Part shown: one piece after another, positions 1 through 64,000 of the stretch
Layout: every line of letters starts with the position of its first letter
Numbering within the stretch: position 1 is the stretch's first letter
Source of the DNA: Somniosus microcephalus
Lineage: Eukaryota
NCBI GenBank assembly: GCA_052327205.1
Contig: CM126209.1
Coordinates: 33,790,001 to 33,854,000, forward strand
DNA: 64,000 bases
Direction of reading: 5' to 3'
Translations under genes and position numbers: made by a program
The notes under the pieces: model-generated
Database searches by the model: none
Told to the model about the DNA's origin: nothing
Seen by the model: only the letters and a program-made list of their open reading frames with translations

Positions 1-1126
1 GTCCATGTCACAGAGGCAGAGGAGAAAGGGCAACACTGTAGGTGTGACGAGCGGGAGCCTGTGCAGAGCAAGAGAAAGGGCAACCTTGTGCAAATGGTGC
101 TGTTCACTCACATACGTAAGTATAGCTTTGTGAAAGTTCCCGAACACATAAAAATATTGATTGATTTATTAAAATTTGATTTCAATTGGACAACACCAAT
201 AGGATTTTTGTTTAAAACTAACTAGAATTGTAGGATTAAAACATACTAATATTTTATATTAATTTCATTTTCATTTTGTTTAAACTAATGAACACTACAT
301 TCACTGAAGAGCTTATTTAGAAAGCAAATGTTGCAGTATCAATTCATGGATTGATTGTAGGTGGTTGCACATTCTTGTCACACACAGTTCCCATGAATAG
401 CACAGAACCGGTGACAATCGGCCAATCAGAAAGTTTAAGTAAATAATCAGCATAATAATAAGTCTCCTCCACTAAAGCCACAATGTGTTTTGTGGAAATA
501 GCTGAAATTTAATCTGCACTTTGCTGTTGACCCTGCAATACATTGACTAGCTTTTCCCACCCCAGTAAAAATGAAACCGCAAGGAAACAGTAGTAGGGAC
601 TGTGACACAGCCATATAATGACCCAGTCGTTGTTCCTTCGGCAGTTAATTCACTTGGTCTGGTTTCAAAAACGTATAAAAGAAAATATTAGACAAGTCAA
701 AAAAGCGGCCAAAACCGAGGAGGAGGAGGAGCGAGCATGAGCAAGAGAGGAGCAGCAAGAGCAAAGAATGCAGTAAAATCAGTTTCTCATTTCCTACAGA
801 GGGCCCCCTGCAGTGAAAACAACCCCTCTAAAACAAAGCACTCTTTTATGACTCAAACAATGTGATGTATTAAGCAATAGTTTCAAGATTTCTTCCTGCC
901 ACCCAGTTGCACAAGCACACTCCAAAACATCCATTAGCTGGGTTTAAGTACTAATCCTGCAAAGTCATGTACCAGTCACGCTGACAAATGTGCACTACTT
1001 TTTCTGCAAAGAATTACAGCAGAATTTCAACAGAAAAAAGTAATTACACTTTCTTGCATTTCATTTTTCTTTTATTTCCTGGTTTATTTTAGAAAATCTT
1101 TTTCTTTCCTGGAGAAATCAGCTGGA

Positions 1127-2300
1127 ACCATGATCTCCCTCCAGTCCATGGGCTCTCCCAGGTACCAGGATCTCTATCCAGTTCCATGGGATCTCCCCAG
1201 GTACCAGGATCTCCCGCCAGTCCCATGGGCTCTCCCAGGTACCAGGATCTCGCTCCAGTCACATGGGCTCTCCCAGGTACCAGGATCTCGCTCCAGTCAC
1301 ATGGGCTCTCCCTGGTACCAGGATCTCCCTCCAGTCCCATGGGCTCTCCCCGGTACCAGGATCTCCCGCCAGTCCCATGGGCTCTCCCAGGTACCAGGAT
1401 CTCCCTCCAGTCCCATGGGCTCTCCCTGGTACCAGGATCTCCCACCAGTCCCATGGGCTCTCCCTGGTACCAGGATCTCCCTCCAGTCCCATGGGCACTC
1501 CCCGGTACCAGGATCTCCCTCCAGTCCCATGGGCTCTCCCTGGTACCAGGATCTCCCTCCAGTCCCATGGGATCTCCCCAGGTACCAGGATCTCCCGCCA
1601 GTCCCATGGGCTCTCCCAGGTACCAGGATCTCGCTCCAGTCACATGGGCTCTCCCAGGTACCAGGATCTCGCTCCAGTCACATGGGCTCTCCCTGGTACC
1701 AGGATCTCCCTCCAGTCCCATGGGCTCTCCCCGGTACCAGGATCTCCCGCCAGTCCCATGGGCTCTCCCAGGTACCAGGATCTCCCTCCAGTCCCATGGG
1801 CTCTCCCTGGTACCAGGATCTCCCACCAGTCCCATGGGCTCTCCCTGGTACCAGGATCTCCCTCCAGTCCCATGGGCACTCCCCGGTACCAGGATCTCCC
1901 TCCAGTCCCATGGGATCTCCCAGGTACCAGGATCTCCCTCCAGTCCCATGGGCTCTCCCTGGTACCAGGATCTCCCACCAGTCCCATGGGCTCTCCCTGG
2001 TACCAGGATCTCCCTCCAGTCCCATGGGCTCTCCCTGGTACCAGGATCTCCCTCCAGTCCCATGGGATCTCCCCAGGTACCAGGATCTCCCTCTAGTTCC
2101 ATGGGCTCTCCCAGGTACCAGGATCTCCATCCAGTCCCATGGGCTCTCCCAGGTACCAGGATCTCCCTCCAGTCCCATGGGTTCTCCCAGGTACCAGGAT
2201 CTCCATCCAGTCCCATGGGCACTCCCCGGTACCAGGATCTCCTGCCAGTCCCATGGGCTCTCCCCGGTACTGGGATCTCCAACCAGACCCATGGGCTCTC
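1127..2300. repeat. 38-bp GC-rich minisatellite (about 30 copies) with a ~381-bp higher-order repeat
   Basis: Unit CCATGGGCTCTCCCAGGTACCAGGATCTCCCTCCAGTC. The variant pattern recurs at a 381-bp offset (1186 vs 1567). Degenerate copies continue to about 2460. Confidence 0.97.
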
Positions 2301-2469
2301 CACCCCCTCATCCAATACCATGAGCCCCCTGTAGTACCACGGGCTCTCCCCCCACCCCAGCTACCACGAACTCCCTCCAGTCCTATGGGCTCCTTTCCCT
2401 TTCCTGGTACCATGAACTACATCCAGTACCACGTGCTCCCCCACTCGCCCACCCTGGTACCACAAGCTT

Positions 2470-3026
2470 ACTCTAGACCTGCAGCCGAACCCAGACGCAC
2501 GGGTTTCCTGGACGTCCTGCAAAACGACTTTTTCAACAGGTTTCCAGCCTGACACCGCGGGCAGGTGCCGGGGAAATCGGGTATTGCAGGTAGTGGGGGG
2601 GTGGGGGGGTGGGGGGGGGGGGGGAGGGTGCAAATCGGACATCACAGGGTTGGGGCTCGCCGGGGTCCAATCGCATGCTTGTCAGGCCTAAGGGAAAGAC
2701 TCCTGCTCCTTCTGGCTCACAAACAGTGCAATAATGGCACTTCCCTCATGCATCCGGCCCTTCTTGCCCCAGTTTACCTGCCGGTATTCCCAAGGCCCAG
2801 GATTCCAGCCTCCACGAGTTAAAAATAAAAATCCAGTTGAAATGGAAGCACGCAGCCTCCTTAAAAGATTTCAGTGACCGACCCGCCTCCTGAGAGCGGA
2901 TTGGTCGCCCGGCCCCGACCCGCCTCCGTTAAAACCGAAAGTTGGAGGCAGGTTGGGGTCGGGTTTGAGATTTTACATTTTTTTTTTACTTTTCCACCCG
3001 TCCTTGGGGGTTAAAATTCCTCCCAT
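2470..3026. mobile_element. Non-autonomous DNA transposon remnant, probably Harbinger-type
   Basis: CpG-rich block ending in GGTTAAAATTCCTCCC, similar to the right TIR at 26930-26947. Left end not identified. Confidence 0.4.
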
Positions 3027-4039
3027 GGTCTCCCCCTTCCCCCCCCCCGCCAGTACAACAAGCTCCCTCCAGTACTGCAGGCTTCTCTCTCACTAATCAT
3101 GGGTAAATGGGAGTAATAGTGGTTACCAGAAAACAAACCAGTGGTATATACCAACGAGGCCTGGCATTCCTCAATCAGGGTTGTGGCAATCATAAGTTCT
3201 GTGGCCAGCCCAACTCGGTTGTTTGTTTTTTGTAAATCACCGGTCCCCAGCACGTCATCTATAACCACTTTATCTCACATCTGTGGCACTCCACAGCTTC
3301 TTACTAATTCCACACAGGGAAATGAAGCCAGAATCAATGCAAGACCAGGTAAACACAAAACTTTGTAATTAATAAAAACTAAGAATGTCACTAATCATCT
3401 GTAAATATGATATCCAGGAGTCAAAGATAACCCACAACTTCTTTTCTCCACTAACTTAAACCTCTCTCTCCTGCCCCCTCCACCATCAGTTTGATCAACT
3501 AAGTTCTCACTAACAAGTACACCACCGTGTGGAAGTGGTGTCAAAGGCCTAGTGCCTCCCTAAAAGGCAAGGGGATATTGGATGCAGAGCTATTAATAGA
3601 TAGGTGTAGAGTGCCATTGGCCTAGGAATAGGTTGCTTACTCACCCTATCACCTGCTTAAGGTGTGTTCCAGTGAGACATGAATGGCCAAGAAAAAAAAA
3701 AGGTAAAGCAGAAGGATTTCATGTTCTCATTTAAAAAGTCCAAATGGTGAGCTGATGGTCTTGTACCACTGGGTGAGATTCCCTCTCGAGGCATAAGACA
3801 GAACGGTATGGAGCAAAGAGGTAGCTGTCCTCCTGGTCTCTGGCTTCCAACCTCCAGGCAACCATTCTAACTGTTCCCCATCTGATCTTCAGTATTGTAA
3901 AATTAATCAATTTGCTTTAACTGCTAAAATTAAATTATCTTTCCTAAAGTGGGCTACATTATAAGTGTTTGATTTGGTTTGATCAACCCAAACATTACTG
4001 AACAGTCCCAGCAGGCCACCTCACTTGGAACCATCACCT

Positions 4040-4128
4040 TCCTACATTGCAACAGTGACTATACTTCAAAAGTACTTCATTGGCTGTACGCACTTTGGGA
4101 CCTCCCGAGGTTGTGAAAGGCGCTATAT
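4040..4128 (+). mobile_element. 3' tail of a SacSINE1/Deu-type SINE
   Basis: CAACAGTGACTATACTTCAAAAGTACTTCATTGGCTGT...GAAAGGCGCTATATA matches the tail of the copy at 20676-21110. Confidence 0.75.
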
Positions 4129-4655
4129 AGGCCACAGCTGGAATACTGTGTGCAGTTCTGGTCGCCACACTATAGGAGGGATGTGGTTGCATTAGAGAGG
4201 GTGCAGAGGAGATTCACCAGGATATTACTTGGGCTGGAGCGTTTCAGCTATGAAGAGAGACTGGACAGGCTGGGGTTGTTTTCCTTAGAGCAGAGAAGGC
4301 TGAGGGGGGACCTGATTGAGGTGTACAAAATTATGAGGGGCATAGATAGGGTAGATAGAAAGGGATTTTTCCCCTTAGTAGAGGAGTCAATAACCAGGGG
4401 GCATAGTTTCAAGGTAAGGGGCAGAAGGTTTAGAGGGGATTTGAGGAAAAACTTTTTCACCCAGAGGGTGGTTGGAGTCTGGAACTCACTGCCTGAAAGG
4501 GTGGTAGAGGCAGGAACCCTCACAACATTCAAGAAGCATTTAGATGAGCACTTGAAACACCATAGCATACAAGGCTATGGACCAAGTGCTGGAAAATGGG
4601 ATTAGAATAGATAGAGCTTGATGGCCAGCACAGATACGATGGGCCGAAGGGCCTC
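4129..4655 (+). mobile_element. CR1 LINE 3' end (ORF2 C-terminus and 3' UTR). The tail resumes at 5239-5263.
   Basis: Translation RPQLEYCVQFWSPHYRRDVVALERVQRRFTR...RRLRGDLIEVYKIM...FFTQRVVGVWNSLP is typical CR1. The UTR GGGCCGAAGGGCCTC continues as TTTCTGTGCTGTATAACTC after the insertion. Confidence 0.93.
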
Positions 4656-5238
4656 TGACATGAATCAGTCATTCATGAAAGAAAGACTTATCACAGAATC
4701 ACAGAAACCCCACAGTGCAGATAGAGGCCATTTCGGCCCATCGAGCCTGCACCGACACATATCCCACCCGATCCCCGTAACCCCTACACCAACACATATC
4801 CCACCCTATCCCTGTAACCCCACGTATTTAATCCCCCTAACACTAAGGGTCAATTTATCATAGCCAATCAACCTAACCCGCACATCTTTGGAGTGTGGGA
4901 GGAAACCGGAGCACCCGGCGAAAACCCACACAAACACGGGGAGAATGTGCAAACTCCACACAGACAGTCGCCCGAGGCCGGATTCAAACCCGGGTCCCTG
5001 ACGCTGTGAAGCAACAGTGCTAACCACTATGCCACCGTGCTGCTTATGAAATAATACTGAGCGGCCTACGGGTGGCGCTGTCCAGGGAGAGTATAAATAC
5101 TTGGGCATGGGCCCAGCTTGCACAGGACATTCTTAACAGAAACTAGTGAAGGACACAACTAGACCTCCATGTTGTAAAACAGTTGATTAAAGCTTTGTTT
5201 AACGCTTAGACCAAGTGCCTGGTAGTTTTCTTACGTCA
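4656..5238 (+). mobile_element. Solo-LTR-like element, copy A, interrupted by an HE1 SINE
   Basis: TGACA...CGTCA termini, 5-bp TSD GCCTC (4651-4655 and 5239-5243), TATAAATA and ATTAAA inside. Homologous to 5659-5885. Confidence 0.8.
4692..5042 (-). mobile_element. HE1 (V-SINE) element
   Basis: Minus strand has the tRNA-like head GGCACGGTGGCATAGTGGTTAGCACTG...GGGTTTGAATCC, the V-domain GGAGTTTGCACATTCTCCCCGTG and a CR1-like tail. Flanked by CTTAT repeats. Confidence 0.88.
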
Positions 5239-5658
5239 GCCTCTTTCTGTGCTGTATAACTCTTTCTTCAATAGTGCGTACCATTCTTAAAAGATCAGTC
5301 TTTATAACACCTGAACTGTGGTACACAACCTTAAATGTGGAAGTCAGGGCCTTTCTCCCGCTGCAGTCCATCTATCACACTGGAGATATACAACACAAAC
5401 ATAAGCATTAACCATCAGATTTTTAAGCTTATGGCTTTTCAAGCCATGTATCAGCTTGCCTGCATTTTACAAGAAAAATCAGCTTTATTCACTGGTGTTG
5501 GAGGTTGTCAGTATCAATTAATCATTTCATTTGGAAGGTGGAACTGAAGTCTGTCGAAACCAAATAAGTTGGTGAGCAAGACTCCAGCCAGACTTCACTT
5601 AATCACATTGTTTGTTGTGAACAACCCTGAGGCAAATAAGCAGCTGAAATGCAGCTTC

Positions 5659-5885
5659 TGACATAAATCGTGCCATTTATGTAGAAAGGACTTATGAAAT
5701 ATACTGGGCGGCCTGCTGGCGGCGCTGTCCAGGGAGAGTATAAATACTCGGGCACAGGCCCAGCTTGCTTGGGACATTTTGTAAACAGGAACTAGTGAAG
5801 GATAACTAGACCTCCATGTTGTGAAACAGTCGATTAAAGCCTTGTTTAATACTCTGACCAAGTGCCTAGTAGTTTTCTTACGTCA
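5659..5885 (+). mobile_element. Solo-LTR-like element, copy B (227 bp)
   Basis: TGACA...CGTCA termini, TSD GCTTC (5654-5658 and 5886-5890), TATA box and ATTAAA. Confidence 0.82.
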
Positions 5886-6257
5886 GCTTCTATATTTTGT
5901 TTTAAAATTTGCTCTCAAGAAGAACTTCTTGGGTCATGCCTGACTGTTGTTTTATGTTAAGGTTTAATTTCTTCAATACTGGTTGCAGTTGTTTTTTTCA
6001 GACTAGCTGGATGTTCTTGGGTGAAATGCATTAACTAGCTTTGTTTGGCAATTTCTGTCACTGTACTTGTGCAATTGCCTAGGCTTGAAAATGAAATCAG
6101 GAGTGGGGTTCGATATATGATGTGTTATGCGTAATGAAAATACAGAGATTCACACTCAGAACTGCAGTTGGCTCCAAAATGCCCAAAAATTACCAAGTCA
6201 AGTGTCAAAAACAAAAATATTCTGGAAGGGCCATGCCCCTATATCTAATTGAGTACT

Positions 6258-6500
6258 TCAAATGATAAAGGGCTTCAATAGGGTAGATAGAAAGAAACTA
6301 TTTCCTCTGGTAGGGGGAAATCCAGAGCAAGAGGGCACAATCTTAAAATTAGAGCTCGATCGTTTAAGGTGAAATCAGGAAGCAGTTCTTCACACAAAGG
6401 GTAATGGAATCTGGAACTTGCTCCCCCAAAAGGCTGGGGATACTGGGGCAACTGTAATTTTCAACAACTGTATACGTTCTATGGAATTATAAAGATTCTT
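6258..6500 (+). mobile_element. Degraded CR1 fragment
   Basis: AGGGTAGATAGAAAGAAACTATTTCCTCTGG...TTCTTCACACAAAGGGT is similar to 4330-4500. Confidence 0.7.
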
Positions 6501-6529
6501 CTTCACTCTACATGTAAAAGTCAGATAGC

Positions 6530-7540
6530 CAAGTGGTGAAGGATAGAATACATTCCATTTCCCGCACTTCTGCTCTCACCCCTTCCCCTCCCTCCCAGAA
6601 CCATGATAGGGTTCCCCTTGTCCTCACCATTCACCCCACCAGCTTCCACATTCAACGGATCATATTCCGCCATTTCCGCCACCTCCAACGTGATCCCACC
6701 ACCAAACACATCTTCCCCTCACCTCCCCTTTCAGCATTCCGAAGGGACCGTTCCCTCCGCGACACTCTGGTCCACTCCTCAATCATCCCCAACAGCCCTT
6801 CCCCTTCGCCTGGCACCTTCCCGTGCAAGCGCAGGAGATGCAACACATGCCCTTTTACCTCCTCCCTTCCCACTGTCTAGGGCCCCAAACACTCCTTCCA
6901 GGTGAAACAGCGATTTACTTGTACTTCTTGCAATTTAGTATACTGTATTCGCTGCTTACGATGCGGTCTCCTCTACATTGGGGAGACCAAACGCAGATTG
7001 GGCGACTGCTTTGCAGAACACCTCCATTCAGTCCATAAGGGTGACCCTGAGCTTCCGGTCGCCTGTCACTTTAATGCTCCGCCTCTCTCCCACACTGATC
7101 GCTCTGTCCTCGGCCTATTACATTGTTCCAATGAAGCTCAACGTAAGCTCAAGGAACAGCACCTCATCTTTCAATTAGGCACTTTACAGCCTTCCGCACT
7201 CAACATCGAGTTCAACAATTTCAGATAATAATCCCGCCCCCATTTTTCATGCTGTATGATTTTTGCCATTCCCATTTGCAACATTTTATCTTTCCTGCCT
7301 CTTACAAAAGTACAGTATATTCTTTCAATTCCTTCCTCCCCTCCTAAACCCCCCACCCCCTGTCTCTGCACCTGCTTAATATCGGTTACATCTCCAGCTT
7401 TTTCCAGTTCTGATGAAGGGTCCCAGACCGGAAACGTTAACTCTGTTTCTCTCTCCATGGATGCTGCCTGGCCTGCTGAGTATTTCCAGCATTTTCTGTT
7501 GTTATTTCAGATTCCAGCATCCGCGGTATTTTGCTATTGT
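6530..7540 (+). mobile_element. Penelope-like element: GIY-YIG endonuclease region and terminal repeat
   Basis: RVPLVLTIHP...PGTFPCKRRRCNTC...NLVYCIRCLRCGLLYIGETKRRLGDCFAEHL...LGTLQPSALN, with one in-frame stop at 6878-6880. Terminal region contains CTGATGA...GAAACGTT. Confidence 0.92.
7406..7442 (+). ncRNA. Minimal hammerhead-ribozyme-like motif in the Penelope terminal repeat
   Basis: AGTT-CTGATGA-(GGTC/GACC stem)-GAAA-CGTT-AACT: core boxes, short helix I AGTT/AACT and palindromic ACGT in place of helix III. Confidence 0.6.
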
Positions 7541-8884
7541 AATAGAATACTTCAGTCGCTTACAAGCCTTTATTTACAGAGACACGTCTTACATACCATG
7601 CACCCCAAGATAAGCTATTCCCCTTCCCGAGCCTGCTCCCATATATATGAACACAAGAGAGTCCCCAATTAACACCCACTACCTGAATACAATTTACACT
7701 ACAGACGGAACACTGAAGATTCCTTTTCACAAAGAACTGAACAAGTGTCAGAGTGCCTTCAACCACCATCAGCTGTCTTCAGAAAGCAACAATTGTTTTG
7801 AGGACCTTCATAGTCCTTCTGTCTATTTTCCCTCTGGCTATCGTACAGAAAGTAGAATTCCAAATAGTTCTCCCTCAGGCTCCTATCACTGAAGATAAAG
7901 AAACTCCTTATTTGTTGAGTGCACATCATGAGCTGGATTTTATCTCACTCAATTCTGCTTCCTCTTCCTTCTGTACCATCATTCCAGAAACTAAAAAGAC
8001 TTCAGGGAAGGACTCCACATTTTCAAAGGCACACTAGAGAAGCAATACCATTTCCGTTCTTGACACTCCTCAGTTCTTCTCTCTTCCCACCCTTGCACAT
8101 TATCTGAGTTTCAGATCTGATTGTATTCAAGGAAACTAAAACTCTGCCACAAAAAAGAAAGACTTCTGTGTGGAACTCACCTTGTAAACCTCGTGCCCCA
8201 CCCAGTGCTTCACAGTTTTTACATTCCTGTGGTGGATACCGGTTTTGAATTTTACTAAATAGATCAAGTCACTTTTAAAATGCAATTATGATTGATAAGA
8301 TGTCCCTTATCACATCCACTATTCCAGCTGACAGCTCTGGTCAAGCTTTATAAGAGTCCCCATCATAGGGCTATTTGATTATCTTTTGATGACCCTCCAG
8401 GCCTTGGTTTCAACTCTTGCTGCCTCCCCTGCAGACTTTCCCTTTAGGGGGCACCTAGTCAAGAAAAACTCCTCACTGCAGTTTTGACATCAGTGGACCA
8501 ATTCGGTACTGAGTGTAAGTTTTCTCTCATCTAAGTTGTCTCTCAATCAGGATTATGTTTATTAAGAGGAGGCTACGGTCCTTCTTGGAGCCATAAATGC
8601 AACATCAATCAGTTGAGACACTTCTTCCTTGATTTACCACTTCCTTAATTTTAAAGAGTTTCCATAAGTCAAATGTACCTAAATTAATTTCAGGAAATCT
8701 TCTGATCACCACTTGACCAGTGCAACCTGCCTGTAGTCTGTCCAATGCACTGCAACTACAAAATCTTTTGAGACTCTTGTATGTATCCCCCTGTACACTT
8801 AAGAGTCAACCCCTAAAGTACTCTTAGTCTTGTCCTGGGTTTTGAGAATATTCGTTTTTGAGTGCGCTCCTACTGAGTAAAAAA

Positions 8885-9709
8885 GAGAACAAGTTAGCCT
8901 TTACCATTCTGTGGAGGCTCCCTGCTACAAATGATGTCAATGGCAGCCTCCTCAATTGGCGTGAACACTTGCATTGTTGCTGGACCTCCTTGGATCTTTT
9001 CATCTCCCTCTTGTTGTATGCCAGCTTGTCCTAAAAGAAAAGTGGGAGTGGGTTAGTGAAGGTGTGTTAGGCAGCTTATCACAGTATGCACACTGAGAGG
9101 AAGAAGCAGTAGCTGTGGGAGAGAGATGGAAGTAGTTCTCAGGGTGGTAGCAAGTCCTGAGTATGCAGGCGTAAGCAGAAGGAGGTACAGTGAAGTGTGC
9201 TGTTGTGATTGGAGAGGCATGGGAAACAGGGAGGGAAGGATTGGTAGTGCTTGGGCTGCTGTGACTAAAGTAGGGCAATGCAGAGAGTAAGAGAGATGTG
9301 GTAGGGTATTTTACCTTAACAGCTCTGGTGAGGTCATTAAATTTTTTCCTGCATTGTTGCCAGGTCCGTGGAACACCCCCACGAAACCAATCGCAAACAA
9401 TGGGGTCTGGGTTGTAGTCGTCTTCTCAGCTGGGTGTGAAAACAGATCTACGCTCTACCATACAAAAAGTGTACCTTCCCTTTAAGACGTGCAGGTAGCT
9501 TTGAAATAACAGCAGCCCTGCCAGATTTCCTGCCCCCGCAGTGGGCAAGCTGCCTATATGGAGCACAATTGGCGCTGGCAGCTCGTCTTGAATATTAAAA
9601 TAGAGGCCTGTCCACGAAAATGGATCGGGCCTCCCGCCGACATGGTCGGGTGGACTGAGTGGACATCCCACCCGCTGTCCATCTGATTTACTCAAAAAAT
9701 TGTCCCCCA
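8885..9709 (-). mobile_element. Harbinger transposon remnant with Myb/SANT-like fragment
   Basis: Minus strand at about 9330-9374 reads VPRTWQQCRKKFNDL. TIR-like end AAAATTGTCCCC. Layout resembles 33030-34748. Confidence 0.7.
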
Positions 9710-10310
9710 TTACCTTAAATTTCGTAATTGATCCAAGCCGTCCCTATATTGTAATTCAAGTCCCTCATCTGACAATTCGTCCTTATGGCAAGTTGAAATT
9801 GGGCATAGTCACCAACAGTTAAAAGCATGATATTTCTTTTCTCCATGTGCCCCCCTCCACTGCCAGAATTTATCAACATTTTAATACTTTGAGCAGTGCC
9901 AAGTAGATCATTCATGTTGGTGGCACCCAGTGCCTGGGGCACCTGCCAAGCTATCATATTAAACATATTCCCAACAACAACCCAAAAGAAAATACCAGAA
10001 GCTTGGACCAGTTTGCTCAATGATGTAACCAGGCCTACGTTCCACTGCTCAAGTGACTGAAAAAACAGAGCTCTCAGGAATCAGTTAACAACCAGCAACT
10101 CTGGGTTGAAAGATTTGGATCCCAGGTTCAGAATGGAGGATGGGAAGCTGTAGCCACATAAGAGGAAAAGAATGTAAAAGAAAAAAAAAGTAGGGGAGAT
10201 AAAGAGGAATTTTTAAAAAAATATTTCACTTTTACTTTAGGATTTTTCTTTAAGCGTCAATTTTGTTGGTCTTACATTCGTGTAACTATAATAAAGTTTC
10301 TTCTGACATT

Positions 10311-11053
10311 GGTCTAGAAATTACTGGGAAAATAATGGCGAGTTCACAATGCACACTGTTATTAGTGCATTAACAAAAAAATAGCAATTTGTGGCAAGGA
10401 AGAGCTGCTCCGTGAGCTGCAAATCGTCACAAATTGCTGGACGATTTGCGCCGCTCTGCCGTGAGTCTCACAACAGCCGAAACTTGTCAACAACCTCCCC
10501 ACGAGTTTCAAGATATTGCTGGATTTGCGCCATGAGTACGAATTAAACTTGCCGCGGAAAGTTAGGGCTGCTAATTCACAACGTAATGACACTTTTAATG
10601 ATGAGATTTATGCTCCTGCAATGCCACTCAACCTTGAAGGCCCAGAAAGGGACCAATTGAAACTATGGAGTATCACTCCTGCAGGTAGTAAATTGTTCCT
10701 AGAGGTTTTTTAAAATTTAAAATTTTATTTCTTTTCGGTCTCTCTTTTTCTCTCTCTCTTTTAATCCAATCTTTCTTTCCTTCTCATCATTTCTCTTCCG
10801 GTATCTAATTTGACTCTAATTTACTCTATTACCCTCTGTCTTTCGCTCTGTTTTTTCTCTATCCTTAAATTTAATTGGTTAAGGAGATAGACACTTGGTT
10901 CCGAGGTCCCAGATGCCCCGTTGATCTCGCCCTTATTAAATCGCACTTCCAGCAATTTACGGCGCAAAAATAATTGGAGCTGAAGGGTGAGGGAAAAAAA
11001 ATCCAACTCACGCCGCTCGCCGCGAGATGCCCCACTCCAGCAAATTCTGGGCC
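10311..11053. mobile_element. MITE with imperfect 17-bp TIRs and 3-bp TSD (Harbinger-like)
   Basis: GGTCTAGAAATTACTGG ... CCAGCAAATTCTGGGCC, with ATT on both sides. Confidence 0.7.
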
Positions 11054-11749
11054 ATTATCACTCTAATATTAGGGCATTTTTTAATATGACAATTTGTGAG
11101 CTGAAAGATGAAAAAAAATGGCTGGCCCAGGCAGCAGAGAATTCCCTGGAGCTGCTGGTAATCCAAGGGTTAAACTTCAAAGAATAACTTCACAAAGGAT
11201 TGTCAGATCTGAATGATTCAGCAAGTATCAAAATAGGATAGACTCTAGATATAAGGAACAGAAAGTACAACCTAATCGCTCATTATTTATAAATGAAGAA
11301 ATTACTCAGGGCCCACCAACATACAACAGGAAATCAAATGAGCCATCTTAATTACTTGGACTTTTGACCTGTATTTGTAATTTATAACTCTGATAGATCT
11401 GCAATGGCTTTGGAGAAAAAAAAACTAACACCACATGATAACCTGAAGACATTGCAAATTCTCTGGTGCTATTTATATGTGATATCATTCAGACATACAT
11501 GCCACCATGGGCCACAGCAGATAAATGTTGTATAATTTCTACATAGAGCATTTCCTATTTAATTCTGTAACTTCCATTTCTAATTAATGAGAACTGGGGC
11601 GACAGGTTTCGATCTGCCTTGCAAACACACTGAGGCCAAGCATGTGAAACTCCCAGCAGGATACCATCTCACACCGCTTGTGCTTCTCACCTGGTGGAGT
11701 ATAACTCCAGTCCTGTGTGAAACCGGTTTAAATAATGCTCAGGCTCTCC

Positions 11750-12760
11750 ATGGCATCATTTGCAATGGCTTCTCTTCCTGCTCTCGCACCATTACCTCTG
11801 GAGTCCCCCAAGGATCTATCCTTGGCCCCCTCCTATTTCTCATCTACATGCTGCCCCTCAGCGACATCATCCGAAAACACAGCGTCAGGTTCCACATGTA
11901 CGCTGACAACACCCAGCTCTACCTCACCATAAATCTCAACCCCTCCACTGCCTCTGATTTGTCAGGCTGCTTGTCCAACATTCAGTACTGGATGAGCAGA
12001 AATTTCCTCCAACTAAATATTAGGAAGACCAAAGCCAATGTCTTCGGTCCCCACCACAAACTCCGTCCCCGAGCCACTGTCTCCATCCTTCTCCCTGGAA
12101 ACTGTCTGAGACTGAACTAGACTGAACGCAACCTTGGCACCCTATTTGACCCCGAGGTGAACTTCCGACTACATAGCCGCTCCATCACCAGAACCAAAAC
12201 CACCTACTTCCACCTCCGCAACAATGCTCGTCTCCGACCCTGCCTCCGCTTATCCAGGCCTTTGTTACCACTAGTCTTGACTATTCCAATAGTCTCCTGG
12301 CTGGCCTCCCATTTTGGACCCTCCATAAGCTTGAGCTCGTCCAAAACTCTGTCGCTCATATCCTAACTCGCGCAAAGTCCCGTTCACCCATCACCCCTGT
12401 GCTCGCTGACGTACATTGGCTCCTGGTCCTGCAACGTCTCTGTAACTTCCTCCAGCCTTGCAACCCTCAGAGACAGTGCTCCTTCAATTCTGGCCTTTGC
12501 CAGATTTTAATTGCCCCACCATTGGCGGCTGTGCCTTCAGTTGCCTAGGCCCTAAACTCTGGAATTCCTCTCTGTCTTTCTACCTCTCTTTCCTCCTTTA
12601 AGTCGCTCCTTAAAACCTTTGACCAAGTTTTTGGTCACCTGTCTCAATCGCTCCTTATGTGGCTCGGTGTCAAATTTTTCATGATAATGCTCCTGTGACG
12701 CCACCTTGGGACGTTTTCCTACGTTAAAGGTGCTATATAAATGCAAGTTGTTGTTGTAGT
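11750..12760 (+). mobile_element. L2 LINE 3' portion, degraded RT
   Basis: SGVPQGSILGPLLFLIYMLPL...HMYADNTQLY...WMSRNFLQLN. Tail TATAAATGCAAG(TTG)n. Confidence 0.92.
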
Positions 12761-13569
12761 TGTGATCGAGTCTTTTTCATGTTATGAGAAAGCAGAGGCT
12801 GCTATCCGTACTCTTAATGTTACAAAATAGCCTCTGAGGTGCAAAGCTCGGCACTCGAGCATAAGCATATTTGCACAAAGCCTTGCTGCCAGACAGAATA
12901 TGAGTCGTTACCTGCAGTGTGACTCTATATTGGCATCAGTGCTTTGCAGTCTGCATCTACCAGTAGATAGTATAACTGCAGCCTTGGAGTCACCTTGGGC
13001 TTCCAATAGGTTCATTTCATACATATCTTTCCAAGCACGTGTATCTTTTAATTTATTTCTTACACTTAAGAAGTGAAGCAATATGAACACAATAAACCTT
13101 ATATATCCATTGGGACATGAGTTTTGGCTGTTTAGCCTCTTAGAACATATTTTAAGCCCATCCGAAATTACAAATTGGTAGAAAACCAAAATATGTATAA
13201 ATCTGTTCGAGATAAGCTCCAAGAACATTAAATATGAAGATAATTACAAGTCAGACTACTTTTAGTATACACTAGCAGTCTAGGCTTGTTTGGTCACTCC
13301 TGCTCACAAAAGTGAGCTCCTAGTGAAAGACTACACTGCAGCCCTGAGCAAACAAACATTTTGCAGAACAGATGTGGGCAGCTAACACTCGTCGTCGACA
13401 TCTTCAATAAGCTTAACCACCAGGCAAAATTAAACTTGACCTGAAACCTAGATGCCAACCAGGAACCATAATTCATCTTCTCAAACCATACAGCCTACCG
13501 TTTCCTGCTGGTGAATCTGGGGCTCATGTCACAAGACAAGTTTGGCTCATTTGATTCAATTTTCCCAGG

Positions 13570-13910
13570 ATACCAACCCTACCATCTTCCCATTACAGTA
13601 TCTAGCTGCTTCTTCAATGTTTGCTGTCCACTGGCCTCACCCACCTTTCATGACCACCCATTTTCACTATTGATTACGCTCTATGTAAAGAAACGCTGCC
13701 TGGCATTTGCCCTCAACTTGCATTTCACAACACTAACCGTCTGTGCCCTCTTGTCTTACTGTCTTGGCATTTCTGAAAGTATTGTTTCAGATTCCCCATC
13801 CTGTTAAATATCTTATATACCTCTGAAAAGCCACCTCCGAGACTTCTTTTTTGAGGCTGAAAACCTCTGTTTTATCAGCTTGTTCCTCACAGCTCCTCTC
13901 ATTATCACTG
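13570..13910 (-). mobile_element. Old CR1-like fragment
   Basis: Weak similarity to the minus-strand CR1 copies at 31030-31435 and 35851-36140. Confidence 0.45.
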
Positions 13911-14014
13911 GAGTAGATCGCTTGCGAAATTCTGGTCTGTGGTAAGCTGCAAAGAAGCTTTTAACTAAAAGGTTCATGTTCAGGGTATTAGAATTGCCCT
14001 CATCCCCTTTGGAA

Positions 14015-14240
14015 TAAGCAGAGGGAAAAATGTCAGTGTTTCTGTTTGCAATTCCTGTCCAGTAACTCCCACTCATGTGGATATCGAGTGATGGCAGGAT
14101 TGGGCACAGGTGTGATGCCTGTCATGGCCTACCACTATCTAGTCTCACACACAACGAATGGCCACTTGGATGAGCTACCCCGGTGCCTGTGGAACCATAT
14201 CCCAGCCTGGGTCGCCACCTTCGAGGGGACAAGAAGAAAA
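14015..14240 (+). mobile_element. SINE-like dispersed repeat fragment
   Basis: Shares TCCAGTAAC / GGATTGGGC / AATGGCCACTTGGATG / GGAACC blocks with 48270-48600. Confidence 0.45.
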
Positions 14241-14694
14241 TTGGAGGGGGAAAAGGAAAAGTTTAACAATCGCAGGTAGTAGTTTACGGAAAAAGAACGA
14301 ATCTATCGGAAATATAGTTCACGTTGAAAGTACTTCCAAACGTTACTTTTCTGTTTTAACTAAAATATTAAACTAATCCTGACATGTATTACAAAGTGAA
14401 GTAAATCCACAAGTAAATAAAAGATTTAACTGAAAAGACGGACAAGCTTTTAAAATTCAAACAAGCAATAGGTCCATTATTAAAAGTGAAGGACCCTGAG
14501 GTTTCAAGTTCTGAATAAGTTATTGATAAATTTAGGTTCTACTCACCAGACTGTTCCAATGTGCATCTCAGTGATGCTTCTCACAGTTATGATGCTCATT
14601 ATAATATCTATAACACCATAAAAAAAAACAAGGGAGCATTGTAGAATCAGAATTTCAATAAGTAATCTGTTAACTAATCAAATGGCTATATCAT

Positions 14695-14874
14695 TGTTGT
14701 GTATGTACCTTTAAGGGAAGAACTGATTCTATACTGCAGTACCGGCAGTGACCACCCCTGTATATAAAGCCATAGCAGGCTTCTGTATTTCAGTCTTGAG
14801 TTCCCCTCTGTTCAGTAAATACCTGTTTTATTGTTCTCCTGCAGTCCGAGTATTATTGATACCCGGACACTACA
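14695..14874 (+). repeat. Element 1 5' LTR
   Basis: TG...CA. Three mismatches in 180 bp against the 3' LTR by eye. TATATAAA inside. Confidence 0.96.
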
Positions 14875-14875
14875 C

Positions 14876-14898
14876 TGGCGACGGGCAGGTTCGAACTC
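14876..14898 (+). promoter_or_regulatory. Primer binding site, tRNA-Ser-like
   Basis: TGGCGACGGGCAGGTTCGAAC begins 1 nt after the LTR. TGGCGACG is complementary to the 3' end of tRNA-Ser(GCT). Confidence 0.75.
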
Positions 14899-15411
14899 AC
14901 CTGCAGTACTGCATCACCTCACGGGGATCTTTTCCCTGAAGAGAAGCTTCTTGGAGGTCGAAGTCAGAACGGCGGGCGTCGACCGCGGGCAACCGCCCAG
15001 GGATCCATCGGAGAGTTGCAGGGGAGGCTGTGGAGAGCTGGGCCTGGCTCCCCAGTCGAGGTGTTCCAGCAAGTCGTGCTGGTAGCAGGTAGTGCGCTGA
15101 CCCTTCCGGACTGCGGCGGGCTCGGGCTCGATCGAGCGGCTCTGCAAAGGGGCCGTGCAGCGTCGTCGGGAGGAAGAGAGAGAGGGTGGAGCGCACAGGG
15201 CGTGGTCGGTGCTCAAGAACCAGGCAGCGTGGAGAGGATAGAACGAGGGGAAGAAAAAGTGATACGCGCCGAAGCCGCGGGCCACCATTACCCTGTAGAA
15301 CGCTAAGAGCAGCGTGGCAGTAAGGAGAAGAAGCAAAAGCGCGGGAGGCGCTATTTTATTCCATTGGGGAAGAAGAAAATGCGCGGGAGGCGCCATTTTA
15401 AATCACTCAAG

Positions 15412-18400
15412 ATGCCGAAGAGTGGTAGTATCACTGCTTTCGACAACGAGGTAGAAGACTGGACCACATATGTGGAAAGAATTGAAGTGTACTGCGAGGC
15501 AAATGAGGTGGCCGATGGAAAGGCGGCGTCGGTATTATTAAATTTGATGGGCGCGAGAACGTACGGCTTATTGCGGAATTTAATTACCCCAGCTAAACCA
15601 ATGGAGAAAAGTTTTGAAGAGATTGTTAATACCTTACAGGAACACCTAAACCCTACACCGTTGCTGATAGCAGAAAGATTCAAGTTGCATAAAAGAAACC
15701 AGCACAAAGATGAGAGCAATGCTGACCATCTTACGGAACTACGCAAGTTATCGAAGCACTGCCAGTTCGGAGCAGGACTGGCAGACACCTTACGGGATAA
15801 GTTTGTCTGCGGGCTCCAGAGTGAAGGAACCCAGAAACGACTACTTTCGGAAAAGGACCTGACGCTAGAACAGGCTTTCAGCATGGCAGTATCCTACGAA
15901 GCAGCAGCACGGGGAGCTGCGGAAATACAACAGAAACCACAAGAATACAGCGCTAACGAAATGGCGTATGGAGCAGAAAAGTGCTATCGCTGCGGCAGAA
16001 CAACCCATGATCAGAAGGACTGCTGGTTTAAGGACAAAGTATGCAGGCAATGTGGGCAAATGGGACACATAGCAAGAGTCTGCAGGTCGGGAAAGAAAAC
16101 CAACACTACAAGAACTACTAAGGAAAAGTACAAGAAAGTAAAGAAATTGACAGACAGTAGTTCGGAAGATCAGGAGAGTGATAAGGACTCCGGGAGCAGG
16201 AGACTAAGTTGTCTAAAGTTACACAACGTGATCGCAAAGGAGGATCACCGAACCATTTGGGTCACCCTCAAGATAGCAGGGTCCCCAGTAAAGATGGAAT
16301 TGGACACAGGATCAACCCTAACTGTCATGAATCGATGAGACTATGAGCGGCTATTCCCACACATACCCTTGAAGGACACGTCCATTGTATTGAAGACATA
16401 CACGGGGCAAAAGGTCTACCCCAGAGGAAAAATAAGGGTGCCAGTTGAATACAACAGCAAGGAAACACAGAAACTGTATCTATATATACTACCAGATGGA
16501 GGACCACCATTATTGGGACGTGAATGGATCCGAAAAATACAATTGGATTGGCATTCCATTCAGGCGCTAACTGTGACTGATAAAAAGGATGATGACGTCA
16601 CACCTGGACGACTGTCAAAGATTCTAACTGACGCGAAAGAGGTGTTCCAACAAGGACTTGGGACTCTAAAAGGAGTAACGGCAACGATAAAAATCGAAGA
16701 TAACGCAAACCCAAAATTTCTTTAAGGCCAGACCAGTACCTTACGCGATCCGCCCAGCCGTTGAAGCAGAGCTGGAGAGTCTGGAGCGTTCGGGTGTGCT
16801 GTCCAAGGTGGACTGGAGCGAGTGGGCCACACCCATCATTCCTGTAATGAAGAAATCATTGAGCAGCACGCCTGGGGAACCGAAGAAGGTTCGCATCTGT
16901 GGGGACTTCAAGGTAACTGTGAACCCAGTCCTGCACACAGTACAATATCCACTTCCACGGATAGAAGATATTTTCGCCTCACTATCTGGAGGGAAACGCT
17001 TTACAAAGATTGATCTGTCCCAAGCGTATCTACAAATGGAGGTGGAAGAAGCATCTAGGAAATACCTCACGATAAACACTCACAAAGGCCTTTACCAGTA
17101 CAATCGACTGGTATTCGGGGTAGCATCAGCCCCGGCTATTTGGCAGAGGGCGATGGAACAAGTCCTGCAAGGGATCTCGGGGACCCAGTGTTATTTGGAC
17201 GACATCCTGGTTACGGGCGAAAATGACAGTGAACACCTTGCCAACCTGGAGCAGGTGCTCACGAGATTACAGGAATATGGGCTACGAGCCAACCGCCCCA
17301 AATGTGAGTTCTTCAGGAGACAAATCTCGTATTGTGGCCACATGATTGATGAGGAAGGGTTGCATAATTCGCCGGACAAGATTGAGGCTGTAGTCAAGGC
17401 TCCAGCACCGGAAAATGTGTCGCAACTGAGGTCGTTCCTCGGGTTAGTGAACTACTACCATAAGTTCTTGCCGAATTTATCTACAATTCTGCACCCACTG
17501 AACGCCCTCCCTGCTGCAAACTGGAGTAACATGGAAATGGAGTGATGAGTGTAAGCGTGCCTTTCAGAATGTAAATGCCTAATCACTTCAAAAGAAGTAT
17601 TGGCCCACTACAATCCAACACTACCGATTCGGTTAGCATGTGATGCGTCTCCCTATGGCATCGGAGCGGTGCTGTCACACAAATTCCTTGACGGTTCAGA
17701 GAGGCCAATAGCCTTTGCGTCGCGCTCGTTAACCTCAGCCGAGCGTAACTATGCCCAGATTGACAGGGAGGCCCTCAGCCTGGTGTGGGGGGTGAAGAAG
17801 TTCAATCACTATCTGCACGGGCAGAAATTCACCCTACTGACTGATCATCAGCCCCTGGTCTCCATTTTTAACCAAAAGAAGGGCGTTCCGGTGATGATGG
17901 CGCAACGGCTGCAAAGATGGTCACTTTTTCTAGGGGCACATCAGTACGACATAGAGTACAAGGGTACGAAACAGCATGGAAACGCTGATGGGCTGTCGCG
18001 CCTACCATTGCCTATGGTAGAGGAAGCACCTGCAGTGGACCCTGTTGAGATATTCCATGCGACCATAGTCGAATGTCTACCTGTTACAGACTCAAGTATA
18101 GAGAAGGAAACCCGAAATGACCCGACACTCTCTCGGGTCTATGATTTGACGGTGAAGGGATGGCCAGCACATGGCGACTCACTGTTGCCAGCATTCTCGC
18201 CAAGGAGAGAACAGCTGTCAGTGTGCCGGGGAACCTTGATGTGTGGATCCCGAGTGGTAAATGCACCAAAGTTGAGAGATAGAGTGCTCAATGAGCTTCA
18301 TGAGGGTCATCTGGGAGGGGTAAAAATGAAGAGCCTAGCCAGGGCGTTTGTGTGGTGGCCGGGAATCGATAAAGAAATCGAGGATATGACCAAGAGATGC

Positions 18401-19371
18401 ACAGGATGCCAGAAGGTCCAAAACGCTCCACCACAGGCCCCGCTACATCCATGGGAGTGGCCCTCATCTCCATGGCAATGGGTACACATTGATTTTGCTG
18501 GTCCATTTATGGACTCAATGTTCCTAATCGCTGTGGACGCCCATTCGAAATGGCCAGAGGTCATCAAAATGTCCTCCACCCCACCACCACGGAGAAAACT
18601 ATTGCAGTCCTACGGACCATCTTCGCCAGGAATGGCTTGCCAGAACAGATTTGCTCCGACAATGGGCCACAGTTTGTGTCAGAGGATTTCCGGAGGTTTC
18701 TGAGGAATAATGGGGTGAAGCATTACACATCTGCCCCATATCATCCAGCCACAAATGGATTGGCTGAGAGGTTTGTTCAGACCTTTAAAAAGGCCATAAA
18801 GGCAATGCACAATGACGACATACCACAACACAAGGTGGATAATTTCTTGTTTGCTTACCGGAATGCGACACATGCAGTCACCAACCAAGCTCCAGCCATA
18901 ATGTTCTTCAACCGAAGGCTAAGATGTCGCCTGGATTTGCTCAAACCAAACATAAGACGAGATGTTGAGGATAAGCAATTCCAGCACATAAATGAGAAGC
19001 CAACCAGGAGCTTCAAGATAGGGCAACCAGTCTTGGCCCGCGACTACCGAACAGAAAAATGGCAGCCAGGAACGATATGCACACAGCAGGGACCACTAAT
19101 GTACACAGTGGACGTTGGCGGGAGCATCATGAGACGCCGTGCTGACCAGATTCTAGAGTCACAGGAACAAGCCAAACCCATACCACGAGCAGGTGCACCT
19201 GGTAATCAACCCGAAGTACAGATTGCGTCTACCTCAGAAGCAATGGTATTGGAAGCTGACAAACCAACCAATGACAATGAGCCAGAATCAACTCCACCGC
19301 AAGAACAGGATACTCGAGAAAGGCGCTATCCAGTCAGGATCAGGAAGCCTCCTCAAAGACTGAACTTATAA
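15412..19371 (+). pseudogene. Element 1 gag-pol polyprotein, disrupted
   Basis: Two CCHC knuckles, protease LDTGS, RT YLDD, RNaseH CDASPYG, integrase HHCC plus HIDFAG/SDNGPQF/GLAERF, ending PPQRLNL*. Stop at 16336-16338 and frameshifts near 16720, 17508, 17575 and 18580. Confidence 0.95.
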
Positions 19372-19467
19372 ATGATTATTTCAGTTGATGTATATAGTAC
19401 AGAGAAAATTGTAATTGTAATTAGTTATTATTTAAGTTGTTAAATGAATGTTATGTACTGTTTATCT

Positions 19468-19480
19468 AAAAGGGGAGGAA
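19468..19480 (+). promoter_or_regulatory. Polypurine tract, element 1
   Basis: AAAAGGGGAGGAA just before the 3' LTR. Confidence 0.9.
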
Positions 19481-19481
19481 T

Positions 19482-19661
19482 TGTTATGTATGTACCTTTA
19501 AGAGAAGTACTGATTCTATACTGCAGTACCGGCAGTGACCACCCCTGTATATAAAGCCATAGCAGGCTTCTGTATTTCAGTCTTGAGTTCCCCTCTGTTC
19601 AGTAAATACCTGTTTTATTGTTCTCCTGCAGTCCGAGTATTATTGATACCCGGACACTACA
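19482..19661 (+). repeat. Element 1 3' LTR
   Basis: Direct repeat of 14695-14874, followed by TSD ATCAT. Confidence 0.96.
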
Positions 19662-19737
19662 ATCATTATCTTACAGACGGGACTGATTGATGGGTAGGCA
19701 CATGCACACATGATCTACACTACTAGTACTATGCTTC

Positions 19738-20132
19738 CTTGAATTTAAAATTCTCATCCTTGTTTTCAAATCCCTCCATGGCCTTGCCCCTCACTATATC
19801 TCTGTAATCTCCTCTAGCCCCCCAACCCTCATATCTGCACTCCTCTAATTCTGGCCTGTTGAGCCTCCCCAACTTTAATCGCTCAACCATTGGTGGCCGT
19901 GCTTTCAGCTACCTAGGCCCCAAGTTCGGAATTCCCTCCCTAAACCTCTCCACCTCTATCCCTTGCTTTCCTCCTTTAAGACACTCCTTAAAACCTACCT
20001 CTTTGATCAAGCATCTGTCCTACGATCTCCTTAGGTGACTCGGTGTCAAATTTTGTTTGATAATGCTCCTGTGAAGTGCCTTGGGACATTTTATTATGTT
20101 AAAGGTGCTATATAAATGCAAGTTGTTGCTGT
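19738..20132 (+). mobile_element. L2 LINE 3' fragment
   Basis: TTTAAAATTCTCATCCTTGTTTTCAAATCCCTCCATGGCC... ending TATAAATGCAAGTTGTTG. Same family as 11750-12760. Confidence 0.88.
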
Positions 20133-20675
20133 TTTATTCTTCAGGCACTGCATTGGAGGTGTCCAAGCCACAACCTGGATCCAGCCCACTTAGCAGTTTT
20201 ATGTGACCTACTACTGCCTTTCATAAATAAAGACAAGCCCTCTCACTCAATAAGCAATGCGCAGAACTCAAAACTTTTGTCACTGCAGTGGGTTTTGCAG
20301 CCACCATTATCACTTTCTTCTTCTCTAAATCTTTCAGAAGATTTTTGCCAGTGCAAATTTCAGATAGAAAGTGACCACCTTATTGGCTGCGGGCACATTG
20401 GTTAAGCATGTGATGTTCTGACGGCCAATAGGAAGGCTGTGAACCAAATTTGCCTCCAATCATAGCCCTATGTCACCGGAATGGCTCTGTGGGAGAAGCA
20501 AAAATGCAAAATGTAGGTCTTTGTATCTAAAACAGAGTAAAATCAAGGATTCTTTGTGACAGGGATTATATTGCTGATAGATTTTGTTTTAGAAAGATCA
20601 GAGAAAGTACTTAAGCACAGAATATGTTCCCCACCAAACCTTTCTTTGCTTTCACCAATTTAGGAGATCTTGGTG

Positions 20676-21110
20676 TCTGGATTGTGGGTTCAAGTCCCAC
20701 TCCAGGGACTTGAGCACATAAAGCTAGGCTGACACTCCAGTGCAGTGCCGAGGGAGCTCTGCACTGTCGGAGGGGCCGTCTTTCGGATGAAACGTTAAAC
20801 CGAGGCCCTGTCTGCTCTCTCAGGTGGACGTAAAAGATCCCATGGCACTATTTCGAAGAAGAGCAGGGGAGTTATCCCCGGTGTCCTGGCCAATATTTAC
20901 CCCTCAATCAACATAACAAAAACAGATTATCTGGTCATTATCACATTGCTGTTTGTGGGACCTTGCTGTGTGCAAATTGGCTGCCGTGTTTCCCACATTG
21001 CAACAGTGACTCCACTTCAAAAGTACTTCATTGACTGTAAAGCGCTTTGAGACGTCCAATGGTCATGAAAGGCGCTATATAAATGCAAGTCTTTCTTTTT
21101 TTCTTTCTTT
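20676..21110 (+). mobile_element. SacSINE1/Deu-domain SINE
   Basis: B-box-like GGTTCAAGTCCC, Deu-type core (GGCTGACACTCCAGTGCAGT...GTCCTGGCCAATATTT) and an L2-like tail ending TATAAATGCAAGTCTTTCTTT. Confidence 0.88.
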
Positions 21111-22175
21111 TGACTTGATTAATTGCACAGATTTCATCTTGATTTCCATTGTCCTGGTTATTTCCAAACTTTTACATAAAGTCCTAAGGGTCCAAAGGTT
21201 CGATCAAGAGTTCAAAGAGAATGTGAAAGGTCTGCAAACTCCTCTTCAGTTCACTCTATCAATCCTATACGATACAAGAACTGGCAAGAGGCACAAATCT
21301 ATCCGGCTAGACAGAGGGTATTTCAGCTGGTGAAGCAAAGCACATAGTAACTTACTGAAGAACAGATCAGATATTGTGCAAAACTAGTTGGGCAAAGCAG
21401 TCCATTAGTGAGTCTTATCTAAAATGAACAAATATGAATGGCTTATCCTCGCTGTCTCCAATTACAGTCTCCCGGTCATTTATTTAAATCCAGAAAGCTT
21501 TACTGTAGCTCAAATAGTACCTCAAACATCCAGCTGTCCACTTCTCAATAACACCATGTGCAGCAAAGGCGGTGTCAATCGGTCAGTCTCCATTAGCTGA
21601 AACCTTCTCCGTGTGGCCTCATATTAGAGAAAAAAATAACAATGCACTGGATAAGGTTGAATAATATTACAATAAATTACCTCAGAAATGCCATTAGTTG
21701 TAAAACCCTAATAGTCCTTTTAAAATTAAAATAATTTACCTGAGAAAGGACCACATAACAGCCATCATTGAGCTGGTTTTATGTTCAATGGAGGTTCGCT
21801 ATGCAACTGGGAGATGTAACTTGGTTTGGTAAGAAAAAGGTTCAAAAAATCAATGTTGCTTAACTGGGACAATATCTTTATTTCTGCCAGAAAAACAGAA
21901 AACGCTGAATATGCAGTATCAAAAATAAAATAAAAGTTTTGGATGTAATCCTTCACCGAAACTGGGATTTCTTTCAGATGCTAATCATGCTATTACACAC
22001 TTCCACGATTTTCTCTCTTTATTTCAGATTTCAACATTCACAGTTTATATTTCTGTACCTCACGGGCTTTTAAGAGTATGGTGGGAATTTTAACTCCCCA
22101 CCTGGGGTGGAAACCAAGTCGGCGGGTTTGGCTGTCATTTATGCAAATTAGGGTCCTATTATATCATGAGGACCC

Positions 22176-22431
22176 TGTAGTGTATGTAACCATTCTACCT
22201 TTAAGAGAACTATTGTATGTAACTGTCCACCTTTAAGAGAACTATTTTAGGTGTTGCACTACTTTATCTTGGCTGCTGTATACTGTAATACCGGGAGTGA
22301 CCACACCGGTATATAAGTGCTGTGTAAGGATTTATTGGGCAGATTCGCCCTGACCTTCGAATAGTAAAGTCCTGTTAAAGTTACTCTTGTAGTCTGTGTA
22401 TTGATTCACCATATAACCCACAGACTTTACA
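22176..22431 (+). repeat. Element 2 5' LTR
   Basis: TG...CA. Three mismatches in 256 bp against the 3' LTR. Internal ~33-bp tandem duplication at its start. Confidence 0.96.
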
Positions 22432-22432
22432 G

Positions 22433-22448
22433 TGGCGACGGGTTCGAT
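22433..22448 (+). promoter_or_regulatory. Primer binding site, tRNA-Ser-like
   Basis: TGGCGACGGGTTCGA. First 10 nt are identical to the element 1 PBS. Confidence 0.75.
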
Positions 22449-22799
22449 CTTACCCTGCGGCAGCGACACACCCGAAGCAGTTAACGAGCGTCGAGAAGAG
22501 GCACCCGCCCTCGTCGTTCGGCTGAGAGAAGACTCGAGTCTGCAGAGCAAGGAAGAAGGAAGGATTCAGACACGAAGCCTTCCATCAGCAACAGGCTGTT
22601 ATTGTCCCTTCTGCCACGGCGGTGAGTGAGCCGATCAGCCAAGAGAAGCAAGTCGGCCACGTTGACTGTGAGTAGGGGGAAAATAAAAAGAAACGGAGGA
22701 TAAGGGCGGTGAACTCGACCACGGTCGGGGGAAAGGAGCCGGACAGAAGTCGGGCCCAGAGGCGCTGAGACTGGGGCAGCGTAGGGCACGGAAGCCACG

Positions 22800-22882
22800 G
22801 TACAAGCGGGAACGCAGCCGGTGTGAGAGACCGGGCTACAAGCGGGAACGCAGCCGGGGTGAGAGATCGGGCTACAAGCGGG
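22800..22882 (+). repeat. 36-bp tandem repeat (about 2.3 copies) in the element 2 leader
   Basis: TACAAGCGGGAACGCAGCCGG(T/G)GTGAGAGA(C/T)CGGGC repeated. Confidence 0.85.
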
Positions 22883-23473
22883 CTGGGAGACGCAACAGCG
22901 TCGTGAGACAGCTAGACCGCGACCGGCGAAAAAGGCCGGGCAGCTACTGAGGCCACGAAGCGCTGCGACCGGGATCGTAAGGCGCGGGAAGATATAAAAA
23001 TAAATAAAACCGCGGAGAACTCAGCCGCAGCCGGGGGAGGAAAGGACCGGACTGCGAGAGGGCTGGGAGGCGCGATTGGAAGCCGCTGAGGGAGAGACAG
23101 AGCCCAAGTGAAGGGGGAACGGGACTGAGCGAGGGAGACCGAGCGAGATTCCGCCCAGCGGCTGGAACTGTTCGCCGCCAACGGGTTGTCCCCAGCGCCG
23201 GTTGCCGGCCGAGAAAAGGGAACAAGGAACGCACTGAAGCCGGCGCGCAGGCTGCGAACTCCGAAAGCCAGCGGTCGTCGCCCGAAGGAAAGCTTACCCC
23301 TCCCGCCAGGGGAAGAAACGTGGGAAGCCGCCAGTAGGCGGGGAAGAAGACAGAAGCGGGAAACCGCCATTTTGAAAGTGGGCGGGGAAGAAGACAAGCG
23401 CGGGAAACCGCCATTTTTGGAAAAAAAAAGGTAACGAACAAATTCGTTGCGGTTTCTCAAAAAGATAGTGAAG

Positions 23474-26074
23474 ATGCCTAAGCATGGTAACATCAACAAC
23501 TTCGATTCCGAGGTGGAAGATTGGGCCACGTACGTAGAACGCATCGAGATATATTGTGAGGCCAGTAAAATAGCAGATGATAAAGCTCTCACCTTATTAA
23601 ACGCAATGGGGGCGAAGACATACGGGCTATTGAAGCATCTTCTATCACCAGCTAAACCGGCGGATCAGACTTTCGCTGATATTGTTGCTGTCCTGAAGGA
23701 TCATTTGAACCCCACACCGCTGATGTTGGCGGAACGATTCAAATTTTATGCGAGAACGCAACGGAAAGAGGAAAGCAACGCGGAATACTTGGTCGAACTG
23801 CGTAGACTAGCGAAATACTGCCAGTTTGGGGAAAAGCTGACAGAGGCATTGAGAGACAAGTTCGTGTGTGGGTTGTCGAAGGAAGGAACACAAAAGCGAC
23901 TGCTCGAAGAGAACGATCTTACACTTGACAAGGCTGTCCTTATTGCAGCATCACACGAAGCAGCCGCGAGAGGCACTGCGGAAATGCAGCTGAAGGCAGC
24001 GGTACTCAGCGTGGATCAAATGACTTCGGGTACAACAAAATGTTATCGTTGTGGGAAGACAACACACGACCAGAACCAATGCTGGTTTAAAAACCAGGAA
24101 TGTAGAAAATGTGGCAAGCTTGGTCACATAGCTAAAGTATGCTGGTCAGGAAAGAAGACCAACAACAGAAAAAAGTCACCGCAGGAAAAGTACAGCAAGG
24201 TACACAAGGTGGCTGAGAAGAGTTCAGGTGAACAGAATTCGGATTCAGACCCGAACGGCCAGGAACTGGGTAGTCTGAGAATTCACAATGTGAGTAAGGA
24301 AGCTGACCTACAAACTATCTGGGTCACACTAAAAGTAGCCGGAGTCCAAGTGAAAATGGAATTGGACACAGGATCAGCCCTATCAGTCATAAATCGAAGG
24401 GATTACAACCGGCTATTCTCACATATACCCTTGAGAGATACCAAGATCGTATTGCAGACATACACGGGGCATAAAGTATACCCCATGGGAAAGATACAAG
24501 TCAAGGTGAGAGACAGGGGCAAAGAACACCAAGGAATGGACTTATATGTACTACCTGAGGGAGGTCTACCACTTCTGGGACGGGAGTGGATCAGGGAAAT
24601 AAACATGGAATGGCACTACCTAAAAGCAATAACGAGTGAGAACTCGGTGAAGACAATCAGCTCAGACTCTGAAACGGATGACGACAAGACCAGCCCAGGT
24701 GCGAAAGATAAGTCTAAAATGGACTTGCTGACTAAGATTGGAAAAACGAAGGAGTGCATAAATACTGATGCTTCAAAGGAGAACAAAGTTTCAGAACAGA
24801 ATTCCACTGAACAACAACATAGTTTGGCAGAGAATTCTGAGTCTGTCCAGTTTACAGACATGCACAAGTCTGAGGAACACCGGGCTCGAACTCAACTCCA
24901 TTTCAAATTACAACAGCAATTAGAACAATTGAGTTGCCGTCTCGAGCAAGAGATAAAAGCAATGAAAACGTTCTTTGACACAGAGTGGGAGAATCTGGAA
25001 AGACAACAGAAACAGCTGAGGGAGAAAAGGGAGCAGGAGCACACAAACCGTCTGCGCAAGGAGGCCAAACGAATCAAAGCTGATTCGGTTTCTGAAGGTG
25101 CGTGCTCTAATCTGGTGGAGCAAGAGGTTCAGCAACTGAAGGTGCTTGTTAGCAGATTGCAGGCAGAAAAGGCTGAGTTGGTCGCCATGAATTCCGAGCT
25201 CCTACTGAAGTTGGGTGCAGCATCACCGGACGATTCATTTGTGGAAATTCGAATGGTGGAGGCTGCGGATGATGGCGAAGTAGAAACAGCAAAGGAGCCC
25301 CAGGGGGAGGTTATAAACAGCCCTGCAGCTACTGGGAAACGGATGAGGTCAGAAGAGTCAATGGTCAGCCAACTCCTTCATATGCTGAGGGACAAGACTC
25401 TGAAATGGGAACAATTTGGACATGAGTCTAAATCTTCAAAGGAGAGGGATTTGGAGCTCCCAAAAGTTATTGGAATAGCTGAGGTTGCAACACAGACTGA
25501 GAAGATGGCAGCAGAGCAAACCTTGGATGCCAAAAGTACGCTGATTCACGTCAATGTTGAACAACAGAATGCTGAAACAGCTGCTCCAGTAGAGGGATTG
25601 AATAATACAATCAATCAATCTCCCAATGAAGTTGAAGTATTGAAATCACGAATGAGGTCATTAGTAAAAGACTTGCAGGAAGCCCAGAAAAAGCTGGATG
25701 AAACTGAACGCATGAAGAAGTCTCTTCAGGAAAGATGTCTGGATTTGGAACAAAAGCTGGCTAACGTCCAGCTGGGTATGGAGGAAATAGAAGACCCTCT
25801 CGCTGGCTTAGCTCAGGACGACACCGAATATTACCATGACCTGTTGGACGACACCGAATATTACGATGACCTGCTCTGCCCAGCTTGTGATGAAAACTCC
25901 CAAAGTGCAGAAACCATGAAGAATCACCTAAAGTCTAAGGAACATCGGGAGATGGTGGCGCTACTACGGAAAAAGGAGGACGAGAAGGAGGAACGGTGCA
26001 TGCAGCTGGCAGCTGACAGTGGAGCCCAGAGAGTCTCCAAGAAGCAGAAAAGGAAAAGACGAAGCAGAAGATGA
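23474..26074 (+). CDS. Chimeric Gag-protease fused to STK10/SLK-like, optineurin-like and DNAJC21-like segments
   Basis: Uninterrupted frame. ATG 23474 aligns with element 1 MPK start. [33 protein letters not shown], then EEHR...[14 protein letters not shown]...[25 protein letters not shown]...DSFVEIRM...VSQLL...LQEA...MKKSLQE, and [10 protein letters not shown]...[17 protein letters not shown]. Confidence 0.9.
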
Positions 26075-26284
26075 TGACCATCTGAACCATTATCACCTCT
26101 ACCAGGTCACGCATGTGGTCTCTCCGTACGGAGCCAAACCAGTTTGGAAGTAGAAAAACTTCCCAAGGTACTCAAGCTTTTAAAAGTCAACAATGCTGGT
26201 TCAGAAGTGACGGAAGTTCAAGCTGTTAAGTCCAGTGAAGGACTATTGGATGAGTCACTCCAGCAACGTGAACCGACTACACCG

Positions 26285-26393
26285 AGACTGAATCTGTGAA
26301 CTGTTTTCCGCAGAGACTGAATCTGTGAACTGTTTCCCGCAGAGACTGAATCTGTGAACTGTTTCCGCAGAGACTACATCTGTGAACTGTTTT
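26285..26393 (+). repeat. Four copies of a 28-29-bp repeat containing the pol terminal codons
   Basis: AGACTGAATCTGTGAACTGTTTTCCGCAG. Across units it reads CCG CAG AGA CTG AAT CTG TGA (PQRLNL*). Confidence 0.9.
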
Positions 26394-26447
26394 TACATGA
26401 AGTTGGATATATGTTATGTTTAATGGGGAATAAGTAGGTTGTAAGCT

Positions 26448-26459
26448 AAAAAGGGAGGA
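26448..26459 (+). promoter_or_regulatory. Polypurine tract, element 2
   Basis: AAAAAGGGAGGA directly before the 3' LTR. Confidence 0.9.
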
Positions 26460-26460
26460 T

Positions 26461-26716
26461 TGTAGTGTATGTAACCGTTCTACCTTTAAGAGAACTATTG
26501 TATGTAACCGTCCACCTTTAAGAGAACTATTTTAGGTGTTGCACTACTTTATCTTGGCTGCTGTATACTGTAATACCGGGAGTGACCACACCGGTATATA
26601 AGTGCTGTGTAAGGATTTATTGGGCAGATTCGCCCTGACCTTCGAATAGTAAAGTCCTGTTAAAGTTACTCTTGTAGTCTGTGTATTAATTCACCATATA
26701 ACCCACAGACTTTACA
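26461..26716 (+). repeat. Element 2 3' LTR
   Basis: Direct repeat of 22176-22431, followed by GACCC. Confidence 0.96.
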
Positions 26717-27734
26717 GACCCCGATGCCCGGACTCGCTCCCTTCGCACGCAAACTGCCCCATCCCTGCAGTTACCTTAGGACCAGAGACCACCCAACTAT
26801 CCGCCACTCCCACCAAGGTCCCAGCCATGCAAGTCAGAAAGTCGGCCAGCAGCATGTTAACAAGGCTCAACTTTTAAAATTAGCCGCTCCTGGATGGTCT
26901 AGCCGTTCGCTAGCCCGCCTTCCCATCCAGGAGTTAAAATTCCCACCTGCATGTCTTTACAAAATATTCTGATGTTATGATCAGGCATAGCATTGCACAA
27001 TCTAAGAGCCAATCATTTTATGCAATCACTCACATTCTTATATGGCACAATCTATAAAAGTGTTTTTCAGCCTTTTCAAACTGAGAATTCACAATGTAAT
27101 GTTGGATAGGTTTTTATCCTCGGTAGGGACGTTCTGTGAAGCATTAGATGGAAGTTCAGTGCAGATTTAGTATGTGATTCTACATGGGAACTGATGCAGC
27201 CTGTCACATATGGAATGATGGCCTCTGATGATACTTGAACCCACAACCAATGAGGTGTGAGACAAATACTTCGCCACAGTGGCACCAGATTGCCTATTAA
27301 AGCAAGATTTTTTTTGTTTTAGGAAATAAGCTGTGGCATTATATTACTCTAAACTGTGGTTTTCAATAAAGGACAACATATTTATATCTAATATACTGCC
27401 ATAAATTCTGTTTATAATTAACATTCACATAGCAAAGACAATATGGTTTTGATTTATCCGGAGCAGATTATTTTACTCTGGCACTCTAATGAATACTTAT
27501 TGTTGGTCTGCTTCTGGTGGCCGTATGTGCCACATAATCAAACTCCCTGCAATGATTTTAACTGTCAGGATTACTAGCTTGCATTCATTTATCACGGGTT
27601 GTCTTTTTCAGGTTAGAAAATCATTTGTAGCCTCTTCATAGTTTCCGCATGTTGCAATTAAATCTTCCGAATTGCTAATAGATCTATTAGTGCACAAAGA
27701 GTCATCAGGTCTCTGTGCCCAGTGAAAAGCAAGA

Positions 27735-27975
27735 ATAAACTTGCATTTAGAAAGCGCCTTTCATAAGCTCAGGACATCCCAAAGAGCTTCACAGCCAATG
27801 AAGTAATTATTTTTTGGAAGTATAGTCACTATTGTTTTGCAGGCAAACTTGGCAGCTAATTTGCACACAGCTAAGTCCCACAGATAGCAATGAGATAAAT
27901 GACCAGATTATCTGTTTTGCTGATCTTGGTTGAGGGATAAATGTTGGCCAGGACACAGAGGAGAGTTTCTCTGCT
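27735..27975 (-). mobile_element. SacSINE1-type SINE 3' fragment
   Basis: Reverse complement resembles 20870-21090. Confidence 0.75.
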
Positions 27976-28310
27976 TTTGTGTGTGCTGGAAGTAGTTCTC
28001 TTGTTTTGTTAACTTTGGCAGCAACTTTGCAGGGTAAATGCAAGCAGTATGGCCACTGCAGATGCCTTAGGTCTCCAGAGGCAATAGCAGTAGAGCAGCA
28101 AAGCAAACACTGCTGCCAGTTGGCATTTCTTCTAACTGTGGGTGGACACACAGCAGCATTGCAGTAGCCTACCTTTAGCCTGTGCAGAGGTTCCCTGGCC
28201 ATTAGTGAAGGTCAAGTGGCCAGAAGTGAAATCAAGCTGTGCATATACATTTGGCTCCCTTTTGCCACAAGTGCCAGCAAATCAATGTGAATTCCATGGC
28301 ACTGGTGCCC

Positions 28311-28690
28311 AACAACAACATCTTGTATTTATATAATGCCTTTAAAAGAGCAAACTATCTCGAGATGTTTGGGGATCAGGAGGGGTACTAGGAGAGATGG
28401 CTGAAGGTACTCTCAAAAAGATAGGTTTTAAAGGAGGATTCAAAAGTTGGGAGGAACACAGCAAGCTGAAGAGATTTAGGGAGAGAGTTCCAGAGTGTGG
28501 AGGCCAGATGGCTGAAACATCTGTTACTGATGATCGAATGATGACATAACCTGCAGTAAACCAACATTGGAAGAGCAGACTCTATGGGTAGGAACATGGG
28601 ACTCACGGAAGTTTGCAGGAAAGGGCGAGGGTGGATTTGAAGAGGAGGATGAGGATTTTGAAGTCAAAAGGCTTTTTAGAAACCTATCAA
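28311..28690 (-). mobile_element. Degraded L2 3' end
   Basis: AACAACAACATCTTGTATTTATATA tail. Minus-strand translation STLWNSLPKSL...FKTYLF. Confidence 0.7.
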
Positions 28691-29539
28691 ATTGAGCGGC
28701 ATAAAGCAGTCTCAAATGACCACATCGTGGACTGTTCCCCATGGGATCAACAGACAAGAACAACTTTTATTTAGTACAAAATTGCGATTAAATTTAATCA
28801 GCAAACAACATTAATGAAAAACAGCTTTATTAAACTTTTATCCAACAAACAGCAGAAAATTTTTCATTCAACAGGCTTATATGATGTTTTTTGAAGCTTT
28901 TTGGGGCCTGCTATTGGCTATACCACTTCGGAGGTCCTGATTCGTCAATATGCTCACTGCAGCGTATTGAAATTACTATTCCAGGAAATTTTGGCGTAAG
29001 CTCACAGTAGAAAGATTAGCACGCATACCAGTGCAAGTTATGGTGTACGTCAGGAAATTCTGCACCAATAACATTTTATTTAGAGAAAGCACTGTTAGCA
29101 CAAACTTTGCCTACAAAATCAGTTTTCAGGCGGGAATGGGACAGTACTGCAGAACTTATCATCCTGTTCCCGCCATTGTTCTGCCTGCCACTATTTTGAT
29201 TGGAACCTTCAGGTAGCAGCCGAGGTTGCTTCAGGAAACAGATGGGATCCTCCTTGTACAATGCAACTCTGAGCCCTACAACATCATAGTAGTACTAGAG
29301 GTAGTGCGACCTAACCTTAAAGGGATTACTGGAAGCGGCTCCATAAGCAGAACGGGTAGGTTCTTGAGCAATTATTTTGCTCCTTCTGGCCCAATGTTCA
29401 ACCATCTGTGGGCCTCTGCCATGATTGTCTTCCCTCCCTTAACTTCAACCGACATCTTGGCTCCATGGAGGGGCTGCCAGATTTCCTGTCCCAGCCCTCA
29501 ATCAGTTTTTACTTTCAAAATTTTAAATTCACTTTTCAC

Positions 29540-29680
29540 ATACATGTGATTTCAGATGGCTAAGTAAGGAGATTGTTCAGGGTTATCAGGAAAGAGCAGT
29601 GCAGTGTGATCTGTTTTGGATTGCTGCTGCAAATTGCTGGCACGGGCGATGGCCAAATGGCCGCCTTCTGTGCTGTAAAC
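29540..29680 (+). mobile_element. CR1 3' end fragment
   Basis: GATGGCCAAATGGCCGCCTTCTGTGCTGTAA tail. Confidence 0.55.
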
Positions 29681-30114
29681 CTCCAACTGGCTGTGAATAT
29701 AATATTGAAGTCTAACCATCAAAATGGTTCAGGTCACCGGCTGTTTTCATAAGGTGGTGGGGGGGCAGTTGCGGTTGGTGGTTTATAGGCTTGCTCCGTC
29801 CACCTCTCACCCGATGGAAAAAATCACTTCAAAATCAGTCCCCCAGAGCCTACACTGGCACACAAACATATCACTTGGTTACAGAAAGAAAGAGAAAGCA
29901 TGCCACTGAATACTGGGTGCTTCTAAACTGGGATCCTAAAAACTACAAGCATTTATAATCTGTACAGTTCTCTCATCAAGCAACAGTTACATTTTGATTA
30001 AACTGAGGCTCCATTTACTGAACAATTACACTTTGTGGCCTTAAAAGGACACAGATCCACCTTAGCAGAATACAATGCGCATTGCACAGTAGAACACCAC
30101 AATCGGAGTCCTGT

Positions 30115-30545
30115 CATCGTATGATGTCTCACACTCTGCCCTGCCACAAGGCTACATGTTTGGCCTCATCATTGTATTTGGCAAGGTCAGTAGCATTATA
30201 GGACTCGGACATGGGTCGGCAGTGGAGCAGATGGTCCATCATTTGCAACTCACCGCCACAGTCGGACATCACTGGGTTACTGTTAATATTACCCCATTCC
30301 CACACCATTACTTTTGAATGACAAGTACCAGTGCGTAAGTGATTGAGGCATTGCCAGATTGGCCATGGTTCATAAGCTCCAGCTGGGAGATACTGATCAG
30401 GTCGGAAATCCAGATGACATGGGTTATCCTGATGATGTGTTCTCTAGACGTTAATTCTTCACGGTTTCACATTGCAAGGAAACTACATCACAACTTAAGC
30501 AGAATGGTGCTGGAATAATGGATGGCGAGGTCGGTTTCTTTTGGC
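30115..30545 (-). mobile_element. Vingi/Ingi-like LINE 3' end
   Basis: Minus strand reads WQCLNHLRTG...W.WG...DCGGELQMMDHLLHC...DLA...W*, matching the LNRLRTG/CDCG/TMDH C-terminus of Vingi-type ORFs. Confidence 0.6.
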
Positions 30546-30630
30546 TCTGGCTAAAAAAGTGTAAGAAATTAAAGCAATAATATCACTGCTAAGAATAAAT
30601 ATTCAGAACACCATCTGTTTTAAAATGACA

Positions 30631-31435
30631 CATAGAATCATTGAATGATACAGCACAGGAGGCCATTCGGCCCATTGTGCCTGTGCCGGCTCTTTGGTAG
30701 AGCTACAGGAAACTTTTTTTAATCCGGGACAGACGTGGTGCCGGTTCATCAAAAATTCCGGATAACCGAAAGCTTATAGTAAAAGATACGGAGCTGAGAG
30801 CTCCATATAAAGCAACAAACCCTGTTGCTTAGCAACAGGTTCAGAACAATGGCCACAAGTTCCAAGCGTCTCTGTAGCTTAGCAACAGCTGCAGCCACAC
30901 CCTTGCACAGCAACAGATCGAGGAAGGCAAGTACAATATGAAGTAAAACTTACCTGAACCTACTCCTGAATTTTGCTGGTTAACCGAGATTTCCAGTTAT
31001 TTAGGTGCCGGTAAATCGAAAGTTTCCTGTATCTAATTAATCCCACTCCCCCGCTCTTTTCCCATAGCCCTGTAAATTTTTTCCCTTCTAGTATTTATCC
31101 AATTCCCTTTTGAAAGTTACTATTGAATCTGCTTCCACCGTCCTTTCAGGCAGCGCATTCCAGATCACAACAGCTCACTACTTTAAAAAATGTTTCCTCA
31201 TGTCGCCTCTGGTTCTTTTGACAATCGCCTTAAATCTGTGTCCTCTGGTTACTGACCCTTCTGCCACTGGAAACAATTTCTCCCTATTTACTCCATCAAG
31301 ACCCTTCATGATTTTGAACACCTATCAAATCTCCTCTTAACCTTCTCTGCTCCAAGGAGAACAACCCTAGCTTTTCCAGCCTCTCCACATAACTGAAGTG
31401 CCTCATCCTTGGTACCATTCTAGTAAATTTCCATA
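30631..31435 (-). mobile_element. CR1 LINE 3' end interrupted by a MITE
   Basis: CATAGAATC...GGCCATTCGGCCC tail. Continues after 31031 to CTTAACCTTCTCTGCTCCAAGGAGAACAACCC. Confidence 0.85.
30706..31029. mobile_element. Tc1/mariner-pogo (Tigger-like) MITE
   Basis: TIRs CAGGAAACTTT and AAAGTTTCCTG with a TA duplication. Removing it restores the CR1 sequence. Confidence 0.82.
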
Positions 31436-32009
31436 GCGTTCTCACCTGTTCTGTGTCTCAGAATTCTCTGATCTATATCCCATTACCACAGCCATCCTTG
31501 GCTGTTCTTTTCATAACATACATTAATTCAGTGGGAATTTGAAATTAGCTGGGAGCACCGTAATATTGTACACACGGGTTGGCACCTTTACCTCTTCCTG
31601 AATTATTTGCTTACACATTCGTTTGGTTTTCCACTAAAATAAATTTCTGGTGGGACCCATTAAGCATTCCGTTGCACAGTGCAAATCACTGATTTCAATG
31701 ACGTGACTCTCACAATTTCTGTGCAATTCATTACAGTAATGCAAAAACAGGGGAGTCAAATGGTCAAGTCATAAGAAAGGCATCACAAATGCAGAGTCCT
31801 CCCTATCAGTTATTTTCCCCTGATCTATATTCTATTAGGATTGTGCCAAAGCTTATAAACAAAGAGGCCCAAGGGGATGATCGTGGAAAATATCCCATCT
31901 TCTTCCACATCTGATCTGGCAATTAGTTTAAGGCAACAGATATCATTCTTTCACCTTAAGATGGCCCGTCTATTGGAGCTGAACATCTCTGCAACAAGTT
32001 TCCAGTGTA

Positions 32010-32166
32010 TTCAGATAGATTTTTGAACTCTAGGGGAATCAAGGGATATGGGGATTGGGCGGGAAAGTGGAGTTGAGGTTGAAGATCAGCCATGATCTTA
32101 CTGAATGGCAGAGCAGGCTCGAGGGGCCGTGTGGCCTAGCCCTGCTCCTAATTCTTATGTTCTTAT
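32010..32166 (+). mobile_element. CR1 3' end fragment
   Basis: GATAGATTTTTG...GAATGGCAGAGCAGGCTCGAGGGGCC...TTCTTATGTTCTTA. Confidence 0.8.
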
Positions 32167-33029
32167 ATGCCAAGCCCTGAAGCACACACCAGTCAACAGA
32201 GTGGGCGACACTTGTAGAAGATTAAATCAATTACTATGTTCAAATAAAAACCAAGGTACCTAACTGAAGGCCAAGTGTACTTCAGAACAGCAAGGTGCCA
32301 AGAACTTTCTAGGTTTAAAGGCATTTTTAGCAACGTTTTTACACATCAGAGTGCTCTCTCTCTGCTTCTCCCCCCCCCACCCCCACCCCGTCTCGCTCCA
32401 AGAGGAAATGCATACTTCTTGACCCTGCTGATATTTCTAACTTGGAAAAACCCAGGTTTGGAATCAGCTTCCTTCCCAGATCCATAACGTACAATATTTC
32501 ACCAAGTCCCTCTCCTCGAGACATTCAGCATACCTAGAATATCTGTCCTTGGCTGGAAACAGCAAGTTGCACACTTTGCAATACTACTTTTTAAAAAAAG
32601 GTTCCAACATTCTGTGGGAGCTATAGGCCCATTGAATGGACCGTTAGAATTTGCAGGATATTAGCTAAATGTTGGCAAAGCAACTAAATTACATAATAGA
32701 TTCTCTGATTTGTTTAGGTCAGTCAGGCTTCATGAGAAAAAAAGGTGTTAGGCAATATATGAGAAGTGCTTAATTTTAAATATTGTAACTCAGTATTTTC
32801 ACAATGGTTTTTGTTGGATGTGAAGAAGGTTTTGTCATCATGGTGGTGTGGAACAATCTCATTATAGACAATAATTTGGATAACAAACTCTTTGGTTTCC
32901 ATCATTCCATTCAGAACCCCCTCAATTTTTTTTAAATTTTTTATAAAAAGGTCACAGATGGATTATTTTCCAGCCTATACTGGATGGGGAAAAAAGTTGG
33001 CATAAAACTGAAGGGAATCCCCACACACA

Positions 33030-34748
33030 GGGCTGGATTTTGCCGGCGCTGAGGTCGGATTTGGAGACAGGTCCACTGTCAAAATAGCAAAGATTGACAG
33101 CGGATAGGAAACACACACTCAACTTGCCTCCAAGCGAGTCTCCCAGGTGTTGGGTCTATCTGCAGAAAACTGACCCGACACCAAGCGACGGGAGAGATAA
33201 CAGATAATTAAATGGCTTGTTAACAGCCACTTTAATGCTATTTTGAGGCTACCTTCCAATTTTACGTGCTCCCTATGGGTTACCCGCTGCAGAGGGAACA
33301 CGCCAGCTCACCCTGGCATGAGTTGAGTCTGCTCTGATGTATCTGATAAGCTGCAGAAGCGGTGTAAAGGATGCCATGTTGCAGATGGTCAGTTTCAGAG
33401 CTCAGAAACTGTTGGTTACTGCATTTGTAAGACATAGAGATTTCTTTAGCTTGCAAGTGCTTAGAGCCAACTGTATGTCCAGTGCCACCTCATTGAACAA
33501 CCTCTCTCACCAATGATAATCGCTTGTCATCTCACCTGCAGCTGCCATCTATTACAACTATCTCACCTTGCTCCTCTGATTCCTTCCATGCTCAGCCCCA
33601 ACACCAACATCATCAGGCACACCAGCAGCACCAACCTTCTCCGCCATCACCTGATGCTGCACAAGACACAGGGCATCAGCCCCTGACAACATTGCTGCCC
33701 GGGAGGCCAGCGGTGGCATCACCATGGCCAGATTTTCTTCACTTGACGCTGTAAACCCTGGCTGCCACATGATGCACCAGGTTGATACCATCCCGCACCA
33801 GCACCGTAAAGCATCCCTTTAATGTCCAAGCCATTCCATGCTCACTCATCACTATAGCGGGGGAGGGGGGTTGTCACAACATTTACTGGAACTCAGTAAG
33901 ACACTTCAAGGTACACACAGATCTGTCCAATAAGGGGCAGTGTTGAAAATATAGATTTCACTGTATGACAACACATTACCAGAAACTTCACATGAACATT
34001 GGCTAAACCTCTCAAGTGCCTACCTTCGTGTGTTGTTATTTGGTATGCTTGCAGTAGGATGAGGGTGAGTGCGAGGGGTGGCTAGTGAGATGGGGAAGTG
34101 ATAATGTAGATAGAGAGGGTTGGGTGGAGGTGCAAGGTAAGTTGGTGTAAGGATGTGCAGGAGAAGGATATGCAAGGTAGAGCATTGGGGATGTGTTGAG
34201 TGGCACAGCAGGGTGAGTTTGAGTGTGGATTTGCAGTAACATTTTGTGATCCACTGAGATCATTGAAAGGTTGGCACCACTGCAGCCAGAGACCCGACGA
34301 CATTCCTGCTTTTGCCCTCCCGTGCAATGTACAACCAGGCTGCGTTGGTGTCCTGGGGAGGTCTCTTCCGTCCTTGGAAGGGAAGAGAACCTCCCTGCGT
34401 GCTGTGACTCCCTCCATAAGCATATGGGGGGGAGTCATGGGAGAGCCTGGTGCAACTGTCCACCTTTGTGCCGTGCTTATCATTGTTTGCTGCACCTCAG
34501 TGCTGTCAAACACTGACAGAACAACTGTCAAACTCAATGTGGTCGTGGTCCCTTTAAGGAAACCGGCTGATGACACGTCATCAAATGACTTCATCAGACC
34601 CGCTTCCTGTTAATTGGCCGGGAAGCCTGCGGGGTGGGCTTAACAAGGGAAAATCCCTTTGACAGAGCGGCTGCAGCCGGGAGCAGGACCGGAACACGGC
34701 AACCAGCTCTCCCGCCACCATCCTGACACCGCTGAGAAAATCCAGCCC
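33030..34748. mobile_element. Internally deleted Harbinger/PIF transposon
   Basis: 12-bp TIRs GGGCTGGATTTT and AAAATCCAGCCC with ACA/ATA flanks. Frameshifted Myb/SANT-like ORF on minus at about 34255-34460 (EGVTARREVLFP..GRKRPPQDTNAAW..IA...FNDL). Confidence 0.82.
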
Positions 34749-35850
34749 ATAGGTTCTACCAGCATCGTTGAAGCCTGGGAAACCAGATTTGTGACCTTAG
34801 TTTTATGGCTTGCAGCTAATATTGCCAACATCCAAATTGACCGATGGTACATGGAGTCTGCACTAGGAACTCAGATCTAAGAATAAGGGGCAATATAGTT
34901 TGGTCCCACAGCGTATTAACTTGGGAACCAATTTAGGAGTGATTATAAATCATTTTTGGAATAGGCAAGAAAAACTCCTTTTGGCACCTTTAAGGTTGCT
35001 TAAGTACCTTAAAGTTCTTACTGTAATGGACATCAAAACTCAAACTTCATGCTCCAAATACAAGCACAACTTGAGCTGAAATTACACAGGCTATTTATAG
35101 GCATATACAATTTGAGATGGCAATCCTGGGGTGCATTTACACTGCAGGGTTTCCACTTCACACGAACCATAAACCTGTGTACTGTAAATCGAAGGCCTAA
35201 CCTGACTCCAAAAAGAAATAGAATGTCACTTCTTCCAAGTCTTATTCCTCTTCACTCAGGTCAGGCATATATTCCAAATTTAGCCTGCACTTACACCACA
35301 ACCATACAATTGGTGTGAAGCATAACCCATTCTTTGCGGACACTACAATTGTAAAGTAAATGCACCCTTAAATACATCATCCAGGGGATTGATGCTGTAG
35401 GATTAACAGATGGTCCTTGAGCCCTGGATTTAAATCCAATCAGAATGAAAGGATAGCGATCTGTCTGCTGACTGTAAAGGTCCTTTGTGAAATGAACTTG
35501 GCTGCTCTCAATCCAGTTCCTCGTAGGCATAGGCCACAGTACAGATCTATTCACAATTCTTCAAAACTTGGCAAATTTCATTCAATGATCACAGGATGGC
35601 TGCTGTGAACAAGAAAAATTCTCATAGGTGCAGTAGGGAGTGATTTTGGAGGCAGGTATTAAGATGCGCGTTTAAGAATAACTTTGTTCTCCATCTGATC
35701 CAAACCATAGTTATTCCTGTAGCGCTTGAGGCTAACATTGCATGCCCAAAGTGAAATATCCACCACTGCCATCTCTCACTTTGATGAGTTCAAATATATT
35801 TATTATTCTGCAAATCTGTGGGAGCACAAATGCGAAAAAGATGACGCAGA

Positions 35851-36140
35851 TAAGAATTCGGAGCAGGAGTAGGCCATTCGGCCCTTCGAGCCTGCTCCGC
35901 CATTCAATAAGATCATGGCTGATCTTCGACCTCAACTCCACTTTCCCGCCCGATCCCCATATCCCTTGATTCCCCAAGCGTCCAAAAATCTATCTATCTC
36001 AGCCTTGAATATACTCAACGACTCAGTATCCACAGCCCTTTGGGGCAGAGAATTCCAAAGATTCACAACCCTCTGAGTAAAGAAATTCCTCCTCATCTCA
36101 GTCTTAAATGGCCTACCCCTTATCCTGAGACTATGCCCCC
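35851..36140 (-). mobile_element. CR1 3' end
   Basis: GGAGCAGGAGTAGGCCATTCGGCCCTTCGAGCCTGCTCCGCCATTC... is the reverse complement of the 32010 type. Confidence 0.88.
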
Positions 36141-36977
36141 AAACTATGCACCTATGCCACTAAGGTTTTACTACATCAATGGTTCTCTCATGTCCATCCA
36201 GGATACGCTGCACAGGTGTTAATACAATGGGCAACCCTGTAACATTAAATGCAGGACCATCCAAGGGTGAAACATTTTTTGGGGTCAGGTTACCAGGGTT
36301 CTCTCTATCATTATAAAAGCTCCTATGACACCAGGATTTTAACCTTACAAGGCTCTGTAAATATCTACTGAACCCGAGTCAAACTCATTAGTCTGTAAGT
36401 TTTGGTATCACAGAATATAAATTTTGAAGACATGAAAAATTCTAGAATCCTCACCCTAATAATGCTACTTTGGATACTCTCAAGAGTTGAATCTTGCAAT
36501 GAACAGTTCCAGAGAATACAAGAACCCTTTGATTCAATTCAAAATCCTTGAGGAAAATCTGCTTAGGGAAATATTTGCTAGGACCTCCCTAAGTTATTAG
36601 TGGTAGGAATTGAAAGAGAAGCTTGGATTTCTGGTGTTTGGTGCTTCGTGATCCCCTTATGGCAAAGTTTGAGTGGAGACATAGTAATTCTTTTAATCTA
36701 TGTGCTTTCATTCTATATAATCATATATAATTCTTTACACTTATTCCATGTGTTTTGTAATCTTCAATTAAAATACTAATGATGAAAAGTGGTGCTTGCA
36801 CAGTGAGACATGTAATATAGTAGCTGATATAATTCAATTGTGAGTTTACTATTAGAGTGGCAAACCCAGTATGTCACATATCTATTAAACACAACAAAAG
36901 CACCTTCTAATCCTACTGGTTCTCTTATTCTTACTATTTAGAATGCTTCATTTTATCAGACCTTTCTTTTTACTATC

Positions 36978-37368
36978 CAGGACTTGAACACAATGTAGGT
37001 CTAGTGCAGTACTGAAAGAAGTATTGCATTCAGAGATGCCATTTGTCAGAAAAACCAATAAATCAAAGCCCATCTGCCTGCTCTGGTGGTTCAAGTAGAC
37101 GTTAAAGGCCCCATAGTACTATATGAACAAGAATGAAGAATTCATCTGATGCCCTGGGGCAACATTCCTCTTTAAACCACCACCACCACTAAAAACAGAT
37201 TACCTGGACATTCATTTCATTGCTGTTTGTAATCTCTTACTGTACACATGACTGCTATGTTTGCCTACAAAACAGTGACTGTATTTCAAAGTAGTTTGTT
37301 GCATGTGAAGTGTTTTGAGATATTTGGGAGATGTGAAAAGGCACTATATAAATACAAGTCTTTCTTTA
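36978..37368 (+). mobile_element. Degraded SacSINE1-type SINE
   Basis: Collinear similarity to 20700-21100. An inverted tail fragment follows at about 37408-37515. Confidence 0.7.
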
Positions 37369-40310
37369 GTTTATTGAGCATTCATACAGTAACAAACAAG
37401 GAAAAGAAAGGACTTGCATTCATATAGTGCCTTTCATGTACTCAGGATGTCCCAACAATGCCATACAGCTAATGACGTACTCTTGGACGTGCAGTCACTG
37501 TTGCAATGTAAGCAACCCTCCTTAGCAGTAGTTCAAATGCAAAATCTTGATGGATGTTCTCAAATAAAAGTCCAACATTTTGGTGACACCCTCATCAGGA
37601 CAGGATGAAGAACGTAATGCAAAATTACAAACTGCAAAAGGAAAAGGATTGGCCACAGCAGGGATTCAAACAAAATGTTTACATTGGTCTTCCAATCATT
37701 CCTTAACTTTGTAAAAGTAGTCCCACATGGGTCTGGAGGGCCACTTATTTGAATCCCTGCTGTGGCATTAGGTTGACAAGGCTGCAATAAGCACCAGCAG
37801 GAATTACATCCACATTAACATTTACAAATTTACAATTGATGTCAACCAGATAGGAACTTCTACTCATCAACCAGCCAGGAGCCAGTTATCCAGATCAGTC
37901 AAGCCTCCAACCAAAGCAATTCAGCAGCTTGTAAGTAATGTCAACGGATTTATTTTCCTATCTCTGATGCTTCATTGTTTCTTTCTAAAATCAGACTTTA
38001 GTGGCCCCTCGCAGGTCGCTCCTACCACACTGACTAGCTCCTTGTCTGAGCCAAGAGACACATTTTATAGGATTCCTGAAAACATACGGTTAAAAACTGT
38101 TACTTGAGAAGTTAATTTTAAGATTAGGACCTTTCAAAACCACTCACCATGCGTAAGCAACTTTTAAAATTTATCGACATCACCAATTTCTCAGCTGCGA
38201 TTTGAAAGTATGCCAAGTCTCAAGAACAAGAATATACACGCATTCCATCAAACAGAGAACTACAAGCAGAACTGGAAAATGATGAGCTCCAGCATACAAT
38301 ATTGACCAAAACTTGTAATGCCAATGACTAAAGATGTCAGTGTCTTGTAAACAAATACCAACAATCCAGTGAGTCTTTTGCATAGCTTTAAATAGATCAC
38401 AAAGTGCCAGTGCCCTATACAGTTCTATGCAAGGCCTGCAATTTCTAAAGATAAATTGCATCCTGATGGTCTCATTTTGTATTCACAACCACCAAATGTA
38501 TTTTTGCAAAAATATATTGCAATAAACTAAAGCATATTCGTCATTTGAATTGGGGCCAGATGTTAAATCAGTTAAGATGCTACGTCTATCCAGTCATAAT
38601 CTTTTTTGCGTGGTTCTTATATTTGGACATTGAACTGTGCAGCAAATTGAGCATTTTACTAGGGGTGGAGCTATGCCAAATTTAATAAGATGCAAGCTTT
38701 TAAAAGAGCTTTAATTAGGATTAGACTCGAGCTCTTGGATTGTAAAATACAAACAGATCACAGAACAGTTTTACAAGAAACTACTCAGAATAATGGCCGT
38801 TTTGTTTGTTACTTGGAAACTTGTCTACTTTCGAGTCAGATGTTCCCTGCAAGAAAAAAAGAGTAGTCAGTGGAGAAACATTGCAAAGTTACAATCTGAA
38901 GTTCCTGACAAAACAGACAAGTGGAGAAAACAGGAAGGCAGAGTAACACAGCAAGCAACCTACAATAAATTACTCGTTACAATAGGAGTGTTTTTAGAAT
39001 AAAATTTCCCTCCTATCTACAAGCTAATGATTCATGCTGGAGTAATATTTCACAGATGCTCCCTTCCCCCACGATATTTAACCCAAGAGTCCATTCTCCA
39101 TGAGTGAGCCTCATCAGAGTATTGATAAGACTATGAAACCGCAGAGGGTGGCACAGCCTGATCCCGTCCTTGCCCAATGATTACATATGCACTTTCCTGG
39201 GTAGCAGCCAGGAGCGGGAACCCTGGCTAATTTTTCTCTTCCTTAGCCCAAGGTGTCAAAGCTAACTGTTCTTCAGTAAAGATACTACTTTCAGCCAGAG
39301 GAAGATTGCTCATGTTAAGCTCAGCTTTGTAAACAGCAAAAGAATTTCTTGGTCACGTAGTGCATTGGTCACCCCCAATTATCGTATCTCCCAAATATTG
39401 CACTTACAATCCCGCAGTGCAAATTGTTCATTTTGACCATGCCATCTGGCAGAGCTACCAAACTGGAGTTAAGCAGTTCACCACAGGGTACCAAAAGACA
39501 GGCTCACAATAGGTTTAACCTTTCCATACCTAGCTTTAGACTACACTTTGGGAACCTGAAAAGCTCCAAAATCCTGTCCCTAACCTATTTCTAATTGGAT
39601 CAAGGTGCTGAAAAACATCTAGTTTGTCCAGTGTGAGACTGAAATTTAGGTCCCGTTTAGATTGAATGCTTCAGAATACATCACACTGTGAAACTGTGAA
39701 TGCATTTATCAATGCATGGCATTAGTGATCACACATGTACTGTAAAATTTTCACAGGATACAGCTGGCCTGACTTTTCAAAATCTGCTTTTGTGGATTCA
39801 GAACCATTAACAGAAATATGTTCGGGGCCTGGAATTCAAATCTGGGCCTCAGTATATCCGCAGCATAAGGAATTATCCACAGAATACTACATCCCTCTAT
39901 TTGTAATGGGGTGCCACCAACTTTGAAGCAATCTAGTTTTTGAGTGGGCTGTAAATTTTCTTAAATGTAAAGTCCATTTTCACAACTTTGGATTTGGGTT
40001 TTTTGATGCTGTTACTGCATTAATGGGAGCATGGTTATCACTCACTAGCAGCAAGGCAAATATTACAACTCAAGCCAATCTCTGCTATCCTTTACCTTAC
40101 CTTCCATGTGGTTTTTGCACTGGGGAAAAAAAGGTGTCAAAAGGTAGCAATTCTCAAATTTGCTGGCAAAATTGTGTAAGCACTGTAGACAAGCACTTAA
40201 GTGTGTGGCTGTACTAAATCAAATGCATATGGAAATCTGCTGCTTTTATATGTTTACAAGACTAAGACTGTTTCTAACTGCTTGAAGAGGTTAATTGTAA
40301 GACCTTGGTC

Positions 40311-41220
40311 ATAGAATCAGGAGAATTGTACAGCAAGGAGGCCATTCGGCCCATCACCTGTACCAGCTCTCTAAGAGTTAATTTAGTCTCCTTTCCATTC
40401 CCTATAGCCTTCTAAATTCATCTTCCTCAAAATATTTATCCACTTCCCATGCAATGAGTATTATGGATTCTGCTTCCAACAGTGTGTTTGGTCGGGCACT
40501 CAATGGCCTCAAAAATCTGCATTAAATAAAAAAATTCTCCTAACCTTTTCCTTTGGCGACAATCTTACTTTTATGCCCTCTAGTTACAGATGGACAGACC
40601 CGTGTAGTATTTCCATTTACTTTATCAAAACCCTCATAATTAACAGCACCGCTGTCTGATCTGTTATTAACTTTTTTTGTTTTAATGAATTGCATGCCCC
40701 TGCCCCCCTCCCCATCGTATGGGAGCCCATACAAACCTCCCGCCATAGGGGACAAACCATCTGATCGCCTGGTATGATGATGGTTACGACCATGGAAGGA
40801 GCGTTCAGGTCGCAGCCTGCCAGACTGTTAATCAGCCTCAGAATCCTTCCACTACCTCACACTGTTCTCCGAGGGAAGTTACGAAACAACTAAAGCCTCT
40901 CATCCCAGATATCACCTTACTGAATCTCTTCTATGCTCGTTCCATAGCATTAACATCCTTCCTGAAGTAGGGCACACAAAACCAGACAATATTCTAATTG
41001 AGATTAGCCAATGGTTTGTATAGAATTAGCATTGCCTCTTTGCCTTTGTACTCATTTCCCTATTTATAAAGCCTAGGATCCCATATGCTTCTATTTAATC
41101 TAAAAAAAAAATCTTCTTAATCAACTTCTAAAAATTTATCGGAAGCCCGATATGTCTCTCCGCTCCTGTGCTCCTTTTAAAAGTTTTACAATTTAGTGTA
41201 TACTTCCTCCCAAAACATAC
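40311..41220 (-). mobile_element. Degraded CR1 with an internal insertion (about 40690-40900)
   Basis: ATAGAATC...GGCCATTCGGCCC tail and ACATCCTTCCTGAAGTAGGGC...CAATATTC. Confidence 0.7.
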
Positions 41221-43099
41221 CACTCAGTTAGAGTTTTGCAACAGAAAAATATTGTAGACTACAGAACTGCGCATTTAGCAGATGGTCATAAAAATGACTG
41301 GAGATTGCTGACTGAAGGCAGCATCAGTGACCTGCCAACAGCGTCAAGGCTTAGACATGAATAATGAATATTTGGGTGAGTTACTGTGGGGTGCCTGCGC
41401 ATATGGTGAACTATAACCCAGTGATGGCCAACAGTTATGGAGAAGAGGGGTAAAATGACTGGGGGGGGGGGGGGGGGGGGGGGTGGAAACTTACCGACTT
41501 TTGAAAAATGGGGAAAAAATGTTAACAAGCATACAATAATTAGATCGGACCTCAGCATTGGATCTTCAACCATTGCTGTAATACAGTTCAAAAGCTTCAG
41601 CCAAATACCACTGGTTTATACTGCTGCACCCAATAGGCAATGAGCATTTTTTTTCTTATAAAGGCCATAATAGCTCAGCAGCATACAGTGCTGCTCCTGA
41701 ACAGTTCAGTACTTCCACAAAACTGCTCAAGTTATAAATCAAACACATTTTCTCTAAATTGAAGACAGATTTATGAAATCCTAGAAAGTAACACTCCCAC
41801 ATGTTTTTTTTGTTGGCATCAATCTATTTAAAATGCATTTACGCCCCCAGTCCCTCCCTTTGCAGCAGTCATTTTCAACAGGAATTCAGAATCCGATGAG
41901 AATAATTCACCCATCATACTTAGTTCAAAACTGCCAAAGTGTTTTTCACATTCTGAGACGAGAGTATTTACTAACCTATCGATGTTCTGAACATACTCAT
42001 TTTCAAAAGCGATCTGGATTCTTGAAGCAAGCAGGTCACAAATGGAAGTTTGGCAAAATCTGATCAAACATTTTTGAGGTGACAATTCAGTGTTGGAAGA
42101 ATTCACAAGTTTTAGCACATCTTTTTCTCGACAGGCAACTAGAGCCTGCTGACAAGAAGTCACTCGTCAAGTTTACTAAAAATCCAATCAGGCAGGTTTT
42201 TTTTTGGTAAGTTAGTGTTTACAAAAGTACAACTAGAAACAGATAGTTTCTCCAGAGTGTAATGATCAATGTACTTATTTTGAATTACCAAGGAAATCAC
42301 TGTTTGCAGGTGGGCAGATATAAGCAACAAACTATTAATGCTCCAGGAAATAGGGATGGCAGTATAATGTTAAGCAACTGCAAGTATTTAACACCGATAA
42401 GCAGTTAAGCTAATTAAATTGCTTTAGAATATCATTAACAAATAAAAAGTACTCCTTTTCAGTTGAAAATATACCATCAGTGTAATTATCAGAATAAAGT
42501 CATGGGCCAAAAGGAATACCGACACCTCTATAACTTCCTTCTGGCTTCAACACACTGCTCTACAAAGCTCATTCAAAACTGTAGCTGATGAATAGAAGGG
42601 GGGGGGGGTTACAAAACTGCAGAGGAGACAGATTCAGCAAATGCAAATGGCATTTCCACAAGCAGAGCAGGCATTTCCCAATATTTACCTGGTAACTTAA
42701 TAAAAAGTTCATCTGTGATATGCAAATGAAATGATTAATTTTATCCGTTTATTTCTGAGTCTAGCAAGAAATGAGACATGGTACCCCATTTAGTATGCTG
42801 TTAATGTAATATTTCTGTTGAGTCTTTTATTTAAAATAAAAGTAATTTATAATTTTGATGTATCATTTATTATGGTAATGAACTGGCGCAATCACCAGTT
42901 GAGAAATAGGACTTCTAATTTCATGCCTCTGAAACTACAGAAGCATTGGATTTGAATCTGTTCAACACAGATGTATAGAAAGCTTTCTTTTCTCTTTCGA
43001 GTCCGTATAATAAAATCTAAACTTGGGTATATTTGTGATTCCCTCTTTTTTTTTTTAAAAAAGTCCCAAACTTAATAAAAAATGTTCTGCACAAAGAAC

Positions 43100-45151
43100 A
43101 GCAGTTACACACAGTATTATCCCCAGGGAATTCAGCATTGAGAATTCTTTGACAATCATGTAATACTGCCCATTAAACATGTCTTTTACAGTGTCACACT
43201 ATAGTGAAATACTGCTTTTCAAGGGGCACTCATACCTGAACTCTGAAGAAAAGCAATAGCTACAGAGCAGTAATAGGTACAATATACACACACATAGTGA
43301 GTAAACTGTTAAAAGCAAAGTCAATTTAGATAATTTTAAATGAATTAAGTGCAGCCCAACAAATGACTCAATATGTATATCTGAAGAGGTCAACTCATTT
43401 TGTCCATCAGGAACATGTTCTCTGCAATAACTCCGTATCTACAACACTTCAATGCCAACATCTGGGAGTGCATTGTGCCACATATTATCTGAACTTGGCA
43501 GAGGCAAAAATTTTGACTTTTATTTAAAAAGTTGGTACGGTTCAGGTCACAAGTTGATGATCCACTTTCTTCACGCAGCTGCGACGGAGAGCATACGAAC
43601 ACCACAAGAATTCTCTGCACATACTAAGTTGCTTTTATTAATCCAGAACTGCATGCTACAGATACTGTACAGCATGAACATTGATTCATTACAAAAATGG
43701 TTTCAGAACAATAAAAATGAAAAGAAAATAAAAGGAGCAAAAAACAGAACAGGAACATCACAGCTGTTAGGAAACATTGAGAGTATTCACAAAAGGTCAT
43801 CAGCTTCTTAGTAAAATGGAAAAAAAGACAGCTATACAACTGCTTTATTTCTACTACAATGGCACCAAATGAATGAACTTTTTCATCAGTTGTATACAGC
43901 CTTTGCAACATCAACATGCCTATTTTAAAATTTACTAAATACCTACTGATAGTAGTGTACATAAAAAGTGGCAGTTTCAGTTTTGAGTAATTTCCCCAAC
44001 GTACAGAAAATTTGGCCCTTATGGGTTTTATTAATTCTCACCCTTCAATGCTTTGCTTTATAAGATTTTTTGGATGATTTGCCAATAGCTACCAAACACA
44101 TTGCGTTATAGCTTAAACTAGTCAGCAACATTAAAACTACATACATACCTATGTTACCTCACAGCTAAAAAGGACCAAAATACAGCAAAAATGGGGGAGG
44201 GAAGATGTATCAACCTTTAAAAGTTTGGCACAGAATACATACATAGGATATAGGTTAAGCAATTCCAGGGTTGAGGCTACAGTCCACTATAGGGCTTTAG
44301 ATGGGTGATCAGGTGGTTTTTTTTGTGCTATTCCAAAAAACATTTCCCCCCTCCCCCAATTGCTTTCAAGTTTTCTTTTGTACAATGGCTTTTTTTTCAG
44401 CAATTTTGTGCACTTTTGTTCTTTACAACGCCACAACATTATCCATTTGGTGACAGTCATGTATCACAACAGAGGAAAAAAAAAGTTAAATCCTTGGTAA
44501 CAAATGAATCTTTTCATATATAAGATGCTTACACTAAGCAAAAAAAAACTTTATACATTGTTTGAAGAAATGAAAAATATTTAAAAGAGACAACATACAT
44601 GATACAACAAGCATCTCTAAAGCAATAAATACTACTGGTCCTATAGCGTTGTAATTCTTTTCTTGCACCCCCCCAAAAAACAACGCCATGGAACAATGCA
44701 TATTAACACAGTTTTCCCCATTATTTCTGTACATTTAAACAATAACACGCAACATCACAAAAGTTGTTCCACACAATTAACAGGTGGCACTGCATTCATT
44801 GTGCCCTTAAGGATAAAATGGACGTAAAATGATTGGTTCGCAAGCTCTTATTTAATACAAATAATACAGCGTAGCCAACTCCTTCCACAAGGGCTTCTTT
44901 GAATTTGATATCAGTCTCTTACTAGTAAAGAATCCACCCAGTAAGAACCACATAACAGTGATGAACACTACAAAGTTTTGCAATGGTTGACAAGAGGTTG
45001 GCAGGATCTCTCAAGGCTTATCCTACATATTCAAAGAGGACCTTGAAATAACAATGGGTCAAATATTGACCAATGCACTCCATAACATCTACTAACATGT
45101 AGCCATATGGCACAAATGAAATAAAAAGAACACCAGCGACTATGCTAAAAG
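43100..45151 (-). other. TCF7L2: Probable TCF7L2 3' UTR (distal end uncertain)
   Basis: Repeat-free AU-rich sequence after the stop. Minus-strand AATAAA at 43844-43849, 43634-43639 and 43519-43524. Confidence 0.65.
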
Positions 45152-45590
45152 CTATTCTAAAGACTTGGTTACAAGTGAAAGTGGCTGGGACTGTGTCTCT
45201 TGCAAAGCACCGTGGGAATGGACAATTGACATGGATGAAGTCGAAGGTCGAGTCTGCGATGAAGACGAGGATGTGGACTGGTGTAAGGTGATGGATCGGT
45301 GCTCTAACGCCCCGTTCTGGCAACTAACAGCTGAAACTGTGCTGGACTTGAGTGCTGAGTTTGTCGACAAGGCTGAGGAAGAAGATGGTGAGGAAAGATG
45401 GGCCAAAGGATCAGGTTTCATTGTGAGTGACAGAGGTTGCATTTGTTCAGTCTGTGGATCAGAGTCTGCTGTAGAAGGGCTTAACATGGAAGGAGAAGGG
45501 GGAGGAGAATCTAATATGCTTCCATCTGAAGAGGGTGGGCTGGCGCAGCTGCCTTCACCTTGTATGTAGCGAATGCACTTTTTTTTTCTC
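45152..45590 (-). CDS. TCF7L2: TCF7L2 last exon, E-tail frame. The M frame stops at 45511-45513.
   Basis: AG acceptor, then RRKKKCIRYIQGEGSC...QPLSLTMKP...QPLSLVTKSLE* with two CtBP motifs. Alternate frame GEKKSAFATYKVKAAAPAHPLQMEAY*. Confidence 0.97.
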
Positions 45591-48269
45591 CTAGAAACAG
45601 GGAAAGATTTATCTGTAAATAAAGGGCAAAAAGACTAATGGAGTTGGTTATTTGAACAAAGAAAGTAATCTTATTCAGGCAACAAGAGTACATCCACGAC
45701 ACTTGAAACATTAATAACTAATGCAAGGCCCAATTAAGCCAGCACATCTATAGGGATTTACAAATTTGTTTAAATGTAATCAGGGATAGCCTCCTGATGT
45801 GTGAACTACTAACAAAATTACAGTATTTCATGCTCATCTGTTAAGAACCACACCAAATTGAGGATGACAGGAGAAAAATACTAAAGAAAAGAATGAAAGA
45901 AAGAAAAGGAGCAAGAAACCATGGAAAATGCAAAGTAAAAAAACACAATAAAAAACAAGAATAACTGGTTCTATGGCCTGCAGGCTGTGGCTGATTCTTT
46001 AAATGGTCTGCAATGGAAAACGAAAGTCAATTAAGGTTTGGCTGATTAAAAAAAGGTTCACATTTCATTAATAGGTTTCCTTGTGTGCGTCATTTTCACG
46101 CCAGCTATCTGCGAGAGGAAAGAAGGCTTTTATTGTACTTCACGATTCCTGTACCAGTTTGGCCAAGGATTCATTATTGTTAGAGTACATTTGGTTTATT
46201 TTACAAACAAGCAATAGTTCAACCACCAAATAAAATTTGCAAACATGTAGTATTTATTAGTAGGCCTCTTTCAATTTTCACTACAAATATAGAAGAAAAT
46301 GTATTAGTATTCACAGTATGAACAATCTGATTTTATCCTGCATTTTGCCAAAAGGGGATATATAATTCAACTTTAAAATTTTCTATCGTTACAAATGACA
46401 CCTCAAACCTACAGCCCAAGTAGAACTTCACGCCCATAAAAGTCTGTCAAATATATTCAGGGCCCGCATTGGTAAGATGCAGTGAGACAGTTTGAGAGTT
46501 CAAGCCACAGAAGCCTGCTAGGTCAAATACATGCTACACTGGAGCATATGCATGCAGTTAAACTCAAGGTTCGCCAAGACAAAAGGGCAGTGTAACGGAC
46601 AGAAACATGCAAGTGAAGCAGCCCGTCATGCTGTATTAGAACAAAGCTGGAGGTGAAAGGACCAACTTGGTGGGCTCGAAACAGAGGGGGGAAAATGCAA
46701 CACCGACAACCAGGTAATTGCCAAATGAATAGGGGCTTTGTTGACTGACTCAGATGAAAATAATTGCCAGTCAATGGCAAGTAAAGTACAAATAATCTTT
46801 ATTTAGCTCAACCCCTGAACTACTGAGGGTAAATGGCCCCTAGGTAGGAGTTACCATTCTGGAAGCTGTATTTAAACAATGCATCGTTTATTTCCTGATA
46901 ACAAGAGCAGTTTATTTAAATACAGCTCCCAGAAACTATTTGTACTTGGAAAAAATATACAACAATCTACAGATACACACTAAGATATTAGATCAGAACC
47001 TGAGCAGAAACAAACGCAGGTGCCTGGGGCTCATCGGCATTAGTGCACTGCAGATGGATATTCAACTTCAGAAATTTCAAAAAAGTTGCCGTGGGTACAC
47101 CAATAGCATTGTAAAGTTCAAATTAAAAATAAATAATTCCTCAGTAACTAGTCGTGGGGACAAAAAAGTTTTAAAAACTTCATCAACTGTTAGTCACACA
47201 AAATTAATGATAACAGGCAACAAAGTGTGCTGAATCCTTTGCAATTTCAGCTTCAGATGTCAATACTTCCAACTTCCTATTTTTTCCTCCTCCCTTCATT
47301 TTGGAAATAGATTTCCCACCTCTATGCCACAAACCTTCCTCCAACAGCATGTTCCCAGTACTCTGCCAAATAAATTAAGTAGGCAGCCGGGGAGTGTCAA
47401 TTTTACATCCCTCTCTCCTTCCAGGGAAATGAAGGAAATATTTGGGTTTTCTAAGTTCTGGAAATAATCCCTCTTATTTTCTCCCATTTGGAGACTCCTG
47501 GGATCACAGATCTTATGTCCTTATGACACTGAGCAACAGACTGGCTTTCAGGTCAGTTCCAAATCATCTGCCTGACCTGGTGCTTGTGGGCATACAGAAG
47601 TACATTAGGGTGATTGATTTACTCTGCTTCCCTGCTGGTAAGTGCCCAGCCTTCTCAACAAAGAGAGTTGGTGTGGGGAATTGTGTGAGGAATTGTGAAA
47701 CCATGGCACGAATGTATTGGGAATTTCACTTGGCTTCCACAAAAGTTACTTCATTGCAGCAGATTAAAATTATTTTAATCCCAACCCCCACCTTTAAACA
47801 TTGTCCTCCCCCCTCAGCAGCATTCTTCAAGAGGGTGGTCAGGCAACCTGTTGCAAGGTTTGTGCCTTGGCCTGTGCCTCCGGATGCCAATATGTGCATC
47901 CCTCACAATGGCAGTTTTGATTGATTCATCCCAACTGTGGGCTCTGCATGTGAGGAATTACTAGTGCAAAGATGTTTCCCACGATTCTGTGGCACAGCAG
48001 GTTGGTGCCAATATTCTATCTATATCATCTCTCAACTTTTTGTCAAGATGTTGCAATCTCAAAAAAAAACGCACTGCTAATTACATTCAGTTGAACTACC
48101 TTTCCAATTGTTGGCTGCAACATTTTGAGAAATGAGCTGAAACATTCCTCCCCCTCCCCAAGAAATGTCTCAATTAAAAATAAAAACAGTAAAATATTTT
48201 GCTAAAACAAACTCTTGCCTCTCCCAAATTAAACTGAGGAAAATTGCAGATTGAAGCTATGATTAAGAG

Positions 48270-48600
48270 AGCCACACAGGCCAGCAAGGTCCCAGGTTCA
48301 ATTCCCAGTAGGTAATGACTTAGTTGACCTCAGCCAGGGCAGTATAGGGGGGTCACTACAATATGCCTCAGTATGCCTAGTTCAAGAAAGGGCCAAAAAA
48401 GAATCAGGGGTCCTGCTCCTGAACACCATCTAGTGACCGTTGCTGAAGGATTGGGCTCAGTTGTGGTGCCCCCCACAACCCTCACTGTCGAGATTCATGG
48501 TTGAAGAATGACCACTTGGATGCAGCACCAGAGGGCAACTGCCACTCTGGGAACCGCACCCAGTAAAAGAGTCAATGCTTTTGTGAAAGGGAAGAAAACT
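48270..48600 (+). mobile_element. tRNA-derived SINE-like repeat in a TCF7L2 intron
   Basis: GGTCCCAGGTTCAATTCC B-box-like head. Body shared with 14015-14240. Confidence 0.55.
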
Positions 48601-49723
48601 GGAATTAAATAGTTCTTTCTTTTTTTAAAGTGAATTTAGATTACCCAAGTAAGTTGGAATACTCATCCCTATTATTTTGCAATTGTAGGATTGTAAAGAA
48701 AATATTAGATAAAATGGTGTCAAGAAACCCAAAACTTTATTTGAAATCATCATTGGAGAGCTGTTTATCCACCACGTTTCTTAGAGTCTGGCTAAAAAAT
48801 GTTGCATCAAAACAATTTCTAAACCAATTTTAGGAAAACTTCCCCCATCCAGCACACTAACCCTCAAGTACAAACTTGACATCTAAAATGAGAAAGGGGC
48901 ACCACTAAATATAAAGCTAATGGCAGTATTAAAGATAAGCATGCAATCAGGTCATTTGAAGAATCCCATTCATAACTGTTTACGTGGATTCTTTACTCAT
49001 TCCTCTTTACACTGTATCTTGCATTATAATTTTAAGCATTAGCCCATTAAAAATGCAAAAAATAACTGTTTCAAATATCACAATTAATTAAGGATTAACC
49101 AATTCATAAATCCAAAAGCCGTGCATTATAGCCAAAATGCTCAGAGAAATGGTAAAAATTCTATAAGGAATTAGCCACAAGCGGTGCAGTCTCAAATTTA
49201 CTGCTGCTAATACACAAATCCTTCCAGTATCAACCGACAATCCTCTGGCAGCAGTTCAGTAATGCACTGATGTCCGTCCATCACTTGGCAATTGTCCATG
49301 CTGCATCTTACATAACATTTACTTTTAATTTGAGCACCATTTATTAGAAATGACACAGTCAAACAAGCAATGAAAAAATGTATCTATTAATCATGGCATT
49401 CAGTCAGAAGCACAATTATACTTGTATCTTAATTACGCTTTAAGATCATGATTATAGAATAATGGTAGCTACTCTTAACATACATGCCAACATAAAGACA
49501 GTGCTAAAAAGGGACACACACAAGTGCACAGTCTCTGTAAACCTCATTACGTCAGCAGACTTTAATCTTATATTTTCAATTATTGATAACGAAATGGGGT
49601 TAGAGAGACTAACACATTCTGAAGTAGGGGAAATGAAGTATGAAAGAGAGAGAGAGAGAGCGATCGAGCACCACGTGTATATGAAAAACAAAAAGTTTCA
49701 ACTTTGAAGAAACAAATACCTAC

Positions 49724-49748
49724 CATGACAACATTCCCACTTCAAAGA
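49724..49748 (-). CDS. TCF7L2: TCF7L2 25-nt alternative exon (exon 16/13b type) with in-frame stop
   Basis: cag|TCTTTGAAGTGGGAATGTTGTCATG|gtaggt. Exactly 25 nt. Gives AGT CTT TGA after a C-clamp exon. Confidence 0.85.
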
Positions 49749-50396
49749 CTGCATGTGTCAGGACAAAGAAATAAGATTTAACCAAATGCGGTCAACGGGA
49801 AAGGTGTACATAAACAGGACAAAACATTTATTCCCTCTACCCAGCCAAGTCCCAAGAATTAGAGAATTGGCAACCGAGTAGTTTGAAAAGTTCTAGAGTA
49901 CCCAGATTAGCTGTGGTGGATAAGCCTTTGACCGTTTGATGTCTGAGTTTGTTTAGTTAAACCGAATTGTAAGAAAACTAAAAAAGAGAAATTTAATTGT
50001 GTGTTACTTAAAAAAAATATTCCAACAGATTTTGCACTCGCCTGAAAATGAAAGTTTCCTCTGAACGAGCTTGTAGCTGGTATGACGCCCAATTACTAAA
50101 AATAAATTGGCGATTAATACATAAAAATGTAAAGACATAGTTACTGGAGTGCACAAACACCTTTCTGCTTCTTGGAAACTTATCTGTTGTACAATGCTGC
50201 GATAATTATTCAGGAGAGGCGACTATTTTATCAATAAGGTAACATTCTCTATAAATGAAATAGTAGCTCTATATGTTGAAATTTCACATTCACTGACTAA
50301 AATGGACTCATGCACAGAAGAATATCAGTACATGTTGTGCACTTAGAACTGCGATGTCTACACATTCAGTAGATACCAGGTGAATTTTCTACACTA

Positions 50397-50397
50397 T

Positions 50398-50444
<47 letters not shown>

Positions 50445-50512
50445 TATATGTACATATATATATATAAATATACATATACATACACATATATATATGTACA
50501 TAAATATATAGA
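50397..50512. repeat. (TA)n compound microsatellite
   Basis: Long TA run with TG/CA interruptions. Confidence 0.95.
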
Positions 50513-50870
50513 TCTTTATGGACCATGGGTGGTTAGTAGTTACAGCCAGTTTTCAAGAACAAAACTTCTCTCTCCTCTGTCCTAGGTTTCACTGCACCAA
50601 TCTCCGACACAAGGTCACAGGCCCATCGCAACCACTGTTTGGGGAGGGCCAGGAAAGGGGGGAAAAAAGGTGGACAGTGCTTGCAAGGAGACAGACCAAT
50701 GCTGCTAATAAAAGGCAACAGGTAAAAAAAAAGAAAGGAAAATAAAACAAAAAAAAAATCTGCAATAAGCTATAGAATATTAGCACATTAGAGCACAGGA
50801 AAGTCACATGAATGCACTACAAATCCAGTAAAGGGCATATTTAATTCCGGAAGGCCTAATGGGAGTATAC

Positions 50871-50943
50871 CTGCAAGGTTTGCACCATAAACTCTGTTGG
50901 TCTAGCCCGAACAATGCCCGACACTTCTTTGGAGTATTTGCAT
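50871..50943 (-). CDS. TCF7L2: TCF7L2 C-clamp exon, CRALF form (73 bp)
   Basis: [25 protein letters not shown] with AG/GT flanks. Confidence 0.96.
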
Positions 50944-51214
50944 CTGTTAGCATGAAGTAAACAAAAACAGCAAATGGAGGATACTGCTCACTGGATGTGA
51001 CATCTCAGCCAGAGCTAGTGGTTTAGCTGGCCAAGTTGGCATTCTCCCCTCATCACTGAAAAAAACAAAATTCACACTGCCTAGCAACAATAGATGCAAG
51101 GGTGGGTTATCAGCGTCCAATCGAAACACTGAAACAGTGATAGCAAGAAGGGGAAAGTACCAATTTAAACCCAGCTGAAACCAACCATAGCAAACCTGGG
51201 AAAACGATACACAC

Positions 51215-51287
51215 CTGCACGGGCCGCACCAGTTATTCTGTTGATCAAGGCCAAAGCGCGCTCGGCATTTCTTAGGAGCGCTCAGAT
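51215..51287 (-). CDS. TCF7L2: TCF7L2 C-clamp exon, CRARF form (73 bp)
   Basis: DLSAPKKCRARFGLDQQNNWCGPCR with AG/GT flanks. Confidence 0.97.
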
Positions 51288-52085
51288 CTGAACAAATTGG
51301 AAGAAAGCGAGCAGAGGAGACAGAAATGGAAGAAGGAGAGACAAGAAAACAAAAAGGAATAAATCAATTTATCTGTTACCAGTGATCAGTAATGCCCTCT
51401 AATTTCATAAAAACGTATTAAAATCACAGCTGTATTTTTTTTTCACCCATTTAAAAAGCACCAATATATTGTGTGGCAATACAAATTTGCATTATTTTAG
51501 AGTAGCTTTTAATTAGAATTCACAAAAAGAAGTAAGTGGACTGAATAAAGAACCTGCAGGTTAGTGCCAGCAAGGAGGAGGTTAGGCTTGAATCAGGCTA
51601 AAAGGTTAAAGTGCTTTGCAAAAGGATCTGGACAACAGGGTCAATTTTACATGCATGCCTTCCGAGGGCAAATGTAAAGTAGGATAATGGGATTAGTCTA
51701 GCGGGTAAGGCTAATTTCACAAAGGATGCATCAGAAAACAGGTACAGCCCAAATTAATATGTCAATACAAGACAATAAGTACACACTACAATAAGCTTTA
51801 AAACATTTTAAGTTACAATAGCTAATGCAATAATAATTATTTTTTTTATTTAAAAAAAAAGTTCTACAAAAACGAGCATTAAAAATGTCTATAATTCATG
51901 CACTGATTACTTTATCGCTCTTGGAAAGGCAAACCAGCCATAAAATTAAACTGCATACATAGTATTGTAATTAACTATGTTATAAAACATGGTTAGCAGC
52001 AGCTATGGTTTCATCTGATTAAATGTCGTTATTCTGATATGTGAAGGGTGCCCTCTATTATGGAAGATAATTGCTGCCTACTTAC

Positions 52086-52134
52086 CATTGGTCTCTCCCG
52101 CCTGTTTTTCCCTTTTCCTCTTCTTCCTCTTGCC
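52086..52134 (-). CDS. TCF7L2: TCF7L2 basic tail/NLS exon (49 bp)
   Basis: GKRKKRKREKQAGETN, AG/GTAAG. Confidence 0.96.
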
Positions 52135-52484
52135 CTATTAGGGAGAGAGAAAAAAAATGGAGATGGGGGGTGGGGGGTGAAAAAAGCACAAGCTCAGTTT
52201 GTCCGTTTGGCGTAGTTTTGTGAACCTATCAGAATCAAAACACCTCAAAAGAATTTTTTTAAATGCTCTGTTCGATCAGCACCGAGAAACAAAAGCAATA
52301 TGAAGGACAGCTCTGTGGCACGCACAAGGTTCTGAAGACGGCAGGGCACTGTCGGTTTCACCCTAATCATTATTTGTAACATTAAACTGACATGTATGAA
52401 GTGTACACCACTGGGCCTGTAGAGGGGAGAGAAAAAAGAGGAGTGGGGGAGGGAGCAGGGAAAGTGCTCAAGAATGGAACTTAC

Positions 52485-52592
52485 ATAGTTATCTCGTGCT
52501 GACCAGCCCGGGTAGAGTTGCATGTGAAGCTGCCGTTCCTTTCTGGCTAACTCATAGTACTTTGCTTGTTCTTCTCTAGACAAAGCGTGCCA
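52485..52592 (-). CDS. TCF7L2: TCF7L2 HMG box exon 2 (108 bp)
   Basis: [36 protein letters not shown]. Confidence 0.98.
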
Positions 52593-53315
52593 CTGAGAAC
52601 AAACAGGGTAGGATAAGGGAGAAATAGAACACATTAATTAAATCCATATACTTGTGTATAAAAATGCCTGAAAAGATTAATGCATTAATAAAATTTCAGG
52701 GCTGTATACCACAATAGAATGAAAAGCATCAACATTAACACTATGCTGTGTCTGTATAGATTCACTTACTCGAACAAAAAAAACAGACTAGAATTTATTG
52801 TAAAACAGACAGGAGAATCATCACCTTTACACTGTTAAGTGTTTGAGGGAGGGCAAGGGGAACGATTCAACTAAAATAAGAACACAGCTTCAAAATCAAG
52901 AAAAAAACTCATACTCTAAAGCATTTCAGAATTATGGTGCATCACTTTTAATCAATTCAGTTGAGAGAGTTCTTAAATTGAAAAGTTACGGTTAGTATAG
53001 AGGGCAATAAAACTGGACAGGTGTTTACGGTGTCTGTATGACATTCCTCTCCATGGTATTTTAATGGAGGTGTTAAACCATTCATTGTTAAAATAGCAGA
53101 TTAATGGCACATGTTGTGTCATTCGCTATTATCGGCAACACTTGCTTCCAATCTCTAAAGAGTGTTGATCCTGATTTGCTGTATGAAAAATAGTTGATGG
53201 CCAGCGTAAAAATTTACACTGACTGATTGCCCTGATCACTACGATTATATCTCCAAGCTGGTTTTGTGTACTTTAGGTTAGGAAGTGGTCATTTTCGATG
53301 GTTTAGACTGCTTAC

Positions 53316-53478
53316 CCTTCGGCCAAGGATCTGGTTGATGGCCGCACTTTCTTTCAGCGTGCACTCTGCTACTACCTTTGCTCTCATTTCCTTCATGTAC
53401 AACATGAACGCGTTCAGAGGTTTCTTTATGTGTGGCTTTTTCTTTTCCTCCTCTTTTTTGGCATCCTGATGATGTTTT
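53316..53478 (-). CDS. TCF7L2: TCF7L2 HMG box exon 1 (163 bp)
   Basis: [54 protein letters not shown]. Confidence 0.98.
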
Positions 53479-53755
53479 CTGAAAGAATAAGAACAGTTAC
53501 TGACTTCACCAGTGAAACTGAAGTGATCATTTCTCTTCTAAAAATGATTCAGTATTAAAACCAAATGAAAATGATCAAAGTTATAATAAACTGGGAGAAG
53601 TCAGCATTTAATAATCTAGACAACAGAGACACGCATGCTTTTAAAATTTTGAAAGAATTTTTATCATGGCAAACAGGACTACAAATTTCAAAGGTATGAA
53701 CTAGTTGCACATTAAGATAAAATGATGTGCTTTTTGCACAAATATTAAAACTTAC

Positions 53756-53881
53756 GAGTTATTGAGGGATCCGATGTCACTCTGGGAAGACTCTTGTTTG
53801 ACAGTTGGTGTGACTATGGCCGGATGGGGAATTCCCGTCGTGTGTAAACTGTGGTGTGGTGGAACCATGTGTGGGGGGAAC
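53756..53881 (-). CDS. TCF7L2: TCF7L2 exon (126 bp). An alternative acceptor extends it to 53896.
   Basis: [42 protein letters not shown]. Upstream CAG adds 15 nt. Confidence 0.97.
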
Positions 53882-56800
53882 CTACCAGAGAGAAAACTGT
53901 GTAAATCAACAGAACAGAAATGAATGAACGGGAGGGATGGGCACACATTTGATATATAAGCAAGTACAAGCTGTCACAATCACTCTATGTGGCTACTGTA
54001 ATTAATAGCATAGCATGACTCATCATTACACAACTGTCAGTCTAACTTTACCAGACTGTCAACAGTATATAGTAACAAAAAATTACAACATATACATTGT
54101 ATAAATACAATATATGCTACATAAATTCAAAGATTTTCCCTTATAGAACTCTGTCGAAGAGGCCTTTTCAAAGAACAATTTTGGTTTGGCCCCTTTGACA
54201 ATTTTTGCATACAGCCAACAAATGCATGTTCACCTGTCCAAATTTATATTCGGTCAAATCACAATTTCTAACCTTATTGAGAAGGGCTGAATTTGTGGTA
54301 CACCAAAATCTTCCCCAAGATCATGAATCAAACCAACATAATCATTTCCTATAAATATAATAATTATATATTTACTGCTTTATTTTAAAATATAGTTAAA
54401 TGATTTTGGAGTGAACATTTCTGTCCAATTACACAGCATGTGGGTGGCTGACATTGTGTTAGCTGACAGATGCAGACTTTTTTTTCCTAGAGTGTAATGT
54501 TAGCAGAGTGATTGAGCAGTGAAAATACCATTTACAAATACCATACAAACATAAGACAGTACACAGGTGAAGTATTTTATAGTACACTAGAGCTTTCAAA
54601 ACCTCAAGAGTATCATTCTTCACGTGATGAAGTGGTTACATTCATTTCATTACCTGAAGAGACTTACGAGGGTTCAGGAGTTAATGGATACTATAAAATG
54701 TCAATCTATCATAAGGTGATTACTTCCACACTATCTACAAAATATTGGAAATTTGGTATAGCTCTTGCAACTGAACAAGGAAACTACATTTTATTATATA
54801 ATATATAATATATATATTATATTCCGTTGTAAAAACTAAAAATTCTAAACAGCTAATTATGAAAAAATCCTGACTGCTTTTATGGCTGCAAGCCAGAATA
54901 TAATGATGTGCATAAACTTGCAGGCCATGTTACGAACAAACTCATTTTTGTTCCAGTGTGTCTCTGGGGCTTCTATCACGTTCACTCTCACTTTATTTCA
55001 CTGTTGACATGTTTCTGTTAACTGCATGTCATCTGCCTGGCTTTGTTTTATGTGTGAGCTGTGGGATGCTTTTTTTCCCCCCCCTTGCAAAAAAAAAAAA
55101 CAGCCTCTGAGTTGCAGCTAGTTTGTCATTATTCCCCCCCCCCTCCTCTCCCTGTGCAGTTGTTATCTCTCATCTTTTCCAAGCTCAATTTTCCTGAGCT
55201 TTCTGAACCACCACAAACCCACATTATGGTTTATACATGATGCTGATCTCTTTGAAGGCGGCACATTTCAGAGCGGGCCCTAGTCAGGAGAAGCACCTTC
55301 AGCCAATTTGCTAGGCTGAGGGGCCCCGAAGCTCTAACATCTCAATCTAACAGGGTCACAAGGTGGCACAAGTGAGTGTCAGCTATTGCTGTTTAATTGC
55401 CAGTCTATGCCTCTCTGCTGTGTTTAAAGTATAATGACCCATCACTTAATTCCAAGAAATCACTGCCCTGCTGCTGGATGGAATAAATATCAAAAGGTGC
55501 GCTCTGGCAGGGCATGGAGTCTACATTTCCTATAGATGTCATACGAATAATACAGACGTGTATTTCCATCACCCCACTACCACACAAATGCCTTTTGTTC
55601 TATTTTTTTTTCATCTGAATAACTAATGTACGCCCCTACAGGAAAAAAACTGTTGAAGAACTGCTAAGTTGTTTTAATGATTGCCTTCACAAGTATACAA
55701 ATCGTGTGCTTTGCCTGACAACTTGACCCCTCCCCACAGTCTATTTGTGGGGGTGGGGGACACTACCAAAAGCAATCCATGTGTGACCAGAAAATAACCC
55801 TACACCTTTCTCTCATTTGTGATGTGCACCTTTCACTCTTATAACTGGTGCCCCACTGACAGCTGTACAATTGCAACACTGAACATCGTGAACACTTCTA
55901 ATACATTCCTAAAGTCTTATTTTGCTATTCAGTGATAAACATTTTTGCTATTCTGCTAAACCTTTGGAAAAAAATTTAAATTTTAAATGGTTAATTTGTC
56001 TTGCCCCTATCTAAAGCTGTGCTTTTACAAATGCATCTACTTAGTCCCTGGAGATGGGGAGCCGTGCCTAATAATCTATGCTAATTTAATTAACAGCTAT
56101 CATCAAAATGCATTAGCTGTTTCAGCCCATCAGGAAAGTCTAACCCTCCACCAATTAAATTAGCTGAACTCTAAATCAGATGAACAGAAAATAAACCCAT
56201 CATTAGGAGCAATTAGCGATTGCTTAAATACAGTGCTATGGAGTAGTTTGTAAATATACTTGTAGCCACTGGGAAATTAGCTCGTACTGTATTAATTGGG
56301 GCTGTGACGAACAGTCAGAGCCCCTATCAAAACAGTAGCTTTCGGAGTTCTGAACATCAGCCTCCAAGAGCTTTGATGTGTCATCATTTACCAGTCTCTC
56401 TTATTGGTTTTGTATGTTTGCATTTGTTGTGTATGCATATGGACATTAATATTGTACACAGGGTTGGAATCTGGTGTGGTAACGCTGATGTGTTGTAAAC
56501 TTTAATACACAGATATTTTATCCTGCATGGCAGCTACTTCTGCTAGTTAAAATTAGGTACAGATTTACAATACCTCATTACTTTTTTATTTCACCTTCAG
56601 TATTGCTAAATACCCATTTAAATTTTACATGGCTGGCACAATTAAATCTTGTGAAAATTATTGCATTTTTCCATTAAGAAGGCCTCATTACTGCTACAAT
56701 GCAGTTTACCAATACCACAATTATACTGAAGCCCACAGGCATAATTTGGTGTCGGTATTTGGACTCCATACTGCAGGACTAAGTGGGGCTTCCAATTAAG

Positions 56801-57111
56801 ACTGGATGTTCTCAGTTGCACTGCTTAACAATGTAAATCTAGAAAAAAAAATTGTTTCTCTTTAAGATCTAAAGAACAGAAGGAGTAAACGATGGGCAAA
56901 AGGGCTGGATGAAATGACTGCAACAAGGATGGATTCAGTGCAAGTCCAAACATAGGTTATAATGGTCCATGACAAAATTGGTACCAGTCCGAAAATAATT
57001 TCTGGAGAGATCCTGTGTACATAGTCACCAATTTGAAAGGCAGAAAGTACCCTGAATTTACTATCTTTTGTAAATCGCATTCAAAACTGGTTTGTGTTTG
57101 CTAGTAGGGGG

Positions 57112-57800
57112 CGGCATAACTAAGACCGCCTATTTCCACCTCCATAACACTGCCCGTCTCTGCCCCTGCCTCAGCTCATCCGCTGCTGAAACCCTCATCC
57201 ATGCCTTTGTTACCTCTAGACTTGACTATTCCAATGCACTCCTGGCTAGCCTCCCGCGTTCTACCCTACGTAAACTTGAGGTGATCCAAAACTCTGCTGC
57301 CCGTGTCCTAACTTGCACCAAGTCCCGTTCACCCATCACCCCTTTGCTCACTGACCTACATTGGCTCCTGGTTAAGCAACGCCTTGATTTCAAAATTCTC
57401 ATCCTGGTTTTCAAATCCCTCCATGGCCTCGCCCCTATCGCTGTAACCTCCTCCAGCCCCACAATCCACCCACCCCCCCAACCACCACCACCACCACCGA
57501 GATATCTGCACTCCTCTAATTCTGTCCTCTTGAACATCCCTGATTATAATCACTCAACCATTGGTAACCATGCCTTCTGTTGCCAAGGCCCTAAGCTCTG
57601 GAGTTCCCTGCCTAAACCTCTCCACCTCTCTTTCCTCCTTTAAGACGCTCCTTAAAACCTACCTCTTTGACCAAGCTTTTGGTCATCTGCCCTCATTTCT
57701 CCTTATATGGTGTCAAATTTTTTGTCTAATACTACTCTTGTGAAGCATCTTGGGACGTTTTACTACATTAAAGGCGCTATATAAATAAAAGTTGTTGTTG
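57112..57800 (+). mobile_element. L2 LINE 3' fragment in a TCF7L2 intron, antisense to the gene
   Basis: AETLIHAFVTSRLDYSNALL...IQNSAARVL...LHWL. Tail TATATAAATAAAAGTTGTTGTTG. Confidence 0.93.
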
Positions 57801-60800
57801 GAGGCAACAAATGGAGGCTTAGCATATGGTCAAAATGCAAATAAGGGTCACATGCACGCTTAGCAGCTGAATAGAGTGGTGCGGACATAGGCCGTGGACC
57901 TTTTTCCCTACTGGCCCTCTCTATTAAACAATGATGTTCACAACATAGGGAGCATCTAATTTGTGAAAGGAATGGAAAAATAATATATAATTTAGTTTTT
58001 GCCCCCAAAGAAATTTAAATAATAGAGTACTTGTCAGTGAGCGAGTTGGTGTTGTATTCTATGCACATTTTACAGAAGACTGCTGGCTTTGTTACAACAA
58101 AATACAGATGTGTGCTTTGACCTTTAGTTGATGAGCTGGCCAACTGACACACAGATTGGATGAATAATGTGACTGGAATAAGCTGATGTTTGTGTATCGT
58201 GATGGCAATACACATTTAGGAACGTGCTGTTTATTTAATTCTGCTTGGTTTCTTTTTTGTCACCTCCACTTGCTGCCTTCTCAGATGGCGCCAGGTGTAT
58301 GGGAGCACACTGCCTAGGGTCAGAACCGGAAAGCTACCAATCTGTGGCACAGCATGCAGTAATACACAACACATAAAGGATGGCCAAATGGATAGTTCTG
58401 ACCCTAATTTAGTTTCTATCCTAATCTAATTCACTACAATACAAGTTAATTGCCAATTCAATCATTGAAAGAATGTGTTGGTACAGCCTTAGTCAAGGCC
58501 ATGTACTAGTTTCTAACAGTTCATTTACATTATGGAACTGTTTCCAATAGAAGTGGTTTCACACTGTGATTAGGTTGCAGACAGCTCTGAATTCATGTGA
58601 CAACTTAATTTCAGAGCAACGGTAAACCAACTGCACACATTCAAAACTGCATTCGTGCAGTTCAAAAGTTGCAATTGCAGAATTATGCTTCTGGCCGCAC
58701 ATCCACCATAATATTGAGGGATGGTTGAACGGGCCATCAATGTGAAAACTACTTTGCCTCAGGATGCTGGAAGTGATACCACCTTTAAGGCGGAGTTCTA
58801 TGTCTCAGGAAGCACAGGTACTCCCTTCATATATACTACTGTACTGAAGTGCCTGTGACTGAATTCTTGCCATTGAAGGCACTTCCATAGCATTAAAAGG
58901 GTATTAGTTAGTTATACTACGCAAGCACCCTAAGTAATGTTAAGTTATTAAGAACAGATTCACACTAGTATGATGAGGTGGTCAGGTCATTGTGAAAACT
59001 GACACTCCAAAGCTAGAAGTAAATTTACAGCTACTCTGCACTGAATTCACCAACTCCAGGGTTAAAACAAGGGTGCACCTTCCCAGGAACAGAAGCATTC
59101 ACCTCTGTGTCCCAAAACTGTGTCACCATGAAACACAAGTACAGGAAATGAACAGGAGGTCAATCAGCAGCTGAACTAGACTCATAGCGCATTCCATTTT
59201 TATTTCCACATTTATTTGGAGTTTTCTTTTTACTGCCACTACGGAATAGTCTGATTTGACGCTGGCAAGCGTGAACTTTTGTACAACTCACAACATTGCA
59301 ATCACCAAAGATTCCCATTTTCCCTCTTTTCAGTTTAACTCCTGTCCCCTGCACTATAACTTACTCAAAACCTGAATATCCCAGAAACTATAGCGAAGGA
59401 AGGGCGCACAGCATCATGTAGTTAACTGCCCAATTCTCCTAAATTAAGTGTATTGAATTCGCACATTTAAAATACCAATCATTCAATTTTTGAGAGAGAA
59501 TTAAAATGGCCAGGAGTGTTAAAAGGCAGTAACGCACTCATTAAGGATTTGGAAAATTTTGTGATTAACATATTCCTAATCATGTATTTTTCATAATGTA
59601 TAGAATGCAGTGCTGTTCACCCTTTCAAAAATCCCACTTTAGAGATTTACCAGTCTCCCAATGTTATGGTTCCTGAATTTTTCTGCGTTGCTCTGCACTA
59701 CGTGGCTGGGTGAGGGGTGTTTGACAATTCCAGAACACTAGGCCAGAGTGCAACGTGATCAGCTGATAGGAAGGGGGAGTGGGGGGGGGGGGGGGTTTAG
59801 TGAGAATCAGCTCCAGTTTTTTAATTAACAGGCAACACTGAACACATCAGTCAATAAAACCAATTAATTTCATCTGTTGTCAGCTGGCTTTCTAAGAAAC
59901 AACTTCCACTAAAGGAACAGGAAGTGATACTCTTTTGAAAGTGGATGTTAGTACAGAAAGCTATGGACTAATCTGGAGTCTCTTTCTCCACCTACACACT
60001 GCTATGCCAGTAGTTGTTGGGAGGCAACAAAAAAAAATCAAAGAAAGTTGTACTTTAAGCATTGTTTTAATTCTTACAGTATTTATTTTCTACTTTTATT
60101 GTGTTAGAGAATCAATAATTTATCTTTCCTAGAGTTAGTGCCTCAAGTGTAAAGATTTAATTCCAGCAGGAATCACGCTCAAGCTATGAGACTCAAGTTT
60201 AAACCCTATCCATGGCAGCATTTCAGACTCCTGCATCCCCTAAAGGACAACTTGTGGCCACACTGCCCAGATTGCACGAAGGAGTGGGAAGAAACAAGAA
60301 GTTGTGGGGCTAAATGATTAACTCCTGCGGTACTTAAATTGAATCTAGCAACGTGTCAGCCAAAGAGCTACCTGGATACAAAAGAAAAAAGTTTCCACTA
60401 GGAAATCCAAGGGTCCATTGAGTAAAACGAATCAGAGTGAATCCTAGTTTTTCTTCAAATGTCCAAAGGCCAGGGGGGGCCTTTTTTGACCAGTAGGCCC
60501 AATGATGTATTGGTCTATGGCACTCTGATAACTGCTGTAACTTAGCATTACCACTGAGTTGTCTCCTACTTTTGAATATGGGACACTATTACATGGATGC
60601 ACAATTTTAAGTGCTTTATGTTTCTACCTACTGACTCACTAGAAAGAGCTGCAGGCCTCCAAGTGGAAGAGCAGACAGCCTATTACTACTTTTTGAGCAA
60701 TTCCATGTTAAAAGTGGCCTTTAACCTGTGATGTAACAACGAAGATTATTGCTCTCTGAACTGACTTAGTGTGGCTCAAGTAGCGATAAGTGACTCTAGC

Positions 60801-61310
60801 CACAGGGTATAATAAATGTTAACTGCACTTTTCTGTCTGCAAGTGCTAAAATGTTGTCCCTCGGGCTCCAACATTGATATAAAGTGTGCAATAATTGCAG
60901 CATGCTCTTGACACTTCCATATTCCCTTGGGAGCAATATTTTACCACTACAGCTTTGAAAAGCAGTCAATATTTGTGTACGATATAAATTATCTCCTTAC
61001 ACAATAATACTGCAGCTAGAACTCCATTCCAAATTTATGATGCATTATTTGCAGGTTCATTCATAAATTGCAGTATTTAGTTATGGAATGGCATTTAGTT
61101 TATTTGCTTGGTTTATTATGAAGACAATACAAATGGCACATGCCAATTTCTCCATTGCGATAAAGGGCACAACATTCAGAAACGGCAATGTGTCTTCATT
61201 GAACAAAGACAATGGCAAAACGATTAAAACAAAAGAGCTGTGGAGAAATTGCTTGAAGATTATCTGCTTAAAATAAGAAAGTTGATTGCCAACAAGGCAA
61301 GTGTACCCAC

Positions 61311-61397
61311 CTTGACATGGAAGCATTGACGGTGAGTGCAGTGGGGTAAGGATGTCGAAATCCCCCTGTTGTGATTGGGTAAACAGGTTGACCTTGC
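61311..61397 (-). CDS. TCF7L2: TCF7L2 exon (87 bp)
   Basis: QGQPVYPITTGGFRHPYPTALTVNASMS, AG/GT. Confidence 0.97.
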
Positions 61398-62010
61398 CTG
61401 AAAAGAAGAAAAGAAAGAAGAAAAAAATAACTGGAAACGTCTCCTGCTGTTGCAAGCTCACTCTCATTTGACCAGAACAAAAAATGTTGTTGATTGCACA
61501 GCCAGGATCAAAGGATGTAAATAAAGAACAATTTTAATGTGCTAAATCTGATAGAACCAGCTAATTAAATTTTATAACCTCTGCTAATGTCAACAGAGAC
61601 CTTCTCCCCAAGCTAAAACTAGGTGTTTTGTTGTGATAATTAAAGGCGAAGCGGCGCTTGCTTTAATGGAGCCATCACAATAATTGAGGGCTACAGATCC
61701 AAAGGAAAACAATAATGAATGTAAATTTATACCAAAATAAAATACATCAAATCAAAGAGCCGCTGTTCTGCTTTGGGCCTCTTTTGGTATTTAGAACTCA
61801 GTAAGAAAACATTAAATTAACAGTCCTTAATTTGTAGCCTTTTGTCATAGTAACCAGTGTTGACAGGTGTTGCCAAGGGAGAAGCCCCATATGAATATGT
61901 GGGTACCCAGTAGCCAATCACAGCTCATTACAATAATTGGACAATACAGTAACATGCAAAATTCTACAAGAATTAAAAGAATAAAAAGAAAAAGAAATGG
62001 AACTGCTTAC

Positions 62011-62113
62011 TGTGGTACTAACCATCCTAGTGGATGGGGGATTTGGCCGACGGTACCTGGCGAGAGTGGGTAATAGGGAGAAATATCTGAAGGATGTGGA
62101 GGCCTAGGAATTC
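62011..62113 (-). CDS. TCF7L2: TCF7L2 exon (103 bp) with alternative LVPQ donor. Upstream exons lie outside the window.
   Basis: [35 protein letters not shown]. Internal GTTAGT donor removes 62011-62022. Confidence 0.97.
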
Positions 62114-63934
62114 CTAGAGAAAACAAAAACAGACCCAATATTAACTTTCAAAAGCACAAGTGATACAAATATGTTCATAACATGGTTAAATTTGAATGTG
62201 CAATTGTTCCATTTACCTTCCTGTTTCCAATTATGCCAACACTTGAACTGAAACTGCATGCCAAGCCGTCAATGGCCCATGTCCTACGCACCATTTATCT
62301 CCATTATTTGCTACAGCTCAGCATATTTTTAATAATCGTTGCAACTGTTGTTTATAAAGTTATCTTCAGCTCGAGGGCCACCAATATCTGCGCACAGGTG
62401 ACTTGAACATTCAGTTATATCACTACAACTGGAATTAGTTACAGCATCATTTCTGTACAAACAAGCTTGATATTTAACTTTAGTTTTAGAGAATCAGTAA
62501 GCCTTTGAGTATTCTGGGAGCATTTTCGCACCAGTGAGATCCAAGAATTTTCATAAAACACTATATTTTGGTTTTATTTGATCCTTTCCATAGCATTCAG
62601 CTTTTGAAATCAAGAATACAGGTTCTTTTAGCTCATCCGTGAATCATTTTTATGTCGATAATAGATTAAATATCTTGCATGTGACTTCACATACTTCCTG
62701 TAACACGTCTGAGTTATGCTTATAGTCTAAGTTATTATAGCCTGATAAGAGTCATTCTTATACCTGATTCACTTCCAGCCCTGGTCCTTCCAACCTCAAC
62801 TTTCCATTAGCTCCAGCACACCACACAAGAGCTGGTAAGCTGAAAACAGCCTGACCATCTTCATTAATTTGATCGATAAACTTCATTTATTTAAAATAAA
62901 CCTCACTTTCAAAACATTGAGTGGTCACAACTACTTTCAAATCACTAAGTCTGGCCGACACCTGCTTTTTCTACCCTGTACGGCCACGTAAATCTTTTCC
63001 TTCATACCCTAGCTACCCCTCCACCCCATTCCTCACTAATTCCACAGCCCTCAAAACCTCTCTCCTTGCTAGTGCTAGGCCCTACGCCCCCCTCCACTCA
63101 TATCACAAACTACACCCCCTCCCTACTACCGACACACCCCATTCCCCTTCCCTAGTGATCCTGGGCCCTTTCCGTGAAAAAGTATTTTTCATTAGACCAT
63201 ATTAACACCCTTAAATTAAAAACAACAATTCCTCTGACAATCGCAAGCACCACCTATCATAAACAATGCCATGGGAAATCCACTAGTGTGTGATAAATGT
63301 ATAAAAATAATAAAAATATCCCAGTGCACACCAGTCACACACTGTAACATGCAAAAGAATCATAAAATTGCTGACGTCATCTGGCTTGGAGTCAGAAATT
63401 TACAAGGAACTACCATTGTCTGCCAACTGACCTCGCAACTTCAGAAGCAATTACATTAGCCAGGATTTGCCCTTTAGATAATTTCCCCATGGAAAGTATC
63501 TGGGCAGTCGTAAAGAGTCGCCAGATTAAACACAGCTCCATCATAACAGTTAGATGTCACAACCGAGTCCCTGACTATCTTGAGCGCAATACCATGGGAG
63601 GTCTGCTAATATCTAAATTGTGCTTTACTTCTAACATTTTGCACAGCACCGCTGAAAGCTATTCTACACACCTCACACCGGAAGACAGAAAGTAAGATGG
63701 TCATCCACAAAAGCAAAGAATCTGTTTCCCAGAAGTTCAGGCAAGGAGATTACAACTACAGATTTACAGAGCAAATTGTGGTACAATACCAAATGGTGTA
63801 CTGTAAAGTATCCTCGATCAAATCTTTACACCGAGTCACTTTGATCAAGTTTCTAAACATTTCTCTCAAAGCCCTTGAATCTCGTTACGTTTTCAGGGCC
63901 TCAAATGTTGCCCTGCAATTTTACTCCAGGCCTG

Positions 63935-64000
63935 CTATTTATTTCACTTATTGGGCATTGTACACTATTTATTTCACTTATTGGGCATTGTACACTATTT
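63935..64000. repeat. Perfect 30-bp tandem repeat running off the window
   Basis: TATTTATTTCACTTATTGGGCATTGTACAC repeated at least twice. Confidence 0.9.

Follow-up and report, generated by a model that had tools for sequence, protein, structure and literature searches.

An LTR retrotransposon lineage in Somniosus microcephalus that carries in-frame host gene pieces and was probably founded on an STK10 exon circle

Acutely transforming retroviruses depend on helpers and have pol replaced by host coding sequence that continues the Gag frame (gag-onc). LTR-mediated retroposition has been described in metazoans by Tan et al. 2016 (PMC5131818), an article that also presents maize Bs1, an LTR element with three host gene pieces found at 1-5 copies per genome. 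A separate line of work describes circRNA-derived pseudogenes, for example the 33 circRFWD2 copies in mouse, with LTR enrichment in their flanks and a mechanism called mysterious (Dong et al. 2016, PMC4897178), and the route of circRNAs into genomes was left open when these pseudogenes were described. A sleeper-shark preprint (10.1101/2024.09.09.611499) reports LTR expansion and intronless single-exon OPTN copies lying at most 1 kb from LTRs or LINEs.

The element considered here occupies positions 22176..26716 of the window, by which we mean the whole 64,000-nucleotide stretch of Somniosus microcephalus DNA that was analysed, and all its features lie on the + strand. It is one copy of a non-autonomous Ty3/Gypsy-type LTR retrotransposon, a class assignment made independently of an RT tree. 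Sequence comparison of the element ends identified a GACCC TSD on the left (22171..22175) and right (26717..26721) of two 256-bp LTRs (22176..22431 and 26461..26716) that have TG...CA ends and 3 mismatches between them. The 5' LTR is followed by a putative primer-binding-site-like sequence (TGGCGACG, 22433..22442) and by a long, GC-rich leader that contains tandem duplications of 36 and 44 nt (22443..23473), while a polypurine tract (26448..26459) precedes the 3' LTR. The same PBS-like motif stands after the LTR of a neighbouring element, at 14876. A single stop-to-stop frame of 879 codons (23435-26074; 866 from the ATG at 23474) encodes a Gag with two CCHC knuckles under purifying selection (23474..24274, dN/dS 0.20-0.29) and, in the same frame, an aspartyl protease with an LDTGS motif (24275..24633). 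Pfam detects zinc knuckle and aspartyl protease, then PKK, then zf-C2H2_jaz in this frame, and no RT, RNase H or integrase core. The RT-RH-IN order is recovered by Pfam from a related full element at 14695-19661, and an env-sized frame is found neither there nor in the chimeric element. A first-pass annotation had described this cis architecture, a single frame of about 870 aa and Gag-protease followed by no RT, RNase H or integrase, and was right on all three.

Beyond the protease, where sister families retain a short pol linker that is deleted in the window copy, the frame runs into host sequence. The 3' part of STK10 linker exon 'B' (24634..24875, 88.6% to the host locus at G000:C8:167.197 Mb) is joined to spliced parts of exons 'D' and 'E' (24872..25083), where the PKK coiled coil begins (Pfam match at aa 492-551, E 6e-12). 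The first-pass annotation had assigned 24866-25081 to STK10/SLK; STK10 is present, and the parent is not SLK by tree (support 100/99). STK10 also supplies 24634-24871 and 26057-26254, both previously unassigned. In the nucleotide comparison with candidate parents, STK10 at C8:167.19 Mb matched the element, and neither the SLK locus (C8:2.2 Mb) nor an intronless copy resembling SLK on C3 did. OPTN aa 131-384 follows as six host exons end to end with five introns lost (25075..25788, its start previously set at 25110); the translated segment, aa 548-785, matches sawshark optineurin 131-384 at 69% identity (E 1e-95) and contains a coiled coil that aligns with optineurin chains in the PDB, together with an FVEI motif, which we take to be an LIR. 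A junction with a few exon 'A' codons leads back into STK10 (25778..25795), within which exon a DNAJC21 piece is inserted (25796..26056); an insert-free sister form has the direct 25795-26057 joint, without DNAJC21. This piece comprises an acidic stretch with a 30-nt duplication, a C2H2 finger (zf-C2H2_jaz at aa 815-838 by Pfam) and a basic cluster. The rest of exon A and the 5' part of exon B (26057..26254, 90-95% to host) are noncoding in the window copy, after the stop at 26072-26074, and coding in sister families, and they are followed by an integrase C-terminal tail remnant with its RLNL-stop end and 29-nt tandem repeats derived from the tail (26255..26393).

The DNAJC21 assignment agrees with the first reading: in a search with the last 110 aa, in which 86 of 193 candidates passed, every named match was DNAJC21 or a hypothetical protein with the DNAJC21 Pfam set (best E 4e-10). 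The 5' exons of host DNAJC21 were placed at C1:2.65-2.68 Mb. Whole-protein OPTN and DNAJC21 genome searches were dominated by element copies and the wanted host exons did not appear; their first-pass candidates, 16,597-42,440, are not copy numbers. A sister family holds a further capture, a KMT2A piece. The 3' tail of a sister gave no match by phmmer against 1.84 billion representatives and did match STK10 proteins by BLAST. The pieces are, as had been proposed, intronless and in sense orientation, the five OPTN introns being gone and exons D and E of STK10 joined in the window copy; in a sister family STK10 has lost four introns and bears a back-splice. Microhomology marks the junctions, with 12 nt at pol/STK10, 9 nt at STK10/OPTN, 8 nt where OPTN meets STK10 exon A, and 4 nt at the internal deletion that forms the exon B/exon D joint. 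STK10 pieces flank OPTN on either side, their order permuted, and 26057..26254 terminates at the same host position at which the ancestor of the 24634 piece began.

The chimera is not a one-off. Its STK10/OPTN junction has 2,430 genome matches (control, 0), and 12 of 14 assessable copies have their own 5-bp TSD (17 were fetched; in three the 5' LTR lies beyond the fetched stretch). The LTR-pair figure is 0.75% with two aberrant pairs among the 14 omitted and 1.5% with both. The same linker continues as pol in 2,584 exact matches (control, 0) that constitute a pol-bearing helper family; the one helper copy that was read proceeds from linker to RT with YLDD and on to an integrase containing a foreign insertion, and has 12 nt in common with STK10 at the junction. 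These findings accord with the earlier proposal that the chimera was mobilised in trans as a unit, the lineage presumably supplying its own Gag and protease and borrowing RT and integrase from the pol-bearing family. Expression of the frame, which the first-pass annotation had raised, is seen as sense-biased RNA across its whole length in run X16 and with weak strand bias in run X17, in both from reads not assigned to the window copy; the rows shown for these runs include no junction-spanning reads. A contig from an independent run (X1 record 7) bridges the OPTN/DNAJC21 junction, and element sequence is present in sequencing runs of three organism labels.

To evaluate selection we preferred a host-anchored test, as pairwise sister dN/dS is noisy and the sisters were chosen by OPTN similarity and long frames. 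For Gag-protease, shared changes gave dN/dS 0.27 (p 4e-10), and changes private to individual copies gave 0.68 (Fisher p 0.003). Shared changes in the cargo comprise 30 synonymous, 60 non-synonymous and 0 stops, and copy-private changes 28, 49 and 5, respectively. The shared synonymous fraction, 30/90, compares with a neutral expectation of 29-30% (p 0.4-0.6), whereas the probability of no stop among the 90 is 0.004-0.023. Every architecture change in eight sisters, picked for long frames, keeps the frame, and a basic tail in three different sequence forms ends all eight as well as two circle-bearing elements, L069 and L070. Selection keeps the cargo frame open, its domains are not clearly selected, and the captured residues, which evolve near neutrally, appear to be mostly filler. 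The selection for a translated fusion that the first-pass annotation proposed, with dN/dS as its check, is seen in the open frame and not in the captured amino acids. Most likely the frame is kept open for RNA stability or for the basic C-terminal tail. In some sister pairs dS is 0.31-0.42 in the protease versus 0.05-0.10 in Gag, and the Gag-protease constraint may be partly inherited from helpers through recombination.

An unlikely but substantive alternative is that the captured domains, either the OPTN coiled coil with its LIR-type motif or the PKK coil with the basic tail, are functional and drove amplification of the OPTN-bearing subfamilies, by steering the particle or by decoying host autophagy and interferon signalling. 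Shared changes in the first OPTN exon, which encodes the coiled coil and FVEI, number 6 synonymous to 2 non-synonymous against 11:32 in the rest of OPTN, but this exon is one of nine segments examined, the signal is weak after correction, and L058 and L059 have about four replacements in common within it. FVEI is conserved in 10 of 10 aligned rows, the dN/dS interval of some cargo pairs does not include 1 (kappa 1), and the recurrence of the basic tail in three forms is in line with function; the whole-cargo synonymous share nevertheless equals the neutral expectation, and the circle-only family discussed below amplified without OPTN. A wider form of the argument, which we find similarly doubtful, holds that the lineage serially tested STK10, OPTN, DNAJC21 and KMT2A on Gag-protease, with the OPTN coiled-coil/LIR segment and basic tail functional and the particle evading or exploiting autophagy and entering the nucleus. 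If true, a non-infectious element would be pirating host genes in the manner of a virus, with measurable expansion of a vertebrate genome.

That the open frame is merely a by-product of youth, with zero selection on cargo, appears improbable. Individual copies do decay, frames of at least 867 aa occurring in 88 of the best 150 OPTN matches (in 5 of these 88 the match includes a flagged stop) and of at least 877 aa in 16 of 30 loci, and the text of Tan et al. (PMC5131818) partly credits youth for in-frame young retrocopies. The window family has nonetheless diverged by ~9-10% from host STK10 while acquiring none of the expected shared stops, and its sisters kept frame through each rearrangement, though they were picked for long frames.

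The origin of the cargo is best read from a sister family without OPTN, which carries exactly one turn of an STK10 exon circle, 1,245 nt or 415 codons. In the simplest member its five exons replace RT-RNase H-integrase and stand in the order B3'-C-D-E|A-B5', sharing one reading frame with the preceding Gag-protease and with the integrase tail that follows; exon lengths total 1,245 nt with exon D corrected by one base. In a genome search, all 40 scored matches of full-length exon A, and likewise all 40 of full-length exon E, were at 99-100%. Exon E abuts exon A at 13 places common to both match lists, and in all 13 places read the E donor end passes to the A acceptor start, base-exact over 20 nt in 12. 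Full elements L069 and L070 have the entire circle order at 93-99% to the host exons. In a tree of the STK10 part, circle-only elements group with the host gene (97/92) and the window family with two DNAJC21-bearing sisters (96/94). The window copy has OPTN in place of the back-splice junction. With 415 stop-free codons in the circle, and with both partners reading L-D-E through the match at the pol/STK10 junction, the frame would have survived, and the in-frame circle length explains several frame-keeping junctions without selection.

We infer from this arrangement that the founding capture was a back-spliced STK10 exon circle. The serial mRNA transduction by template switching put forward in the first-pass annotation is consistent with the microhomology at the switch points, but the founding template would have been circular and not linear mRNA. 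An E-to-A junction made from linear RNA, whether by transcription of tandemly duplicated exons, by trans-splicing or by two separate captures of STK10 mRNA, merits little credence. Non-colinear junctions do have other possible origins, as Dong et al. (PMC4897178) caution, and RNA reads from a host circRNA are here indistinguishable from element transcripts with the same junction. The junction is, however, exactly at donor and acceptor, the 30 kb read at the host locus (including 13.7 kb upstream of exon A) contain no duplicate of exons A-E, only circle-resident exons are present with no sequence from outside the circle, and the capture begins and, after one period, ends at a single host position, an outcome not expected of a linear template. 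For the 3' exit junction, tails preceded by sequence other than STK10 were sought, and none of the 10 matches was an insert-free precursor or gave a helper-side match.

That the element is a domesticated host gene, or a product of misassembly, is scarcely credible: two extra bases in A-runs of the host OPTN locus mean that small assembly errors are possible, but thousands of scattered copies with distinct TSDs, presence under three organism labels and the independent-run contig refute a chimera, and the copy number, intact LTRs and copy-private stops are at odds with the single fixed locus and decayed LTRs of a domesticated Gag-derived gene.

A circRNA-founded, serially capturing, helper-dependent lineage with selection on Gag-protease and on the open frame is thus the best explanation, to which we assign a probability of about 0.7. 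An STK10 circRNA would have been co-packaged with element RNA, and reverse transcriptase would have switched onto the circle, copied one round and switched back at the 11-12-nt match in the protease-RT linker. Nested architectures suggest that the back-splice junction then gave way to a deletion within STK10 and a spliced segment of OPTN, and that OPTN was later trimmed before DNAJC21 was inserted. In the window subfamily the frame now terminates in the DNAJC21 basic cluster, with element-level selection presumably acting on Gag-protease and on translation continuing to near the 3' end.

With substrate, switch point, candidate helper and product all kept, the lineage would offer a clear record of circRNA copying and a testable signature, namely one exact turn with entry and exit at the same position. 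Its thousands of copies and nested intermediates form a natural experiment on open-frame versus protein-content selection in mobile elements. In shark comparative genomics, element copies can pass for host duplications of OPTN, STK10, DNAJC21 and KMT2A, and they will distort expression estimates for these genes. The preprint (10.1101/2024.09.09.611499) treats OPTN copies as host retrogene duplications; its main text does not mention STK10, DNAJC21 or Gypsy and is silent on any Gag fusion, on copy number and on circRNA. We found no published description of the element family in the literature searched, which covers subscription journals thinly; multi-gene LTR chimeras as a class had already been published (Bs1; Tan et al. 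2016).

Like gag-onc retroviruses, the lineage is helper-dependent and bears in-frame host sequence on Gag instead of pol; unlike them, it is Gypsy-type without env, its fragments lack catalytic or ubiquitin-binding domains, and there is no evidence here of selection on cargo sequence. With maize Bs1 it shares a chimeric frame from three host genes and re-mobilisation as a unit, whereas Bs1 is a plant element at 1-5 copies for which the account in PMC5131818 states no circRNA origin. The cases in the text of Tan et al. 2016 likewise show spliced, sense, partial host sequences from several parental genes within an LTR element, with microsimilarity where the template switched and with secondary retroposition as a non-autonomous element, and the intron loss and switch-point microsimilarity by which those authors recognise retrocopies are both seen here. 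Those cases occupy one or few insertion sites, in contrast to the thousands of copies, nested later captures, probable circRNA founder and intact, constrained Gag-protease of the present lineage, and the word 'circular' is absent from the main text of PMC5131818. The resemblance to the circRNA pseudogenes of Dong et al. lies in a reversed exon-exon junction at splice sites, circle-resident exons only and an LTR context; among their marks of high confidence, the splice-site junction is found in the sister family, together with freedom from outside sequence and, over 30 kb of the parent, from duplication. What sets the present lineage apart from those pseudogenes is the visibility of both switch points, one exact turn, a helper-side 12-nt match, an in-frame Gag-protease fusion and far greater amplification. 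LTR-mediated retroposition, circRNA pseudogenes and maize Bs1 were known already; new is what appears to be in-frame capture of a circRNA, amplified into a serially capturing family of several thousand copies.

The element at 22176-26716 is bounded by 256-bp LTRs (22176-22431 and 26461-26716) with three differences and by a GACCC target-site duplication at both ends, with a PBS-like motif directly after the 5' LTR, a purine tract just before the 3' LTR, and one open frame of 866 codons that begins with the ATG at 23474 and is closed by a stop codon at 26072-26074. In this frame Pfam recognised zinc-knuckle and aspartyl protease domains, then PKK (E 6e-12) and finally a finger of the C2H2 type, with no match to RT, RNase H or integrase. 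The middle of the frame is optineurin, whose nearest matches are the proteins of sawshark and sevengill shark (69% for aa 131-384); this points to a shark genome, probably a squalomorph one. The last 110 aa of the frame match DNAJC21. The structure, the ~870-aa frame lacking pol functions after Gag-protease, and the OPTN and DNAJC21 pieces described in the first-pass annotation were thereby borne out. Elsewhere in the window, a 38-nt minisatellite (1127-2301, ~31 copies) has long stop-free frames on both strands.

Comparison with host loci showed that 25075-25788 comprises six exons of OPTN, located on contig C17, placed end to end at 81-95% identity with five introns lost; host DNAJC21 was assigned to contig C1 from its 5' exons. 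The kinase piece, initially read as STK10/SLK, has its parent at C8:167.19 Mb, which groups with STK10 (support 100/99, tree of 15 rows), and the SLK-like locus at C8:2.2 Mb was ruled out. Against the host locus, 24634-24875 corresponds to the 3' part of the long linker exon B and 24872-25083 to exons D and E, while a third piece at 26057-26254, after OPTN and DNAJC21, is exon A plus the 5' portion of exon B. The pieces are thus permuted, and in sister elements the host position at which the downstream piece stops is the one at which the upstream piece starts, with a 14-nt overlap. Several features of the host loci were noted in passing: two A-runs in the exons of host OPTN (L037:3785-3795 and 4355-4365) are each longer by a single A, with substitutions close by at which the element has the sawshark OPTN state, so that either the assembly is wrong there or the allele is damaged; a Gypsy element of a related family (L068:6120-10000) lies in the intron of STK10 that precedes exon A; the intron following the exon C donor seems to begin GC, not GT (L067:1484); and an intronless SLK-like retrocopy of ~215 C-terminal codons (L064, C3:354658406-354658945) is unrelated to the element.

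A template made by back-splicing exons A-E into a circle predicts that some elements retain the E-to-A junction, and we tested this prediction. Searches with whole exon A (1,200 candidates) and whole exon E (1,370 candidates) each gave 40 of 40 scored matches at 99-100%, one match in each being the host gene, and E adjoins A at 13 places common to both scored lists. At all 13, which were selected for this adjacency before reading, E is complete up to its GT donor and passes directly into A, which begins with the base that follows its AG acceptor; the junction is mismatch-free over 20 nt at 12. Two such elements without OPTN, L069 and L070, were read fully and have the order LTR, Gag, protease, short pol linker, B3'-C-D-E-A-B5', integrase tail (RLNL end), LTR, with STK10 exons at 93-99% identity to the host; both are inserted inside other retroelements. 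Exons A-E total 1,245 nt, or 415 codons, and no second copy of them lies in the 30 kb of the host STK10 locus read. By the criterion of Dong et al. (PMC4897178), this circle-only family is a high-confidence circRNA retrocopy. From the shared junctions and the nesting of the window copy with DNAJC21-bearing sisters (support 96/94), we infer that the window copy descended from it.

A pattern search for the pol linker not leading into STK10 gave 2,584 exact matches (control 0), and nearly all of the first 100 listed run on in the pol frame. One copy of this candidate helper family, read in two stretches, shares 53 of 54 nt with a circle-only element up to the junction, where 12 nt are identical to STK10, and continues into RT (YLDD) and later an integrase interrupted by an insertion. 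Shared sequence at other switch points amounts to 9 nt (STK10/OPTN), 8 nt (OPTN/STK10) and 4 nt (internal deletion). When the tail was sought next to upstream sequence other than STK10, 10 matches came up; none was an insert-free precursor and they did not reveal a large helper family, which counts against a tidy model of how the polymerase entered the circle on the 3' side. Based on general LTR-element biology and the model in PMC5131818, STK10 circRNA would have been co-packaged and reached by template switching, and would have been copied for one round, until the template was exhausted or the same short match was met again, with helper RT and integrase acting in trans and Gag-protease in cis. 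The window also holds a related full-length Gypsy-type element (14695-19661; 180-bp LTRs with three mismatches, TSD ATCAT) whose Gag, protease, RT, RNase H and integrase are broken by stops and frameshifts; its protease is 73% identical to that of the studied element and its RT about 75% to that of the helper, which makes it a cousin rather than the helper.

Eight sisters, taken from the best OPTN matches and biased to long frames, belong to the same LTR family (85-93%) with open frames of 928-1,135 codons: four extend in OPTN to ~aa 428, two are cut at 384, and two also carry DNAJC21. Identity to host STK10 runs from 98.6% in the circle-only elements through 96-98% to 90.5% in the window family. 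The window family's frame ends in DNAJC21's own basic cluster, whereas the sisters' frames close with the integrase tail in an arginine-rich form. The sister L061 contains a further in-frame insert (2342-2812), a KMT2A piece of ~114 aa that is 67% identical to the vertebrate protein (E 1e-40), includes a QVDGADD motif of the taspase-site type and is preceded by ~43 aa with a CxxC...HxxxC-like pattern. The form without the DNAJC21 insert, joining 25795 to 26057, was seen in RNA and DNA runs too. A 41-aa in-frame insert lies in the 3' tail of L058 and L059 within the last 90 codons. The otherwise close sisters L056, L057 and L061 have a mixture of two types of protease (dS 0.3-0.4), which points to recombination with other lineages. 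L057 and L061 are flanked by satellite arrays.

Counting copies with different target-site duplications, as had been proposed, revealed a large family. A cargo search of the genome gave 40 of 40 scored matches at 99-100%, full length, on many contigs, and a 34-nt STK10/OPTN junction pattern (up to 2 mismatches) matched 2,430 times (control 0), a count that includes sister subfamilies and omits diverged copies. Among 17 copies fetched with 5' ends, 12 of the 14 assessable have their own 5-bp duplication; LTR pairs differ at 23 of 3,072 sites over 12 well-aligned pairs (1.5% including two aberrant pairs). About half of copies retain the long frame (16/30; 88/150, 5 of the 88 stop-flagged). Element sequence is present in public runs of three organism labels, and two raw RNA runs (organism B; 5,944 and 5,554 reads) cover all 30 bins at at least 95% identity. 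Orientation over the frame is strongly skewed to that expected for sense in X16 (e.g. 643 vs 25 at 25738-25874) and weakly so in X17. These reads show transcription of the family; they are not assignable to the window copy and have no bearing on translation. RNA reads at 25116-25348 and 25963-26006 include in-frame deletion forms with 231-nt and 39-nt skips, the latter also found in DNA contigs.

Selection was assessed from changes common to at least 90% of the 30 copies nearest to the window copy, relative to host exons (cargo) or L069 (Gag-protease). Gag-protease has 60 synonymous and 51 non-synonymous shared changes (dN/dS 0.27 at kappa 2.2, p 4e-10), a pattern different from copy-private changes (Fisher p 0.003); recombination may refresh this region. 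The cargo (380 codons) has 30 synonymous and 60 non-synonymous shared changes (dN/dS 0.52-0.78 depending on kappa), no different from its 28 synonymous, 49 non-synonymous and 5 stop private changes (p 0.75). Because this synonymous share is at the neutral level of 29-30% derived from observed mutation spectra (p 0.4-0.6) but no stop occurs in 90 changes (probability 0.004-0.023), the frame of this STK10 and OPTN cargo is maintained while its residues are largely free. The selection for a translated fusion put forward in the first-pass annotation thus holds for the open frame and not for the cargo residues. Our leading guesses, the least certain part of this account, are that an open frame spares the transcript the decay to which a long 3' untranslated stretch would expose it, and that it retains a basic C-terminal tail. 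The bolder explanation, that function of the captured cargo keeps the frame open, we consider unlikely. The first OPTN exon, one of nine segments, has 6 synonymous and 2 non-synonymous shared changes, a hint of more than open-frame selection there, against which stand several replacements that two sisters have in common in that exon.

In the literature searched, in which coverage of subscription journals was poor, we found no in-frame circRNA capture in a Gag-protease frame at thousands of copies. A shark preprint (10.1101/2024.09.09.611499) describes single-exon OPTN copies close to LTRs or LINEs, and its main text does not mention STK10, DNAJC21 or Gypsy. Dong et al. reported circRNA pseudogenes with LTR-rich flanks and termed the mechanism mysterious, and LTR-mediated multi-gene chimeras are already known from Tan et al. 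(PMC5131818), where maize Bs1 is cited at 1-5 copies, whereas the lineage of the window element numbers thousands. This lineage unites the two known kinds, LTR-mediated chimeras and circRNA pseudogenes, with rare clarity.

What the first reader, a model, noticed from the sequence alone, without database searches (positions are those of the whole stretch)
25110..25770. Captured optineurin segment keeps the LC3-interacting motif on a Gag polyprotein
Seen: [20 protein letters not shown]...[10 protein letters not shown] (LIR at 25229-25255)...EESMVSQLL...ATQTE...EVEVLK...[22 protein letters not shown]. Knowledge: human OPTN reads [20 protein letters not shown]...[10 protein letters not shown]...EELTVSQLL...ETQTE...[22 protein letters not shown]. 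FVEI binds LC3/GABARAP and the preceding Ser177 is phosphorylated by TBK1. The N-terminal TBK1-binding region and the C-terminal UBAN/zinc finger are missing. Inference: this could tether capsids to ATG8-positive membranes for assembly or secretion, or act as a decoy against autophagic restriction after protease release. It could also mark helper particles for destruction, which would be a host defence.
Basis: partly seen in the sequence, partly recalled or inferred. Interest (0 to 1): 0.88.

Follow-up and report, generated by a model that had tools for sequence, protein, structure and literature searches.

The report
Shark retrotransposon carrying a captured circRNA
The optineurin piece is real but looks like a passenger: it rides in a large family of shark jumping genes that first replaced their copying enzymes with exactly one lap of a circular RNA from the host gene STK10, later picked up pieces of four more host mRNAs, and in most copies have since lost the LC3-binding motif.

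Summary
Confirmed: a spliced optineurin (OPTN) segment with an intact LIR lies in frame behind Gag-protease in a 4.5-kb LTR retrotransposon lacking RT, RNase H and integrase (window 22176-26716). A useful LIR is not supported. An OPTN marker occurs at 7,623 places, the LIR stretch at 2,170. Two in-frame deletions that remove the LIR occur at 3,956 and 1,668 places. Of 1,229 anchored LIR copies, 304 have lost the Phe. OPTN cargo amino acids evolve like private mutations (N/S 2.6 vs 2.2), unlike Gag (0.76 vs 2.9). Shared stops and frameshifts are rare, so selection keeps the frame open rather than the protein sequence.

The stronger finding lies upstream in the lineage. The founder replaced RT-RH-IN with one 1,245-nt lap of five STK10 exons, joined donor to upstream acceptor (8 of 8 full copies; junction at 1,142 places), which is the signature of a circRNA. 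Descendants added OPTN, DNAJC21, KMT2A and titin-like pieces, nearly always in frame. This is a new variant of LTR-mediated gene capture (maize Bs1; mouse circRNA pseudogenes), with base-level evidence for how a circRNA enters a genome. LIR loss as escape from autophagy stays possible, but is unproven.

The parts
22171..22175 (.). Target-site duplication GACCC, left copy (right copy 26717-26721)
   Evidence: flanks printed
22176..22431 (+). 5' LTR (TG...CA), TATA-like box at 22310
   Evidence: 3 mismatches over 257 nt to the 3' LTR
22433..22440 (+). Primer-binding-site-like TGGCGACG (tRNA identity not tested)
   Evidence: same motif after the neighbour's LTR
23474..24148 (+). Gag with two zinc knuckles; under purifying selection
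24311..24633 (+). Aspartyl protease (LDTGS)
   Evidence: Pfam Asp_protease_2 above its cut-off
24634..24875 (+). STK10 cargo, remnant of the start of the circRNA lap (STK10 aa ~400-478)
24872..25083 (+). STK10 cargo, PKK coiled coil (aa ~616-690), two host exons spliced; joined to the previous piece by an in-frame deletion
25075..25788 (+). OPTN cargo, six spliced host exons; entered at a 9-nt homology CAAAGCTGA and replaced the back-splice junction
25229..25255 (+). OPTN LIR/FIR motif DDSFVEIRM, identical in amino acids to the host
   Evidence: motif role from PMC7615515 passages
25778..25795 (+). MEEIED homology joining OPTN back to STK10 (exon after the back-splice)
25796..26056 (+). DNAJC21 cargo: C2H2 zinc finger and basic tail; host locus not located
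   Evidence: 64% over 42 aa to Carcharodon DNAJC21
26057..26254 (+). End of the STK10 lap (aa ~325-390), mostly past the stop at 26074, ending at TATTGGATGAG
26255..26300 (+). Remnant of the parent's integrase C-terminal tail
26447..26459 (+). Polypurine tract
26461..26716 (+). 3' LTR

Best explanation
This is one copy of a non-autonomous Ty3/gypsy-type LTR retrotransposon clade of a shark. SHOWN: the parent family encodes Gag-PR-RT-RH-IN. The founder of this clade has RT-RH-IN replaced by exactly one lap (1,245 nt, 415 codons, no stop) of five STK10 exons joined by a back-splice, between the PR-RT linker and the integrase tail. Descendants gained spliced pieces of OPTN, DNAJC21, KMT2A and a titin-like mRNA at short homologies, and lost other pieces. 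Gag is conserved, cargo amino acids are not, and the frame stays open until near the 3' LTR. INFERRED: a helper's RT switched template onto a co-packaged circSTK10 RNA inside a particle. It went round once, its RNase H destroying the template behind it, and switched back at a 12-nt match. The element makes its own Gag-PR and borrows RT and integrase. The cargo acts as translatable filler: an early stop would leave a long 3' UTR open to nonsense-mediated decay, or would break co-translational packaging. The LIR came along as a passenger and is dispensable.
For: Lap: donor ...AAGAAAGAG|gt is joined to the upstream acceptor aacag|CACCCT, with element pieces 98.4-100% identical to host exons. The distance between the two homology copies is 1,245 nt in 8 of 8 full copies, with 8-13 mismatches to the rotated host exons. 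The junction occurs at 1,142 places, control 0. The parent's linker (7,737 places) shares TATTGGATGAGG with STK10. Parent domains. Selection, 122 loci, N/S of variants in >=3 loci vs singletons: Gag 59/78 vs 131/45 (P=2e-8); OPTN 101/39 vs 117/53 (P=0.54); STK10 125/45 vs 158/57 (P=1.0). Frame, in the four upstream cargo segments: shared indels 4 of 4 in frame vs 8 of 21 singletons (P=0.039); stops 2 of 183 vs 12 of 227 (P=0.026); shared -1 indels occur only in the tail. A hand tally gives 20 of 21 junctions in frame (4e-9 at one third). LIR loss. The family is transcribed in 2 of 2 RNA runs laid, mostly sense in X7.
Against: circSTK10 itself was not observed: no RNA test was run on the host locus, and no inverted repeats were found between the upstream intron and the two downstream introns. 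Decay of stop-bearing RNA is untested. Gag synonymous divergence (0.29) exceeds cargo (0.11-0.16) in the window's copy, and the biggest subfamilies have a Gag region 76-77% identical to the parent copy, so part of the Gag signal comes from swaps with autonomous elements. The 122 loci are biased to the window's subfamily (46 were best hits to it) and to open frames, and omit the two deletion families. For those, only 2 copies were compared, and cargo dN/dS to host was 0.33-0.46 on small counts, so weak constraint on the coiled coil is not excluded. The 34-aa unchanged run round the window's LIR has P=0.037. The RNA runs share a species label with a DNA holder; fewer than 1,000 reads per run match at 99% or more, so expression of this locus is not shown.
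Confidence: 0.75

Rival explanations
1. The LIR was a liability. It tagged Gag-cargo protein or particles for ATG8/FIP200-dependent autophagy, so lineages that lost it multiplied. The history is as in the best explanation, but LIR loss was selected.
For: The two largest subfamilies each lost the LIR by a different in-frame deletion. Their shared marker occurs at 5,727 places; 93 of the first 100 lie beside one of the deletions and 0 of 100 beside a listed LIR. The Phe change sits at three separate places in the tree, one lineage going on to S-G-E-I. The same deletions appear as RNA joints (214 and 111 reads; 57 and 61 reads). Autophagy removes Ty1 particles through Atg19 (PMC4982230 passage).
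Against: Threefold recurrence is shared by 8 of 59 shared transversions, and LIR codons are not unusually variable. Many deletions spare the LIR. The big subfamilies also carry a different Gag and are shorter (3.4-3.8 kb vs 4.5 kb). The window's own LIR-intact subfamily has at least 150 copies at 96-100%. The host LIR needs TBK1 phosphorylation (PMC7615515), and the TBK1-binding end (position recalled) was not captured.
Confidence: 0.2
2. One reading: the LIR is kept because it tethers particles to ATG8 membranes or acts as a decoy, at least in the window's subfamily.
For: The LIR is intact in the window's copy inside a 34-aa unchanged run (P=0.037). DDSFVEIRM was read in the longest frame of 27 of the 30 closest copies; the other 3 had that frame broken elsewhere.
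Against: Most OPTN-bearing copies lack it. OPTN cargo N/S is neutral. Sister subfamilies with IVEI or SGEI amplified. The parent family moves without it (7,737 places). The 30 closest copies were chosen by similarity.
Confidence: 0.07
3. The permuted STK10 cargo came from linear mRNA by several template switches, or from a tandem exon duplication or trans-splicing, not from a circRNA.
For: This lineage switches template readily. Dong et al. note other routes to non-colinear junctions (PMC4897178).
Against: Both sides fall exactly on a donor and an acceptor with only 2 shared bases, whereas the other junctions lie inside exons at longer homologies. The insert is exactly one circle long. The five exons appear once in the 70 kb of host locus read.
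Confidence: 0.08

Closest known systems
LTR-mediated retroposition in animals (Tan et al. 2016, PMC5131818; passages read)
   Same: Internal ORF replaced by spliced host mRNA pieces at short homologies; multi-gene chimeras; often in frame; can move again as non-autonomous elements.
   Different: In the passages seen, retrocopies have one or a few insertions, and the word 'circular' does not occur in the main text. Here the first cargo is a whole circRNA lap, copies number in thousands, and five genes were captured in series with the frame held open.
Maize Bs1 (PMC13317346 and PMC5131818 passages; original papers not read)
   Same: LTR element with segments of three host genes forming a chimeric ORF.
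   Different: Vertebrate; circRNA founder; protease kept; many subfamilies allow a direct test, which finds cargo amino acids neutral.
Mouse circRNA-derived pseudogenes, circRFWD2 (Dong et al. 2016, PMC4897178; main text part 1 of 2 read; supplements not seen)
   Same: Back-splice junction fixed in DNA, many copies, LTR association.
   Different: There 33 high-confidence copies have LTR-enriched flanks and the mechanism is called mysterious. Here both switch points, the parent element and the exact one-lap length can be read, and the lap is fused in frame to Gag-PR. Their supplements may hold structures closer to this one.
Optineurin
   Same: Six spliced exons with the LIR/FIR motif, 83% aa identity to the host gene.
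   Different: No N-terminal part, UBAN or zinc finger; not a retrogene under constraint.

Membership tests
Non-autonomous Ty3/gypsy LTR retrotransposon | Two LTRs TG...CA with target-site duplication, PBS and PPT | tested here: met
Non-autonomous Ty3/gypsy LTR retrotransposon | Parent order PR-RT-RH-IN; RT, RH and IN missing in the element | tested here: met
Non-autonomous Ty3/gypsy LTR retrotransposon | Many dispersed young copies and a helper family in the genome | tested here: met
   (LTR pairs mostly 98-100%)
Non-autonomous Ty3/gypsy LTR retrotransposon | Clade by RT phylogeny (Mag-like is a recalled guess) | not tested
   no reference RT tree was built
LTR-mediated retrocopy (Tan/Bs1 type) | Intronless host cargo replacing internal ORF | tested here: met
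LTR-mediated retrocopy (Tan/Bs1 type) | Short homology at switch points | tested here: met
   12 nt at the 5' STK10 junction, 9 nt STK10/OPTN, only 3 nt at the integrase tail
circRNA-derived retrocopy | Non-colinear junction from a donor to an upstream acceptor | tested here: met
   in the window's copy the junction itself was replaced by OPTN, the permuted order remains
circRNA-derived retrocopy | The circRNA exists in the host | not tested
   the one read-laying run went to the element; element transcripts would carry the same junction
Functional LIR-bearing autophagy adaptor | Canonical F-x-x-I core with acidic/Ser flank | tested here: met
   consensus in PMC7615515
Functional LIR-bearing autophagy adaptor | Motif conserved above flanks across copies | tested here: not met
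   exception
Functional LIR-bearing autophagy adaptor | ATG8 binding and protein expression | not testable with these tools
   needs bench work

The most novel reading that the evidence does not exclude
A vertebrate LTR retrotransposon packaged a host circRNA and copied it for exactly one lap, founding a clade of thousands of parasites that keep sampling host mRNAs as in-frame filler. One captured piece, the optineurin LIR, worked as a self-destruct tag for autophagy and was purged several times, with the purged lineages now the most numerous. That would be a genomic record of autophagy restricting retrotransposons in a vertebrate germ line.
Probability: 0.2. Interest if true: 0.88.

Novelty: new variant of a known kind. 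Interest (0 to 1): 0.7.

Why it matters
How circRNAs get copied into genomes was left open by the paper that described such pseudogenes (PMC4897178). This clade keeps the parent element, both switch points and an exact one-lap insert, which points to template switching inside an LTR particle with a one-lap limit, and that can be tested. It also separates two things usually confounded in gene capture: an open frame is kept while the captured amino acids drift, so an intact motif in an intact chimeric ORF is not evidence of function. The subfamilies with and without the LIR form a natural experiment on autophagy against retrotransposons. Practically, these copies put more than a thousand false back-splice junctions and thousands of OPTN/STK10 fragments into this genome, which will mislead circRNA calling and gene annotation.

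Tried and rejected
Two predicted intermediates were not found: lap followed by RT (0 places) and the empty Gag-PR-tail deletion (0 places). A single two-switch event is therefore the simpler history, though it needs a lucky 12-nt match at the exit. C26:34.36 Mb, first taken for host STK10, is an element copy; the gene is on C8. The idea that the STK10 cargo came from another shark species was dropped: it is 98.4-100% identical to this genome's exons. The assembled host OPTN has two single-base insertions near an exon junction; those positions were left out of the references. One 'stop' in the protease tally (87 loci) is an artefact of a private codon in the reference copy, so the protease contrast (P=0.009) is approximate. 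No inverted repeats between the introns flanking the circle. Run search: no RNA holder listed; two raw RNA runs of the same label were laid instead. Atlas search of the unknown insert gave only sub-0.9 leads and Pfam gave nothing; a homolog search named it. The host DNAJC21 locus was swamped by element copies. No Gag-cargo chimera from another species appeared in the best 120 of 289 hits. Literature: no paper for 'circSTK10', none holding all six circRNA/RNase H/particle terms, none on this shark family in the 15 of 98 listed; some searches gave Dong 2016 and reviews; one search gave listings only. Most subscription papers are not searched. Earlier scan findings: none. No structure or complex prediction was run; a LIR-LC3 pair would pass by likeness to solved structures.

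Full report
Observation. The finding lies in an LTR element at 22176-26716: 257-nt repeats with 3 mismatches, a 5-bp target duplication, a PBS-like motif and a polypurine tract. Its one ORF (866 aa) has zinc knuckles and an aspartyl protease but no RT, RNase H or integrase. Residues 535-772 are optineurin: 69% to Pristiophorus OPTN and 83% to this genome's gene on C17, six exons with the introns gone. The LIR is at 25229-25255. The nearest proteins are shark proteins, so the host is taken to be a shark. The rest of the cargo is STK10 and DNAJC21. STK10 residues ~325-390 lie after residues 400-690, mostly past the stop, so the order is permuted.

The founder. A search with the STK10 stretch missing from the window gave 98 matches, most of them intronless. 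Full copies read Gag-PR, then STK10 from the middle of its large exon to the end of a later exon, then an earlier exon, then back to the starting point, then an integrase tail. Against the host gene on C8, the jump joins the donor ...AAGAAAGAG|gt to the upstream acceptor aacag|CACCCT, at 98.4-100% identity. The five exons sum to 1,245 nt with no stop when read round, and 8 of 8 full copies hold exactly 1,245 nt between two copies of TATTGGATGAG. The junction occurs at 1,142 places with up to 3 mismatches, control 0. The parent family has PR-RT-RH-IN. Its PR-RT linker (7,737 places) shares 12 nt with STK10 at the 5' junction; the 3' junction shares only GAG. This is what one lap round a circRNA would leave. 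The circle was not itself observed, and no flanking inverted repeats were found. Neither a lap-plus-RT nor an empty deletion form exists in the assembly, so I favour one event with two switches. The one-lap limit by RNase H is inference from how retroviral RT works.

Serial capture. Descendants deleted part of STK10 and took in OPTN across the back-splice junction at short homologies. DNAJC21 also occurs in a copy without OPTN (L116). Other copies carry a KMT2A piece (92% to P0124, 56% to a hit named KMT2A) and tandem I-set domains whose best solved match is titin ('titin-like' is not confirmed against the host gene). By hand tally from translations, 20 of 21 junctions keep the frame. The exception is the exit from DNAJC21 near the 3' end, which makes the window's stop. 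Some of these copies were found by protein search, which favours open frames.

Selection. In 122 loci I compared variants shared by three or more loci, which passed through transposing lineages, with singletons, mostly post-insertion. N/S: Gag 0.76 vs 2.91 (P=2e-8); protease 1.24 vs 2.72 (P=0.009, one artefact included); OPTN 2.59 vs 2.21 (P=0.54); STK10 2.78 vs 2.77 (P=1.0). Against sister subfamilies L183 and L187, the window's Gag has dS 0.134 and dN 0.015-0.023, while OPTN has dS 0.07-0.12 and dN 0.06-0.075. In the four upstream cargo segments, shared indels are in frame in 4 of 4 cases against 8 of 21 singletons, and stops are 2 of 183 against 12 of 227; shared -1 indels occur only in the tail. 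So the frame is kept, not the protein. Caveats: 46 of the 122 loci were best hits to the window; Gag is also renewed by swaps; the two largest subfamilies were not in this test, and the 2 of their copies compared gave cargo dN/dS 0.33-0.46 on 11-14 synonymous changes that include host-side changes.

The LIR. With exact anchors, 1,229 places hold the LIR region; 304 have A at the first base of the Phe codon, read as IVEI, SVEI or SGEI. RNA joints led to two in-frame deletions that remove it, at 3,956 and 1,668 places. Seven fetched copies confirm them: 6 of 7 have an open frame of 738-779 codons, and LTR pairs are 98.1-100% in the 6 that could be measured. Overall the LIR stretch is at 2,170 places and an OPTN exon-8 marker at 7,623; these are pattern counts with different tolerances, so the ratio is approximate. 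In the lineage of the two deletions (5,727 places), 93 of the first 100 lie by a deletion and none by a listed LIR (LIR listings show only some matches). Point losses are not exceptional: 69 of 238 windows have as many shared changes, and 8 of 59 shared transversions recur three times on the 66-row tree (41 near-identical window-like loci were left out of it). Against my reading, the window's longest unchanged run, 34 aa, holds the LIR (P=0.037).

Expression. Two RNA runs of one study, labelled as the same species as a DNA holder, gave 23,973 and 23,136 reads at 90% or more, covering 30 of 30 bins. X7 was mostly sense over the cargo, X8 mixed; only 994 and 863 reads matched at 99% or more. The family is transcribed in that organism; this locus and any protein are not shown.

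Mechanism. Shown: anatomy, parentage, one-lap insert, serial in-frame capture, conserved Gag, neutral OPTN and STK10 amino acids, frequent LIR loss. Inferred: capture by template switching on co-packaged RNA (model in PMC5131818, passages); own Gag-PR with borrowed RT and integrase; open frame kept to avoid decay or to allow packaging (own knowledge of NMD, untested). The absence of the empty form hints that some filler is needed, but may be chance. Odds: passenger LIR about 0.7, liability 0.2, useful 0.07.

Comparison. It is a member of the LTR-mediated capture kind (Tan 2016; Bs1) and works like the circRNA pseudogenes of Dong 2016. It differs in scale, in the readable one-lap junctions and in serial capture. 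My searches found no description of this family, within a library that lacks most subscription papers. Papers seen: PMC4897178 main text part 1 of 2; PMC5131818, PMC13317346, PMC5408686, PMC4982230 and PMC7615515 as passages; no supplements. The Mag-clade label and the position of OPTN's TBK1-binding region are recalled, from no call.

Verdict. Observation confirmed; LIR function not supported; the real interest is the circRNA-founded, cargo-swapping clade. New variant of a known kind, interest 0.70.

Noticed in passing
window 14694-19661: A second LTR element (182-nt repeats, 3 mismatches) with Gag-PR-RT-RH-IN broken by a stop and frameshifts; a more distant relative (73% in the protease region), not the direct parent.
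   Followed up: partly
G000:C3:354658271-354658948 (L091, L144): A separate intronless STK10 3' piece (277-aa frame to the natural C-terminus), outside the circle's exons; looks like an ordinary processed retrocopy.
   Followed up: partly
L075-L076, host OPTN near G000:C17:85884785-85885362: The assembled host OPTN has two single-base insertions in short runs and two A>C changes near an exon junction: assembly error or a broken allele.
   Followed up: partly
L139 3235-3705; L189, L191, L193: KMT2A cargo includes the QVDG motif, recalled as a taspase-1 cleavage site, so a host protease might cut these polyproteins.
   Followed up: partly
L190, L191, L193: Titin-like I-set cargo (640-960 nt) implies such mRNA met particles in germ line or early embryo; whether it came from a titin circRNA was not tested.
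   Followed up: partly
window 26036-26074 and other subfamilies: Every subfamily's frame ends in a Lys/Arg-rich tail although the source differs (integrase tail or DNAJC21); may be a by-product of shifted purine-rich sequence or a selected signal.
   Followed up: no
L126 (host STK10, G000:C8 near 167193683): One intron inside the circle has a GC donor.
   Followed up: no
window 1127-2301: 38-nt minisatellite, about 31 copies.
   Followed up: no
window 5054-5244 and 5701-5891: Two short direct repeats 647 nt apart with a TATA-like motif; possibly a small LTR-type element.
   Followed up: no
joint 25012>25769: An RNA joint skips 756 nt, removing nearly all OPTN in frame (16 reads in X7); not counted in the genome.
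   Followed up: no
L191 (reverse strand 2620-2982): A 360-nt SINE-like insertion inside the STK10 cargo of one copy.
   Followed up: no

Follow-up and report, generated by a model that had tools for sequence, protein, structure and literature searches.

A DNAJC21-derived zinc finger as probable passenger cargo of a Ty3/gypsy element probably founded on a captured STK10 circle

The element and its copies

The window analyzed here is a stretch of 64,000 nucleotides from Somniosus microcephalus (GenBank assembly GCA_052327205.1, contig CM126209.1, positions 33,790,001 to 33,854,000). It contains a 4541-bp non-autonomous Ty3/gypsy LTR element (Table 1) whose open reading frame (ORF; 23474-26074, 866 residues) encodes, in order, gag, two CCHC knuckles, an aspartic protease, a PKK coiled coil, and, at the C-terminal end, a C2H2 zinc finger. 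A Pfam search of this ORF gave no hit to reverse transcriptase (RT), RNase H, or integrase. Identity as an autonomous Ty3/gypsy element was rejected because these are missing, although the LTRs, primer-binding site (PBS), polypurine tract (PPT), target-site duplication (TSD), gag, and protease are present. The PBS is labeled as such on established knowledge. The initial annotation of this locus, made from the sequence alone, recognized DNAJC21 as the source of the finger but missed the retrotransposon around it.

Table 1. Features of the element, in window positions. STK10 exon labels ex8 to ex12 were assigned in the present analysis.
Feature	Positions	Strand	Basis or remark
Target-site duplication GACCC, left	22171..22175	.	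5 bp
5' LTR, TG...CA, 256 bp	22176..22431	+	3 differences from 3' LTR
Primer-binding-site position, start TGGCGAC, extent approximate	22432..22450	+	same start in other LTR pairs
gag (CCHC knuckles 24041, 24101) and aspartic protease (DTG 24365)	23474..24631	+	89% identical to pol-bearing L139
STK10 piece, middle of large exon ex9	24634..24875	+	88.6% to host G000:C8
STK10 ex11-ex12, spliced (PKK coiled coil)	24872..25083	+	~89.6% to host
Optineurin (OPTN) piece, six exons, five spliced junctions, in place of STK10 back-splice	25075..25788	+	81-95% to host G000:C17
18-nt remnant of STK10 ex8, upstream of ex9 in host	25778..25795	+	100% to host
DNAJC21 piece with first C2H2 finger	25796..26065	+	spliced junction at 25915, second just before SKKQK codons
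30-bp tandem duplication, subfamily marker	25817..25876	+	25817-25846 / 25847-25876, 27/30 bases alike, in frame
Finger C-x2-C-x12-H-x5-H, Ser in place of Phe	25877..25945	+	profile score, copy comparison, ligand positions
Basic tail and two stops	26036..26077	+	codons of DNAJC21, then STK10 out of frame
Rest of STK10 ex8 and ex9 start, closing circular permutation, non-coding in window subfamily	26057..26254	+	95% and 90.6% to host
Integrase C-terminal tail remnant	26255..26299	+	comparison with relatives
Polypurine tract	26448..26459	+	sequence
3' LTR	26461..26716	+	repeat comparison
Target-site duplication GACCC, right	26717..26721	.	5 bp

The family is young. LTR pairs in 16 of 19 fetched copies are 96.9-99.6% identical; two of the remaining three have no pair, and the third has a pair that is not its LTRs. 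At least 40 genome copies stand at 99% (the best 40 of 2931 candidates scored). Exact genomic matches number 414 for the duplication junction (control, 0) and 1386 for a finger motif, the host exon being one. Of 30 close copies, 19 keep an ORF of 860 residues or more, and 11 are without the full ORF. The window copy has two private 3-nt deletions, and the stop of its subfamily lies ~377 nt ahead of the PPT, versus ~75 nt in the relative L165. Around the old integrase stop (26268-26393) sit four 28- to 29-bp units, and element copies differ by whole units. In four loci (L116, L126, L127, and L128), pol sequence of other gypsy elements is found just past the 3' LTR, these copies having been inserted directly there.

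The finger and its basic tail

The four ligands reported in the initial annotation are in place: cysteines at 25877 and 25886 and histidines at 25925 and 25943 (ORF residues 802, 805, 818, and 824). Shuffling the ORF protein gave the same pattern in 3 of 20,000 trials. The in-frame duplication, the basic tail, and the loss of the conserved Phe of KSF, replaced by Ser, were likewise read correctly. The feature itself is present as described, but the start given for it, 25780, does not fall in frame, since the first base of the Met codon is 25778. The 12-residue tail, which closes with two TGA codons (26072-26077), is composite, SKKQKRKRR being the host SKKQKRKKR with one change and SRR plus the stop being out-of-frame STK10, reached via a shared 8-nt stretch.

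How well preserved is the finger? The Pfam family zf-C2H2_jaz (PF12171), to which the first finger of DNAJC21 belongs, scores 27.0 bits for the 98-residue piece and 22.3 for the whole ORF, against a curated cut-off of 22.6; two older copies score 41.9. The ligand spacing and the following helix of that DNAJC21 finger are retained, and the window subfamily has lost several basic residues besides the Phe. The aromatic core position after the second Cys holds Ser in 30 of 30 close copies and Phe in 19 of 20 older loci (the remaining one was not parsed). All four ligands are intact in the 30 close copies. Loss of the ligands in sister copies had been named as grounds for abandoning the finger; they are conserved, in a test that is weak because the 30 copies are 99% identical and four ligand codons would stay unchanged at the observed rate with a chance of about one in three. 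Many sister lineages have no finger at all.

DNAJC21 as the source

Several observations support host DNAJC21 as the gene from which the finger derives. Residues 770-866 returned two hits among 82 candidates, both DNAJC21 proteins, the better one from a shark (64% over 42 residues). In the host genome the finger is split by an intron, whose position was first guessed from the human gene, and an acceptor was confirmed at the guessed position. The exon with the second half of the finger (G000:C1:4792918-4792793) and the next exon (G000:C1:4790521-4790482) were both found, and both DNAJC21 joins are intronless in the element; the exon-junction comparison suggested in the initial annotation thus bore out its assignment. 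Older element copies are 96.5-99% identical to the second-half exon. The role of DNAJC21 in 60S maturation, which that annotation had named, is stated in PMC10119586.

A search of 50 kb, a stretch containing a gap, did not find the first-half exon, and neither the donor side of the intron in the finger nor the DNAJC21 switch at the 5' end could be placed. Nor was any finger exon present in the 180 kb that follow exon 4 of host DNAJC21; the second-half exon sits 2.1 Mb off. The host gene is divided between G000:C1:2.65-2.68 Mb and 4.79 Mb, each location beside an N run, and this split is probably a scaffolding fault. A genome search with the whole protein P0122 returned element copies alone. 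The window ORF was rejected as a DNAJC21 gene, since it is without the J domain and the zuotin homology domain, both present in P0122. A PF21884 hit at G000:C17:58.36 Mb (L031 and L032) was also rejected as DNAJC21, having no P0122 match in 80 kb; its zuotin-homology-domain exons are probably those of DNAJC2.

The probable STK10 circle

The STK10 pieces of the window copy are permuted: mid ex9, ex11, and ex12 are followed by ex8 and the start of ex9. Here the back-splice junction is gone, replaced by OPTN, and permuted order alone is left. Sister copies retain the junction: there the ex12 end meets the ex8 start, precisely on the GT donor and AG acceptor, and a 21-mer spanning this join has 872 exact genomic matches (control, 0). 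The whole series ex9-ex10-ex11-ex12-ex8-ex9 is present in 4 of 25 junction-sampled loci at 98-100% identity to the host. It runs from ex9 position 146 to position 159, which is one turn of the circle plus 14 nt, the circle being 1245 nt long and hence a multiple of 3. In the 100 kb of host STK10 locus examined, each circle exon is single-copy, and four copies aligned by BLAST to the same 100 kb matched the circle exons only. L119 has an uninterrupted frame that runs from gag, where the retrieved stretch begins, across the circle and on into the tail of integrase.

Where did the element sequence break off? As far as the 5' switch, L119 is 99.3% identical to a pol-bearing relative (L139, the same locus as L165) that is not intact itself. 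At this switch 11 of 12 bases agree between the relative and the ex9 site, and at the 3' switch it has 6 exact bases in common with the same site. Both element-STK10 switches map to one place in ex9. It is very likely, judging from these junctions, that the founder captured one full turn of a putative STK10 circular RNA, and the simplest reading would be two template switches, onto such an RNA and off it again after a single complete turn.

Optineurin and other cargo

Residues 440-866 have their best hits in optineurin and STK10 of sharks and rays. The OPTN piece retains DSFVEI at 25232-25249, presumably the LC3-binding motif of OPTN. Deletions of 291 and 231 nt that keep the frame are seen within the OPTN part in RNA reads; the RNA joints 25052-25344 and 25116-25348 excise DSFVEI in frame. 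The host OPTN exon near G000:C17 85,885,360 (L099) has one base more than the element copies, shifting its frame relative to the orthologue, and this extra base is probably an assembly error.

Microhomology is found at both element-STK10 switches, at both OPTN ends, and at the DNAJC21 3' end. A 417-nt deletion is common to 24 of 28 loci. DNAJC21 was inserted into ex8 (L036 and L048). OPTN occupies the place of the back-splice without the finger in three loci (L142, L143, and L146) and with it in other lineages; the two cargoes were therefore probably gained apart and later combined. The window subfamily is among the most derived, with its duplication, the Phe loss, and a 7-nt gain restoring the DNAJC21 frame in the tail; its DNAJC21-to-STK10 junction is out of frame.

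Other lineages carry further host pieces. In L124, L137, and L140, an in-frame Ig-repeat cargo lies within STK10 ex8 (best solved match titin, E 1e-50), the L140 copy containing stops. A myosin-tail coiled-coil cargo lies inside STK10 ex12 in L048 (L048:712-1354) with two stops; a protein-cluster search matched it to myosin-tail clusters, and we take it to be cingulin-like. At ~599-1075 of L116 and L126, an in-frame cargo has 92% identity to P0124 and shows a relationship to a PHD-finger protein. It is presumably KMT2A around the taspase sites; a protein-cluster search with the L116 insert gave no lead. Across lineages there are thus at least six donors: STK10, OPTN, DNAJC21, and the titin-like, myosin-tail, and KMT2A-like pieces.

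Selection on the frame and its parts

Is any of this cargo under selection? All dN/dS comparisons reported here are pairwise, between natural sequences. Against L165 and L161, gag-protease gives a dN/dS of 0.19-0.28. The payload against the host gives 0.55 (P 0.01) with no transition weighting or 0.81 (P 0.22) with it, transitions being strongly favored (kappa ~7); the STK10 piece past the stop, which is non-coding, gives 0.64-0.89. The finger segment differs from the older copy L159 by 18.5 replacement and 3.5 silent changes, for a dN/dS of 1.5-2.1. Against seven cargo-bearing copies, pN/pS is 0.33-0.43 for gag-protease and 0.75-1.07 for the payload, the two differing in 7 of 7 pairwise tests (P 0.0004-0.04) that are not independent. 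These ratios indicate that gag-protease is constrained, the payload is not, and the finger segment is least so. Silent divergence in gag-protease varies from patch to patch and is roughly double the payload value, so part of the constraint there may have been acquired in autonomous elements and come in via recombination.

The frame is another matter. Among indels of at least 6 nt in 28 DNA-sampled loci, 13 of 15 keep the frame (P 3e-5), a tally whose events are not fully independent, some sharing ancestry, and which still includes one exception, in L140, that is a locus-end artifact; smaller indels keep it in 4 of 7. Through two different frame changes, C termini carrying 9-10 Lys/Arg among their final 14 residues evolved twice, the second time separately in older lineages; L165 has 4. 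Selection thus seems, from this indel and substitution record, to act on the open frame and not on the finger. The RNA-binding function that the initial annotation had proposed is not supported, given the excess of replacement changes, the drop in Pfam score from 41.9 to 27.0 bits, and the many lineages without a finger.

Transcription

The family is transcribed, on evidence that concerns the family and not the window copy. At 88% likeness, 34006 of 16.7 million records of RNA run X7 and 30259 of 14.4 million of run X8 aligned to the element; reads at least 99% alike numbered only 994 and 863, respectively. Both runs carry a species label other than that of the best-matching DNA data and may stem from a related species. 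Their 101-nt reads give depth across all element bins, gag and payload alike, and almost none in the flanks; cargo and element may be transcribed as one RNA. First mates are mostly on the minus strand in X7, which in the usual stranded library means sense RNA, and are mixed in X8. No chimeric protein was seen among the matches listed, 120 of 313 proteins of 476-1516 residues.

How the element may have arisen, and what the cargo may do

We consider it likely, on the strength of the alignments and junctions above, that the finger travels as passenger cargo in a non-autonomous Ty3/gypsy element whose founder captured an STK10 circle. As read from the copies, RT, RNase H, and most of integrase in the founder were replaced by one turn of STK10 ex8-ex12 in back-spliced order. 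During reverse transcription, the enzyme would have jumped from element RNA to a co-packaged STK10 circular RNA, gone once round it, and returned to element RNA at the same site. Pieces of spliced mRNAs were inserted later at short microhomologies in the cassette, DNAJC21 into ex8 and OPTN in place of the back-splice. Pol-bearing relatives with similar LTR, PBS, and PPT would mobilize the element, and mobilization in trans is very probable. What would then maintain the frame? The element may still need gag-protease of its own and translation that continues almost as far as the 3' LTR, either for cis-preferential packaging, of the kind reported for mouse IAP 1-delta-1 (PMC6466679), or for escape from the decay of early-stop RNA; taken jointly, this need is somewhat favored. 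Cargo would be filtered for frame retention while its amino acids drift. The finger would have decayed, a working one being improbable, and the basic C terminus, in which the initial annotation saw a possible nuclear or nucleolar signal, may be the sole useful part of the cargo, though its usefulness is itself doubtful.

Some observations sit awkwardly with passenger cargo on a captured circle. The window copy itself has the permuted order only, without the back-splice junction; the DNAJC21-to-STK10 join of its subfamily is out of frame and the stop lies far ahead of the PPT, and more than a third of the close copies (11 of 30) lack the full ORF. In addition, the payload ratio of 0.55 computed without transition correction looks like mild constraint. 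Could the cargo then be doing work? The protease might free a product made up of coiled coil, finger, and polybasic tail. This product would serve the element by binding RNA or by entering the nucleus or nucleolus, or would act as a decoy for partners of STK10, OPTN, or DNAJC21. Sense orientation of all the cargo, mostly in frame, would suit such a product, as would the two origins of polybasic tails, the intact ligands, and transcription of the family, but two tail events are too few as proof of convergence, cargoes are interchangeable among lineages, deletions remove OPTN sequence from the RNA reads, and the payload and finger ratios speak against it. We regard this as unlikely. The same grade applies to a prediction that the element is an expressed exon-shuffling platform with a protease-released, host-derived C-terminal product as its working part, and we doubt to a like degree that, on such a platform, the polybasic-tailed product would aid the element in cis or disturb the partners of host proteins. 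Another possibility is that host sequence acts as a shield: small-RNA silencing of the element would also strike STK10, OPTN, and DNAJC21, so cargo lineages would be silenced less, the frame being a side condition. The repeated captures from different genes and a copy number above one thousand accord with this, and such a conflict is reported in maize (10.1101/777037), but the same source describes no rise in copy number of elements with captured fragments, and the window subfamily and the host exons have already diverged by 5-19%. A shield seems quite improbable.

Two further alternatives concern origin. Tandem exon duplication, trans-splicing, or an extra template switch could have supplied the permuted STK10 from linear RNA, for a linear transcript joining ex12 to ex8 yields an identical junction and other routes to non-colinear junctions are noted in PMC4897178. 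The single-copy state of the circle exons in the 100 kb of host sequence, the exactness of the junction at both splice sites, and a capture that starts and stops at one site after one turn plus 14 nt make this very unlikely. As for a domesticated host gene, the 866-codon open frame is what might suggest it; the LTRs differ at 3 of 256 bases with the TSD intact, at least 40 copies exist at 99%, and the window copy has its private deletions. Moreover, X4 contigs contain the family with no depth on the right flank, which suggests that related species lack the insertion. We give domestication almost no credence.

Relation to known systems

Probable passenger cargo on a captured circle has partial counterparts elsewhere. 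In mouse, circRFWD2 gave rise to circRNA-derived pseudogenes in 33 copies with LTR-rich flanks, by a mechanism called mysterious (Dong et al. 2016, PMC4897178). The shark element resembles these in its fixed non-colinear back-splice junction, the feature that marks such pseudogenes and that the founder type of sister copies carries, in its many copies, and in the LTR sequence nearby. Unlike them, it has 872 exact junction matches, a circle within a whole element, switch points mapped to a pol-bearing relative, an in-frame fusion to gag-protease, and further captures. With LTR-mediated retrocopies, including maize Bs1 (Tan et al. 2016, PMC5131818), it shares intronless host pieces between discontinuous element parts, microhomology at the switches, several donor genes, and remobilization as a non-autonomous element. 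The donor here, however, is very probably circular, a word that the main text of that paper does not use, and Bs1 has one to five copies, as against more than a thousand, with at least six donors across lineages, here.

TR-GAG elements of plants (PMC4350172) are similarly non-autonomous, with LTR, PBS, PPT, and one gag ORF and no RT or integrase. They were filtered as shorter than 4 kb and without aspartic protease, and the first family is copia-like; identity with them was rejected, the shark element being a 4541-bp gypsy element with protease and host cargo. Mouse IAP 1-delta-1 (PMC6466679) is also non-autonomous and has one fused ORF, for which help in cis is reported, but there a deletion joins gag to pol and nothing from the host is included. 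A literature search that took in few subscription journals and no repeat libraries gave no description of this family or of a circle within a whole LTR element; closer cases could sit in the supplements of PMC4897178 and PMC5131818.

In 2016 the way in which circular RNAs enter genomes was still an open question (PMC4897178). A single genome now lets the entire capture be followed, with its donor exons, pol-bearing relative, both switches, full turn of the circle, and later captures, and these sequences directly support a template switch onto a circle within an LTR particle. A vertebrate element has spread spliced pieces of at least six host genes, in frame, to more than a thousand sites. The finger itself is a minor and probably decaying part of it. 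The system allows one to ask (i) whether selection targets frame, tail, or cargo and (ii) whether silencing of the element spills onto the donor genes.

Other repeats in the window

A second, older Ty3/gypsy element occupies 14693-19661, its gag, protease, RT, RNase H, and integrase split among several frames. The terminal repeats of this older element agree at 98% across 182 nt, and 300 nt of its protease region are 73% alike to the chimeric element. A tandem array of 38-bp period at 1044-2447 yields several spurious long ORFs. Direct repeats at 5054-5244 and 5701-5891, 647 bp apart and 87-90% alike, one with a TATA-like stretch, are possibly the ends of a small element.
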